A DNA stretch of 41,996 bases, taken from Chrysochromulina tobinii. Taxonomy: Eukaryota. The stretch is from NCBI GenBank assembly GCA_001275005.1, contig JWZX01003061.1, positions 1 to 41,996 of the forward strand, written 5' to 3'. The notes under the pieces were generated by a model. That model did no database searches. It saw only the letters and a program-made list of their open reading frames with translations, and was not told where the DNA came from. Numbering within the stretch: position 1 is the first letter of the stretch; the number at the start of each line of letters is the position of its first letter. Positions 1-41,996 of the stretch are shown piece by piece. Both the position numbers and the translations under genes were made by a program.

Positions 1-191
1 GGGGAGGGGGGCGAGGGGGGGGGCGCCGTGGTGAGCACTTGCATGCAGCTCCTCGAGCCGTTGAGCTTGCGTCGGCCACCAGAGGGCACTGAGAGGCCAC
101 TCAGCGCCCAATCGGAGGCCAATCGGAGGCCAATCAGCGGCCAATCAGCGGCCAATCAGCGGCCAATCTGGTGCACTCAGCGGCTGCTCGC
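1..191 (-). other. GC-donor intron (truncated) with 10-bp repeat and the shared 3' module
   Basis: Donor CAG|GCGAGC; (CTGATTGGCC-like)n repeat at about 105-170; module TGCATGCAAGTGCTCACCACGGCGCC at 22-47 followed by a pyrimidine tract. Confidence 0.8.
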
Positions 192-3149
192 CTGCTCGAT
201 GTAGCGAGAGTCCAGATGTGCGTCGTCTTGGGCACGCGTTGAGGGGCGAGCGGTCCGTATGAGGTGAAGCACGCCGTAATGCTCCGCGAGCTCCTCCATG
301 CCCACCTGCCATCCATCGCACTCAGTCGCAATCAGTCGCACTCAGTCGCACTCAGTCGCACTCAGTCGCACTCAGTCGCACTCGAGGGTACTCAGGCAGG
401 CAGGCAGGTCGAAGGGCTCCCACCCGCCCTTAGAAGGTCATTAGAAGGTCATTAGAAGGTCATTAGAGGGTCATTAGAAGGTCATCAGAAGGTCATCAGT
501 CGAAGGGCTCCCACCCGCCCGTCGGCATTCTTCTTGAGCTCGGACCAGAAGAACTCAAACTCGCGCTCCCCCTGCTGCACCGCGAGCTTCTGCTGCCTCT
601 CTCGCTGAGTGGCCTCGTGCCGCGCCCTGGCGGCGAGCGCGCCGTCCCGGGCGCCACCCGCGTCGTGCTGGGCGTTCACCGCGGGCGCCGACGCCAACGG
701 CAGCACGAAGTACGCAAAGAACCTGCGGGGAGGCGATGGCGCGGTGGTGAGCACGTGCATGCATCCAGGAGCGGACCGACGGCCAACGGCCTCCCTTACT
801 TGGTGCGCAGCTCGGAACGGGAGATGGAGCCCTCGGCGTCGGCGTCGATTGCGAGCATCAGCCGTTGGAGAGAGACGACGGCGACCTCGTCCCTGCGAGA
901 TGCCACGCGCTGCCCAAGCGAGAACGGATGCATGCGCCGAGCCATCAGTGGCAATCATTACATCAATCAACAGCAATCATACAGCAATCATACAGCAATC
1001 AAACAGCAATCAAACAGCAATCATACAGCAACATAGAGCAATCAGAGGCCATCAGCACTCGTGGAGCTCACCTGCAGATCGATGAGCCCGTACGCGAGGA
1101 CGCAGGCGACGAGCGAGAGCGCAAAGGCAAGCAGCTTGGGCAGACGCTCCAAGTCCGCGAGCGCCGTGATGAGCGCGTGCGGCAGCGGCAGCGCCCCGAG
1201 CCATCTTGCGGCATCGAGCTCGAAGATCTCGAGAGCACTTGCGTTCACACTTGCGTTCACACTTGAGTTCACAAAGGAGTTCCCAATGGTGGGCGGGAAC
1301 AGCGAGCCGCTCATGGCTGCTGCGGCTGTGGCGGCGGCGGTGGCGGAGGATGCGGAGGAGGAGGCGGCGGAGGCGGCGGAGGCTGCGGTGGCGGAGGTGG
1401 CTGAGGTGCCGTCGATGCCAAACAGCAGTTGACCGAGGAGGGTGACCACCTCGGCGCGTGGGGCGAGGTACACGAGGGTGATCACCGAGAAGCCGAGGCA
1501 GACCTGCGCCATCAGAGGCATCAGAGGGTCATCAGAGGGTCATCAGAAGGTCATCAGAGGGTCATCAGAGGGTCGTCAGAAAGTCATCAGAAGGTCATCA
1601 GAAAGTCATCAGAGTGTGGAGAGGCCTAGGCCTTACCTTGGCTGGCGTGGCGGTGACACACGGGAATGTGAGTAGACGGTTGATGAAGAGTTGCACGCAC
1701 GTGCACACGAGCAGCAGATCGAGCCATCTGGCCAACGGCTCGTCCCACCATCGGGGCACCTGGTAAAGGTTGAGAGCAACGAGCCAGAAGATGGCGAGCC
1801 AGAGCGACCAGCTGAGCACGAGCAGCCCGATGGTCGTGGGGAGCCAATGCAGCCCGCGACGCTCCTGTGGGGGAGGGGGGCGCCGTGGTGAGCACTGGCA
1901 TGCGGCGGTTGCATGCTGGGGAGCCCATGCAGCCCGCGACGCTCCTCGTGACGAAGCTTCTGCTGGCGAAGCTCGTGACGAATCTGACGAATCTGACGAA
2001 TCTGACGAATCTGACGAATCTCTGTACCTCGTGACGAAGCTTCTGCTGACCCCGTAGGGCGCGCAAGGCGACACGGCCACCCTCGACGAGCGCGTCGTAG
2101 TGCCAGAGCAGCACGAAGGCGCCCCAGAGCAGCAACGAGCGCACGACGAACAAGAAGAACTCAAATGGGAACGTTGTGTGCGAGCCGGGGTAGAAGACGG
2201 CGCAGGCGTACGCGGGGCTGCTCGGGACGGCGCCTGCGAAGTCCTCGAGTCTCAGCTCGCCGTCGGAGGGCTGCGTGGCGCACACGAAGAGCTTGGCGAA
2301 GCCCACGCAGCCGGCGACGAGGCCCGAGGTGAAGAACTGGAGCTTCTTCGCTGTGACGATGAACTCGATGAGGCCGTACCTGATTAGGGAGGCCATCCGA
2401 AGTCATCAGAGGTCAACAGGGGTCATCAGAGGTCATCAGGGAGAGCCCAGGCAAGGTGGGCACGCTGCCACTTACTCGTCGAAGTCCGTAAAGTACTTTG
2501 CGGCTGCGAGAAGGATGACCATCACGTCGGAGACGCCGTACAGAGGAAAGAGGAAGAGGAGCCTGATGAAGAGCGAGAGCGGGCTGCGGATCGTGCCCCA
2601 GATGGTCAAATCGGACGGCTCCATCGCGTAGATCAGCCGGGCCGCGCACCACTTGAGCCAACCGCGCGGTGGATCGGCGTGGTGCATATCCTGCTTGGCG
2701 CGGAGCTCGCGGAATTCGAGGCCGAGGTCGAGCATGACCGAATCGACAAGAGAGCGCTTCACCTCAGGCCAGAGCTCGCCGTACACGTTGTCGACGACGA
2801 TGCGCACGGCTCGCGGCATGGCGTGGTCGTGCAGCGAGTTCAGCATCGTCGCGCCGATCGAGCTCATCATGCGGCTTGCCTGCAGGGCGATGACCTCATC
2901 GGCTTTTTGCATGCTGACGCGCCTTAGGGAATTGAAGCCCTGGTCCACGAGATTCTGCACTTCGCCCACCACTGGTATCTGGTTGATTACCGTCTCGTAC
3001 GCAATGGCCATATTGGCTTGGGCTTCGACAGCATGCCGAGCGGCAAAGTCGAAGAAAAGCTCATCCTCGGGTGGCGCGGCGGTGTTGCGCGGCCCGGTAA
3101 TCGTGGCCCACTCGGTCCGCGATGAAGGCTCTCGGTCGCGGGCGGCCAT
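192..3149 (-). CDS. Multi-exon multi-pass membrane protein with C-terminal EF-hand-like loops, 3'-truncated by the window edge
   Basis: Exons 3149-2476, 2379-2028, 1864-1637, 1503-1072, 909-800, 722-515 and 305-192 join in frame, with phases checked at every junction. Several hydrophobic segments are present. EF-like loops are DADAEGSISRSEL and, across a splice junction, KNADGRVGMEEL. Confidence 0.85.
306..514 (-). repeat. Intron with (CTAATGACCTT)n and (CTGAGTGCGA)n arrays and a duplicated donor junction
   Basis: GT at 514-513 and CAG at 308-306. Positions 410-429 repeat 501-520. Confidence 0.85.
723..799 (-). other. Short intron carrying a diverged copy of the shared 3' module
   Basis: GTAAGG...TGCATGCACGTGCTCACCACCGCGCC...CCCCGCAG; splicing restores the frame (RTK-FFAY). 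Confidence 0.85.
910..1071 (-). repeat. Intron with (TGATTGCTGTW)n array
   Basis: CAG|GTGAGC donor and GGGCAG acceptor; 11-bp repeats at about 965-1045. Confidence 0.8.
1504..1636 (-). repeat. Intron with (CTGATGACCYT)n array
   Basis: AAG|GTAAGG donor and GCGCAG|GT acceptor; repeats at about 1510-1613. Confidence 0.85.
1865..2027 (-). other. Intron containing a copy of its own spliced junction, a 9-bp array and the shared 3' module
   Basis: GAG|GTACAG donor; (ATTCGTCAG)n at about 1976-2020; junction copy at 1917-1965; module at 1879-1903; CCCACAG acceptor. Confidence 0.9.
2380..2475 (-). repeat. Intron with CTGATGACCT repeats and CCTCCCTAATCAG acceptor
   Basis: GA|GTAAGT donor; phase 2 join gives DFDE-YGLIEF. 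Confidence 0.85.
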
Positions 3150-3855
3150 CTGTATCGAAACGATTGTGGCAAGCGGAGAGGAGCAAGAGAGGTTCCGCCG
3201 CCGCCACCGCCGCCGGCGTGAGCGAGACGCTCTTGCCCGAAAGAGGTGAATGGACAAAGAAGGAAAAAAGGGTTCTGCACTGCGAACATGTTTTCCCACG
3301 GTGTTTTTGAACCGAGAACTCACTGAGAACTGTCCTGTACACAGGCTCTGCCTGTGTCTTGGTGTCTGTAACGAGAGCCAGCGTGAGGAGGAGAGAGGCC
3401 GATGCACTGACCGAGCTCAGTGCGAGCGCCGAGCGGGAGCTCCTCAAGGTTCTCAAGGGATGTTTATCTCCCTTCTAGCGCATGTTCAAACCCAAATTCA
3501 CACCATGCGGCGAGGATCCTCAAGGTCGACGCAATCCCCTGAGGCGCGCGACCCCGCTCGCGCGCTACGCACATCTGTCTGATATGTGCGCGACGCGACC
3601 CGCCGGTCCAGGTAACGACCAGGCGGCGCAAGCCTGTTTCGTTATCTCTTATCTGGACTACAATGTAATACAAATTACCGTTCCCGGAGTCTTTTTTCCC
3701 AAACCCCGGCGTCTTTTTACCGGTACGGTACCGCTTTGGGCGAGAAGGCGTCTCGCAATCGCCTTTGGTGCTACTTCTGTGGTACCGGAGGGCGAGGCGT
3801 GTCGGGACGGGACGGACGCACGCGGCGAACCGGACCTGCGCCGCTGCGCCGCTGG

Positions 3856-4889
3856 ATGGAGCGCCGGGATGTGCACGCGCGCAGGTTCGCACTGTTTGGC
3901 CTCCTTGCCGGCCTGCACGCGCAGAACCCCTGCGAACCGCGCGTGCAGGCTATGTATGCTGCATCTGGTCATCCGCCCGTCATGTGCGGTGACGCCGAAA
4001 AGGAGCAAATGGAGGTGGCGCGCCGTTGGAAGGGCGCGACTCCGGCGCATCGCCGTCGGTGGCGCAATCCGAAAGCCTGTCCCAGAGAGACCAACTTTAG
4101 CACACTCGAGCAGCTGTGGCCAGCTGGGCATTTTCGCGGCCCACTGAATGGGCCGAGGAGCTACTTTAGGCGAGTGCCCCCTCACTTCCTCGGATACCAC
4201 GCTAACTTCTCCAACTGCCGCCGGAAGGTTTATATCGACATTGGAGCGAAACACTTCGACTCCAAGGAAGGTTTCCTCTCAATGTTGAAGTTGTACACGC
4301 CGCTCCTCGACTTTGATGAGTATTACGGTAGGACTCCTCACAGCAATCTCCCATATCGGAATCACGCTCGCTCGCTGGCTGTGTGACGTTCGCTGGATCG
4401 AGTCTCGCACGACCCCGCCCAGCCTTTGAAGCCGTCGCTGGCTTTTACAAGCTGCCGCCGCACGACGAGCTCGTGCGCCTCCTCATTAAGCAGGGCATGC
4501 ACCCCACCCGTGCGGCAACCTTTTCGCGTCGCCACTTCTTCCTGCAGGCGTTCATTGGGTCTCGCTCGAAACCAGAGACGACGCCTTCGACGATCGGCTT
4601 CTCTGACTTTTTGGAGACGACGCTCGGCCTGCAGCCAGCAGACGCGGTCGTCGTCAAGATGGACGTGGAGGGGTATGAGTTCGACATCGTGCAGACGCTG
4701 CTTGCCGACGGGACGCATGCGCTCATTGATGAGATCATGCTTGAGGTGCACTATGGCCATCCTTACATGAGGCAAACGTACAACTGGTGCCGCACACCGC
4801 AGTTCTGGTGCTTCTACACGTTGGAGAACGCCACGAGCATGTACCAGTCGCTCAGAGACGCGGGTGTCTACGCGCATCACTGGCCGTGA
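3856..4889 (+). CDS. FkbM-family (Methyltransf_21-like) SAM-dependent methyltransferase, 2 exons
   Basis: Exons 3856-4327 and 4423-4889, with a GT-AG intron at 4328-4422. Motifs KVYIDIGA, YYAFEA, VVKMDVEGYEFDIV and IDEIMLEVHY. Start codon uncertain. Confidence 0.8.
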
Positions 4890-5017
4890 TGGCGTTTATT
4901 GGTTCCTTCACCACACACCCATGTTATTCGTCATTCCGGTCTGAACCGCAAAGGCCGACGTTTCAGGAACTTCTGTACTGTGAATTCAGGAGGGTTACCG
5001 GTACGGCGCGGCCAACA

Positions 5018-6754
5018 ATGCACGAGCCCATCATGCCGCCCGTAGGCCGACCGTTTCTGCTCAGAGACGAGCAGCTGCGTAGCTCCCTTCAGGTGGATGC
5101 CTCGGAGCAGGCAATGCGGCGCGTCTGGGCCAAGCTAGAGTCGGGACTGCCGCTATCGATTGGCGTGCTCGGATCATCCGTCGGCATGTCGGGTGGGTGC
5201 CAAGTTGAGTATCAACCGCAGCTACGGTGCTCCCAGTTCGACGGCGTGCAAGTGCAAAAGCGCTTTGCGCGCGGCTATGGCGTCGTAGACAGCGAGATGC
5301 GTGGCCTGCTCCATAATGCCGACCGACCTGTCCGCGGCTTCGTCTTGCAAGTGCTGGATTGGATCAATGCGACGTGGCCTCATCACGCGCACCGAATTGA
5401 GAACGCAGCGGTCGACGCGTGGACGGCCAAGGCTATTGAGCCGTGTCTGCTCTCCAACGAGCGTATCACAGCTTCAGATCTCTTGCTGCTGGAGCTTGGT
5501 AGCCAGGGATGGCACCCGAGTCAAGCGGCCGCCTCCGAGCGCATCATCCGTAAGCTGCTGCGGATCGCATCTGGCGACGGCGGTGTGCCACCGGCGATGA
5601 TGATGGTGACCACCCGGCAGTGGTGTGGTCACAGCGTGCACGGCCTACGGCGCAAGGAGCGGCCAGTCGTCTCTCGCACGTGGGCCGGCATCGAGGACGT
5701 CTTTGCGAGCTTCTGTACCGCGTATGGGATGGCGTGTCTCTCGATGCGCGACGCCATCTTTCACGACGTCGTGGCAGGACGGCCCAATTTCACAGTCGCC
5801 GATGTCGCCGCCGACTGCCTTCACCCCGAGCAGTCCCGCTTCGGCTACCATTACATGGCAGATGTGATCATTCACTTCATGCGGCGCTCCTGGCTGCAGT
5901 ACAAGGAGCAACGAGTGCGCTCGTCATCAGCTGTGGTTCACGCCAAGGTCACTGTGGTTCACGCCAAGGTCACGCGTGCGTCCTTGCCGCCGGCGATCGT
6001 GCTTGTCAACCGCGGACGTGAGGGCCACATGTCGTGGCGGTGTTACGACTTCTCGACCGCGGCAACGGCAGACGCAGCGATGTTGGTCACGATGCAAGCT
6101 GCAGCGCGGCCACAGCTCCTGTGGCAAAGCATGGGTGGTGACGGCGGAGCTGCCCCGATTGCAGACATGCCAGCGTGCGACGTGCTGCGACGATGCGTGC
6201 TCAAAGCCACGCGCACGCAGAATGGGAACTGCCTGCGTGGACGTGGCCACTGGCAGTTCTGTACGCGAACGCTTGCTCCACGTGCGGCGTACAAGCCGGG
6301 GCTCGTGTCCCTGCTGCCGGGTGCAGATCTTCGATTTGTTGTGGACGCGCGTGCGCCCTTTGCAACTGTGGTGCATGCTGCAAACGGCACGTCTGGGCAA
6401 CCAGGCGACGCTGCGGTGTTGGCACTCACGTATCTCACCTCGTACCAAGACATGGGTGTGGCGAGCGTGAGCTGCCAGCATGGCTGCTCATGCGTCCCCC
6501 AAAGGCTGGACGCGATCCAGTTGGCACAACCGTCTGATGTGCCGGTACCCACGCTGCAAAGGCACCGGTCGGGTGCGGATCGTACCATCACGCGGAATGT
6601 GTCCGTCGCAACGGTCATGGAAATTCCAATCCGTGACGCATCGAGGGCGTGTGCCATCCGCATCGTCAACATCCCGCGAGCGGGCAGCGATAAGTTAGCT
6701 GTCGCCAAATGGAAGCTACTTCAGGTGCGCATCGGCTGGGATGTGGGCACGTGA
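5018..6754 (+). CDS. SGNH/GDSL-like hydrolase or acyltransferase domain protein
   Basis: Long ORF with block I IGVLGSSVG and catalytic-type DCLHP. Likely ATG at 5018 (MHEP); the ORF is open further upstream. Confidence 0.7.
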   Translation: MHEPIMPPVGRPFLLRDEQLRSSLQVDASEQAMRRVWAKLESGLPLSIGVLGSSVGMSGGCQVEYQPQLRCSQFDGVQVQKRFARGYGVVDSEMRGLLHNADRPVRGFVLQVLDWINATWPHHAHRIENAAVDAWTAKAIEPCLLSNERITASDLLLLELGSQGWHPSQAAASERIIRKLLRIASGDGGVPPAMMMVTTRQWCGHSVHGLRRKERPVVSRTWAGIEDVFASFCTAYGMACLSMRDAIFHDVVAGRPNFTVADVAADCLHPEQSRFGYHYMADVIIHFMRRSWLQYKEQRVRSSSAVVHAKVTVVHAKVTRASLPPAIVLVNRGREGHMSWRCYDFSTAATADAAMLVTMQAAARPQLLWQSMGGDGGAAPIADMPACDVLRRCVLKATRTQNGNCLRGRGHWQFCTRTLAPRAAYKPGLVSLLPGADLRFVVDARAPFATVVHAANGTSGQPGDAAVLALTYLTSYQDMGVASVSCQHGCSCVPQRLDAIQLAQPSDVPVPTLQRHRSGADRTITRNVSVATVMEIPIRDASRACAIRIVNIPRAGSDKLAVAKWKLLQVRIGWDVGT

Positions 6755-6993
6755 ACACACGTGCCATGATACAAGTAAAGGCTAAAGGGCCAGGCCCGAC
6801 GATCGGATGAAACGAAATAGACTGCTGCGCGGTGCTGGTCAGGTCGGTCCGCCGCGCGGAGCCGCACGGCCGCATCGGCATTTTCAAGATTTGTTCATTA
6901 TTACACCAGTTTACCACGGGGTCGGGGAATAGCCAGGAGCAGTGGCGCAGGGCACGCTGCTGTGCCAGCCTCTGGAGGTACTGACAGCAGTAT

Positions 6994-8293
6994 TTACCGA
7001 TACCGTTTGGGATTGGTACTTGCCGTTTGGGATTGGGTTCGGTTTACAACGCGCGCCTTCGCCTTCGCCCTTGCCTCCTTGGCACGGATCGCCGCTGCCA
7101 TGACCGGGTCCATCGATCTCGCTTTTGACTCCGCCTTCAACTCCGCCGAGCAAGTTGGCACCTCCGCCGGCCACAGAATTGGCTTGCCTGCCTCCTCGAT
7201 GGGCATCTGATACCCCGGCCTCAAGAAGACCTGCTCCATGCCCTTGGGCGAGTAGTGCCGGTAGTTGCCGGCGCGCCAATACGCTGCGCTGCTATTCGTC
7301 TCCGCCGACACGACGTCAATCGTCACGCCGTGCTCACCGCCATGGTCGAGCTTAAGGGTCGACATGGCCTCGGGCTCATGGCCCTCAATGTCGAGGCTCA
7401 TAAAGTCGATGTGCTTGACCTTGTGCTCGTGCAGGATCGAGCGCAGCGTCCTGCACTCCATCTGCACAGGCTTTTTGTTTCTCGCGAGCCTGAGGTCGCT
7501 CTGCTGCTTCACAACCCGAGCAGCGCCGCCGTGGAATGAATCAGGGAGGATCATCTCAATCGTTTTGGCCGCGTCTGAGACGCAGCTGGGGACGAGCGTG
7601 CACTTGCGCTCAGCTCGAATGCGCTCGTGGTGCACCGGATTGGGCTCGATGCAGAGGCCACGCCACCCCAGGCATTGCTCGAGAAAGTACGTGTTGCTCG
7701 CCCACATGGCATCGTTGGATGCGAGGTCAACAAAGAACCCAGGCTCTTTCCGATACTGAGCGTGGTTCTGCCAGATCCACCAATCCTGCCAGTGGTTGGG
7801 GATACGAGCATGCGCGCCGCGCGCGCGCGCTCAGAGCACGCCAGTGGTGCAAGTATGCAAGAGCGCATACCTGGCCCCATTGCGACACGAAGTTGGGTAC
7901 GTCGCGGTCGTAGCCCGTCATACGAAGAGTCTTCTCCGTCCCGCCGTGAAGAGGCCTGTTGGCGTTCGGAATGATGCTCCTCCAACTGGCGTGGCATGGC
8001 TTGTTTGAAGCACTCGCCTGCACCGCAAGCAGTTCGGCGCACCACTTTGCAGCGGGAGTGGCCATCAATGCTGATAACGAGGCGAGAACGACGTAGGCTA
8101 AGGCCAGTAGGCCAACCATGGTCAATAAACCAACAAGCAAGGGGCAAAACCAGCTTTTGCATGACACTCCCGTGCAGGCATCCTCCAGGGCTAGGTCCGC
8201 TGTTCCGTCGTGAAGCGGGCTCGAAGGCGGAGTTGCAGCCTCCTCCAGTCCGCATTGCGCAGTCGAGGACGCATCACGTTTCGTGTGCGACAT
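6994..8293 (-). CDS. FkbM-family methyltransferase with N-terminal membrane anchor, 2 exons
   Basis: Exons 8293-7871 and 7785-6994, intron 7786-7870. The join gives SQWGQ-DWWIW, followed by GFFVDLASND, SNTYFLE, GWRGLCIEPNP and IDFMSLDIEGHE. Confidence 0.85.
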
Positions 8294-8298
8294 GAGGC

Positions 8299-8474
8299 GT
8301 TACCCGGTACTATGTACAGTACCGGTAAAAAGACACCGGGGGGCGAGCCGGGACACACACGGGACACGCGGACGCACAAAGGCACAGTACCGGTAGTGCG
8401 TGTGTCCGTTTGTCCCGTGTGTGTCCCGGCTCCCCCCGGTGTCTTTTTACCGGTACCGGTACTGTACCGGTAAC
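8299..8474. mobile_element. Near-perfect 176-bp hairpin, MITE-like dispersed repeat
   Basis: Arms 8299-8377 and 8396-8474 are imperfect inverted repeats (TACCGGTAAAAAGACACCGGGGGG..AGCCGGGACACACACGGGACA) around a central TACCGGTA. Partial copies occur elsewhere in the window. No clear target-site duplication. Confidence 0.65.
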
Positions 8475-8550
8475 CAATATTGACTTATCTGCTGACCGCT
8501 CTACTTCTCTGTGAGTGGTCTCTCGCTTTTCGTCGTCCTTCGCGCGGGGC

Positions 8551-9585
8551 TCAGTCCGACGTCGGCAGGTTGGTCTGCCGCTTGACCCACGACACGTACT
8601 CGTTGAAATCGACGCGGCCGTCGCCGTTGTTGTCGATGCTCTGCATGAGCTCGTCGCACGAGCCGTCCTCTAGGATGCACATGCCCGCGTCGTTGAGCTC
8701 TGTTACCTCGAGCGTGCCGGAGCGATCTGTGTCGATCTTTTCGAATCGGATCGCATCCAAACCCAGATAGCGCCCCGTGAGCGGCGGCACCGTCCCGACT
8801 GCCTTCGGGTCGGGAAGCGGCCGGCCCGACGAGAGGAACTCGTACACGAGTGGCAGACCGTTTGGCACACCGAGGCGGGAGAGTTCGTCGTCGTCGAGGC
8901 CCTGCACGCATCGAATGAGAGCGCGTAGATTGTTGGCGTGCCCGACGACCAAGACGGTCTGCCCTCTCTCGATGACCCGCGGCCGAATCTCCTCGCGCCA
9001 TAGCGGCTCGACTCGCGCGCAGCAGTCGCGTATGCTCTCCGTCAACGGCAGCGACAACCCCTCAAGCCTGAGGGCCTCCATGTCGCACGAGTCGACGATG
9101 GCCGCGTGGAACGGATTGTCCGATGTCAGTGGCGGTGGCTTGCCATCTAGCGTCGAGCGCCAAGCTTGCAGCTCCGCTTCTGACACTCCCGGCGGCACAG
9201 CCGACTTTGACAGACCAGTGATGGCGCCATAGTGCCGCTCGTTGAGCCGGTATCGCTTCAGAAGCGGGATGGCTTTCCGGCCCAGGTACCGCGGCTGTTG
9301 CTGCAAATGATCACAGACGACCTGTGCCGTTTGAACTGACCGTTGAAGGCCTGACGTGTAGCACGCATCTATCCGCATGCCCGAAGCACCAAGGAGCCTT
9401 CCCGCTTGCTGCGCGTCGTTCACACCGCCCAAAGTGAGCGGAACATCCATCCAGCCGGTAAACTGGTTGGACAGGTTCCAAGTGCTCTGACCGTGCCGCA
9501 CGAGGATGAGGAGGCCGGTTGCCGCCGCAGTCATTCTCGCAAGTCCACGTCGGCTTGTCGCCGGCGCAGCCTTGCCATCGAGCAT
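8551..9585 (-). CDS. gpmA: 2,3-bisphosphoglycerate-dependent phosphoglycerate mutase with a C-terminal EF-hand pair
   Basis: Motifs LVRHGQSTWN, FTGWMDVPLT, RLNERHYG and VLVVGHANNLRAL; EF loops DTDRSGTLEVTEL and DNNGDGRVDFNEY. Confidence 0.9.
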   Translation of the reverse strand: MLDGKAAPATSRRGLARMTAAATGLLILVRHGQSTWNLSNQFTGWMDVPLTLGGVNDAQQAGRLLGASGMRIDACYTSGLQRSVQTAQVVCDHLQQQPRYLGRKAIPLLKRYRLNERHYGAITGLSKSAVPPGVSEAELQAWRSTLDGKPPPLTSDNPFHAAIVDSCDMEALRLEGLSLPLTESIRDCCARVEPLWREEIRPRVIERGQTVLVVGHANNLRALIRCVQGLDDDELSRLGVPNGLPLVYEFLSSGRPLPDPKAVGTVPPLTGRYLGLDAIRFEKIDTDRSGTLEVTELNDAGMCILEDGSCDELMQSIDNNGDGRVDFNEYVSWVKRQTNLPTSD

Positions 9586-10316
9586 GACCACAACAAAAAG
9601 GGTGTCTGTCCATGAACTGTGTGGTCTGACGAAACAGCGCGTGAATCAGCGCTCCCATCCTGTGAAGAATCGCAAATTCGCACCACAAGGAATCCTACCG
9701 GTGTCCACAGAAGGCCGCCCCCCGCGAACCCGCACCCGGCCCCACCCGCTCCCGAAGCACCCGCGCCGCCACGCGCACCTGTGGTTCAAATAGGCGGTAG
9801 GCGAGATGAAGCTGAACGTGCCGCTGACGTGTACGGTGTAGCGGCCGGCGGTGCGGCCGGAACCCCCAATGAGCTCAAGGGAGCCTTTGCTTTAGCCTGG
9901 TTTGTGCAGCTGGCACGATACGTCACGTATACTGTCTTCCCGCTCCAGCTGTTCTTTGTATGGTTATTGAAGAGGTATTGAATTGGTGTGCATGCGAGGA
10001 AATTCCGGAGCGCCCCTGGGGGCTCCAGGATTTTTGAGATCGCCCACTGACGCGCGCCGACCGGCGCGCGGCCTAGCATCTCAACCGCCGCTCCAGACAG
10101 CCACGGTTCTCGCATGCGCGAGAACCGCCCCAGGATCTCACCTTCTCCGACGGTGCGGTCACCAGTCTCGGGGCTGAAACCTGACTCCTGAGAGGTCCAC
10201 TTGGGGCGTCCCGCATGTAGGGTCCTTACACGGAACACGCTCATTAAATTACTCGGAGTAAAGATGCTTTAAACGAATGCTAATAAGCCAAGATGCAAAC
10301 CGATTTTTTCTTTAGC

Positions 10317-12503
10317 TCAACCCACTGAGATCCTACGTATCGCGCCGGCTGCAAAGGCCTCCCTCTCGCACTCGAACGCAAAGTCACCCCACTGCTTGTG
10401 TGGGCTCGCCCTGGTTCGGGCGGCGGCGAGGAATGCTGCGGCGGCCTTCGAGTCGAGGTCCGGCGGCGGCAGGCCGGCCTTGAACGTCTGCTGGAAGCCG
10501 TAGCGCAACGAGCCGTTGCGCGTGGGCCCGTTGACGATCTTTGGCGGCCACGGCATCTTCGGATACGCCTCACCCCTTGCAAACGTGATGACCATCCGCT
10601 CTGCACGCCTCACATAAAGGGAGTCGATGCGCACTTTGCTGCGCTCCTGAGCGCGGCTGTGACTCCATTTGGAGCGCTCGTGGGCGACCTTGACAAAGCA
10701 CGGCGTGCTGTTACTCCATTGGGCCCAGAAGGACGTGACGTACGTGACGCTCACGTTGCGGCGGTGGAGTTCATTGGCGGTGCTCTGCGCGTACGTCGAG
10801 GTCTCGATGAAGGGGAAAGGGAACATCTGGGGCGCGTACATCCCCTTGACGCGCGTACATGGGCAGCCCTCGCACGTAACCATGAGGGCACCTTGCTCCG
10901 GCCGCCAGCTCATCAGAAAGCCCAGTGACAAGACGACCCCAAGGCACGCCGCGCTCGCAGCGCCCGGTGGTAGCTGTATCGGGCCGAGCTGGAGGGGATC
11001 ACCACCTGGCGTCTCACTGACGAAGCCCAACTTGGTGACGCTCCGCACGGTACTCTCATCTCGCAGGTTCCAGCCTTTGGGCAGCGCCGAGCGCGGGACT
11101 AGGTCCGCTCGAGGATAGCATACCTCGTCGTCGCCGTCCGCGCCCGAGTCGGTGCGTGTGCTCGTCTCTTCGCGCACAGCAGCCCCGGCGCCTTGCTGCG
11201 CGAGCTCGTCACCACCTCGGGCGATCGGGGCCGCGCCGTCCTGAGCGATCGGGACCGCGCCGTCTTGAGCGGAGACGGACGACGGGCAGGCGACCCCGAG
11301 CAGCTGCCGAGCGACGAGATGCGCGCCGAGCGCGCCGAGCAGTACGTGGCCATGACGTGACGGATGGATCGTATCAGAGCCGTTGAGCGCATACAGCTGC
11401 GCAAGCATCTGGCTGCAAGGTCGGATCGAATGGAACGGGGGCAGGTGCTGGTGTCTCGAGCACTTGGAAGAGGCAGAGGTCGTACATGTATGTCGGCAGC
11501 TTGCGGCCACGGACTCCACGTGGCACTGGTGGCTTCGTGCCTCGCACCAACCTACGCTCTTTGAGTCGGCGCTCGTCGAGGCGGGCGGGCCGTTGGAGGC
11601 CGAGGCAGTCGAGGCCGCGTCAGCACTGTCCTCAAGCGAGTCACTGAGTGCTAAGCTGGCGAGCACGTGGGCGACATTGATAAAGTCGGCGCCACCTCGC
11701 TCAGCGGATCGGCGGATCCAAATCATGTCGCGCTCCGCGTGCTCAGGATAGCGCGAGCTCACCGGAGCAGACTGCTTCAGCGCGCGGGAGTGGTTGAGCA
11801 AACTGGAGACAGACCTCAGCCGCGGCCATGCGGCGATCACCGGCCGCGCATTTGGCGCCGTCCGCCGCAGCGCCGCCAGCGCCTCGTCGTGCGCCATCTT
11901 GTCCCCGCCGAGATTCGCAGCGCCCTCGAGGAGCACTACGTGCGGCTCTTCAGGGAGGCCGGCGAGGAAGGCCGAGGTGCACCGGGCAAAGAAGGAGAGG
12001 TCGACGGCATTCTTAAAGTGGATCGAGGTCATCACACGGATCCCACCCAACGAGCCGGACGCTCTCGCGAGGAATGTGCTCAGAATGTCGTGCAGATGGC
12101 GGCCCCACGAGGCTGAAACGTCGCACTTGTTGCAATGATGGCCGCACGTTTTTGGTGCGCCATTGCAGCCAGCCGTCGGAGAAGTGCCGAGGACGAGAAT
12201 GCGCAGCGTACGTTCCTGAAGCACGCTATTCAATGTTCGGCGCCAGCCTTCCTGCGTCCCGCTGAACAATTCGTGGCTTGCTTCAGCCGCAGCAGCCGCA
12301 GCAGTGGCAGCAGTGGCCGTCGCTAACCGCATCGATGTGGCGGCCTCGGAGTGCTCACCGAAGACTGAGAAGATATGCTCGCTGCCCAGAATTGAAAGCC
12401 GCGTCGCATTGTCGATGGGCGGCGGGAAGGTTAGGAGCAGCGGCAGCGCTGCGCGCGCGCTGGCGCACGACCAGAGCGGCATCGGCGAAGTTATCGGCGA
12501 CAT
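10317..12503 (-). CDS. Secreted-type SGNH/GDSL-like protein, paralogous to 5018-6754
   Basis: Motifs RILVLGTSPTAG and DTIHPSRHGH. C-terminal motifs shared with 5018-6754: KLGFVS/KPGLVS, TCEGCPC/SCQHGCSC, RNVSVT/RNVSVA. Start at 12503 or 12482. Confidence 0.7.
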   Translation of the reverse strand: MSPITSPMPLWSCASARAALPLLLTFPPPIDNATRLSILGSEHIFSVFGEHSEAATSMRLATATAATAAAAAAEASHELFSGTQEGWRRTLNSVLQERTLRILVLGTSPTAGCNGAPKTCGHHCNKCDVSASWGRHLHDILSTFLARASGSLGGIRVMTSIHFKNAVDLSFFARCTSAFLAGLPEEPHVVLLEGAANLGGDKMAHDEALAALRRTAPNARPVIAAWPRLRSVSSLLNHSRALKQSAPVSSRYPEHAERDMIWIRRSAERGGADFINVAHVLASLALSDSLEDSADAASTASASNGPPASTSADSKSVGWCEARSHQCHVESVAASCRHTCTTSASSKCSRHQHLPPFHSIRPCSQMLAQLYALNGSDTIHPSRHGHVLLGALGAHLVARQLLGVACPSSVSAQDGAVPIAQDGAAPIARGGDELAQQGAGAAVREETSTRTDSGADGDDEVCYPRADLVPRSALPKGWNLRDESTVRSVTKLGFVSETPGGDPLQLGPIQLPPGAASAACLGVVLSLGFLMSWRPEQGALMVTCEGCPCTRVKGMYAPQMFPFPFIETSTYAQSTANELHRRNVSVTYVTSFWAQWSNSTPCFVKVAHERSKWSHSRAQERSKVRIDSLYVRRAERMVITFARGEAYPKMPWPPKIVNGPTRNGSLRYGFQQTFKAGLPPPDLDSKAAAAFLAAARTRASPHKQWGDFAFECEREAFAAGAIRRISVG

Positions 12504-12519
12504 ACACCGCGCGAGTATA

Positions 12520-12796
12520 TACCGTAAAAAGACACCGGTACAGTATAGAAACCACATGCAGAAACACAGCAGCAGGGCAAAACCGAAACAGGTACATACC
12601 AAAAAGGGGCTGGCACCTTGGTCATACATGTACCGATGTCACACCGCGGTGTCCGCTTTCCGCTTTGGGTAGAATGTGTGTCCCGGCTCCCCCGCACAAG
12701 GGGCTCGACCCCCCGGAGTCTACCGGGTAGTTACCGGATTGAAAACACCGGGGGGAGCCGGGACACACACGGTACCGGTACAGGACATGTACCGGC
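12520..12796. repeat. Degenerate tandem copies of the hairpin repeat family
   Basis: TACCGTAAAAAGACACCGG at 12520; TGTGTGTCCCGGCTCCCCCG at 12675; ACACCGGGGGGAGCCGGGACACACACGG at 12745. Confidence 0.65.
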
Positions 12797-13023
12797 GGGA
12801 GTGGGGGGGGTCTCCTTACGTTAAGCGTATTTGGTACCTATAGCCTTTACATGTAAGCGCTACATGTACATGTACACGCGGTTTCTAACGGCTGTGCCGT
12901 GAAGCTAGGAGCTCGGTAGAACTTATCAAAATATGTAAAGTTTGTTAAAAGTTTGATGACGCGTGGCCTGTTACAGCGTGCACTGACCCGAACCCTCACC
13001 GGCCCTCACTCCACAGTTTGCAC

Positions 13024-14475
13024 TCAGTTGTGAAAGTGGTACTGCTCAAGCAGCCGGGTGAGCATCTCCGCCCACACGTGCGGCATCCCAGGGTAGCAGT
13101 ATGCCTCGCACGCGCCGCGCGGATGTTGCCCGCCGGCTGCGGTCGGGATGAGTGCGTCCGCGCGCGTCGCAGACATGTGAGTCAGGTTGAGGATCGAGAG
13201 CTTGGCACGCGGAGCCCATTTTTGGAAGGCGGTGCGCCAGATGATCTCTGCATGCTTGATCTGCTCAGAATAGTACGCGTAGTCGTGGTACATGCCGAGG
13301 TACAGCTCGCCCGTGGCGTTCCGCAACGCTGGGAGCGAGCGGAGTGGCGAGTTGCTCACAGCCGCGGGAGCCCGGCGGCGTGGTGACGAAGATGACGTGC
13401 CAGTGAACAACGCGTTCCCGATGTGGCGTGCGATACTCTCGACGATGACAGGGTAGCGCACGCCAAACATGTCGCAGCCGTAGTTGGTGCTCGGGCTCAG
13501 ATTGAGTGACTTGAACGGCTTGAAGGCGTCCGCGTCGCCCGCGGGCGTGCCGCAGCCTGCGAGGGCCGCTGGGTACGGATGCTGCTTCCACAGATGAGAG
13601 CCCATCGCGAGGACGAGCGTTCGTAACGGCTGCTCGGCGTCATGCGCGACCTGACGAGCAAAGGGGATGGTCCAATACATGTTGAAGAGCTGGTGGTGCG
13701 TGTTCGACTCGTACGGCAGCCCCGAAGGCGTCATCGGCGGACACGGCGTGATCGAGTCGGCGTGGGTCGCACCCGTGGCGCAAAGCGCGACCTGCTCGGG
13801 AGTCATCGGACGGAGCGTGTATGAGTTGACGAGCGTGTTGGTGTACTGGAACTCGGAGTGGACCGCGCCGTTCGTGTGCTGCTGGAAGGCGACGAACAGT
13901 TCGCTCAGAGGCGTGTCGCCCACGAAGAGGATAGGTCCCGCCGACTGCTCGATGCTTCCGGCGTACGCATGGAACATGGTCGGAGGCACATGTGTCATGG
14001 GTGAGAAGAAGCAGCCGTCCGAAGGCTGCCACACGAAGGCGAAGTTGCGCAGGTTGTTGGCAAATGTCGCGGACGATCTCGTCCCGTAGCAAGGCGTGTG
14101 GAAGCTGGTGCACACGTCCGTCGGCGACGTCGTGACGGGTGCTTGCTGGCAGCCATGCTCAGAGGCGCAGCAGCCGCCCAACGGGCATGGCGTGGTGCTC
14201 TCGACGCACTCCATCGGCATGAATTCCAGGATGCTGCGCCGCTCCATGTACGACGGCACCCATCGCCCTTCAGTGTAGCCGGGAGCACCGTGCGGCCCCA
14301 GGAAGACATTCTGCTGCATGTCGCAACGCCGCATGCGGTGATTCCAGAGATAGTAGCGGTCGTGGTCAAGCACCGAGTTCTGGCCTTCTCGAAGTGAGGA
14401 GAGCGGGCCATTCGGGCAGTCTGTGGTGCACGGCGGCTGCGCTGTCGAGAGGACGGAAAGCTGCAGGGGCAGCAT
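13024..14475 (-). CDS. TBL/PC-esterase-like (SGNH) protein with Cys-rich N-terminus
   Basis: FVWQPSDGC, ILFVGDT and C-terminal CEAYCYPGMPHVWAEML resemble TBL GDS and DCxHWCLPGVPDxW motifs. Probable compensating frameshifts at 13330-13400. Confidence 0.65.
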   Translation of the reverse strand: MLPLQLSVLSTAQPPCTTDCPNGPLSSLREGQNSVLDHDRYYLWNHRMRRCDMQQNVFLGPHGAPGYTEGRWVPSYMERRSILEFMPMECVESTTPCPLGGCCASEHGCQQAPVTTSPTDVCTSFHTPCYGTRSSATFANNLRNFAFVWQPSDGCFFSPMTHVPPTMFHAYAGSIEQSAGPILFVGDTPLSELFVAFQQHTNGAVHSEFQYTNTLVNSYTLRPMTPEQVALCATGATHADSITPCPPMTPSGLPYESNTHHQLFNMYWTIPFARQVAHDAEQPLRTLVLAMGSHLWKQHPYPAALAGCGTPAGDADAFKPFKSLNLSPSTNYGCDMFGVRYPVIVESIARHIGNALFTGTSSSSPRRRAPAAVSNSPLRSLPALRNATGELYLGMYHDYAYYSEQIKHAEIIWRTAFQKWAPRAKLSILNLTHMSATRADALIPTAAGGQHPRGACEAYCYPGMPHVWAEMLTRLLEQYHFHN

Positions 14476-14652
14476 TGTGTGCACGTCGGTGGGGGCTACG
14501 GCCAGCGTGCGTGGGCTGCGGCCAGTGGGGAGGTGGGTGGCGGCCGACCGTATCGTCTTTCCGGACTAAAAACATGTTACTTTGACGACGGGAGCGTTGA
14601 GTTTTTAATAGCTTGCATGCCAACCTACATCATTATCAGAAAGCACGCTCCG

Positions 14653-15429
14653 CTAACAGCCGCGAGACCCCCGGGTGATGATTTCGCCGTTGGCGGTGAG
14701 CGGGCGCGGTCCGAAGGGATCGTTGACGATAGATGGACCGCGCGGCCGCCGCTCTCCGCGCGGTAGGTGCCACCACTCGCTGATCTGCGCTTGCGGTGCA
14801 ATACGTTCAGGAGCTCGGGACGGGACGCCGTCGAAGATGCCCGAGTCGACGCTGCTGGGCAACGAGCGCATCGAGTCGCCAAACTCGCTCGCACGGGAGA
14901 GGAGCTGCGAACGCTCGAGGAGCTTTCCCTGGTTACCAACGTAGAGAAGGCGTGGATCGGGTGACAGCTGCGAGCGAGACTTAGGTGGCCTCAAGAGTCC
15001 ATCTGGGCCCCGCTCCCACTCAAGCTTGGGAGCGCCTCTTGCCCCACCAGCAGCAGAATGTGGCCTCGACATTTCACTCGTCACGCCAAAGCGCTGCCAC
15101 AGCGGGGAATAAGCACCAGGTCCGGGCACGGAGCCGTCGCCATTCACATTCGGTGGATCGATCGTCGCTGGAAGCGCGTCCTGTGTGCCCCGCGGCTGCC
15201 GTGATTGCCGCACCCTTCTTGGTTGCGACATCAACGGCGTCGGAGCTCGAGTCATCATCGGCGGAGAGTCGGGAACGTCATAGTACCCCGGATCAGAGAA
15301 CCCTGTGGGTCTGGTGACTGCGAGTGGCGTCGTCGCTCGCACTTGGAGCGGTCTGGCGTAGTACATGTGGCAAGGGTCGCCTGAGCGGCCCATCCCGGTC
15401 CCCTTTAGAAAAGGGACGCCACGGAGCAT
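14653..15429 (-). CDS. Hypothetical protein with PGPGAY (STPG/SHIPPO-type) motif, possibly flagellar
   Basis: ORF from ATG 15429; motifs DPGYYDVP and VPGPGAYSP. Confidence 0.55.
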   Translation of the reverse strand: MLRGVPFLKGTGMGRSGDPCHMYYARPLQVRATTPLAVTRPTGFSDPGYYDVPDSPPMMTRAPTPLMSQPRRVRQSRQPRGTQDALPATIDPPNVNGDGSVPGPGAYSPLWQRFGVTSEMSRPHSAAGGARGAPKLEWERGPDGLLRPPKSRSQLSPDPRLLYVGNQGKLLERSQLLSRASEFGDSMRSLPSSVDSGIFDGVPSRAPERIAPQAQISEWWHLPRGERRPRGPSIVNDPFGPRPLTANGEIITRGSRGC

Positions 15430-15794
15430 GGTCGTCTCTCGACTCCACCACAACGTACCACACAACTCACAAACGAAACGTTCATAACCAATTCTGGACG
15501 GAAGTCAAGTCAAGTCAAGTCAAGTGAAGCCACCGCTATGGAATACCCCCCAAGGCTCAAGACTCAAGACTCATGTGTTTGAGGACTCAAGACCCGCAAC
15601 GAACGAAGTCCTGAGTTGTCCTGAGACTTTTTTCGCTTGAGGCTGACCATACCGGTGTGGTGCGGTTTTGTGGCGACGCGTGCGTCCCGGGGTTTGGGTG
15701 TGGACTGGCGCGGTTTGGGTGTGGTCTGGCGCGCGAGTCGGTGGGTGGGTTGGTTTTGAGGGGGTTCGGTTTGTGTTATTTGTGCGGTTCGCGT

Positions 15795-15844
15795 GTCTGT
15801 CCCACGTGTGTGTCCCGGCTCCCCCGGTGTCTTTTTACCGGTAC
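15795..15844. repeat. Single arm of the hairpin repeat family
   Basis: CGTGTGTGTCCCGGCTCCCCCGGTGTCTTTTTACCGGTAC closely matches 8416-8456. Confidence 0.75.
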
Positions 15845-16185
15845 ATCCATACAACGGAGCACATTCGACAGGTTTCCTGTATGGGTTGTTTGTTGTTTAT
15901 GTATACACTAGCGCTTGACTCTTGTCGGAAGAAAACTACGGCGAGGGTGACAACCGGCAAGTGGTCCTGACAGAAAGCGAGATACTTAGGCGCCCTCACA
16001 TTTCCGAAAATTTCGAATGAAGTCTCCCTAAGACGCGTTGAGATATTGTGCATACCTCAAGCGTGTCGTCAAGCACAAAGATTATAGACGAAACCGAGTT
16101 TCTGCAGTTTCATTGGCGAAACTCGGTTTTCGTCGCGCACTCGCACGCCATCACACGCGGCCCGTCCACACTCTTCATCTTCATC

Positions 16186-16419
16186 ATGAGCGGCCCAGTG
16201 GCTTTCACGGTGATGCCCGGCGTCCTCCTCGCCTGCACTGCTTCTATGGCCATCTTGTGGGCTACCGCCGGCCAGTCCAATTCAACGCGCCTTCGTCACT
16301 CACCGACCGGCGAAGCGTCATCCGCTGCGGTCATGGCGAAGCCCCCCATCAAGCGCCGCAACAGCGCGGAGGCTACGTTTGAAAACCCCGCGCACGCGTC
16401 GGGGATCATGAAGAAGTGA
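16186..16419 (+). CDS. Small (77 aa) protein with N-terminal hydrophobic segment
   Basis: ATG at 16186, GC3-rich codons, segment VMPGVLLACTASMAILWA, flanked by non-coding-looking DNA. Confidence 0.5.
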   Translation: MSGPVAFTVMPGVLLACTASMAILWATAGQSNSTRLRHSPTGEASSAAVMAKPPIKRRNSAEATFENPAHASGIMKK

Positions 16420-16728
16420 CTGAATGTCCAGCAAGGTCCGACTATGGTGCGCGGGTATGAGTTGAAGTTCCATCCGGACGTGTCGTCGTGCGCTCACGTT
16501 GCCACATAAGACTCGCATACGACAGCGGTAAGTGAGTTCTGACTGTGCGCGCACTATGTGTATGTGTCGGTACGTAACGGTGTGTAGATGAAGAATCAAC
16601 TCTCTCCTAAGATCAGCCCATAGTACAATCCTTTCAACGGAAGTGGGCAGGCGACAGCCCGGTTCAGCTCGGCTGGAAGCAGGAGAGGTGAGAGCACAGT
16701 CCACAGAGCAGCTCGACGTGTCTGTGGG

Positions 16729-18447
16729 CTACCAGGCATCAAAGCTCCCGAAACCACCTGCCGACTTTGGCTTTTTCTTCGGCGGCTCGTCTGCTGCCTC
16801 TGCAAGAGCCGAAGCTTGGAGTGCAGCGGCACCGACCACTGCCGACGACGACGACGACGGCTGCTGTCGCGCGGCTGGCGCCAACTCTCCATGGAAGTGC
16901 TGCGGGGCTATGTACTTGCCGACGCCCACGCGAAGCTCTTTGGGGCGCTCTGGCTGGTAGTTGAACCACGGTTCAGCGTCCTCCGCCGCCCGCTTCGCCT
17001 TTTCAGCCGCCGCCGCAGCCCCGGGGTTGGCCTTCTCGGCGAGCGCGGCATCCATCTTGGCATCGATGTCGGCAAACGGGTTCACAAAGATGGAGGCGCC
17101 AAGAAGCGTCACCGGCTCGAGCGGCCGGTCGTCCTTGTCCGTAGGCAGCGCCTCGATGCGCGCGAGCGTGTCGAGCCCGCCGACGACGGATCCGAAGACG
17201 GTGTGCTTCCCATCCAGGTGCGCAGCAGACTTGAAGGTGAGAAAGAATTGGGAGCCGTTGGAATTGGGCCCAGAGTTGGCCATCGAGAGAACACCGCGAC
17301 CGTCGTGCTTGAGCTTACCCGAGATCTCATCGGCGAATTTCCCACCCCACGCCGACTCGCCGCCGCTGCCCGTGCCAGTTGGATCACCGCCTTGCAGCAT
17401 GAAGTTGCGGATCAAACGATGGAAGGATGTGCCGTCATAGTAGCCGCGCTCGATGAGCTGGAGGAAGTTGTCGCACGTCCTGGGCGCGCAATCCACGCGT
17501 AGCTCGAGGTTGAGCGTGCCATGCGAGGTGCGCAGCTGCACGTACCCCTTTGTCTTCTGAGCCTTGGCAAACACGTACCGCTGGCGGGCCGCCTCTTCGG
17601 CACTCAGCGACGCGATCTCGTTCACAGTCTGAACCGGCACGGAGGTGGACGTGAATGACGCGGACGCCGCGCCGGTCGTCTGCACCCAGCGTGCCGGCTT
17701 GAGACCACCGCCGCCGCCGCCGCCGCTGCTGCTGGCCGCACCACCCGCCGCACCGCCCGCCGTGGCTTTGACTGCTTTTGGCAACGTCACCTTGATGGCG
17801 GCCTCTGATGGCGTGGCGGACGCGGACGCTGCGGCAACTTGCTGCATGATGCGCGCAGTGGCTTCATTGTGCCGCACGCCGCCGCTGTCCTTCAGCTCCA
17901 CTTCGAGGCCCGCGTTCACGTGATTGAAGTGCTCGAGCTCGCGTCGCTCTGAGTTGGTCGGGTCTTGGATATGAAGCACGTCAGCGCGCGTGAACGGCAT
18001 CTGGTCGAGCAGGTCGCGCAGGTCGTTGGTCTTGAGGTTCATCTGTTTGACCGCATCGTAGCAGTACACGTTGCCCGTCGTCTTGATCGCCACGATGTGT
18101 GTGTGCTGCGTGAACGGCTTGAAGAGAACCGGGCACGCGTACTGCCCCTCCGCGTTGCGGTGGAAGTGCAGCTTCGTCAGGTCGCTGGCGGCCAGCGGCT
18201 GACCGGTCACGGGATGCCGGCGGAACTTTTTGAGGTACGGCACGACGTTGAGCAGCTCGAAGATGATGCCGTCGTCTGTGCAAAGTGGCGTCTCAAACGG
18301 CCGGAAGGAGATGGCGCAGCAGTCGAACGGAAGCGTCTTGTAAGGCAGGCGCGCCATCGACTGCTTTCCGGCGCCACGGTGCTCTCCACTCGCATGCTCC
18401 GTGCGCGTGAGGTAGAGTTTGTCCTTCGAGTGCTGGTTTTTGCCCAT
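16729..18447 (-). CDS. PPIL2: Peptidyl-prolyl isomerase-like 2 (U-box/RING plus cyclophilin; CYP65 type)
   Basis: N-terminus MGKNQHSKDKLY and LPFDCCAISF; cyclophilin motifs FHRLIRNFMLQGGDPTGTG, LSMANSGPNSNGSQFF and HLDGKHTVFG; C-terminus FGSFDAW. Confidence 0.95.
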   Translation of the reverse strand: MGKNQHSKDKLYLTRTEHASGEHRGAGKQSMARLPYKTLPFDCCAISFRPFETPLCTDDGIIFELLNVVPYLKKFRRHPVTGQPLAASDLTKLHFHRNAEGQYACPVLFKPFTQHTHIVAIKTTGNVYCYDAVKQMNLKTNDLRDLLDQMPFTRADVLHIQDPTNSERRELEHFNHVNAGLEVELKDSGGVRHNEATARIMQQVAAASASATPSEAAIKVTLPKAVKATAGGAAGGAASSSGGGGGGGLKPARWVQTTGAASASFTSTSVPVQTVNEIASLSAEEAARQRYVFAKAQKTKGYVQLRTSHGTLNLELRVDCAPRTCDNFLQLIERGYYDGTSFHRLIRNFMLQGGDPTGTGSGGESAWGGKFADEISGKLKHDGRGVLSMANSGPNSNGSQFFLTFKSAAHLDGKHTVFGSVVGGLDTLARIEALPTDKDDRPLEPVTLLGASIFVNPFADIDAKMDAALAEKANPGAAAAAEKAKRAAEDAEPWFNYQPERPKELRVGVGKYIAPQHFHGELAPAARQQPSSSSSAVVGAAALQASALAEAADEPPKKKPKSAGGFGSFDAW

Positions 18448-18759
18448 CTGCCACGGATCGCCTTGTGATCGTGGCGCTCGAGTCAAGAGACGCTTTCGCG
18501 TTTCTGGAGAAAAAACTTTTCGCCCATCGCGGCGCTTTCGCCAAACCGCAGCGCTCTTGTCGAAGAGCGCACGTAACCTACCAAGTCAAACGGGTGCCAC
18601 CTTACCTGCACCTATACTTTGCTACCTAGTGTTCATGGTTGTACGAATACGGCAGCTCGGAGGCGGGAGTGCGGCGAGCATCAGTACGCCGATCAGTATG
18701 CGATGCGGCACACGCCCCCCACGCACGCGGCGCTGCTCTCTGCAGACTGTGGCTCGCAA

Positions 18760-20015
18760 CTATAGCTTGTTGGATTGGACGTAGAGGTAGATGGAGAAGA
18801 AGGCAAGCGAGATGGAGTACCCGAAGATCTGTATCGTTGTCGCAGGCTCACCCATGATCACCACCGTATAGAGAACGAATGCCGCATTGCGACCGGTGTT
18901 AATGACCTTGAGTGTGACCGAGTTCGTCAGCTTGATGACTATGAAGGTGAGCATTGAGGCAACCACGCCGAGCAAAGATGAGGCGGTGAAGAGGATGGGG
19001 TGTGCCGCCATCGTGGCGAAGCCGCCCTTTTCCCGAAACTGGGGCGCCTCGGTAAACAGCGCGCCGACCAGCAAGAAGGCGGCCGCTGTTGGCGCGAAAA
19101 AGTACCTGATGAGGGAGGTACTCAGTGGTCATCAGTTGGCTTTCAGCGGCCTTCGGTGGCCTTCGGTGGCCTTCAACGGCCCTAATAAGGAAATCAAACG
19201 CAATCAGCGCACTGCGACTCGAGGACCCCTAGCTTGAAGTTCTTGAGCAGCCGCTGCAGTAGGACGAGGCGCGTCGCCTCGGCAACGATGCCTACGCTCC
19301 GGAACGCCATCCCGATCAGGCTGAGCTGCCCCTCGCCGTAGCTCGCGATGGCACACCCCAGACCGATGAGACACACACACACGGTCGCACGTGTTGTCGG
19401 TATCTCAACGCCAGTCACGTACAGGAGCACGAGCGTGACCGTCGGTGTGAAGGATGCGAGCATCTGCGTCAGCGTGATCGTCAGGTACATGTACGCCGCG
19501 TTCGTCATGGCAAAGGTGAGACCCTGCGCCGCACCGATTGGGATCATGTTCCACAGCCAGAACTGGAACGTAGTACTGCCGATGCCGCCTTCGGCCGCCT
19601 CGCCTCCCCCGGACGCTTTCGGCGTGGTGATCGGCACCGGCTCGATGCCAAGCTTCGGTGCGGTCGTCGCGCGGGGCTTTGTCCATCGCCGCCACAGTCG
19701 CTCCACGCGTGGCTGTAAGTGGATGACACCGGCGCAGTAAAACGAGGTCACCACCTGACCCAGCGCGGAGAGAAAGAGCGGGAACGGAAAGTGCAGCTCG
19801 TTGAGGATGCGAGCGTTCACTAGCACGAGCGTCGGGCCGACGAGCGCGTATGTCGTGCAAGCAGCGAACACCTTGAGCTGTTGCTGCACAGCAGTAGCCT
19901 TGGTGACCGCGCTGCTGGAGCCGCTATTCAGCGGTTGAGTCTCGTTCTCGGTTTCGTGATCACTGCCCACCTTCTCGTAATAACCACCGGGAGGATTGTG
20001 AGACATTATGCGCAT
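18760..20015 (-). CDS. TPT/nucleotide-sugar transporter family (DMT) protein, 2 exons
   Basis: Exons 20015-19213 and 19105-18760, joining as LESQ-YFFAP. Motifs FPFPLFLS, NAAYMYL, EATRLVLLQ and VIKLTNSVTLKV. Alternative start at 20006. Confidence 0.9.
19106..19212 (-). other. Intron with short repeats and CCTCCCTCATCAG acceptor
   Basis: CA|GTGCGC donor; (GAAGGCCACC)n repeat; phase 2. Confidence 0.85.
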
Positions 20016-20560
20016 CAGTTTTCAATGCTGCTTCCACCACCTCGCCGCCGCTCGCGGGGCGAAGAGAGCGCCGCGCGGGCGCCGCGAGAGCGAGACGGCG
20101 AGAGAGTTATCGAGCACGAACGTGAGAGCACAAGAAGTCTTTTCTCGTGAACGTGGACGGGACGTGGACGGGACGCCGTTTCGACACCCTTGTAGCCTCG
20201 CTGGGCTTTCCACAGGAAAATTGGACAGCAAATTCAAGAGAGAAGATAGATGTCGGCACAAAGCGCCGTCTCGGTCATTCGTCGGACGCTCGGCAAGGGA
20301 TTGAAAGTTTACAAGAGTACAATTGCAAGAGTAGAATGCCCGTGCCGCGGAAGCCAGCTGGCGGAAGCTCGCCCATGCGCCATGGCGCGAGCGCGCGCTC
20401 CTACGGTCCTTTTTCAAAGGCAAGTCAAAACTCAACTCAACGCAGTCACGCGACGTGCTGTGAAATTGTGAATGTGAGGTCGTATGATTTCAGACTGTAC
20501 GTACCAATCCTGTGGACTGTGACTCGCTCAGTCTCATAGTCTCTCAACCGCTCGAGTCGC

Positions 20561-21448
20561 TCAGCCGCCGAGGCTGAGCAGAGCCCGCAAGACGCCATAA
20601 TTCGGCCTCTCGTCGTATCGGAGCAGCCGCACTGCGCGCAGGTACTCTCGAAAGTGCGACGGCAGCGTGCCAGCGATCTCGTCCACACACGCGCGTTGCT
20701 TCTCCGCCAGCATGAGCGCGAAGCGCTCCGGCTTCGTTGGCGCTGGAAGAGCGCTGTCATGAGCGCTCCACGGCAGACGGCCCTCGTGTAGGAACGCGAG
20801 GGTCAAGGCTAGCGATTCGAGGTCGTCCCGACGGCCGAGTGGTTCGCCCGAGTGGTTGGCGAGCGATGCGTACCGCCCCGTGCCGACCACGCCGCGCCGC
20901 CGCACGTCAGGCGTATGCTCACCCGTCTGCTGGTCGCACCATCGGCGAGCGAGCCCAAAGTCGACCAACGTCCATTGGGAGGATGCACAGCCTGCGACCG
21001 CGCGTGCGGCACTCGGGTCGGGACCGAGAATGTTGGCGGGCTTGACGTCCAAGTGAAGCCAGCCCGTCCCATGCAATGTCTCGAGGCACTCCAGGATTGC
21101 CTCACCCACCCGCTGCACGGCCACGAGATCGAGCCGCATGCCCGCTTCCCGCTGCACCGATCTCAAGGACGGCCCGAGTCGATCCATCACGAGTGCGTAC
21201 TGCCCATGCGCACGTCCAAACCATCGCATGCGCGGCACGTACTGCGCGCCAAGCGCCTTGTACACACTCGCCTCGGTCGGAAGGCGTGGAGTTCGCGAAT
21301 CCTCTGGTTCCACCTTGATTGCCACCGCGTCGCCCGTGAGGCGGTGAATGCCGCTGTACACCGTGCCAAACTTGCCGCTGCCAAGGCGGCGGCCCAAGCG
21401 GTAGTGTCCGACGTCGAGTCCGACGAGCGTGGAAAGCGTGGACTTCAT
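20561..21448 (-). CDS. Casein kinase 1-like Ser/Thr kinase
   Basis: Motifs LGSGKFG, VAIKVE, LVMDRLGPSL, HLDVKPANIL, DFGLA, GTGRYASL and RRDDLESL. Confidence 0.9.
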   Translation of the reverse strand: MKSTLSTLVGLDVGHYRLGRRLGSGKFGTVYSGIHRLTGDAVAIKVEPEDSRTPRLPTEASVYKALGAQYVPRMRWFGRAHGQYALVMDRLGPSLRSVQREAGMRLDLVAVQRVGEAILECLETLHGTGWLHLDVKPANILGPDPSAARAVAGCASSQWTLVDFGLARRWCDQQTGEHTPDVRRRGVVGTGRYASLANHSGEPLGRRDDLESLALTLAFLHEGRLPWSAHDSALPAPTKPERFALMLAEKQRACVDEIAGTLPSHFREYLRAVRLLRYDERPNYGVLRALLSLGG

Positions 21449-21831
21449 TTGGACTTCATTCTTTCATGTTAATACACACAACACGTAAGCAGCACAGCCG
21501 TGAAGACAAAACAATACAATACATTCTTTCACACGGCACTCCATCACGTCCTCAAACCTCAATTCTGAATTCAAAAGAACGTGGTCGAGCCCAGAGGGAG
21601 AGGCGACGGGCGACACGTTATTTGTACGTACTTCGGCAATTATAGCGACGCAGGTCCCAAAGCCGAAAGCCGTGGGGAATCGAGACACAATTCCGCCATA
21701 CCGCGCCGACTCTGCTATAGTCTTCGTGGTGTTCCGGGGCGCGCGGGTCGGCGGTGGCACTGGTCCACTCGCCCCGCGGCGCATGCCTGGCGCGCATCCA
21801 TGGCAGTCTCTCTCTCTCGCGCGCGCACGGC

Positions 21832-22977
21832 TTACCGCCTGGACCATTCGCGCTTCTCGTACTCGAGCTCAACAAGCGCCTGATGCAGCACCCGCTTGCG
21901 CGCCTGCATGCGCATCATGGCCACCCCGCCGCCCTCCGATTGCGTCGCCAGATTCGTCATCGCGCCGAGATGGGCATCGAGAGCCTGCTCCTCCGCCTCC
22001 AGATAGGCCTCGTACAGCCGTAGCCACTGGAGCCGCCGCGCAGGAACGTGTGAGAGTCCCGACGCCTCCAGGTGGGAGTCGTCACGGAGCACCTCAGGCA
22101 GGCTAATGAGGCGCCATCCTGAGCGCGCGCTCGTGGACGGTAGGCTGCCGACGTCGAGCGCCGCGTCGCGCGCGTACTGGCGCAGCAGGTCCTCGAAGCG
22201 CCGGCCGGCCTTGTCGGGCACAAGCTGCCGCGTCGGCAGGGCGGGCGGTTTCGCCATGGTCCATGCCGCGAGGCGGCTCGCCTCAGCGCCCGCGCTGTAT
22301 CGGGCGCCATCGGCGCCGTCGGACAGGTACGGGCCAAGCGCCGGCTCGTCCTCGACAAAGCGGGCCGTCGAGGCCGCCAACGAGCCCGGCGGCTCGGCCG
22401 CCGCGTCGTCGTCATCGGGCGCCATAGCCGCGAAATTGGGGTTTCCAGCGACGGGCGCCACGCCAAGGTCGATGCCGGCGATGCGCATCGAAGACCCCTC
22501 GGCGGTGCTCTTGAAAGCACCTGAGCGGGTGTAGATGTCCATTAGGTCCAAGCCGGCGAACCGCCCATAGAAGAGCTGGCCCATCGTGCTCAGCTCGGAT
22601 GGTGGCGGCTGCAGCACGCCGACGTTTGGCATGTGCAGCTGTTGCACACCTTGCCCAGCTTCGCTGCCTAACTCGTCATGGATGCGCACACTTTGTGCCC
22701 ATGCGGCGGGTGCATATTTGGCGAGGACCTCGTCCTCGATCCAGCTCGCGACCGTGGAGCGCTCGCTTCGCAGCTTCTCACGGAAGCTGGCATCCTCCAC
22801 AAACGTGCGGGACAGCAGGTACACGGCGCTGGCGCCAGCGACGGCCGCGGTGGACAGGGCGGCAGTGGTCGGCAAGAGCCGGCCTCTCTCTGCGGGTTTG
22901 GCGGGTGATGCAGTCGTCGGCGGCGCCGCCACCGCGCTGAGCAAGCGTCGCGACGATCGGATGAAGGTGCTTCGCAT
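21832..22977 (-). CDS. Hypothetical protein with mitochondrial-type presequence and one TM segment
   Basis: Leader MRSTFIRSSRRLLSAVAA; hydrophobic segment AAVAGASAVYLL; C-terminal coiled coil. Confidence 0.7.
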   Translation of the reverse strand: MRSTFIRSSRRLLSAVAAPPTTASPAKPAERGRLLPTTAALSTAAVAGASAVYLLSRTFVEDASFREKLRSERSTVASWIEDEVLAKYAPAAWAQSVRIHDELGSEAGQGVQQLHMPNVGVLQPPPSELSTMGQLFYGRFAGLDLMDIYTRSGAFKSTAEGSSMRIAGIDLGVAPVAGNPNFAAMAPDDDDAAAEPPGSLAASTARFVEDEPALGPYLSDGADGARYSAGAEASRLAAWTMAKPPALPTRQLVPDKAGRRFEDLLRQYARDAALDVGSLPSTSARSGWRLISLPEVLRDDSHLEASGLSHVPARRLQWLRLYEAYLEAEEQALDAHLGAMTNLATQSEGGGVAMMRMQARKRVLHQALVELEYEKREWSRR

Positions 22978-23117
22978 CGATTTCGCACGTCGACGCGTGA
23001 AGATCGGAGTTGGCACAGTTCCCACACGCGACGAGCTGAGACCACAAGACCGAGTGTCGACTATAACTTCACAGCCTTTGGACACTTTTCACAAACGCGC
23101 TCGACCCCCACCCCTGG

Positions 23118-23855
23118 ATGTCGCTGCTGCGTCACTTGCGACGAGCTGCGTCGACGCTCGCGGCACACGTGCCGAGCGTGAACGTCAGCCTGCATCGCGG
23201 TTCGACGCCCGTGGTCGTGCGTAACATCTACTGCATCGGGCGCAACTATGCGGACCACGCACGCGAGCTCGGGAATGCAGTGCCTACCGAAGAGCCAATC
23301 ATCTTCTTGAAGGCCTCGTCCTCGCTTCGAGGACTTGACGGCGCAGAGCAACTGGCGTATCAAGATGAGACGTTCCACTTCGAGGTGGAACTCGTGCTTC
23401 TCGTTGGGAAGTTCGTCGACATCGGCCAGCTCAAGAGCGGCAAGGAGCTGAGCTGCTTGCAGGCTGCCGGCCTTGGGCTTGACCTGACCCGGCGCAAGAA
23501 GCAGGAGGCGCTCAAAAAGGCCGGGCTGCCGTGGACTCTGGCCAAGTCGTTTGCAGGCGCCGCCATCGTCGGACCGATGCACACGTTGGATCACACTTGC
23601 GATCTTAGCGACACTTCCTTTCAACTCAAAGTCAATGGTGCGGTGAAGCAGGAGGGTCATGTGAATCAGATGATCTTCGATATTCCGTATCAGCTACGGT
23701 TCCTAAACCAGCAGGCGCCGCTCTTGCCGGGCGACTTGCTCTTCACGGGCACGCCGGCGGGCGTGGGTGAGATTCGGCGAGGCGATTCCTTTGAGATGCA
23801 ATTCCTCTCTGGCTTTCCATCGAGCATGTCAAAGCCGAGTCAGGGCGTGCTGTAG
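23118..23855 (+). CDS. FAHD1: Fumarylacetoacetate hydrolase domain protein (acylpyruvase/oxaloacetate decarboxylase type)
   Basis: Motifs NIYCIGRNYADHAREL, PIIFLKASSS, HFEVELVL, GLPWTLAKSF and LLPGDLLFTGTPAGVG. Confidence 0.92.
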   Translation: MSLLRHLRRAASTLAAHVPSVNVSLHRGSTPVVVRNIYCIGRNYADHARELGNAVPTEEPIIFLKASSSLRGLDGAEQLAYQDETFHFEVELVLLVGKFVDIGQLKSGKELSCLQAAGLGLDLTRRKKQEALKKAGLPWTLAKSFAGAAIVGPMHTLDHTCDLSDTSFQLKVNGAVKQEGHVNQMIFDIPYQLRFLNQQAPLLPGDLLFTGTPAGVGEIRRGDSFEMQFLSGFPSSMSKPSQGVL

Positions 23856-24261
23856 CAAGGCGTACTGGATGGTAGATGTCTCGTGGGGCGATGAAAGGGT
23901 TGTGAAGACTTTTCGTTCTGAGTCGTTAATGCAGTCAATCTCACAGTCCATTTCGCGAAGAAAACCGCATATTTGCGTTTAGAGCAAAACCGCGACGCTG
24001 CCACCGGCTCACGCACAACACGCGGCTCACGCCGGTCGTACCATTCTACCACATATAGCTCATAGCTCATAGCATACACCGCGAGTCGCACCATACACTG
24101 AAACGCGACACCCATCACAAAAGAGGATCCGAACAATGCCATATGTGCATGCTACTGCTAGCTGACACTCACGTATCAGCCGGGGGGCGGCGCACGCGTA
24201 CTCTCGCACGTTGTACACTCCAACAAAAAACCGGGGATTGGCACAGACTGACTGACATGCT

Positions 24262-27200
24262 TTATTCGGTGGGCGATTTCGGGATAGAGAGCGGCGGAGG
24301 TGCTGGAGTTTGAGCGCTTTCGAGGCTGAGTTGCTGTGCGGTTGGGCTGAGCCTCGCGAGCATCCCCTGGGCAGCCATTCCCGCTTTGGCGGTGCCGCCA
24401 ATTGTCGAGGTTGGCGTGGCCGCCGCTGGCTTACCGCCCGTTGGCGTGGCCTTGCTCTTGGCGGAAATCGGTCCACTCAAGATCTTTTTCAGTTCCTTGT
24501 AGTTCAGCTTGCCACCGCCGTCTGAATCCCACAGGTTGAACAGCTCATAAACGTCTAGCTTGGGCACGTCGATGCCAAGAGCCGGGAACGCGTTCTCGAA
24601 TTCGGCTTTCGATACCTCGCCATCGCCGTCCCGATCCCACGAACGGAAGAGGTCCATGACGCGTGTCGATTGCGACTTGAGCACATCTGCCAGCTGGTCG
24701 GACATCGGTCCGTCTGCCGGGTCCAGTTTTCTCAACTTCTTCTTCTCGGGTGGCGGCTTACCGCTCAGAAGCTTCTTCAGCTCCTTGGGCGCAAGGGAGC
24801 CACCGCCGTCAGCATCCCACATGTCGAAGAGTTCGTCGACGTAGCATTCGTCGACCACAATGCCGAGCGCGGGGATGGCCTTTCGGAACTCGGCTTTCGA
24901 TACCTCACCGTCTCCATCTTTATCCCACGATCGGAAGAGGTCCGTCACACGCGCCGACTGTGATGCCAAAGCCGCGGCAATCTGCTCGGGCATCGTGCCC
25001 TTGCCGCTGAGCTGGAGGCCCACAACCTTCTTTGGAGGTGGCGGAAGCTTGGCTTTCAGTGCCGCGATTTCCTTGACCATGGCGGCCGCAACTTCCTTGG
25101 CCTGCTTTAGGTCTGCCTGCAGGGACACAATTTGCTGCTGATTGCGCACGAGGTCGACTGCCACCTTTTCGCGTTGCTCCGCGAGCAGTGAGCGCAGCAT
25201 CTCTTCAGCTTGCACCTGTTGGTTCCTCAGATGCACCTTCACCGTGTCACGCTCCTCTTCGGCTGTCTTGAGTGACTCTCTAGATACTCTGAACAGCTCC
25301 TGCAGCTGCACGTAGGCTTGGCGCTCGTGATCAGCCGTGGCAAGGGCAGCCTTTTTGGCTTCAATATCATTGGCCTGGTAGTTGACCTTCTGGCGCAGCG
25401 ATCGGAGCTCGTCCTCCATCGCAAGCTTGACCATCGAAAGCTTGCCAGCCTCGAGGGCCTTCGCGCGCAGGTTCTCCTCGAGCTCGGCTCGCTTCTTGAG
25501 ATCCGCCTCGTGCTCGGCTTGCCTCTTGAGCTCACGCGTTTCTCGCTCCCACCACCCGAATGCAGACGAGAGTGCAGGGTTGCCCATGCGTCCGCCGGCT
25601 TTGCGCATGAGTCGCTGATGGTAGTTCTTTTCTTCCCACCAATCTAACCACGCCTGCCAGCCACGCGTAAGATCCAAGTTGATCATCCGCCGCATCAAGC
25701 TCTTCTGCATCTGGTTGATGCGCGCCTCCTTCTCTCGCGCGAGCTCGGCACTCATCTCGGCATTGTGGGTGCCGAGCAGCTCCTCGAGCTGAGCCTCGAG
25801 CGCTTGTCGTTTTTCCCTCTCAAGCATCGCGATCTTGCGAGCCATCTCCGCCTTGAGATCCTCGAGCTGCTCCTCGAGCCCGGCGACCGTGCGGGATTGA
25901 GCCTCCTCTTTTCGGCGTTGCTCGACTTGTTCAGCCTCCCGTTCGGCTTGCTCCCAGTCCTCGAGCCAGTGATGAAAGGCAGCCGATCGTTCGGGTTTGC
26001 TCAAACGGCTTGCAGCCGCCTGGAGCTTGCGCTTCTGAACTACCTTCTCCTCCCACATGCAGAACCAGGACGTCCATCCACGAGCAAGGTCCTTGCGCAT
26101 GATGCGGTTCGCGATCATCTCGCAAAGGTGCTTGATGCGTTGCTCCTTCTCGCGCTCCTCCTTTTCGAGTTGCGCCTTGAGTGCCTCTTCAGCTGCTGCA
26201 GTGCCGCCATCGAGTAGAGTGAGCTTCGCCAGCATCTCGGCACGCGCTGCTTCGGCAACCTCGACCTTTCGCTTGCACTCCTCCTGCACGCGCTTGAGGT
26301 CGTCTTGAAGGGAAGCCAGGGCACCCCGGTGCTCCTCGCGCTGCATCGCGACCTTCCTCTTCTGCTTTTCAGTCTGCCAGTCCGAATGCCAGAAGGCATA
26401 GGTAGCTGCCAGCTCGGGCTTGCGCAGGCGGCTGGCAGCGGCCTGCAGCTTGCGAAGTTGCGTCGTCTTCTCCTCCCACATGTCGAACCATGCCATCCAG
26501 CCTCGCGACAGATCCCTGCGCATGATGCGACGAGCGATCATACTGCAAAGGTGCTCCACGCGTTTCTCTTTTTCCTGGGACACTTTCTCCAGCGCCTTGA
26601 GCTCTGCCTCCGCCATGCCTCCATCGAGCGCAGTGATGCGCTCAAGCAGGTCACGATTCTTCGCCTCGGCAACGTCAACGCGCCGCTGCAGGTCGAAGCG
26701 CACGCGCTCGAGCTCAGCGTGCGCAGCGCCTGAGTCGCCTTCCAGTGCTGCGACGCGCTGCGCGTACGCTTTGCGCTCGGCAGCCTTCTGCGCAGAATCC
26801 CACGATTCCTTCCAATGCCTGAAAGAAGCGGAGCGCTCGGGCATGCGCAGCTTCGAAGCTACCTTCTGCAGCTGGCGCCGCTGGTACACCTTTTCCTCCC
26901 ACATGCCTTGCCAAGCGGTCCATCCACGAGACAGATCCTTCTTCAGGATGCGGCGAGCGATCATCTGGGACAAGTGCTTCACGCGTTTCTCCTTCTCCTT
27001 CTCCTCCTTCTCCTTCTGCTCCTTGAGCTGCAACTGGAACGCGCGCTGGGCCTGGGACATCTCCGAGTCCCGCTCAGCCGCTTTGCTGAGCAGCTCGGAC
27101 TCAGCAGCCTTCTGCTTTGCGGTCAGCTCTTTGATCTTCAAGTCCGCCTGGTTCAGACCACCGTTGAGTTGAGCGAGCTGGTTTTTGTAGAGATCACGCT

Positions 27201-29902
27201 CCTTCTTCATGGCATCGAGTTTGATTTGATACTCGTTTCGGACGGTGATCAACTCTGCCTTGAGCTGAGTGACGCCCTGATCGAGCGAAGCCTCCTTCTG
27301 CTGATGCAGCCGCTCGCTCTTGTTGTGTCGCGCCTCGATTGAGTACGATGCCCACGTACCGAAGAAGTTTGCAAGCTCGGGCGACTTCATCCGGCTCGTC
27401 GCCGCCAAAAGCCGCCGCTTGAAGATCACCCTCTCCTCCCACATGCCGTGCCATGCGGTCCAGCCGCGAGCCTGATCCTTTTTGAGGATGCGGCGAGCGA
27501 TCATCTCTGTCAGTTGCTTCACGCGCAGCTTCTTCTGCCGATCGAGCTCCTCTTGGTGCGCCCGTTGCTTCGCTTCGAGATCACCACCTGCCTGGCCAAG
27601 AAGCTCCCGAAGCTTGTCACGCTCCCTGGTCAGCGCGTTGATCTCGTCGGCAGACTCGGAACGCACCTGAGCGAGTTCCGCACGCAGCTCCGCGACTCCC
27701 TGACCCAGCATTGCCTCGTTCTGCTGATGCAGCCGCTCGCTCTTGTTGTGTCGCGCCTCGATTGAGTACGATGCCCACGTACCGAAGAAGTTTGCCAGCG
27801 CGGGATTCTTCATCCGGGCCGCTGCAGCCTGCAGCCGCCGCTTGGCGGTCACCCTCTCCTCCCACATGCCGTGCCAGGCGGTCCAGCCGCGAGCCAGATC
27901 CTTTTTGAGGATGCGGCGAGCGATCATCTCGGACAGGTGTTGAACGCGTTTTTCCTTCTCCTTCTCCTCCCTTTCACGTTGCTCGATCAACTGCTGCTGG
28001 TATGCGGCCATGCCGCCGTCATACTCTGTAAGCTTTTTCATCAGCGCCGCTGACTTGCTCTCCGCGAGGCCGAGTTTTGTCTCGAAATCTGCGCGCTGGC
28101 GAGAGAGCTCCGCACGCAGCTCCGCGACTCCCTGATCGAGCGAAGCCTCCTTCTGCTGATGCAGCCGCTCGCTCTTGTTGTGTCGCGCCTCGATTGAGTA
28201 CGATGCCCACATACCGAAGAAGTTTGCCAGCGCGGGATTCTTCATCCGGGCCGCTGCAGCCTGCAGCCGCCGCTTGGCGGTCACCCTCTCCTCCCACATG
28301 CCGTGCCAGGCGGTCCAGCCGCGAGCCAGATCCTTTTTGAGGATGCGGCGAGCGATCATCTCGGACAAGTGCTTCACGCGCTGCTCTCTCTGCCGTTGAA
28401 GCTCCTCTTGGTGCGCCCGTTGCTTCGCTTCGAGATCACCGCCTGCCTGATCCAGCCGCGCACGCAACTCATCGCGCTCCTTCACCACGGTCTGGAACCT
28501 CTTCTCAAACTCCACGCGGACCCGGTTGAGCTCATCCTTCAGCCCCTCGGCACCGTCGGTGAGGAAGGCCTCGCGCATCTTGAGCTGCATCTGCTTTGCC
28601 TTGTCCACGGCTTTCTCCCAGTCCTGACGCCAGAATGCATATGCGGCGGAAGTCTCCGGCGCACGCAGCTTGTTGGCGACCCTCTGCATCCTCTGCTTTT
28701 GGATGACCTTCTCCTCCCACGTCGTGTACCAGGCTGTCCATCCTCGGCCAATGTCTTTGTTCATGATGCGTCGCACGATCTGCCGCCGCAGCAGCTCGAT
28801 GCGCTCCTCTCTCGCCTTGGCCTCCTGCTCTGCGAGTAGGCGCTCCTTCTCCTCAACGCTGCCGGTGAGCCCCTCGAGCTCCGCGGCCAACTCCTGCCGA
28901 GCCTGCTCCGAGGCGGCGAGCCGCACCTCGTAGTGCTCGCGGAGCTTACGTAGCTGTTCTTCCAGGTACGTCACTCCGCCCGCTGCCAAGGCTTCGCGTT
29001 CTCTCGCCTTAGCCATCGCCTCCTTGATCCTCGTCTGATCCCAGTCATGTTTCCACGTGCCATAGGCGAACGACATCGCAGGTTTTATAAGCCGCATCCC
29101 CGCCCTCCGGATGAGTGCCGAATTGCGGGTGCGCTCCTCCCACATGACGTACCACGCCGACCAGCCGCGCGTGATGTCTGCATTCATCATCCTCCGAGCA
29201 ACCTGACGGCGAAGCAAATCGACCCGAGCTTGCTTCTCGCGCTCTTGGAGAGCCTTAGTCTCTTGCTCGAGAGCTGAGAGCTCATTCATTGTGCCCTGTT
29301 GCGCCATTATGGACTGCTCTTGAGCCTCCTTGCGCACCCGCGCCATCTGGGCCTCCATCTCTTTGCGCCACGCGCGAATCGCCTCTTCATCCTCCCTTGA
29401 GGCGCCGCTTCTCCTCGATCTGGTATTCGTGACGCTCCTTGCGCTCCCGCGACAGCGTTGTTACTGCCCGGCTGAGCGCCGACTCGAGCTCACGCACACG
29501 CTTCCGCAGCACAGCACGCTCTTCGGCCCCGGACATCTCGTATGCTTTCGTGACGGACGGAGACAGCAGCGACCCTTGTTGCACCGCACTCGACGACAAC
29601 CCCGCGGCTGGCATACTCGCAATACTCGCAATACTCGCAGGCGTGATCGGGCGCATACTCTCTCTGGTGAGGGGGCGTGATTCTGGTGACCCAGAGCGTG
29701 ACCCGGGCGACCGTGTGGCCATTTGCAGAGCAGGGAGTGATGCCACGCTAGTCAAACTCCGAGTGTACGGAGACGCAGAGTGAGACCGTAGCGGCGCCCA
29801 GTCTTTTCGCGTCTTCTCGCGCAGCGCCTTGTTCAACTCGTCATGCTGAGAGAAAACGCGCATGATGATCGTTTCAATGTGGCCTTCGGAACGGGAGGCC
29901 AC
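24262..29902 (-). CDS. Very large coiled-coil protein with nine Trp-rich (Sfi1-like) repeats and four C-terminal EF-hands
   Basis: ORFs 29902-29387 and 29358-24262 join if one G at 29394-29396 is removed. Nine RGWxxW repeats; EF loops DKDGDGEVSKAEF, DADGGGSLAPKEL, DRDGDGEVSKAEF and DSDGGGKLNYKEL. Confidence 0.85.
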
Positions 29903-30104
29903 AGCACAGTCCGCGCTTGCTTTGCTTTTGTGAAACGTCGCGCCGCGTGCATACAGGTTTCCATTTTAGGTCGGGACAGAATCTGTACTCCCCCGGTGTT
30001 GCTTAACTTGCTCATGTCGGGACCGCTCACGGTCGCATGGGCTCACGATGATCGACGATTTGGATGAAGTCATGAAGAACTCTCGCCAAACACATCTTGC
30101 AGAT

Positions 30105-31106
30105 TTAAACGGCCGATGCCACATCCATCGTCGAGGTCGTATTCTTCGTGGCGCCCCGTCGGACCCCTTCATGAGGCTCCGTGCCGAGTCCGCCGCTCCT
30201 TCCCTCTGTACTCCTCAGCGCGCCCGTTGCAGCGCCGCCGATAGCCTCGCCTTGGACTGAAGTGGGCGGCTGAAGCTCCATCGCTAATGACTCTGCACTC
30301 GGTAGTAGTGCTTCGTGAACCTCTGCGGCCCCGTGCCCCTTGCATTTGCCCTGGGCCCCACCTAGGCTGCCGCCATCATCCCGTCTGACCGCACGGCCTC
30401 CACCATGGTCCCAGCCGCCGCCGCGGCCTCGACACTTACCCTTGCCCCTGCCGCCGCCAGCCGTGTGAAACGGCGTAGCAGCGATTGGCGGTGGCAGCAC
30501 CAGTTCGACGCTGCCCGCGCCATGCACTCGGACGACAAGCACGCGATCGCTGGTAAAGATCTCGACCGCTTTGGTCGCGGGCACGGCAGTGCACTGCTCG
30601 AGCAATCGCAGGCATGGATAGAGGCGGAGGGTCTCGGCGAGAAGCGCGCAAAGCCGAACGCAGCGGCCTCGCTGATACAAAGGTATTTCGAGGGTCGGCG
30701 CTAACGGCACCAGAAGTGGAGGCGTCGGTGGCCAGCGGCACGCGAACACTTCCAGCTCAGGCGGTGCCTCAAGGTGCGGCAGCAGGCTGGCGGCAACGCG
30801 GACAACGACATCGTCGACTAAGTCATTCTGCTTGATTTTGACGAAACCAGGTAAAAAGGCTGGATCCGGCTTGTTGAGGAACACCTCCACGTGCACGTCC
30901 CCGTTTCCCTCACCATCACCACCACCGCCTTTGCCGCATCCGCACTTTTTGAAGCATACTTTCAGGACATTCCGAAGGCCCATGCGGACCACCATTAAGA
31001 CCACGATGCCGACGATGAGCCAATTGAGGCTGTTGCTGTTATGGGGTGCGCCGACGGCTTCGCCGCTGCCCGACTCGAGGAGAACGCTTCCCAGCATGTG
31101 TGCCAT
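30105..31106 (-). CDS. Hypothetical single-pass membrane protein
   Basis: ORF from ATG 31106; TM-like segment WLIVGIVVLMVV; Gly-rich tail. No family recognised. Confidence 0.5.
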   Translation of the reverse strand: MAHMLGSVLLESGSGEAVGAPHNSNSLNWLIVGIVVLMVVRMGLRNVLKVCFKKCGCGKGGGGDGEGNGDVHVEVFLNKPDPAFLPGFVKIKQNDLVDDVVVRVAASLLPHLEAPPELEVFACRWPPTPPLLVPLAPTLEIPLYQRGRCVRLCALLAETLRLYPCLRLLEQCTAVPATKAVEIFTSDRVLVVRVHGAGSVELVLPPPIAATPFHTAGGGRGKGKCRGRGGGWDHGGGRAVRRDDGGSLGGAQGKCKGHGAAEVHEALLPSAESLAMELQPPTSVQGEAIGGAATGALRSTEGRSGGLGTEPHEGVRRGATKNTTSTMDVASAV

Positions 31107-31584
31107 CTGACCTGGGACGATGCTGGCTGTTGGGACAGCCCCGCGGCTGCCGCCGCGAGCACTAGACGGCGTTGGTCGTCGAGGCGCATGGAAAAAGGCG
31201 TTTCTTTTGACGTGTGGTGTGAACGTTAACACGTTCACGTTAACTTGCCATCTCGGCAAGACGCACAACCACAGGGGTCCCGTGGAGACACAACGTGGAG
31301 GGCGCGGTTGAACGTTAACACAAATGTCCTGTTGTCGTACAAATCAAATCATACTTCCTCCAAAATCCTCGATGCAAAAAGGGCTGGGGCGTCGGAGGGT
31401 AGGCGATCGGCAGTGCGTGAGTGAGGTGGAGTCGTAGTGTTAGAATTCATGTGGTGGTTATTAATAGCCTGGAAATTCTCTGTAAAAAGCTAAAAGGTGT
31501 GCGGAAAGGTGGGACATGTTAACTTCCTCGCTCTCGAATCGAATGAGATCGTAAGCACGATGAACTTCTCGTCGCGCCGGCGCA

Positions 31585-32799
31585 CTAAGGGCCCATATGT
31601 GTGTGCGTCCGCGCGCATTGCCAGCACGAGTGCCCAGAGCACGTCCTCCTCCTGCCTACGCGATGGGGCAAAGCACCGCCGTAGCCGCAAGGCTGTACGC
31701 AGCTGGCACAGCTAAGCGTGCCGCAGGTGCACTCAAGCTCCGTCCCGAATGGTATGGGGCTGCGGCAATGGCCTGCGGCCCAACGCTTACAACCGCCGCC
31801 TGAGGCATTGTCGGGGGCGAGGCCGCATCGGCCAGCCTTGGCATGTGCACACCAGAGGCGATGGCCATGGGCGCAGCCACTGCAGAAGAGCTCGTCGCAG
31901 AGCGCGCAGAGCACATTGCGCACGGGGAGGCACATGGCGCACAGGTCCATGCGTACGTCACACACACAAAACGAGCCCGGGTTCGCCGAGCCTGAGCTGT
32001 CCGCATGCACGCCCCAGCATTGGCGTCGCACCCTGAGGCCACGTGGCTCAGCGAAGAAGGCGCCGCAATTAGGCTTTGCACAGCGAAGCCAGCTTTGGTA
32101 GTTAGCAGCCACAGAGTGCCTCGTCGGTTCAAGCATCATTGCATGGCGCGCACGCATCGCCTCGTCCGCGGCTCGTAACTGTGCATCTTGTCGGCTGAGG
32201 TACGCGCGCCACTCTGCATCAGACCGGATGCGGATGGCCGCCTCTGCCACGTGCATGCGCATGCACTCCGGAGCGTCGCCGCATCCGTGGTGGCCATACT
32301 GAAATGGGGCCTCAGACACGCCGACGCCCACCTGGTGCCCGTTGCTTGCCCTCGCCTCTCGAAGTGCAGCTCTGCGCTCGCGTGCCCACGCCTCACGGAG
32401 CGGAACGAGCGCCTCAGCAGCAGCAGTGTGGAGTCGCTCGAGCTCTGCAGCGTGGCAGCGGACGATAAAGTCGTGCGCAATGAGCTGGAGTGGAGGGACT
32501 CCGGATACAGCGAAGCGCTTGGGCCGCTCCGGCTCCGCATCCGCTTTTGCTGCTGCCTCCGCCCTCTCTGCTGCCTTTAACCTCTTGTCAGCTGCTTTGA
32601 GTGCGGCTGACATGCCAGATCTTGACAATGAGCATTCGTGAGCGCGCTTGTTATTGCCCGCACACCGCGGGCAGGAGGCATCTCCCGGCGGCGGGAGCCG
32701 CACCGTCAGCTCAATGCCGCGCCAAGTTATGGAGCGTGTCGTCGCATGCATGTGTCTAATATCGTCAGCCTCTGTGAATGTACCCGGTACCGTGAACAT
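31585..32799 (-). CDS. Hypothetical protein with Cys/His-rich zinc-finger-like C-terminus
   Basis: 404-aa ORF with many CxxC pairs (CAMC, CALC, CSGC, CASC, CWQC). Start uncertain. Confidence 0.6.
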   Translation of the reverse strand: MFTVPGTFTEADDIRHMHATTRSITWRGIELTVRLPPPGDASCPRCAGNNKRAHECSLSRSGMSAALKAADKRLKAAERAEAAAKADAEPERPKRFAVSGVPPLQLIAHDFIVRCHAAELERLHTAAAEALVPLREAWARERRAALREARASNGHQVGVGVSEAPFQYGHHGCGDAPECMRMHVAEAAIRIRSDAEWRAYLSRQDAQLRAADEAMRARHAMMLEPTRHSVAANYQSWLRCAKPNCGAFFAEPRGLRVRRQCWGVHADSSGSANPGSFCVCDVRMDLCAMCLPVRNVLCALCDELFCSGCAHGHRLWCAHAKAGRCGLAPDNASGGGCKRWAAGHCRSPIPFGTELECTCGTLSCASCVQPCGYGGALPHRVGRRRTCSGHSCWQCARTHTHMGP

Positions 32800-32891
32800 G
32801 TTTCGCTGTCAGCATTCGTCATCCTAGAGGAATTCCTCTGCCATCTCCCGCACGTCGGGCACAGTCATCACAGCTCCGTGGAAAACCGCAC

Positions 32892-35840
32892 TCATCTGCT
32901 CTCAGATTGATCTTTATGATCCATGCGGAACTTCATGATCTCTCGTTTCGTGAGCTCCTTGCCAGAGGTTGGCTTGCCTAACTTGGTCTCGATCGTGCGC
33001 TTAATGAACATGCACATGTGCTCGACAAGGTCCTCGGTGTCCATGGCCGGCTTCTTGTCCCACGAGGCCGGGTGCTCCTGGCAGAACTTATCGTACGCTG
33101 CGCTCACCACGCAGTCCCTGAGCTCGATCTTCTCGCCCGTCGCCTTGAGCTCCATGAGGTACTCGCCGCAGTCGCTGAAGCCGGCGTAGATGACCTCCTG
33201 CATGTCTGGGAGTGACTTCATCGTCGCCACGCGCACGATGGCTTCCAGAAAGTCCTCAAACCAAAGGTTCGTCACCTTGCGGCGTGCGGCGACCGAGCCG
33301 TCGTCGAAGGCCCACATGCGGCTCCACACGTAGACATTGCCCGCGTCCCGCGACGTGAAGGTGCGATCGAGCCACGCGAAAGCGTCGACGAGCTGCAGCC
33401 AATTGTCCCACGAAAGGCCCTCCTTAGTCGCGAACGGGTTGGGCTCATCCGACAGGTTGGGCTTCTCCTCGTAGGCGAACGCGTCGAAGATCGCGCGCAG
33501 CATGTCGAGATTCTTGCGCAGGATGGCGTCTACCCCTTCCGTGTACATCAGCTCGCGCCGGAACTTATTCGAGTCCTGATGTGCGACTTTGGGCGTCTTG
33601 GCCTCGCACTCGGCGAGCAAGCGTCCGAGCGCGTCGGACACGTCGGACATCTCCCCCGTCTGCACGTAGCGCATGACGCAGACGCGCACAAGCATCTCCA
33701 TCCACTCGCGACGGTTGAGCATCGCGTTTGGGTTGACGCACTTTGGCTCCGCTGTCGCGAGCCCCGCGGAGGAGCTCGTATTCACGACCAGGAAGAGCTG
33801 CGCAAAGTGCTCCTTCGATCGATGTTGCGAGTTGCGCTCCGTGAGCTCCAGGTGCTCGACGAACTTCTGGTACTCGTTCTTCTCGATGAACAGGCTCGGG
33901 TACACTCCGCCGATCGCGAGCTCGTGTTTGAAGCCTGGCTTCGAGATGGACGACACGGAGTAGTAGTCGTACAGGTTCCACATCACGTCACAATACCACG
34001 AAAGGTTGCCACAGACCTCGCGCAGCTCTTCGGAGGTTTGGATGTAGCCTTCGATCGCGTGCAGCTGAGCACCCGGTGACAACGGACCTCCACTTGGGGA
34101 CTGCGGCGAGGCCGGCCTGTCGGCGCCACCCTCGCCGCCAGCGCCACCCTTATCGACCCCGTCGGGCGACCGTTCCAAGACCCATTTCAAGTAGCCCGCG
34201 AGCCTGCACTCGTCCACGCGAAGCGCGCGATCCCACAGCAACTCAACCACCTTCGTCTTGAAATTGGGCGTGTCGTAAAAGTCGCGCGCGTCGCACCTCT
34301 TCTCACGCTCCGCCCAGACCGACATCGAGAGGTTCCAGCGCTCAACCACCACCTTGGCCTTCGGCTTCTCTGCCACCTTGATCACCACCTCCTCCACCTG
34401 CTCGCGAATGACGAAGCGGTTGAGCGCGACGTTCCTCACGGCCGCGCTGTACTGAGCACGCAGCCTTGGATCGTCTCCACGCCCGTGCTCGGAGGCCTCC
34501 AGCAGCGCCGCAAGCGCTCTCGTGGCGTCCGTGCGTGCGCTTTGCTGGCGCCTCTCAAACTCATCGATCGCGTCCTCGTACACCTCCGGCACTGCCCAGC
34601 CGCCCGGCAGCTCTGGGCGCAGTGACGCGAGCGGCGCCGCATAGATTTTGGGCTTGGCGGGCGGCGGTGTGCTCGAACGGGCGGACTCGGGGGGGCGCGC
34701 GCGCACATAGATAGGAGGGGCCCTGTCCAGCACCGCGGCGTACGAGCGAATGGCCTCGTCGCGATCTCGATTGCTTTCCTGTCGGGCTCTCAGCCGGACC
34801 GCGTTCGCGTCGCTCGAGTACAGGTCGTTGTAGTGAGCCCGCCAGATCTCCGCGCGGCTCGCGTTCGGGTCCGCCATCACGTCCCGGCGGTACTTCGCCG
34901 CCTCGGTCGGCACGAGTTTCGGCCGAGGCGGTGCCTTCGAGAAGCGAGATCGACTCACGCCATCGTACACGCTGCGTCCATGGGCGCCCATTGAAGGGTG
35001 AGCGGTGTGCCCGCGGCTGGTCTGGGCGGAACGAGGCTGGGGGGTTGGTGACCACGTGTCTCGGGTGTACGCTGGTGTCTCCCGAAACGTGTAGGGCAGG
35101 CTCGAGCTCAGCAGCTGACGAAACTCGACGGGATGCTGGGCGCGCACGACCTCAAGATGCGGATCTCCGCCAGTGACGAATCGTACGCCCTCGAGCAAGT
35201 CGGCATCGTCGGCGGTGGGCTTGGGACTCGTTGCGACGAGCTCTTTCACGGTGGATTGCACGAACCGGGAGACCTGGGTTGTGAGAGTGGTGATCATTTC
35301 CTTGTAGCTCGATGCCGGTAGCTCACCTAGCTCCTTGCGGCGCTGCGCTGCGTCTTTCCAGAGCCCTCGAGAATAGGCGGGCGTCGAGGATGGTGTGAAG
35401 GATGGCGCGGGTGCGCCGGCCTGCAGGGATGAACAAGACGGTGCGCCTGCTTGATGGTGCCGCGGTCTGGAACTTGTGGGTGTTCTCATCACACGAGGGG
35501 ATTTGGGTGTTCTCATCGACGTGCAAGGGCACGACGCGATTGGCGACGTGGGATCGTCAAACGGCTGCCGGATCATCGCGCCGGCCCGCGCGGCGCCGTG
35601 TACAAGGAACGAGGGGGGCGCCGAGGCCGGTCGCGTGATGACCGGCGATTCTTCTTCCAGTCCTCTGGGTACATGCACGGATTGAGCCTCTATGGCTTGA
35701 AGGACTCGAGGAGAGGGGTCTTTTGTGCCTGATGCGAAAGACATTCGCTTTCTCGGCGGGGTGCTCTTTCCGGGGCTCGCTTCTCGGCATTCCAGGACCG
35801 CGCCCGTTGCTCCGTCAGACGATTCGACCACACGCTCCAT
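32892..35840 (-). CDS. Large hypothetical protein with a low-complexity N-terminus and helical/EF-like C-terminal domain
   Basis: Uninterrupted ORF, open to 36008, with strong GC3 bias. Repeated helical motifs LNRREWMEMLVRV and LWFEDFLEAIVRVA. Confidence 0.75.
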   Translation of the reverse strand: MERVVESSDGATGAVLECREASPGKSTPPRKRMSFASGTKDPSPRVLQAIEAQSVHVPRGLEEESPVITRPASAPPSFLVHGAARAGAMIRQPFDDPTSPIASCPCTSMRTPKSPRVMRTPTSSRPRHHQAGAPSCSSLQAGAPAPSFTPSSTPAYSRGLWKDAAQRRKELGELPASSYKEMITTLTTQVSRFVQSTVKELVATSPKPTADDADLLEGVRFVTGGDPHLEVVRAQHPVEFRQLLSSSLPYTFRETPAYTRDTWSPTPQPRSAQTSRGHTAHPSMGAHGRSVYDGVSRSRFSKAPPRPKLVPTEAAKYRRDVMADPNASRAEIWRAHYNDLYSSDANAVRLRARQESNRDRDEAIRSYAAVLDRAPPIYVRARPPESARSSTPPPAKPKIYAAPLASLRPELPGGWAVPEVYEDAIDEFERRQQSARTDATRALAALLEASEHGRGDDPRLRAQYSAAVRNVALNRFVIREQVEEVVIKVAEKPKAKVVVERWNLSMSVWAEREKRCDARDFYDTPNFKTKVVELLWDRALRVDECRLAGYLKWVLERSPDGVDKGGAGGEGGADRPASPQSPSGGPLSPGAQLHAIEGYIQTSEELREVCGNLSWYCDVMWNLYDYYSVSSISKPGFKHELAIGGVYPSLFIEKNEYQKFVEHLELTERNSQHRSKEHFAQLFLVVNTSSSAGLATAEPKCVNPNAMLNRREWMEMLVRVCVMRYVQTGEMSDVSDALGRLLAECEAKTPKVAHQDSNKFRRELMYTEGVDAILRKNLDMLRAIFDAFAYEEKPNLSDEPNPFATKEGLSWDNWLQLVDAFAWLDRTFTSRDAGNVYVWSRMWAFDDGSVAARRKVTNLWFEDFLEAIVRVATMKSLPDMQEVIYAGFSDCGEYLMELKATGEKIELRDCVVSAAYDKFCQEHPASWDKKPAMDTEDLVEHMCMFIKRTIETKLGKPTSGKELTKREIMKFRMDHKDQSESR

Positions 35841-36193
35841 CGCTTTGATCGTGACCGCTCCGCCGGCCAAGGGGACGGACACCAACAGTTGAACAGTTGT
35901 CCCATTTATGGATAGAAGGGGGGTTAAAAAGTGTGCCGCGGGTTGCATGCACCACATAATTGCACATCGCACGTCCCCAAGAATGCGCTGTGGTGAGAGA
36001 AGTGCCATAGGGGCCGCGCCGAGGAACAGTGAAACAGTGTAAACCCTGCCCCAAATCGTACATGTTCACATGCGATACATTCTTAACGAAGAAAACGCCC
36101 CTCGTCAACATCTAATCCTACTATCCTTTTCCGAGTATCGCGAGTGTTACCGGTACTATGTAACAGCCAATTCACACCTCTGCGCAAGGAAAA

Positions 36194-38603
36194 ATGCTCG
36201 ACCTCAATCGTCGATCTGTCGCCGTCGCTGCGACGGCGCTCATGGCCGTCGTCATCGTCTGGACCCGCCAGCCGGCTTCTTCATCAGCACCCGCGTCTTC
36301 TCCATCTACCACAGCCGCTCCTGCTCACCAAGATATACACCGCGCCATCTCCGAAGCCGTGCTGGCCGTTAGTCAAGGCGGAGCGGGCAGCGGGGCTGAT
36401 TCTGCAATGGACGAGGCTGTTCGCTTGTTGTCGGCGCTACGGACACGAATTTCAGCGTCTTCGGTGGAGACGGTGCAAGGCGAATCACCAAAGACTGGCC
36501 ACAATGAACATTTGCTTTGGCCGCCGGCTCCGCCATCTGCTGGGTCCGACCTAATCTCAGAACCGCCGATCGCTCAGTCGCTGGGCGCGCCCGTGCCGCT
36601 ATCGACGCCTTCGCCATATCCCCCGCCACCACCGGTCGCAAGGTCCTCTTCAGCTGCCATGCCTGCAGCGTCTGTTGCGCCCGCCTCGCCGCAGTCTGCA
36701 GTGTCCCGCTTCCTACGCCACTCGCCAGCACTGCTGCGGCTACACGCGCATGCCACGCAGCTGCGGCTGTACGTCTACGAGCCGCCCCTTTCCGCCGGCT
36801 GGTCGGCGCGCAATCTCACGCGCAGCTTCCCGCGCTGCGCCACCTTTCAGTGGAGTGGAGATGCAGAGTTGACGGAACGGATACGCACCCACCCGACGCT
36901 CGCCACTACCGACCCCTCGCGTGCGGATTATTTCGTGGTGCCCTTCCTCTCCAAGTGCTACTTCAACTACGTGGCCAAGTACCGGCTCGCGCCTATGGAC
37001 AACACGCTGCACGCGGTCCTCAGCTACCTAAAATGGAGCGGACCGTGGTGGTCGCGCCATCCTGAGCGTCATCTCTTCTTCTTCATGAGTGGTGCGCGGA
37101 CTTGATTGCGACTGATGGCATTCTTCATGAGTCGTGCGTGGACTTGATTGCGACTGAAGGCATTCTTCATGAGCGGTGCGCGGACTTGATTGCGACTGAT
37201 GGCATTCTTCATGAGTGGTGCGCGGACTTGATTGCGACTGATGGCATTCGATGGCGTCGGATGGCGTCCGACGGTGCATGATTGCCTCCACTTGATGGCT
37301 TCTGATGGCCTCTGATCACCTTTGTCGTCCTCCAGGTGTCGGCGCGGGCATAGTGCCCTCCTGGCGGCGCTCCCTGCAGCAGAGCGTCTTCATAGTCGCC
37401 GAGGGCGATAGGCAAGTGGATTACTTCCGCGAGGGCCACGACATCGTAGTGCCGGGCAAGGCGAGCATGGCCCTCTGAGTGCCCTCTGATTGCCCTCTGA
37501 TAGCCCTCTGATGACCTCTGATTGCCTTCTGAGTACCTTCTGATTTCGATTTCCCTTTGATTGTCCTCCGTAGCCAACTGATTACCCTCCGAGATTACCC
37601 CCGAGATTGCAGGTGAGCACCCACCACAAGCGTGAGCAGAGGTCGCCGTTGGAGCGCAAGTACATGGGGGTCTTCCGCGGATCACTCGATGCAGCGCTTC
37701 GCGACTCCGAGGGCGGGCGCGTGCGCAAGCGCAACAAGCTGCGCCGCTGGCTCGCCCAGACTCTGGAGGGCGATCGTGGCTTCATCTTCTCAGGTCGCAA
37801 ATCCAAACGGTATGCCGAGGAGACTGATGACTGATGACTGATGACTGATGACTGATGGCTGATGACTGATGACTGATGGCTGATGACTGATGACTGATGA
37901 CTGATGACTGATGACTGATGGCTGATGACTGATGGCTGATGGCTGATGACTGATGACTGATGGCTGATGACTGATGGCTGATGACTGATGACTGATGACT
38001 GATGGCTGATGACTGATGGCTGATGACTGATGACGGCCTGCCGAGGAGCCTGATGCCCTCGGATGGCGTCTGTGTGCGTCTGAGTGCGTCTGAGTGCGTC
38101 TGGTTCCCTCCTTCATCAGGTACGTCGACGAGATGGACAACTCTCGCTTCTGCATCATCCCGCGTGGCAACACACCGTGGACGCGTCGCTTTTTCGATGC
38201 GGTCGTGCGTGGCTGCATCCCGGCCGTGCTGTCCGACCCGGTGAGCTTTCCTTATGAGAGGCTCATCGACTTCCGAAACTTGACCATCAAATTGCCCGAG
38301 CAATGGACGCCGCACCTCGCGCGCGAGCTGCGTGCCGTGAACGCGAGCGCCATCGTGGCGCTCCACCGCAACTTGATGCGTCTCTGGCCTGCTTTCGTGT
38401 ATGACAGCGAGCGCGGCGGGTGCGCGTTCGAGATGCTACTGCTCGAGCTCGCTGCCCGCCGCCGACACTTTTATGACACGTGGCCCGCGGCCACTCCCAA
38501 CACGCCGCAGCACTTTTGGTCGCCCGTGCGCGGCGGCCTCTTTGAGTTGCCTGAGGCGCGCAAGGTCGGCCCCAGCTGGGGCGCGGGCGCATTGCCGCAT
38601 TGA
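36194..38603 (+). CDS. Exostosin-family (GT47) glycosyltransferase, 4 exons
   Basis: Exons 36194-37091, 37336-37460, 37613-37809 and 38120-38603 join in frame. Motifs LYVYE, TTDPSRADYFVVP, HDIVVPG, SRFCIIPRG and GCIPAVLSD; type II N-terminal anchor. Confidence 0.92.
37092..37335 (+). repeat. Intron with four 42-bp tandem units spanning the donor junction
   Basis: Units start at 37079, 37121, 37163 and 37205. Confidence 0.9.
37461..37612 (+). repeat. GC-AG intron with (CCCTCTGAKKG-like)n repeats
   Basis: AAG|GCGAGC donor and TTGCAG|GT acceptor; phase 0. Confidence 0.8.
37810..38119 (+). repeat. Intron with about 30 copies of the 7-mer CTGATGR
   Basis: Array at 37824-38033; acceptor CCTCCTTCATCAG|GTAC. 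Confidence 0.9.
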
Positions 38604-39045
38604 CGCGACGCCGAGGCCCGCGTATCGCGATGTCGCGATGACCTGATGTGCCTTAGTCCACTTTTTGCAGGCAACGGCCAAGAACGCACTTCGTTCTAGT
38701 TTTACGCACATGGTCCACAACTTCACGCTACGTTCCTACGTCCTCGCTGCGCGGCGTGTTCCGTGTAATGGGATCGGTCGTCGCACGGGAACACTCCAAG
38801 CATGTCGAGTCACACGGTCCGCCGGGCCCACCGCCAATCGCCTCTTCTGAGGAATGAGCCATTGAGGTATGTAGCTCGAACGATGTGGAGAACATGGTGG
38901 ACCTGTGCCTCGCCGGCGCATAAAATTTAAGGCGCGTTTGGCTTATTTAGGGGTTCGCAGTTCTGACCCCCACGTGCCACGACCTCGCTCCTCATTCCCA
39001 CAGATGGCGGGTGCATTCTAACATGCATGCCCACGCACATAAGGC

Positions 39046-41862
39046 TCAAGCTGAAACAGATGTCCCGTCAGCGTCCCCATCGGACGCGTTTGCCACGACG
39101 CGCGTCCTCGGCAAGAACGACTCGCGCTGCCTGCGCACGACCTTGCCGATGCTGTTGACGCGGGGCTCCTCCTTCTCAGCCCTCTCTGGAGAAGGCTGTT
39201 GGCGCCACTGGCGGTTGGAGTAGAAGGCGAGCGCCTCGGCCTTGTGGCCAGCGGTGGGCGCCGCCGCGATGATGATGGAGCGGCGCTCGGCGCCCGCGGC
39301 CTCGGTAGAAAGCTGCTTGACTCGCCAAGGCATGTTGAGCCGAGTCGCGACCGCCATCTCCTGCGCGCGCGCCATCTCGAGCACTTTGGCCATCTCCTCC
39401 TGAGTCTGCGAGAGCGTCGCCTCCATGGCCGAGAGCGCGAGCCGCGCCGCGACGGCCTCGGCCTGCGCCCGCTCCTTCTCCTTCTCGAGCTCCTTTTCGA
39501 GCAGCGCGGCGGCCTGCGCCGCCGCTTGGGCCGCGGCCGCGGCCATACGTTGCTCCATGAGCTCCGCGGCCTGCGTCTGGGTCGCCGCGACCTCTGCCTG
39601 CAATGCGACGCGCTCCTCCGCCGCTTGAGCTCGAGAGCTCTCAAGCTGCGCGCGGAGGCTCGCGAGCTCCGCTTGCGTCGCCTCGAGCCTTGCGGCCGAT
39701 TGCACGCTGGTCGTGTTCAGCTGCTCGCGCACCGCCTCCAGAGCTGCCTGCGCAGCAGAGGCATTCTGGGCCGCTACCGCCGCCATGACCTCCGCCTCCT
39801 GTTTCTTGGCCGCCATGACCTCCGCCTCTTGCTGCTTGGCCGCCTCGCGACGCGCGAGCTCATCCAAGCACTCCCGTAGCAACGACTGGCTCTCATTGAG
39901 CTGATGACGGCTCTCATTGAGCTCCCTCGCCACCCGCCCCTGCTGCGAATTCGTCATCGCAAGCTCCGCTTTGCATGCGCCCAGCTGCGAATTCGTCATC
40001 GCAAGCTCCGCTTTGCATGCGCCCAGCTGCGAATTCGTCATCGCAAGCTCCGCTTTGCATGCGCCCAGCTCGGCGCTCCGCAACTCGAGTTGCGCGGCCT
40101 CTTGCTCGCGCCTTACCTTGAGGTCCGCGAGGACCGTCTCAAACTGCGCCTGGGACACCTCGAACTCCTTGACGAAACTCCACGCCTGCGCCTTGGAATG
40201 GAGGCAGGCCTCCAGCTCGGTTCGGACTGCCTGCAGCTGCACGTCGGTCTGGGCCTGCGTCTGCTTACTGGTGAGCAGCTCCGCGCGCACCGCATCGAGC
40301 TCCTCGCGCCTTGTCTGCAGCTCGGTTTCAAGCGTCCGCACGGTCGCCTCGAGGGCAGTTCCAGCGTCAAGGAGCGCCGCGGACCGCAGCTTCGAGGCGG
40401 CCAATTCGGCTCCAAGTTCGGCCAATTCGGCTCCAAGTTTGGCCAATTGCGCCTCGTGCTGGCGCGCCACCTCCGCCTGCTGCCGCGACTGCTGCCGCGA
40501 CGACGCCTCTGCTTGCGCCCGCGCCGCCTCCACAGCCTGAAGCGCCGCCGTCTCGGCGCGCCGCGCCGTGGCGAGCGCCGCCTCGGACTCGGCGCGCGTC
40601 GTTTGGAGAGTCGCCGCCGACTCGACGGACAACGTCTGCATGGCGAGCCGCACCTGTGGGGAGAGGGGTTCGGGCGCCGTAGTGAGCACTTGCATGCAGG
40701 CCTCGAGTCGACGGACAACGTCTGCATGGCGAGTGCCATGGCGAGCGCCGTCTGCATGGCGAGTCGCACCTCTAGAGCTCGACCAACCCAATCAGACGCA
40801 ATCAGACGCAATGAGACGCAATCAGACGCAATCAGACGCAATTCGTCACTGGCACCTCTGTCAGCTCGACCAATCCAATCAGACGCAATCAGACGCAATC
40901 AGACGCAATTCGTCACTGGCACCTCTGTCAGCACGACCAATCCAATCAGACGCAATCAGACGCAATCAGACGCGATTCGTCACTGGCACCTCTGTCAGCT
41001 CGACCTCCTTCGCGGCCACGAGCCTCTCGAGGGCTGCCTGGGCCTCGGCCAGCTGCGCCTCCTTCTCGGCCACCTGCCGGCTCAAGGCTGCCTGGGCCTG
41101 TGACGATTGCGCTTCGGTCGCCGCCACCCTCGCCTCGAGAGCCGCCTGCGCAGCGGCCAGGCTCGCCTTCTCCTCCACATTCCAGCGCAGCTCCTCCCGG
41201 GCCGCGGCCAGCTGCACCTCCTTCTCAGCCACCTGCTCGAGCAGCGCCGCTTGCGCCTTCGACGATTGGTCTCTGCTCTCGGCCAGCTTTGTCTCGAGAG
41301 CCGCCTGTGCCGCGACCAGACACGACGTCTCCTCTAAACTCTTGCGCAGCTCCTCCTGTGCTGCGGTCAGCTGCGCCTCTCGCTCGCCCACCATCTTCTG
41401 CAGCGCCTCCTGCGCCTCCGAGGACTGTGCTTGCGTCCGCGCCAGCCTCGTCTCGAGAGAAGCCTGCGCCGCCGCGAGCTGGGCCTCCTTGTCGGCCACC
41501 GTCCTCTCAAGGGCACGCTGAGCCTCCGATCGCTGCGCTCGCACCGTCTCAAGCTCCGCACGAGCGACCTCAAGCTGCTTTGCAGCCTCCGACTTGGACT
41601 TCGCAGAGGCTGCAAGATCGTCGCGCAGGTTCGCCACGTCGGCCTCTAGTGCGCGCCTTGCAGCTCGGAGTGCCTCGACACGCCCCTCCATCTCGGCGTA
41701 CACCCACTCCAACTTCTTATCGTTGAAGACTGTGACCGCATTCGGATCGAAGGGCTGCTCAGGCCCGTCCATGGCGACAACTCGGCCACGTGCCGTGGGT
41801 GTGCGGAGGATGGCTGGGCCCAAGAATGTTGTGCTCACCAGCAGCAGCATTGAAGAGACCAT
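39046..41862 (-). CDS. Long Ala/Glu/Gln-rich coiled-coil protein with signal plus transit-like leader, 2 exons
   Basis: Exons 41862-40990 and 40653-39046, both whole-codon lengths. Leader MVSSMLLLVSTTFLGPAILRTPTARGRVVAM; LGACKAELAMTNSQ occurs three times. Confidence 0.8.
40654..40989 (-). other. Intron with 67-bp donor-junction repeats, a spliced-junction copy and the shared 3' module
   Basis: GAG|GTGCCA donor; (CTGATTGCGT)n repeat; junction copy at 40749-40784; module at 40673-40698; CCCCACAG acceptor. Confidence 0.9.
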
Positions 41863-41996
41863 GTTGGATGTTGCCGATCTTGAGATGTGCCGGAATGTCC
41901 GTGAATACAAACCAGGGGGCTGAATTTCTGATCTGTGAACCGCTAGACGCGGCCTTTCCACCCAAGAAACCGTTTACGCGACCTCACACATGGAGA

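Follow-up and report, generated by a model that had tools for sequence, protein, structure and literature searches.

The origin of new spliceosomal introns has long been debated, and to our knowledge most gained introns lack an identifiable source. Several described systems lie close to the one reported here. The neointrons of Daphnia pulex are attributed, in the passages of PMC4202315 that treat them, to staggered double-strand breaks, with exon-intron repeats of 4–12 bp and inserts whose sources are mostly unknown. Introners are defined, in the portion of Gozashti et al. that concerns their detection, by similarity reaching within ~10 nt of both intron ends, and those presented in the relevant sections of PMC9860276 and PMC12130899 leave short duplications of fixed length, the Chrysochromulina example having a 4-bp duplication and carrying the 5′ splice site. 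According to the same sections, MAGs of marine Chrysochromulina sp. have introners; for Chrysochromulina tobinii, the table of the 2025 survey gives 0 families, and in the 2022 survey, which included the species, its name appears among the rows listed only where the surveyed assemblies are enumerated. Tandem genomic duplication of an exon segment containing AGGT, as outlined in parts of PMC3443670, recruits splice sites from the duplicated exon and gives the layout ABAB with neither a foreign insert nor a shared module. SD-MMEJ by polymerase theta and nick-derived small tandem duplications (passages of PMC7407515 and the abstract of PMC8355091) produce short duplications at staggered breaks from nearby templates, and mass production of introns with a shared module does not figure in these descriptions. 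Finally, Chlamys Penelope-like elements and the Dualen and R9 LINEs leave, in the cases related in part of PMC9977147, 5′-truncated, very short inserts with long variable duplications.

The window analyzed here, which is the whole stretch of 41,996 nucleotides from C. tobinii (contig JWZX01003061.1), contains a predicted intron of 163 nt in whose interior the end of the upstream exon (A) and the start of the downstream exon (B) are repeated and directly joined (Table 1). As in Daphnia, the end of the adjacent exon is directly repeated at the far end of an insert and presence/absence polymorphism is found, here at two sites of a related intron family and not at the 163-nt intron; compared with what the consulted passages of PMC4202315 give, however, the repeats are 21–28 nt in this intron and 12–50 nt in the family, and the inserted sequence is a 3′ splice module that recurs and derives from other introns. 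As in introners, the sequence is common to many introns (204 distinct ones), and it carries an acceptor and recruits the donor in the way some sections on introners portray, whereas the similarity is confined to the 3′ part. Neither a fixed 3–9 bp duplication nor terminal inverted repeats (at least 14 nt were tested), which mark DNA-transposon introners, were found. Short duplications, repeated rounds of synthesis and filler templated nearby are shared with SD-MMEJ as far as it is set out in those passages, microhomology being seen here at a number of 5′ joins, and variable long duplication and 5′ truncation, both seen in the family, are shared with the non-LTR elements, from whose inserts, as portrayed in part of PMC9977147, the present ones differ in that the mobile part is the 3′ end of an intron. 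Our literature search, which covered mainly open-access papers, found no description of the module family or of introns containing their own junction. The published filter for similarity at both ends would probably miss this family, which would explain why the surveys did not record it. We consider it fairly likely, with a probability of about 0.6, that the 163-nt intron was built by serial staggered breaks with duplications of 20–30 bases and microhomology-guided templated fill from nearby DNA.

Table 1. Features of the predicted 163-nt intron, its flanking exons and a second intron of the window
Feature	Position	Strand	Basis or remark
Upstream exon, unnamed multi-membrane-spanning protein gene	2028..2379	minus	open frame; homologs P0003, P0004
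A, final 21 nt of upstream exon, AG-ended	2028..2048	minus	sequence comparison
Predicted GT-AG intron of 163 nt, layout x-A′-B′-y, ends GT...CAG (2027-1865)	1865..2027	minus	sequence and reading frame
x (62 nt), source of the GT donor; degenerate second exon-end copy with expanded 9-mer, then 6-nt linker	1966..2027	minus
Array of five perfect 9-nt repeats of exon-end origin	1976..2020	minus	other alleles have fewer copies
A′, exact exon-end copy (21/21)	1945..1965	minus	AG at 1946-1945 is the inferred former acceptor
B′, copy of downstream exon start, first letters GA	1917..1944	minus	27/28 identical
First 8 nt of the family motif, then a 5-nt linker (13 nt)	1904..1916	minus	sequence comparison
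y core, 24-nt family motif including branch-point-like CTCAC at ~1892-1888	1880..1903	minus
C-rich tract of module y and CAG acceptor	1865..1879	minus	CACAG ends 154/204 family introns
B, first 28 nt of downstream exon	1837..1864	minus	sequence comparison
Downstream exon	1637..1864	minus	open frame; P0003 alignment spans junction
Second predicted window intron with the same 3′ module	40654..40989	minus	inner junction copy at ~40770

The sequence-only reading of this DNA had reported that A is fused to B inside the intron exactly at the splice point, and this is borne out to the nucleotide: positions 1965-1945 match 2048-2028 at 21/21, positions 1944-1917 match 1864-1837 at 27/28, and the two copies abut precisely at the predicted splice point. 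In a chance control of 48,742 GT..AG pairs from both strands of window positions 5001–27000, an internal self-junction copy with at least 8 exact bases on each side was found in 0/48,742 pairs, the best reaching 7. GT...AG ends, a branch-point-like motif and a pyrimidine tract, which are U2-type features, are all present in the intron, and CTCAC probably acts as the branch point, judging from its consensus and position. The reading frame is kept when the full 163 nt are removed, and it is shifted by retention of the intron or by use of the inner AG as acceptor. The homolog P0003 (54% identity, 156 aa) aligns over the exon junction without gaps, and P0004 has one additional residue near it. We infer that the stretch is a spliceosomal intron, its splicing being predicted from these features. 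Pfam gave 0 families for three host exons and P0004, and P0003 gave EF-hand matches below the cut-off only; in our rough model of the host gene, the part 3′ of intron 4 was out of frame and was excluded. The predicted RNA fold of 1835–2060 has a z of −2.24, with 3/200 shuffles equally good, and shows no hairpin clearly masking the inner AG. None of the 24 inverted pairs of at least 14 nt in 1–6000 lies within the intron, and an Rfam search with window positions 1–3000 gave 0 matches at E ≤ 1. A scan of viral contigs returned one match.

Other alleles are represented by four further records, P0001 (ENA) and P0002, P0005 and P0006 (JGI/ENA), all of them translated straight through the intron; the DNA was deduced from these predicted proteins. 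They have the same inner fusion, their own point changes and differing, smaller numbers of the 9-mer, and in P0001 the unit of B copy plus module is apparently present twice. Because the same layout recurs in these four records with independent differences, the locus is considered real and an assembly chimera very unlikely. Mis-joining of spliced or repeated reads might be imagined in so repeat-rich a region, but the inner copy also has its own mismatch and the architecture is common to 20 other loci, which together make such an artefact extremely improbable.

The earlier statement that a plain ABAB duplication is inadequate also stands, as module y is foreign to the exon and only x would fit such a scheme. 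The upstream exon finishes with a 23-mer (2050-2028) that opens with GT and closes with AG, and x matches it at 19/23 positions once the 9-mer array is collapsed; the sequence-only reading had overlooked that x, too, is a degenerate copy of the exon end. Because of this match, and because the doubled 9-mer is absent elsewhere in the 599 kb of loci compared, x is, as judged from the sequence, copied from a local template, and it may have begun as a duplicate of the GT...AG 23-mer. A reading of x as a widespread repeat module was ruled out, the doubled 9-mer being confined to the window among 130 sequences.

If the serial reading is right, the first step would have duplicated the AG-ended exon end around a GT-starting filler that itself came from the exon end, giving an 83-nt GT-AG intron, A/x-A′/B (slashes mark splice sites), whose acceptor was supplied by the duplicate. 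In the second step, a break at the A′ acceptor would have led to duplication of B, the 28 nt at the start of the downstream exon, around an insert of ~50 nt from the 3′ end of another intron, with its branch point, C tract and CAG, by which the acceptor would have shifted downstream and A′B′ would have been stranded inside the intron. The 13 nt upstream of the y core probably represent an aborted first copy of module y. The junction copy would be old gene sequence trapped between two insertions, the synthesis would have proceeded by polymerase theta-like, microhomology-guided template switching, and selection would have retained only cleanly spliced products. Because serial insertion with long duplication yields a junction copy, a spliced template is unnecessary, and the copy is most plausibly a side effect of serial duplication. 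The anatomy, both single-step forms at other loci, empty alleles at two sites and near-identical modules in neighboring introns are observations; step order, splicing, the break and the polymerase are reconstructions. In the first intermediate, however, the acceptor would have been a weak GAG and a clear branch point would have been missing, and taking the steps in reverse requires a GA donor; a single event with several template switches is therefore possible for the 163-nt intron.

Module y belongs to a large family. It occurs four times in the window, three times within one gene, and in the second window intron that carries it the exon-end part of the inner junction copy is gapped, the exon-start part matching at 19/20. 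An exact scan with the 24-nt motif, which covered 5/64 parts of the metagenome collection, returned 132 stretches, with ~1800 estimated. From 320 distinct motif contexts, 91 without a clean acceptor and 15 too close to an end were set aside, and 204 introns remained after de-duplication, their splice sites being predicted and not annotated. An anchored copy of the downstream exon start was found in 120/204 of them, and controls gave 0.1% when partners were shuffled and 1.5% when the exon sequence was shifted, at a score of at least 12, a cut-off that hides shorter duplications. The downstream exon starts with GT in 154/204 and with GC in 18/204, which means that in most introns the duplicate furnishes the donor. 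Family resemblance is confined to the 3′ part, the 5′ parts being copies of host exons with a median of 27 nt. In the simple cases (n = 96), the duplication measures 12–50 nt (median 27) and the insert 37–78 nt, and the two lengths are negatively correlated (rho −0.59, n = 96), which suggests a minimum intron size, a pattern that diverged duplication tails would also yield. The single-step form A/B′y/B stands alone at other loci, and its mirror form A/xA′/B, in which the exon-end duplicate gives the AG, stands alone at L064, L095 and L099. A second module type with a CATCAG-type acceptor has a downstream-exon copy at 60/141 sites versus 5.5% in controls, a count inflated by tandem units. Extrapolation from four modules per 42 kb to the genome of 59 Mb (a size taken from part of PMC4580454) gives ~5,600 modules, an order of magnitude only, as three of the four share one gene.

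A conserved, multi-copy 3′ module might also be expected of a conventional introner, that is, a non-autonomous DNA transposon that inserted twice, and in Polarella classes 4/5 and 6/8/10, as presented in passages of bioRxiv 10.1101/2020.10.14.339549, the donor likewise comes from the duplication. The duplications of 12–50 nt are variable, however, against the fixed 3–9 bp of published introners in the sections cited above, the intron has no inverted repeat of at least 14 nt, and the module lacks a fixed 5′ end and carries fragments of donor exons. This explanation is largely refuted by these features, and we regard it as very improbable.

Overlapping contigs of different assemblies reveal two presence/absence sites in the family. 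An 81-nt intron with a 33-nt duplication (L068:731-811) is missing from L010 and L036, and the three tandem units of L043 are missing from L062; such empty alleles could also be precise loss between repeats. The family is likely still active. The earlier proposal of a recent intron gain is thus upheld as to gain, and as to recency it applies to the family with its polymorphic sites, while all four close alleles contain the 163-nt intron, and neither an empty allele nor a one-step form of it came to light.

Donors can be named for some insertions. The 48-nt insert of L068 corresponds at 47–48/48 to the 3′ end of the neighboring intron, which lies 524 nt off, and matches only one other locus. 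Among same-strand module pairs at most 4 kb apart, similarity is at least 0.7 in 23/214, versus 1.2% of 20,399 cross-locus pairs, the 23 including some tandem copies or repeated gene segments. At L058 and L042, one intron holds bases of the duplicated exon of another, joined by 5-nt microhomology, and these donor-exon fragments indicate the direction of copying. Microhomology of at least 2 nt was found at the 5′ join in 9/13 non-tandem cases with zero gap. At their other end, solitary duplicated modules reach or can slide to the AG in 81/105 cases by script, and in more by eye; motif insertions with long duplications that end before the AG were found at L008, L009, L013, L025 and L076, and such inserts finish 0–17 nt past the core motif. 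An AG end is thus not obligatory.

These junctions bear on the possibility that the same serial history ran by target-primed reverse transcription, each step copying the 3′ end of an intron RNA (an excised intron or pre-mRNA) into nicked DNA. A non-LTR enzyme would then leave 5′-truncated inserts with long variable target duplications, preferably in the transcribed gene. Long variable duplications, inserts of 37–78 nt, microhomology at the 5′ join and a mostly fixed 3′ end at the AG make up the usual non-LTR signature, and the local donors do sit within the same gene. Chlamydomonas LINEs and Penelope-like elements also combine long duplications with very short truncated inserts in the examples of PMC9977147 that we drew upon. 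On the other hand, some inserts end just beyond the core motif and lack the AG, x of the 163-nt intron came from the adjacent exon and not from the intron family, and the inspected examples have no tail. The branch of a lariat would moreover be expected to stop copying through the motif. Reverse transcription at each step is the main rival explanation, and one that we hold to be doubtful.

Introns that contain their own junction are not confined to this locus. In addition to the downstream-exon copy, a second, exon-end copy was found in 12/120 module introns versus 0.34% of shuffled pairs, some of the 12 being tandem units by eye. A scan independent of the module, which demanded a GT/GC outer donor and thereby made 2 nt of any B-like prefix trivial, gave 54 candidates, of which a rule removed 35 (chiefly antisense readings or tandem repeats in coding sequence); with 2 added by eye, the curated set comprises 21 introns, including the 163-nt one. 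The comparison with shuffled pairs thus revealed a clear excess of self-junction matches in related introns, as the sequence-only reading would require. In 21/21 curated cases, A′ ends with AG or B′ starts with GT/GC, versus 23% of 7,752 exon-like positions. The 11 cases without AG all (11/11) have a B′ that starts with GT/GC and an outer 5′ end that echoes B′ for 3–12 nt, the pattern that would follow from a second duplication spanning a donor already in place. In the 5/5 cases without GT/GC, to which the 163-nt intron belongs, A′ ends with AG, as expected if the first intron had used the duplicated AG, although the exon end is AG in 45/99 simple introns regardless, which weakens this half of the test. 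B′ and the exon can be told apart at 13 sites; of these, the outer 5′ end tracks B′ at 9, the exon at 2 and neither at 2.

The exact correspondence of the fused copy to the spliced junction is what one repair event would give, in which a break at the A/B point was patched from spliced mRNA or cDNA, or from an intact sister or intronless allele, with x and y added simultaneously. Such an event would also avoid the weak intermediate through which both step orders of the 163-nt intron pass, and the outer 5′ end bears no relation to B in the five cases whose B′ lacks GT/GC. It does not predict a spliceable intermediate in 21/21 cases, however, nor B-like outer 5′ ends that track the intronic copy at 9:2. 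Unspliced exon-intron borders in the window (~516-410, 37087-37336 and 40989-40770) were copied by the same process, and the haploidy of the species suggested in part of PMC4580454 would limit the alleles available as templates. A single patching event of this kind seems unlikely to us. Among the routes that the sequence-only reading had listed, the data favor two insertions that each left a long target duplication, as the single steps exist alone and a spliceable intermediate is available for all curated cases; a template of cDNA or an intronless allele would be superfluous and nothing here speaks positively for it, although it is conceivable for the 163-nt intron. Polymerase theta-like templated synthesis, also listed there, would fit the anatomy of the junctions.

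Returning to serial breaks filled by repair, we favor repair synthesis over retroposition because the fillers come from adjacent DNA, restarts of synthesis are visible and the 3′ ends are not obligatory. Template switching might predict an excess of homology at the 3′ junction, however, and none was found past the AG between similar modules (2.83 versus 2.94 nt, p = 0.48). The predominance of solitary modules ending at the AG would also suit RNA-primed insertion.

The class of self-junction introns, the two polymorphic sites and the local donors are new, and they point to a route of intron creation and remodeling that is apparently active and absent from catalogues. We tentatively suggest, as a possibility rather than an expectation, that in C. 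tobinii and its kin the 3′ halves of introns are copied, from intron RNA or by a dedicated polymerase, into staggered cuts 12–50 bases apart, often in the same gene, and that thousands of introns have been made or remodeled in this way, each copy becoming a new donor with no need for transposon ends. If this is true, these would be self-propagating half-introns that cause a mass gain of introns unseen by current introner searches. The family itself already suggests that surveys which need similarity at both ends undercount intron gain. An intron with its own spliced junction need not mean reverse transcription, and such self-junction copies can misdirect the mapping of reads and the calling of genes. 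A single cultured alga of small genome size displays the source of a new intron (the 3′ end of another intron, sometimes a neighbor), the scar of 12–50 nt, the empty allele and the intermediates of multi-step gain, and the mechanism by which its introns arise is thereby directly testable.

Copies of unspliced exon–intron borders were seen in several introns of the window (see the table). The second intron carrying the module, the shared 3′ intron part, encloses a copy of its own joined exon ends, and its unspliced border is copied two further times with a 67-nt period. In another intron of the main intron's host gene, approximately 22 nt across the donor, consisting of the exon end and the intron start in unspliced form, is duplicated and flanks an array of 11-nt repeats. 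A repeat unit in a different gene likewise crosses an apparent exon–intron border. As for the module introns near the window start, the middle of the 77-nt one resembles a stretch about 20 nt inside the downstream exon and is possibly an old, degraded duplication of it, while the coding-like sequence ahead of the motif in the truncated one may be a copy of a downstream exon lying outside the window. Repeat-rich introns are concentrated in a few genes of the window, in contrast to the long, apparently intron-poor run, which includes a cyclophilin/U-box gene and others that we take to encode an FAH-type hydrolase, a kinase-like protein and a transporter.

Features in the window and at other assembly loci (L handles, local coordinates)
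Location	Strand	Feature
1-190	-	Module intron truncated by window end
~306-516	-	Intron with duplicated donor region
723-799	-	Module intron, 77 nt
5000-27000		Apparently intron-poor genes
27271-28449		Tandem repeat, long period 432 nt, apparently coding
37079-37249	+	42-nt unit, four copies
40654-40989	-	Second module intron
41040-41472		Tandem repeat, long period 159 nt, apparently coding
L001:2840-3060		Chrysochromulina-type intron with duplicated exon-like segment
L025:6675-6944		Second duplication across old acceptor
L039:1866-1509	-	Self-junction intron
L052:3190-3342		Second duplication across old acceptor

Among introns enclosing their own junction at other loci, that of L039 keeps AG in the internal copy while the present exon ends in AA, which suggests that the exon end was altered after an acceptor shift. 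At L052 and L025, the second duplication takes in the old acceptor, so that the end of the upstream exon appears once more as the 3′ terminus of the intron. L001 is a contig from a viral collection; it has phage-like genes, ends in the intron listed in the table and is probably chimeric or contaminated.

In the alleles translated as P0002, P0005 and P0006, the main intron amounts to 48 in-frame codons without a stop, so that gene callers translate through it, and its retention might be tolerated in these alleles.

What the first reader, a model, noticed from the sequence alone, without database searches (positions are those of the whole stretch)
40654..40989. Second, independent intron with the same self-junction architecture
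Seen: in an unrelated gene 39 kb away, the intron reads donor, CTGATTGCGT repeats, then GGTCGAGCTCTAGAG+GTGCGACTCGCCATGCAGACG (40784-40749). That is a near copy of the spliced junction GGTCGAGCTGACAGAG|GTGCGGCTCGCCATGCAGACG. A perfect 26-nt copy of downstream-exon sequence follows (40708-40733 = 40622-40647), then the same 3' module and a CCCCACAG acceptor. The order of parts matches the 1865-2027 intron. Inference: a repeatable mechanism rather than an accident.
Basis: partly seen in the sequence, partly recalled or inferred. Interest (0 to 1): 0.85.

Follow-up and report, generated by a model that had tools for sequence, protein, structure and literature searches.

The report
Introns copied piecewise from neighbouring introns
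In this alga, short predicted introns typically consist of a 12-50 base repeat of the gene's own coding sequence plus a piece shared with other introns, often a nearby one; the "spliced junction inside the intron" is likely the original intron-free site left in the middle after two such copying events, which would let introns spread along genes without being classic jumping elements.

Summary
Confirmed, and general. The 336-nt predicted intron (40989-40654, minus) holds a near copy of its own exon junction. In 135 metagenome loci plus the window, 127 of 164 acceptors with the same 3' module have a copy of the next exon's start just before the module (controls 11/164, 19/806). The commonest form (68 of 112) is simpler: duplicated exon (supplying GT) + module. 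Self-junctions (11 of 112) look like a second duplication-with-insertion across the donor, so the junction is likely the preserved empty site, not captured mRNA. The insert's source can be traced. One allele pair differs by an 81-nt insert: a 33-nt perfect duplication plus 48 nt identical to an intron end 476 nt away. Two introns carry another exon's copy from introns 1.7 and 2.5 kb upstream. The nearest-matching module lies on the same contig for 27 of 109 sites (1.9 expected). Best reading: local template switching during DNA repair or replication (inferred). No RNA data were obtained; splicing rests on frames and homologues. The scan earlier noted the repeat-flanked family in this genome (e1-2577349); the local template and the self-junction explanation are added here.

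The parts
40990..41862 (-). Upstream exon, 291 codons from ATG, coiled-coil-like protein with no Pfam match; ends ...GACAGAG
40654..40989 (-). Predicted intron, 336 nt, phase 0, GT...AG, in-frame TGA if unspliced
   Evidence: splicing inferred
40923..40989 (-). Unit 1 (67 nt): donor GTGC, 10-nt CTGATTGCGT repeats, 16-nt copy of upstream exon end (1 mismatch)
40856..40922 (-). Unit 2 (67 nt): same, with a perfect 16-nt copy of the upstream exon end
40770..40855 (-). Unit 3 (86 nt): longer repeat array, 15-nt damaged copy of the upstream exon end (40784-40770)
40749..40769 (-). Copy of downstream exon start (20/21); with 40784-40770 it forms the self-junction, read as the preserved pre-insertion site
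   Evidence: reading inferred
40708..40748 (-). Internal re-duplication of the downstream-exon copy, ending in the perfect 26-mer 40733-40708 = 40647-40622
40654..40697 (-). 3' module (44 nt): conserved core with a predicted CTCAC branch point, pyrimidine tract, CCCCACAG acceptor
39046..40653 (-). Downstream exon, 535 codons plus stop, starts with GT
1865..2027 (-). Second self-junction intron (163 nt): donor, 9-nt repeats, 21-nt upstream-exon copy (1965-1945), 28-nt downstream-exon copy from 1944, module at 1903; downstream exon starts GA, not GT
   Evidence: homologues P0005 and P0006 run without a break over this site
740..762 (-). Further module copy in the same gene as the 1865-2027 intron
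24..46 (-). Further module copy in the same gene, cut by the contig end

Best explanation
The intron is likely the scar of two successive duplication-with-insertion events, each probably made by a DNA polymerase that left the gene, copied 40-60 nt of another (often nearby) intron and rejoined 12-50 nt behind where it left. Step 1 (pattern shown, enzyme inferred): the start of the future downstream exon is duplicated and an intron 3' end (branch point, pyrimidine tract, AG) lands between the copies. If the duplicated stretch begins with GT or GC, it serves as donor and the whole insert would be spliced out exactly. Step 2 (pattern shown in other loci, inferred here): a stretch spanning the new exon-intron boundary is duplicated with a piece of repeat-rich intron 5' end between the copies. 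The outer GT stays in use, and the inner copy of the exon end next to the older copy of the next exon's start reads as a 'spliced junction'; it is the original intron-free site. Step 3 (seen): the 67-nt unit was amplified to three. Selection would keep only events that splice cleanly (inferred). Each new intron can act as template for the next, so intron parts would spread along genes.
For: 127 of 164 module acceptors carry the downstream-exon copy (controls 11/164 and 19/806). 68 of 112 are simple (copy + module, 54-95 nt), 62 of the 68 starting GT/GC. Predicted frames agree across 48 of 55 confidently called simple introns, 29 of 35 for non-3n lengths. A 77-nt one splits human DHX37 residues 431|432 exactly. 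Empty/filled pair L012 (also L045) versus L088: 81-nt insert = 33-nt perfect duplication + 48 nt; 53 nt are identical to the intron end 476 nt downstream, including 2 nt at entry and 3 nt at exit shared with the target. L053 and L075: an intron's own exon copy switches at a 5-nt shared word into the exon copy of an intron 2,534 or 1,698 nt upstream. Nearest module on the same contig: 27 of 109 versus 1.9 expected (max 8.5 in 2000 permutations), and 23 of 81 versus 2.2 in a subset of near-identical assemblies. Mirror class exists: 27 of 62 repeat-starting stretches have a copy of the preceding sequence further on, 0 of 62 controls. In self-junction introns the donor-side bases follow the intronic copy rather than the exon in 4 of 5 informative cases.
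Against: No enzyme was identified and no RNA data were obtained. For 82 of 109 sites the nearest module is not on the same fetched contig piece, and 10 of 24 loci of 8 kb or more hold one module site only. The finding's own module has no neighbour in the window closer than 38 kb downstream, although the contig ends 1 kb upstream. Only one empty/filled pair was found; loss by recombination between the repeats cannot be excluded, and that insert is 3n without a stop in one frame. Neighbour similarity could partly be later gene conversion. In L004 the donor side matches the exon, not the intronic copy. The 2027-1865 intron's exon starts GA, so there the order of steps must differ or the event was a single multi-switch one. 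The strongly conserved core across unlinked genes needs either selection or long-range copying.
Confidence: 0.62

Rival explanations
1. A non-autonomous mobile element moved by a dedicated enzyme (HUH/Replitron-like endonuclease or a non-LTR/Penelope-like reverse transcriptase) makes long variable target-site duplications, carries flanking bases of its parent and tends to hop locally.
For: One conserved core in very many unlinked genes (about 2000 stretches estimated). Ten copies of a longer archetype with donor, repeats and core. Replitron-1 insertions show variable duplications and ends derived from the parent's flank, and a Replitron protein is reported from one locus of Chrysochromulina tobinii (PMC10288648, passages).
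Against: Copied pieces have no fixed ends: 3' halves, 5' halves, truncated cores and a second acceptor type (21 of 38) all show the same duplication. No terminal inverted repeats or A-rich tail are seen. The core folds weakly (-5.1 kcal/mol). Switch points sit at short words shared with the target. No such enzyme was searched for, as no whole genome was held.
Confidence: 0.2
2. Reverse transcription of the unspliced pre-mRNA with template jumps, followed by recombination of the cDNA into the gene, gives the same structures through an RNA intermediate.
For: Modules are almost all in the sense direction (89 sense, 1 antisense, 92 undetermined). All 27 listed rows with a same-locus nearest module are same-strand.
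Against: Sense bias is also expected from selection and from direct-orientation switching. The gene at 41862-39046 appears to have no other intron to serve as a same-transcript template. Only 7 of 169 same-locus pairs were on opposite strands, so the test has little power.
Confidence: 0.12
3. A piece of spliced mRNA (or its cDNA) spanning the junction was written into a pre-existing intron, for example in RNA-templated repair.
For: The two exon copies abut exactly at the junction in both window introns. The 2027-1865 case lacks GT at the exon start, which the simple two-step order does not explain.
Against: The commonest form has no older intron around the copy (68 of 112). An empty allele exists. 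Homologues run without a break over the 2027-1865 site. Donor-side bases follow the intronic copy, not the exon, in 4 of 5 informative cases, and 4 of 11 share 9 or more bases past the donor versus 0 of 110 random pairings.
Confidence: 0.04
4. Assembly artefact or chance slippage in repeat-rich DNA.
For: Short-read assemblies can mishandle tandem units; the number of 67-nt units in this intron could be off.
Against: The same architecture appears in many independent assemblies. Overlapping loci are 99.8-100% identical. Copies differ from their exons by substitutions and indels. Allelic ORFs P0003, P0004, P0021 and P0022 carry the 2027-1865 intron with its exon copies. A 44-nt perfect duplication survives in L003.
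Confidence: 0.02

Closest known systems
Introners / introner-like elements that carry one splice site and co-opt the other from the target-site duplication (Polarella glacialis classes 4, 5, 6, 8, 10; Aureococcus; marine Chrysochromulina sp. family 5)
   Same: One splice site is brought in, the other comes from duplicated exon, and the downstream exon starts with a donor-like dinucleotide (bioRxiv 10.1101/2020.10.14.339549, parts 1-2 of 4 read; PMC9860276 passages).
   Different: Those duplications have a fixed length of 3-8 nt (4 nt in the Chrysochromulina example). Here they are 12-50 nt and variable, make up about a third to half of the intron, the copied piece has no fixed ends, and the template is often local.
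Intron gain by tandem genomic duplication (Rogers model)
   Same: A duplicated exon segment becomes part of the intron and supplies a splice site (PMC3443670 passages).
   Different: That model takes both sites from a duplicated AGGT. Here the branch point and acceptor come from another intron, and 42 of 68 simple cases share at most one base upstream of the GT.
Same-gene intron duplications (SGD) in fungi
   Same: An intron sequence reappears at another site of the same gene (PMC3609843 passages).
   Different: SGDs are near-identical whole introns, rare (82 in 24 fungi, almost none of the gains). Here only part of an intron is copied, joined to a long exon duplication, and the pattern is common.
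Intron gain at staggered double-strand breaks (Daphnia pulex)
   Same: New introns with direct repeats of adjacent exon and internal repeats from repeated events (PMC4202315 passages).
   Different: Repeats there are 4-12 nt. Here they are 12-50 nt and the insert is a recognisable part of another intron.
Replitron-1 of Chlamydomonas reinhardtii (HUH transposon)
   Same: Variable target-site duplications and ends that carry bases from the parent's flank (PMC10288648 passages).
   Different: Replitrons are 0.9-3.6 kb with defined termini; the passages read do not describe them making introns. No HUH partner or defined termini are shown here.

Membership tests
Spliceosomal intron (40989-40654) | GT...AG ends, branch point and pyrimidine tract, removal restores the frame | tested here: met
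Spliceosomal intron (40989-40654) | Removed from the transcript | not testable with these tools
   No RNA data obtained; no homologue spans this junction. Indirect support at other sites:
Introner (operational definition of Gozashti 2022) | At least four introns in unrelated genes share sequence | tested here: met
   182 unique module-plus-acceptor sites
Introner (operational definition of Gozashti 2022) | Similarity begins within 10 intronic bases of both boundaries | tested here: not met
   Criterion read. The first 12-50 nt of simple introns are locus-specific exon copy. A few archetype copies lack the shared 3' end instead
Cut-and-paste DNA transposon / MITE | Fixed-length target-site duplication of 2-9 nt | tested here: not met
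Cut-and-paste DNA transposon / MITE | Terminal inverted repeats | tested here: not met
   By inspection of the printed inserts, whose 5' ends vary by locus; no formal repeat search was run
Non-LTR / SINE-like retroposition | Variable-length target-site duplication | tested here: met
Non-LTR / SINE-like retroposition | A-rich or simple-repeat tail at one fixed end | tested here: not met
   Ends printed show neither a tail nor a fixed boundary
Non-LTR / SINE-like retroposition | Cognate reverse transcriptase in the genome | not testable with these tools
   No whole genome held
Replitron / HUH element | Short terminal direct repeats, right-end hairpin, HUH transposase | tested here: inconclusive
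   Core folds to -5.1 kcal/mol only; parent-flank carry-over is seen; transposase not searched
Tandem genomic duplication (AGGT model) | Both splice sites come from the duplicated exon segment | tested here: not met
   Acceptor comes from the module in the simple class; some mirror-class cases do use a duplicated AG|GT
Same-gene intron duplication (SGD) | Near-identical whole intron elsewhere in the same gene | tested here: not met
   Only 40-60 nt of the 3' part is shared in the traced cases

The most novel reading that the evidence does not exclude
This lineage gains introns by contagion without a transposon. Ordinary host break repair or fork restart makes 12-50 nt tandem duplications filled with sequence from a nearby intron, the duplication supplies one splice site and the copied piece the other, and every new intron becomes a template. 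Intron 'families', their repeat arrays and self-junctions are by-products, and introner screens that need similarity at both ends would miss the process.
Probability: 0.45. Interest if true: 0.86.

Novelty: new variant of a known kind. Interest (0 to 1): 0.74.

Why it matters
Where new introns come from is a long-standing question, and the prevailing answer is transposons (PMC12130899, abstract and passages). Here new introns can be traced to a specific nearby donor, with switch points visible to the base and an empty allele in hand. That makes a repair-driven, self-propagating route testable in a natural population. The published introner filter needs similarity at both intron ends, so it would skip these introns. 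The 2025 survey lists 0 introner families for the one Chrysochromulina assembly that my supplement search found; whether the window comes from that assembly is not known. Other genomes scored as introner-free may hide the same process. It also bears on gene models: the public protein for this gene covers only the last 303 residues.

Tried and rejected
No whole genome was held and no sequencing runs were obtained, so there is no RNA test and no enzyme search. Homologue searches across the finding's junction gave nothing: one partial hit; none; 0 of 8 ORFs in the collection; two weak coiled-coil hits. Rfam: 0 matches in the window. The viral collection gave one locus. Pfam scans of 19 exon pieces did not show profile contiguity across any intron, and a PDB search with a 30-aa piece found nothing; contiguity came only. 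One search's upstream-copy test had a self-overlap bug and was replaced. The idea that intronic copies are improved towards a donor consensus found little support: mismatches in the first 8 positions are 0-4 of 62 each. None of the fetched loci overlaps the window. The protein atlas did not answer, so the taxon rests on recall. Capture of spliced mRNA and assembly artefact were considered and rejected (see rivals). Literature: 10 searches found no description of this long-duplication, local-template route. Subscription papers are mostly absent from the library, 2 of 14 supplements of PMC12130899 were not searched, the supplement of PMC9860276 was cut when stored, and bioRxiv supplements are closed.

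Full report
Setting. The window is eukaryotic DNA of about 61% GC. A protein it encodes is held by NCBI, UniRef and EukProt on a contig of 41,996 nt, so the window is a whole contig. No whole genome and no sequencing runs were available.

The observation. The predicted intron 40989-40654 (minus, 336 nt) separates a 291-codon and a 535-codon open frame, and unspliced it stops after six codons. In order it holds: three tandem units of 67, 67 and 86 nt, each made of GTGC, 10-nt repeats and a 15-16 nt copy of the upstream exon end; a 21-nt copy of the downstream exon start (1 mismatch); a re-duplicated piece of that copy ending in a perfect 26-mer; 10 nt of other sequence; and a 44-nt module ending CCCCACAG. 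The junction scores 23 in the intron, at most 15 in 486 other stretches. Only the outermost GT gives an open frame. The intron at 2027-1865 has the same order, and two more distant homologues (53% and 41% identity) run without a break across that site with the same spacing.

How general. A scan of metagenome contigs for the 23-nt core gave 135 loci, of about 2000 stretches estimated; one more came from the viral collection. With the window these gave 341 core hits, 270 unique, 182 with an acceptor, 164 with enough flank. Of the 164, 127 have a copy of the downstream exon start within 120 nt before the core (score 12 or more), against 11 of 164 for exon sequence 150 nt further on and 19 of 806 swapped pairs. 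Of the 112 whose copy starts within 6 nt of the exon start, 68 are simple (exon, copy, module, exon; 54-95 nt; 62 start GT or GC), 18 have a repeat-rich body with no upstream-exon copy found, 11 are self-junctions, 10 are tandem copies, 4 follow an older acceptor and 1 has a short flank. The finding's own intron is not among the 11, because the aligner anchored on its second partial copy. A second acceptor type shows the same copy in 21 of 38 cases (controls 7/38, 18/170; noisier because of repeats). 48 of 81 cores without an acceptor also sit between direct repeats.

Are they introns? A codon model trained on five window ORFs finds the frames on both sides agreeing in 48 of 55 confidently called simple cases (one third expected), and in 29 of 35 whose length is not a multiple of three. 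A 77-nt simple intron in a DHX37-like gene (L015) splits the protein exactly between human residues 431 and 432. Pfam scans of 19 exon pieces gave no further contiguity. Direct splicing evidence is lacking, and for the finding's junction no homologue was found.

Where the insert comes from. L012 and L045 lack 81 nt present in L088. The insert is a 33-nt perfect duplication starting GTGAGT plus 48 nt; 53 nt are identical to the end of the intron 476 nt downstream, including 2 nt at entry and 3 nt at exit shared with the target. In L053 and L075 an intron's own exon copy turns, at a shared 5-nt word, into the exon copy belonging to an intron 2,534 or 1,698 nt upstream and continues into that intron's module variant. 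This fixes the direction and shows the template was that intron. Across 165 independent sites, the most similar module lies on the same contig for 27 of the 109 that have a neighbour (1.9 expected, maximum 8.5 in 2000 permutations). In 113 sites from assemblies whose overlaps are 99.8-100% identical the figure is 23 of 81 (2.2 expected), and variant cores share a derived letter in 17 of 59 same-contig pairs against 166 of 1594 others. Against: most sites have no traceable local donor in the fetched flank, 10 of 24 loci of 8 kb or more hold a single site, some neighbour similarity may be later conversion, and one allele pair cannot separate gain from precise loss.

Why a self-junction. The mirror event is common. 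Of 62 GT/GC-starting repeat stretches with clean upstream sequence, 27 have a 13-30 nt copy of what precedes them further on, mostly 70-90 nt later, versus 0 of 62 controls; some of these are tandem intron-internal repeats. In several loci the insert brings a donor and the acceptor comes from the duplicated exon end. In the 11 cases the bases after the outer donor match the intronic copy for a mean of 5.6 nt (2.4 in random pairings; 9 or more in 4 of 11 versus 0 of 110). Where copy and exon differ they follow the copy in four cases (L033, L046, L051, L054) and the exon in one (L004); six are uninformative. So what was duplicated is the unspliced boundary, not spliced RNA. For the finding the shared bases are GTGC, which is not diagnostic, so the two-step order is inferred by analogy. 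The 2027-1865 intron, whose exon starts GA, needs the reverse order or one multi-switch event.

Mechanism. Shown: long variable duplications, inserts matching intron parts, local donors in three traced cases (two with fixed direction), short shared words at the switches. Inferred: a polymerase that switches template and rejoins behind itself, as in alternative end joining or fork restart, which is known to give templated insertions and tandem duplications from nearby DNA (PMC7407515, passages); and selection for events that splice cleanly. I put this at 0.62, a dedicated mobile element at 0.20, an RNA route through pre-mRNA at 0.12, capture of spliced mRNA at 0.04.

Comparison with what is known. 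It works like introners that co-opt a splice site from their duplication, but those have fixed 3-8 nt duplications (bioRxiv 10.1101/2020.10.14.339549, parts 1-2 of 4 read; PMC9860276, passages, methods section 15 and supplement rows; PMC11282704, passages). It fails that survey's both-ends criterion. The 2025 survey lists C. tobinii with 0 families and a few small unclassified haptophyte families, one with 10-bp terminal direct repeats (PMC12130899, passages and supplement rows). It overlaps with tandem genomic duplication (PMC3443670, passages), same-gene intron duplications (PMC3609843, passages), Daphnia break-repair introns (PMC4202315, passages) and Replitron-1 insertion scars (PMC10288648, passages), without meeting the defining features tested for the first two. 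The C. tobin genome paper mentions introns once (PMC4580454, passages). Ten searches found no account of this route; coverage limits are listed under Tried and rejected. The scan itself had noted the repeat-flanked family in this genome (e1-2577349) and read it as a mobile element.

Verdict. Real, general, and more informative than the single intron suggests. New variant of a known kind; interest 0.74.

Noticed in passing
window 37092-37336 (+): Intron in the exostosin (GT47) gene starts with four tandem 42-nt units, each holding the upstream exon end, the donor and a repeat unit: the same donor-spanning duplication, amplified.
   Followed up: partly
window about 514-305 (-): Intron with an internal copy of the exon end plus donor between two different repeat arrays.
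   Followed up: partly
window 1-2500 and 36800-41000 versus 4889-36008: The introns I saw cluster in genes at both ends, while ten long ATG-started ORFs of 333-1698 aa lie uninterrupted in between; this fits local spread of introns but was not tested.
   Followed up: no
P0003 (allele of window 2396-1629): This allele's ORF reads as if the downstream-exon copy plus module of the 2027-1865 intron is present twice, so that intron appears polymorphic in structure. A similar extra unit separates L024 from L058.
   Followed up: partly
L010, L056, L059, L061, L066, L078, L101, L112, L123: A longer archetype joins donor, two repeat units, a CTGCCTT linker and the module core; the different repeat arrays and the module may all descend from one roughly 70-nt intron.
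   Followed up: partly
window 2027-1965 (-): The 9-nt repeat unit of this intron shares 7 bases with the upstream exon end, as if the array was seeded locally by repeated switching back to the exon.
   Followed up: no
L015 (minus strand): A DHX37-like helicase gene carries at least six module copies within about 3 kb, several with the same rare core variant.
   Followed up: partly
L001 (viral collection): A contig filed as viral carries the module with repeats and an exon copy; likely host DNA or an integrated virus.
   Followed up: no
window 39049-39957 (-): The public protein for the finding's gene (P0014, 303 aa) starts inside the downstream exon, so the gene model appears to omit the upstream exon and this intron.
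   Followed up: partly
window 37462-37614 (+): Probable GC-AG intron in the exostosin gene; 4 of 68 simple introns also start GC.
   Followed up: no
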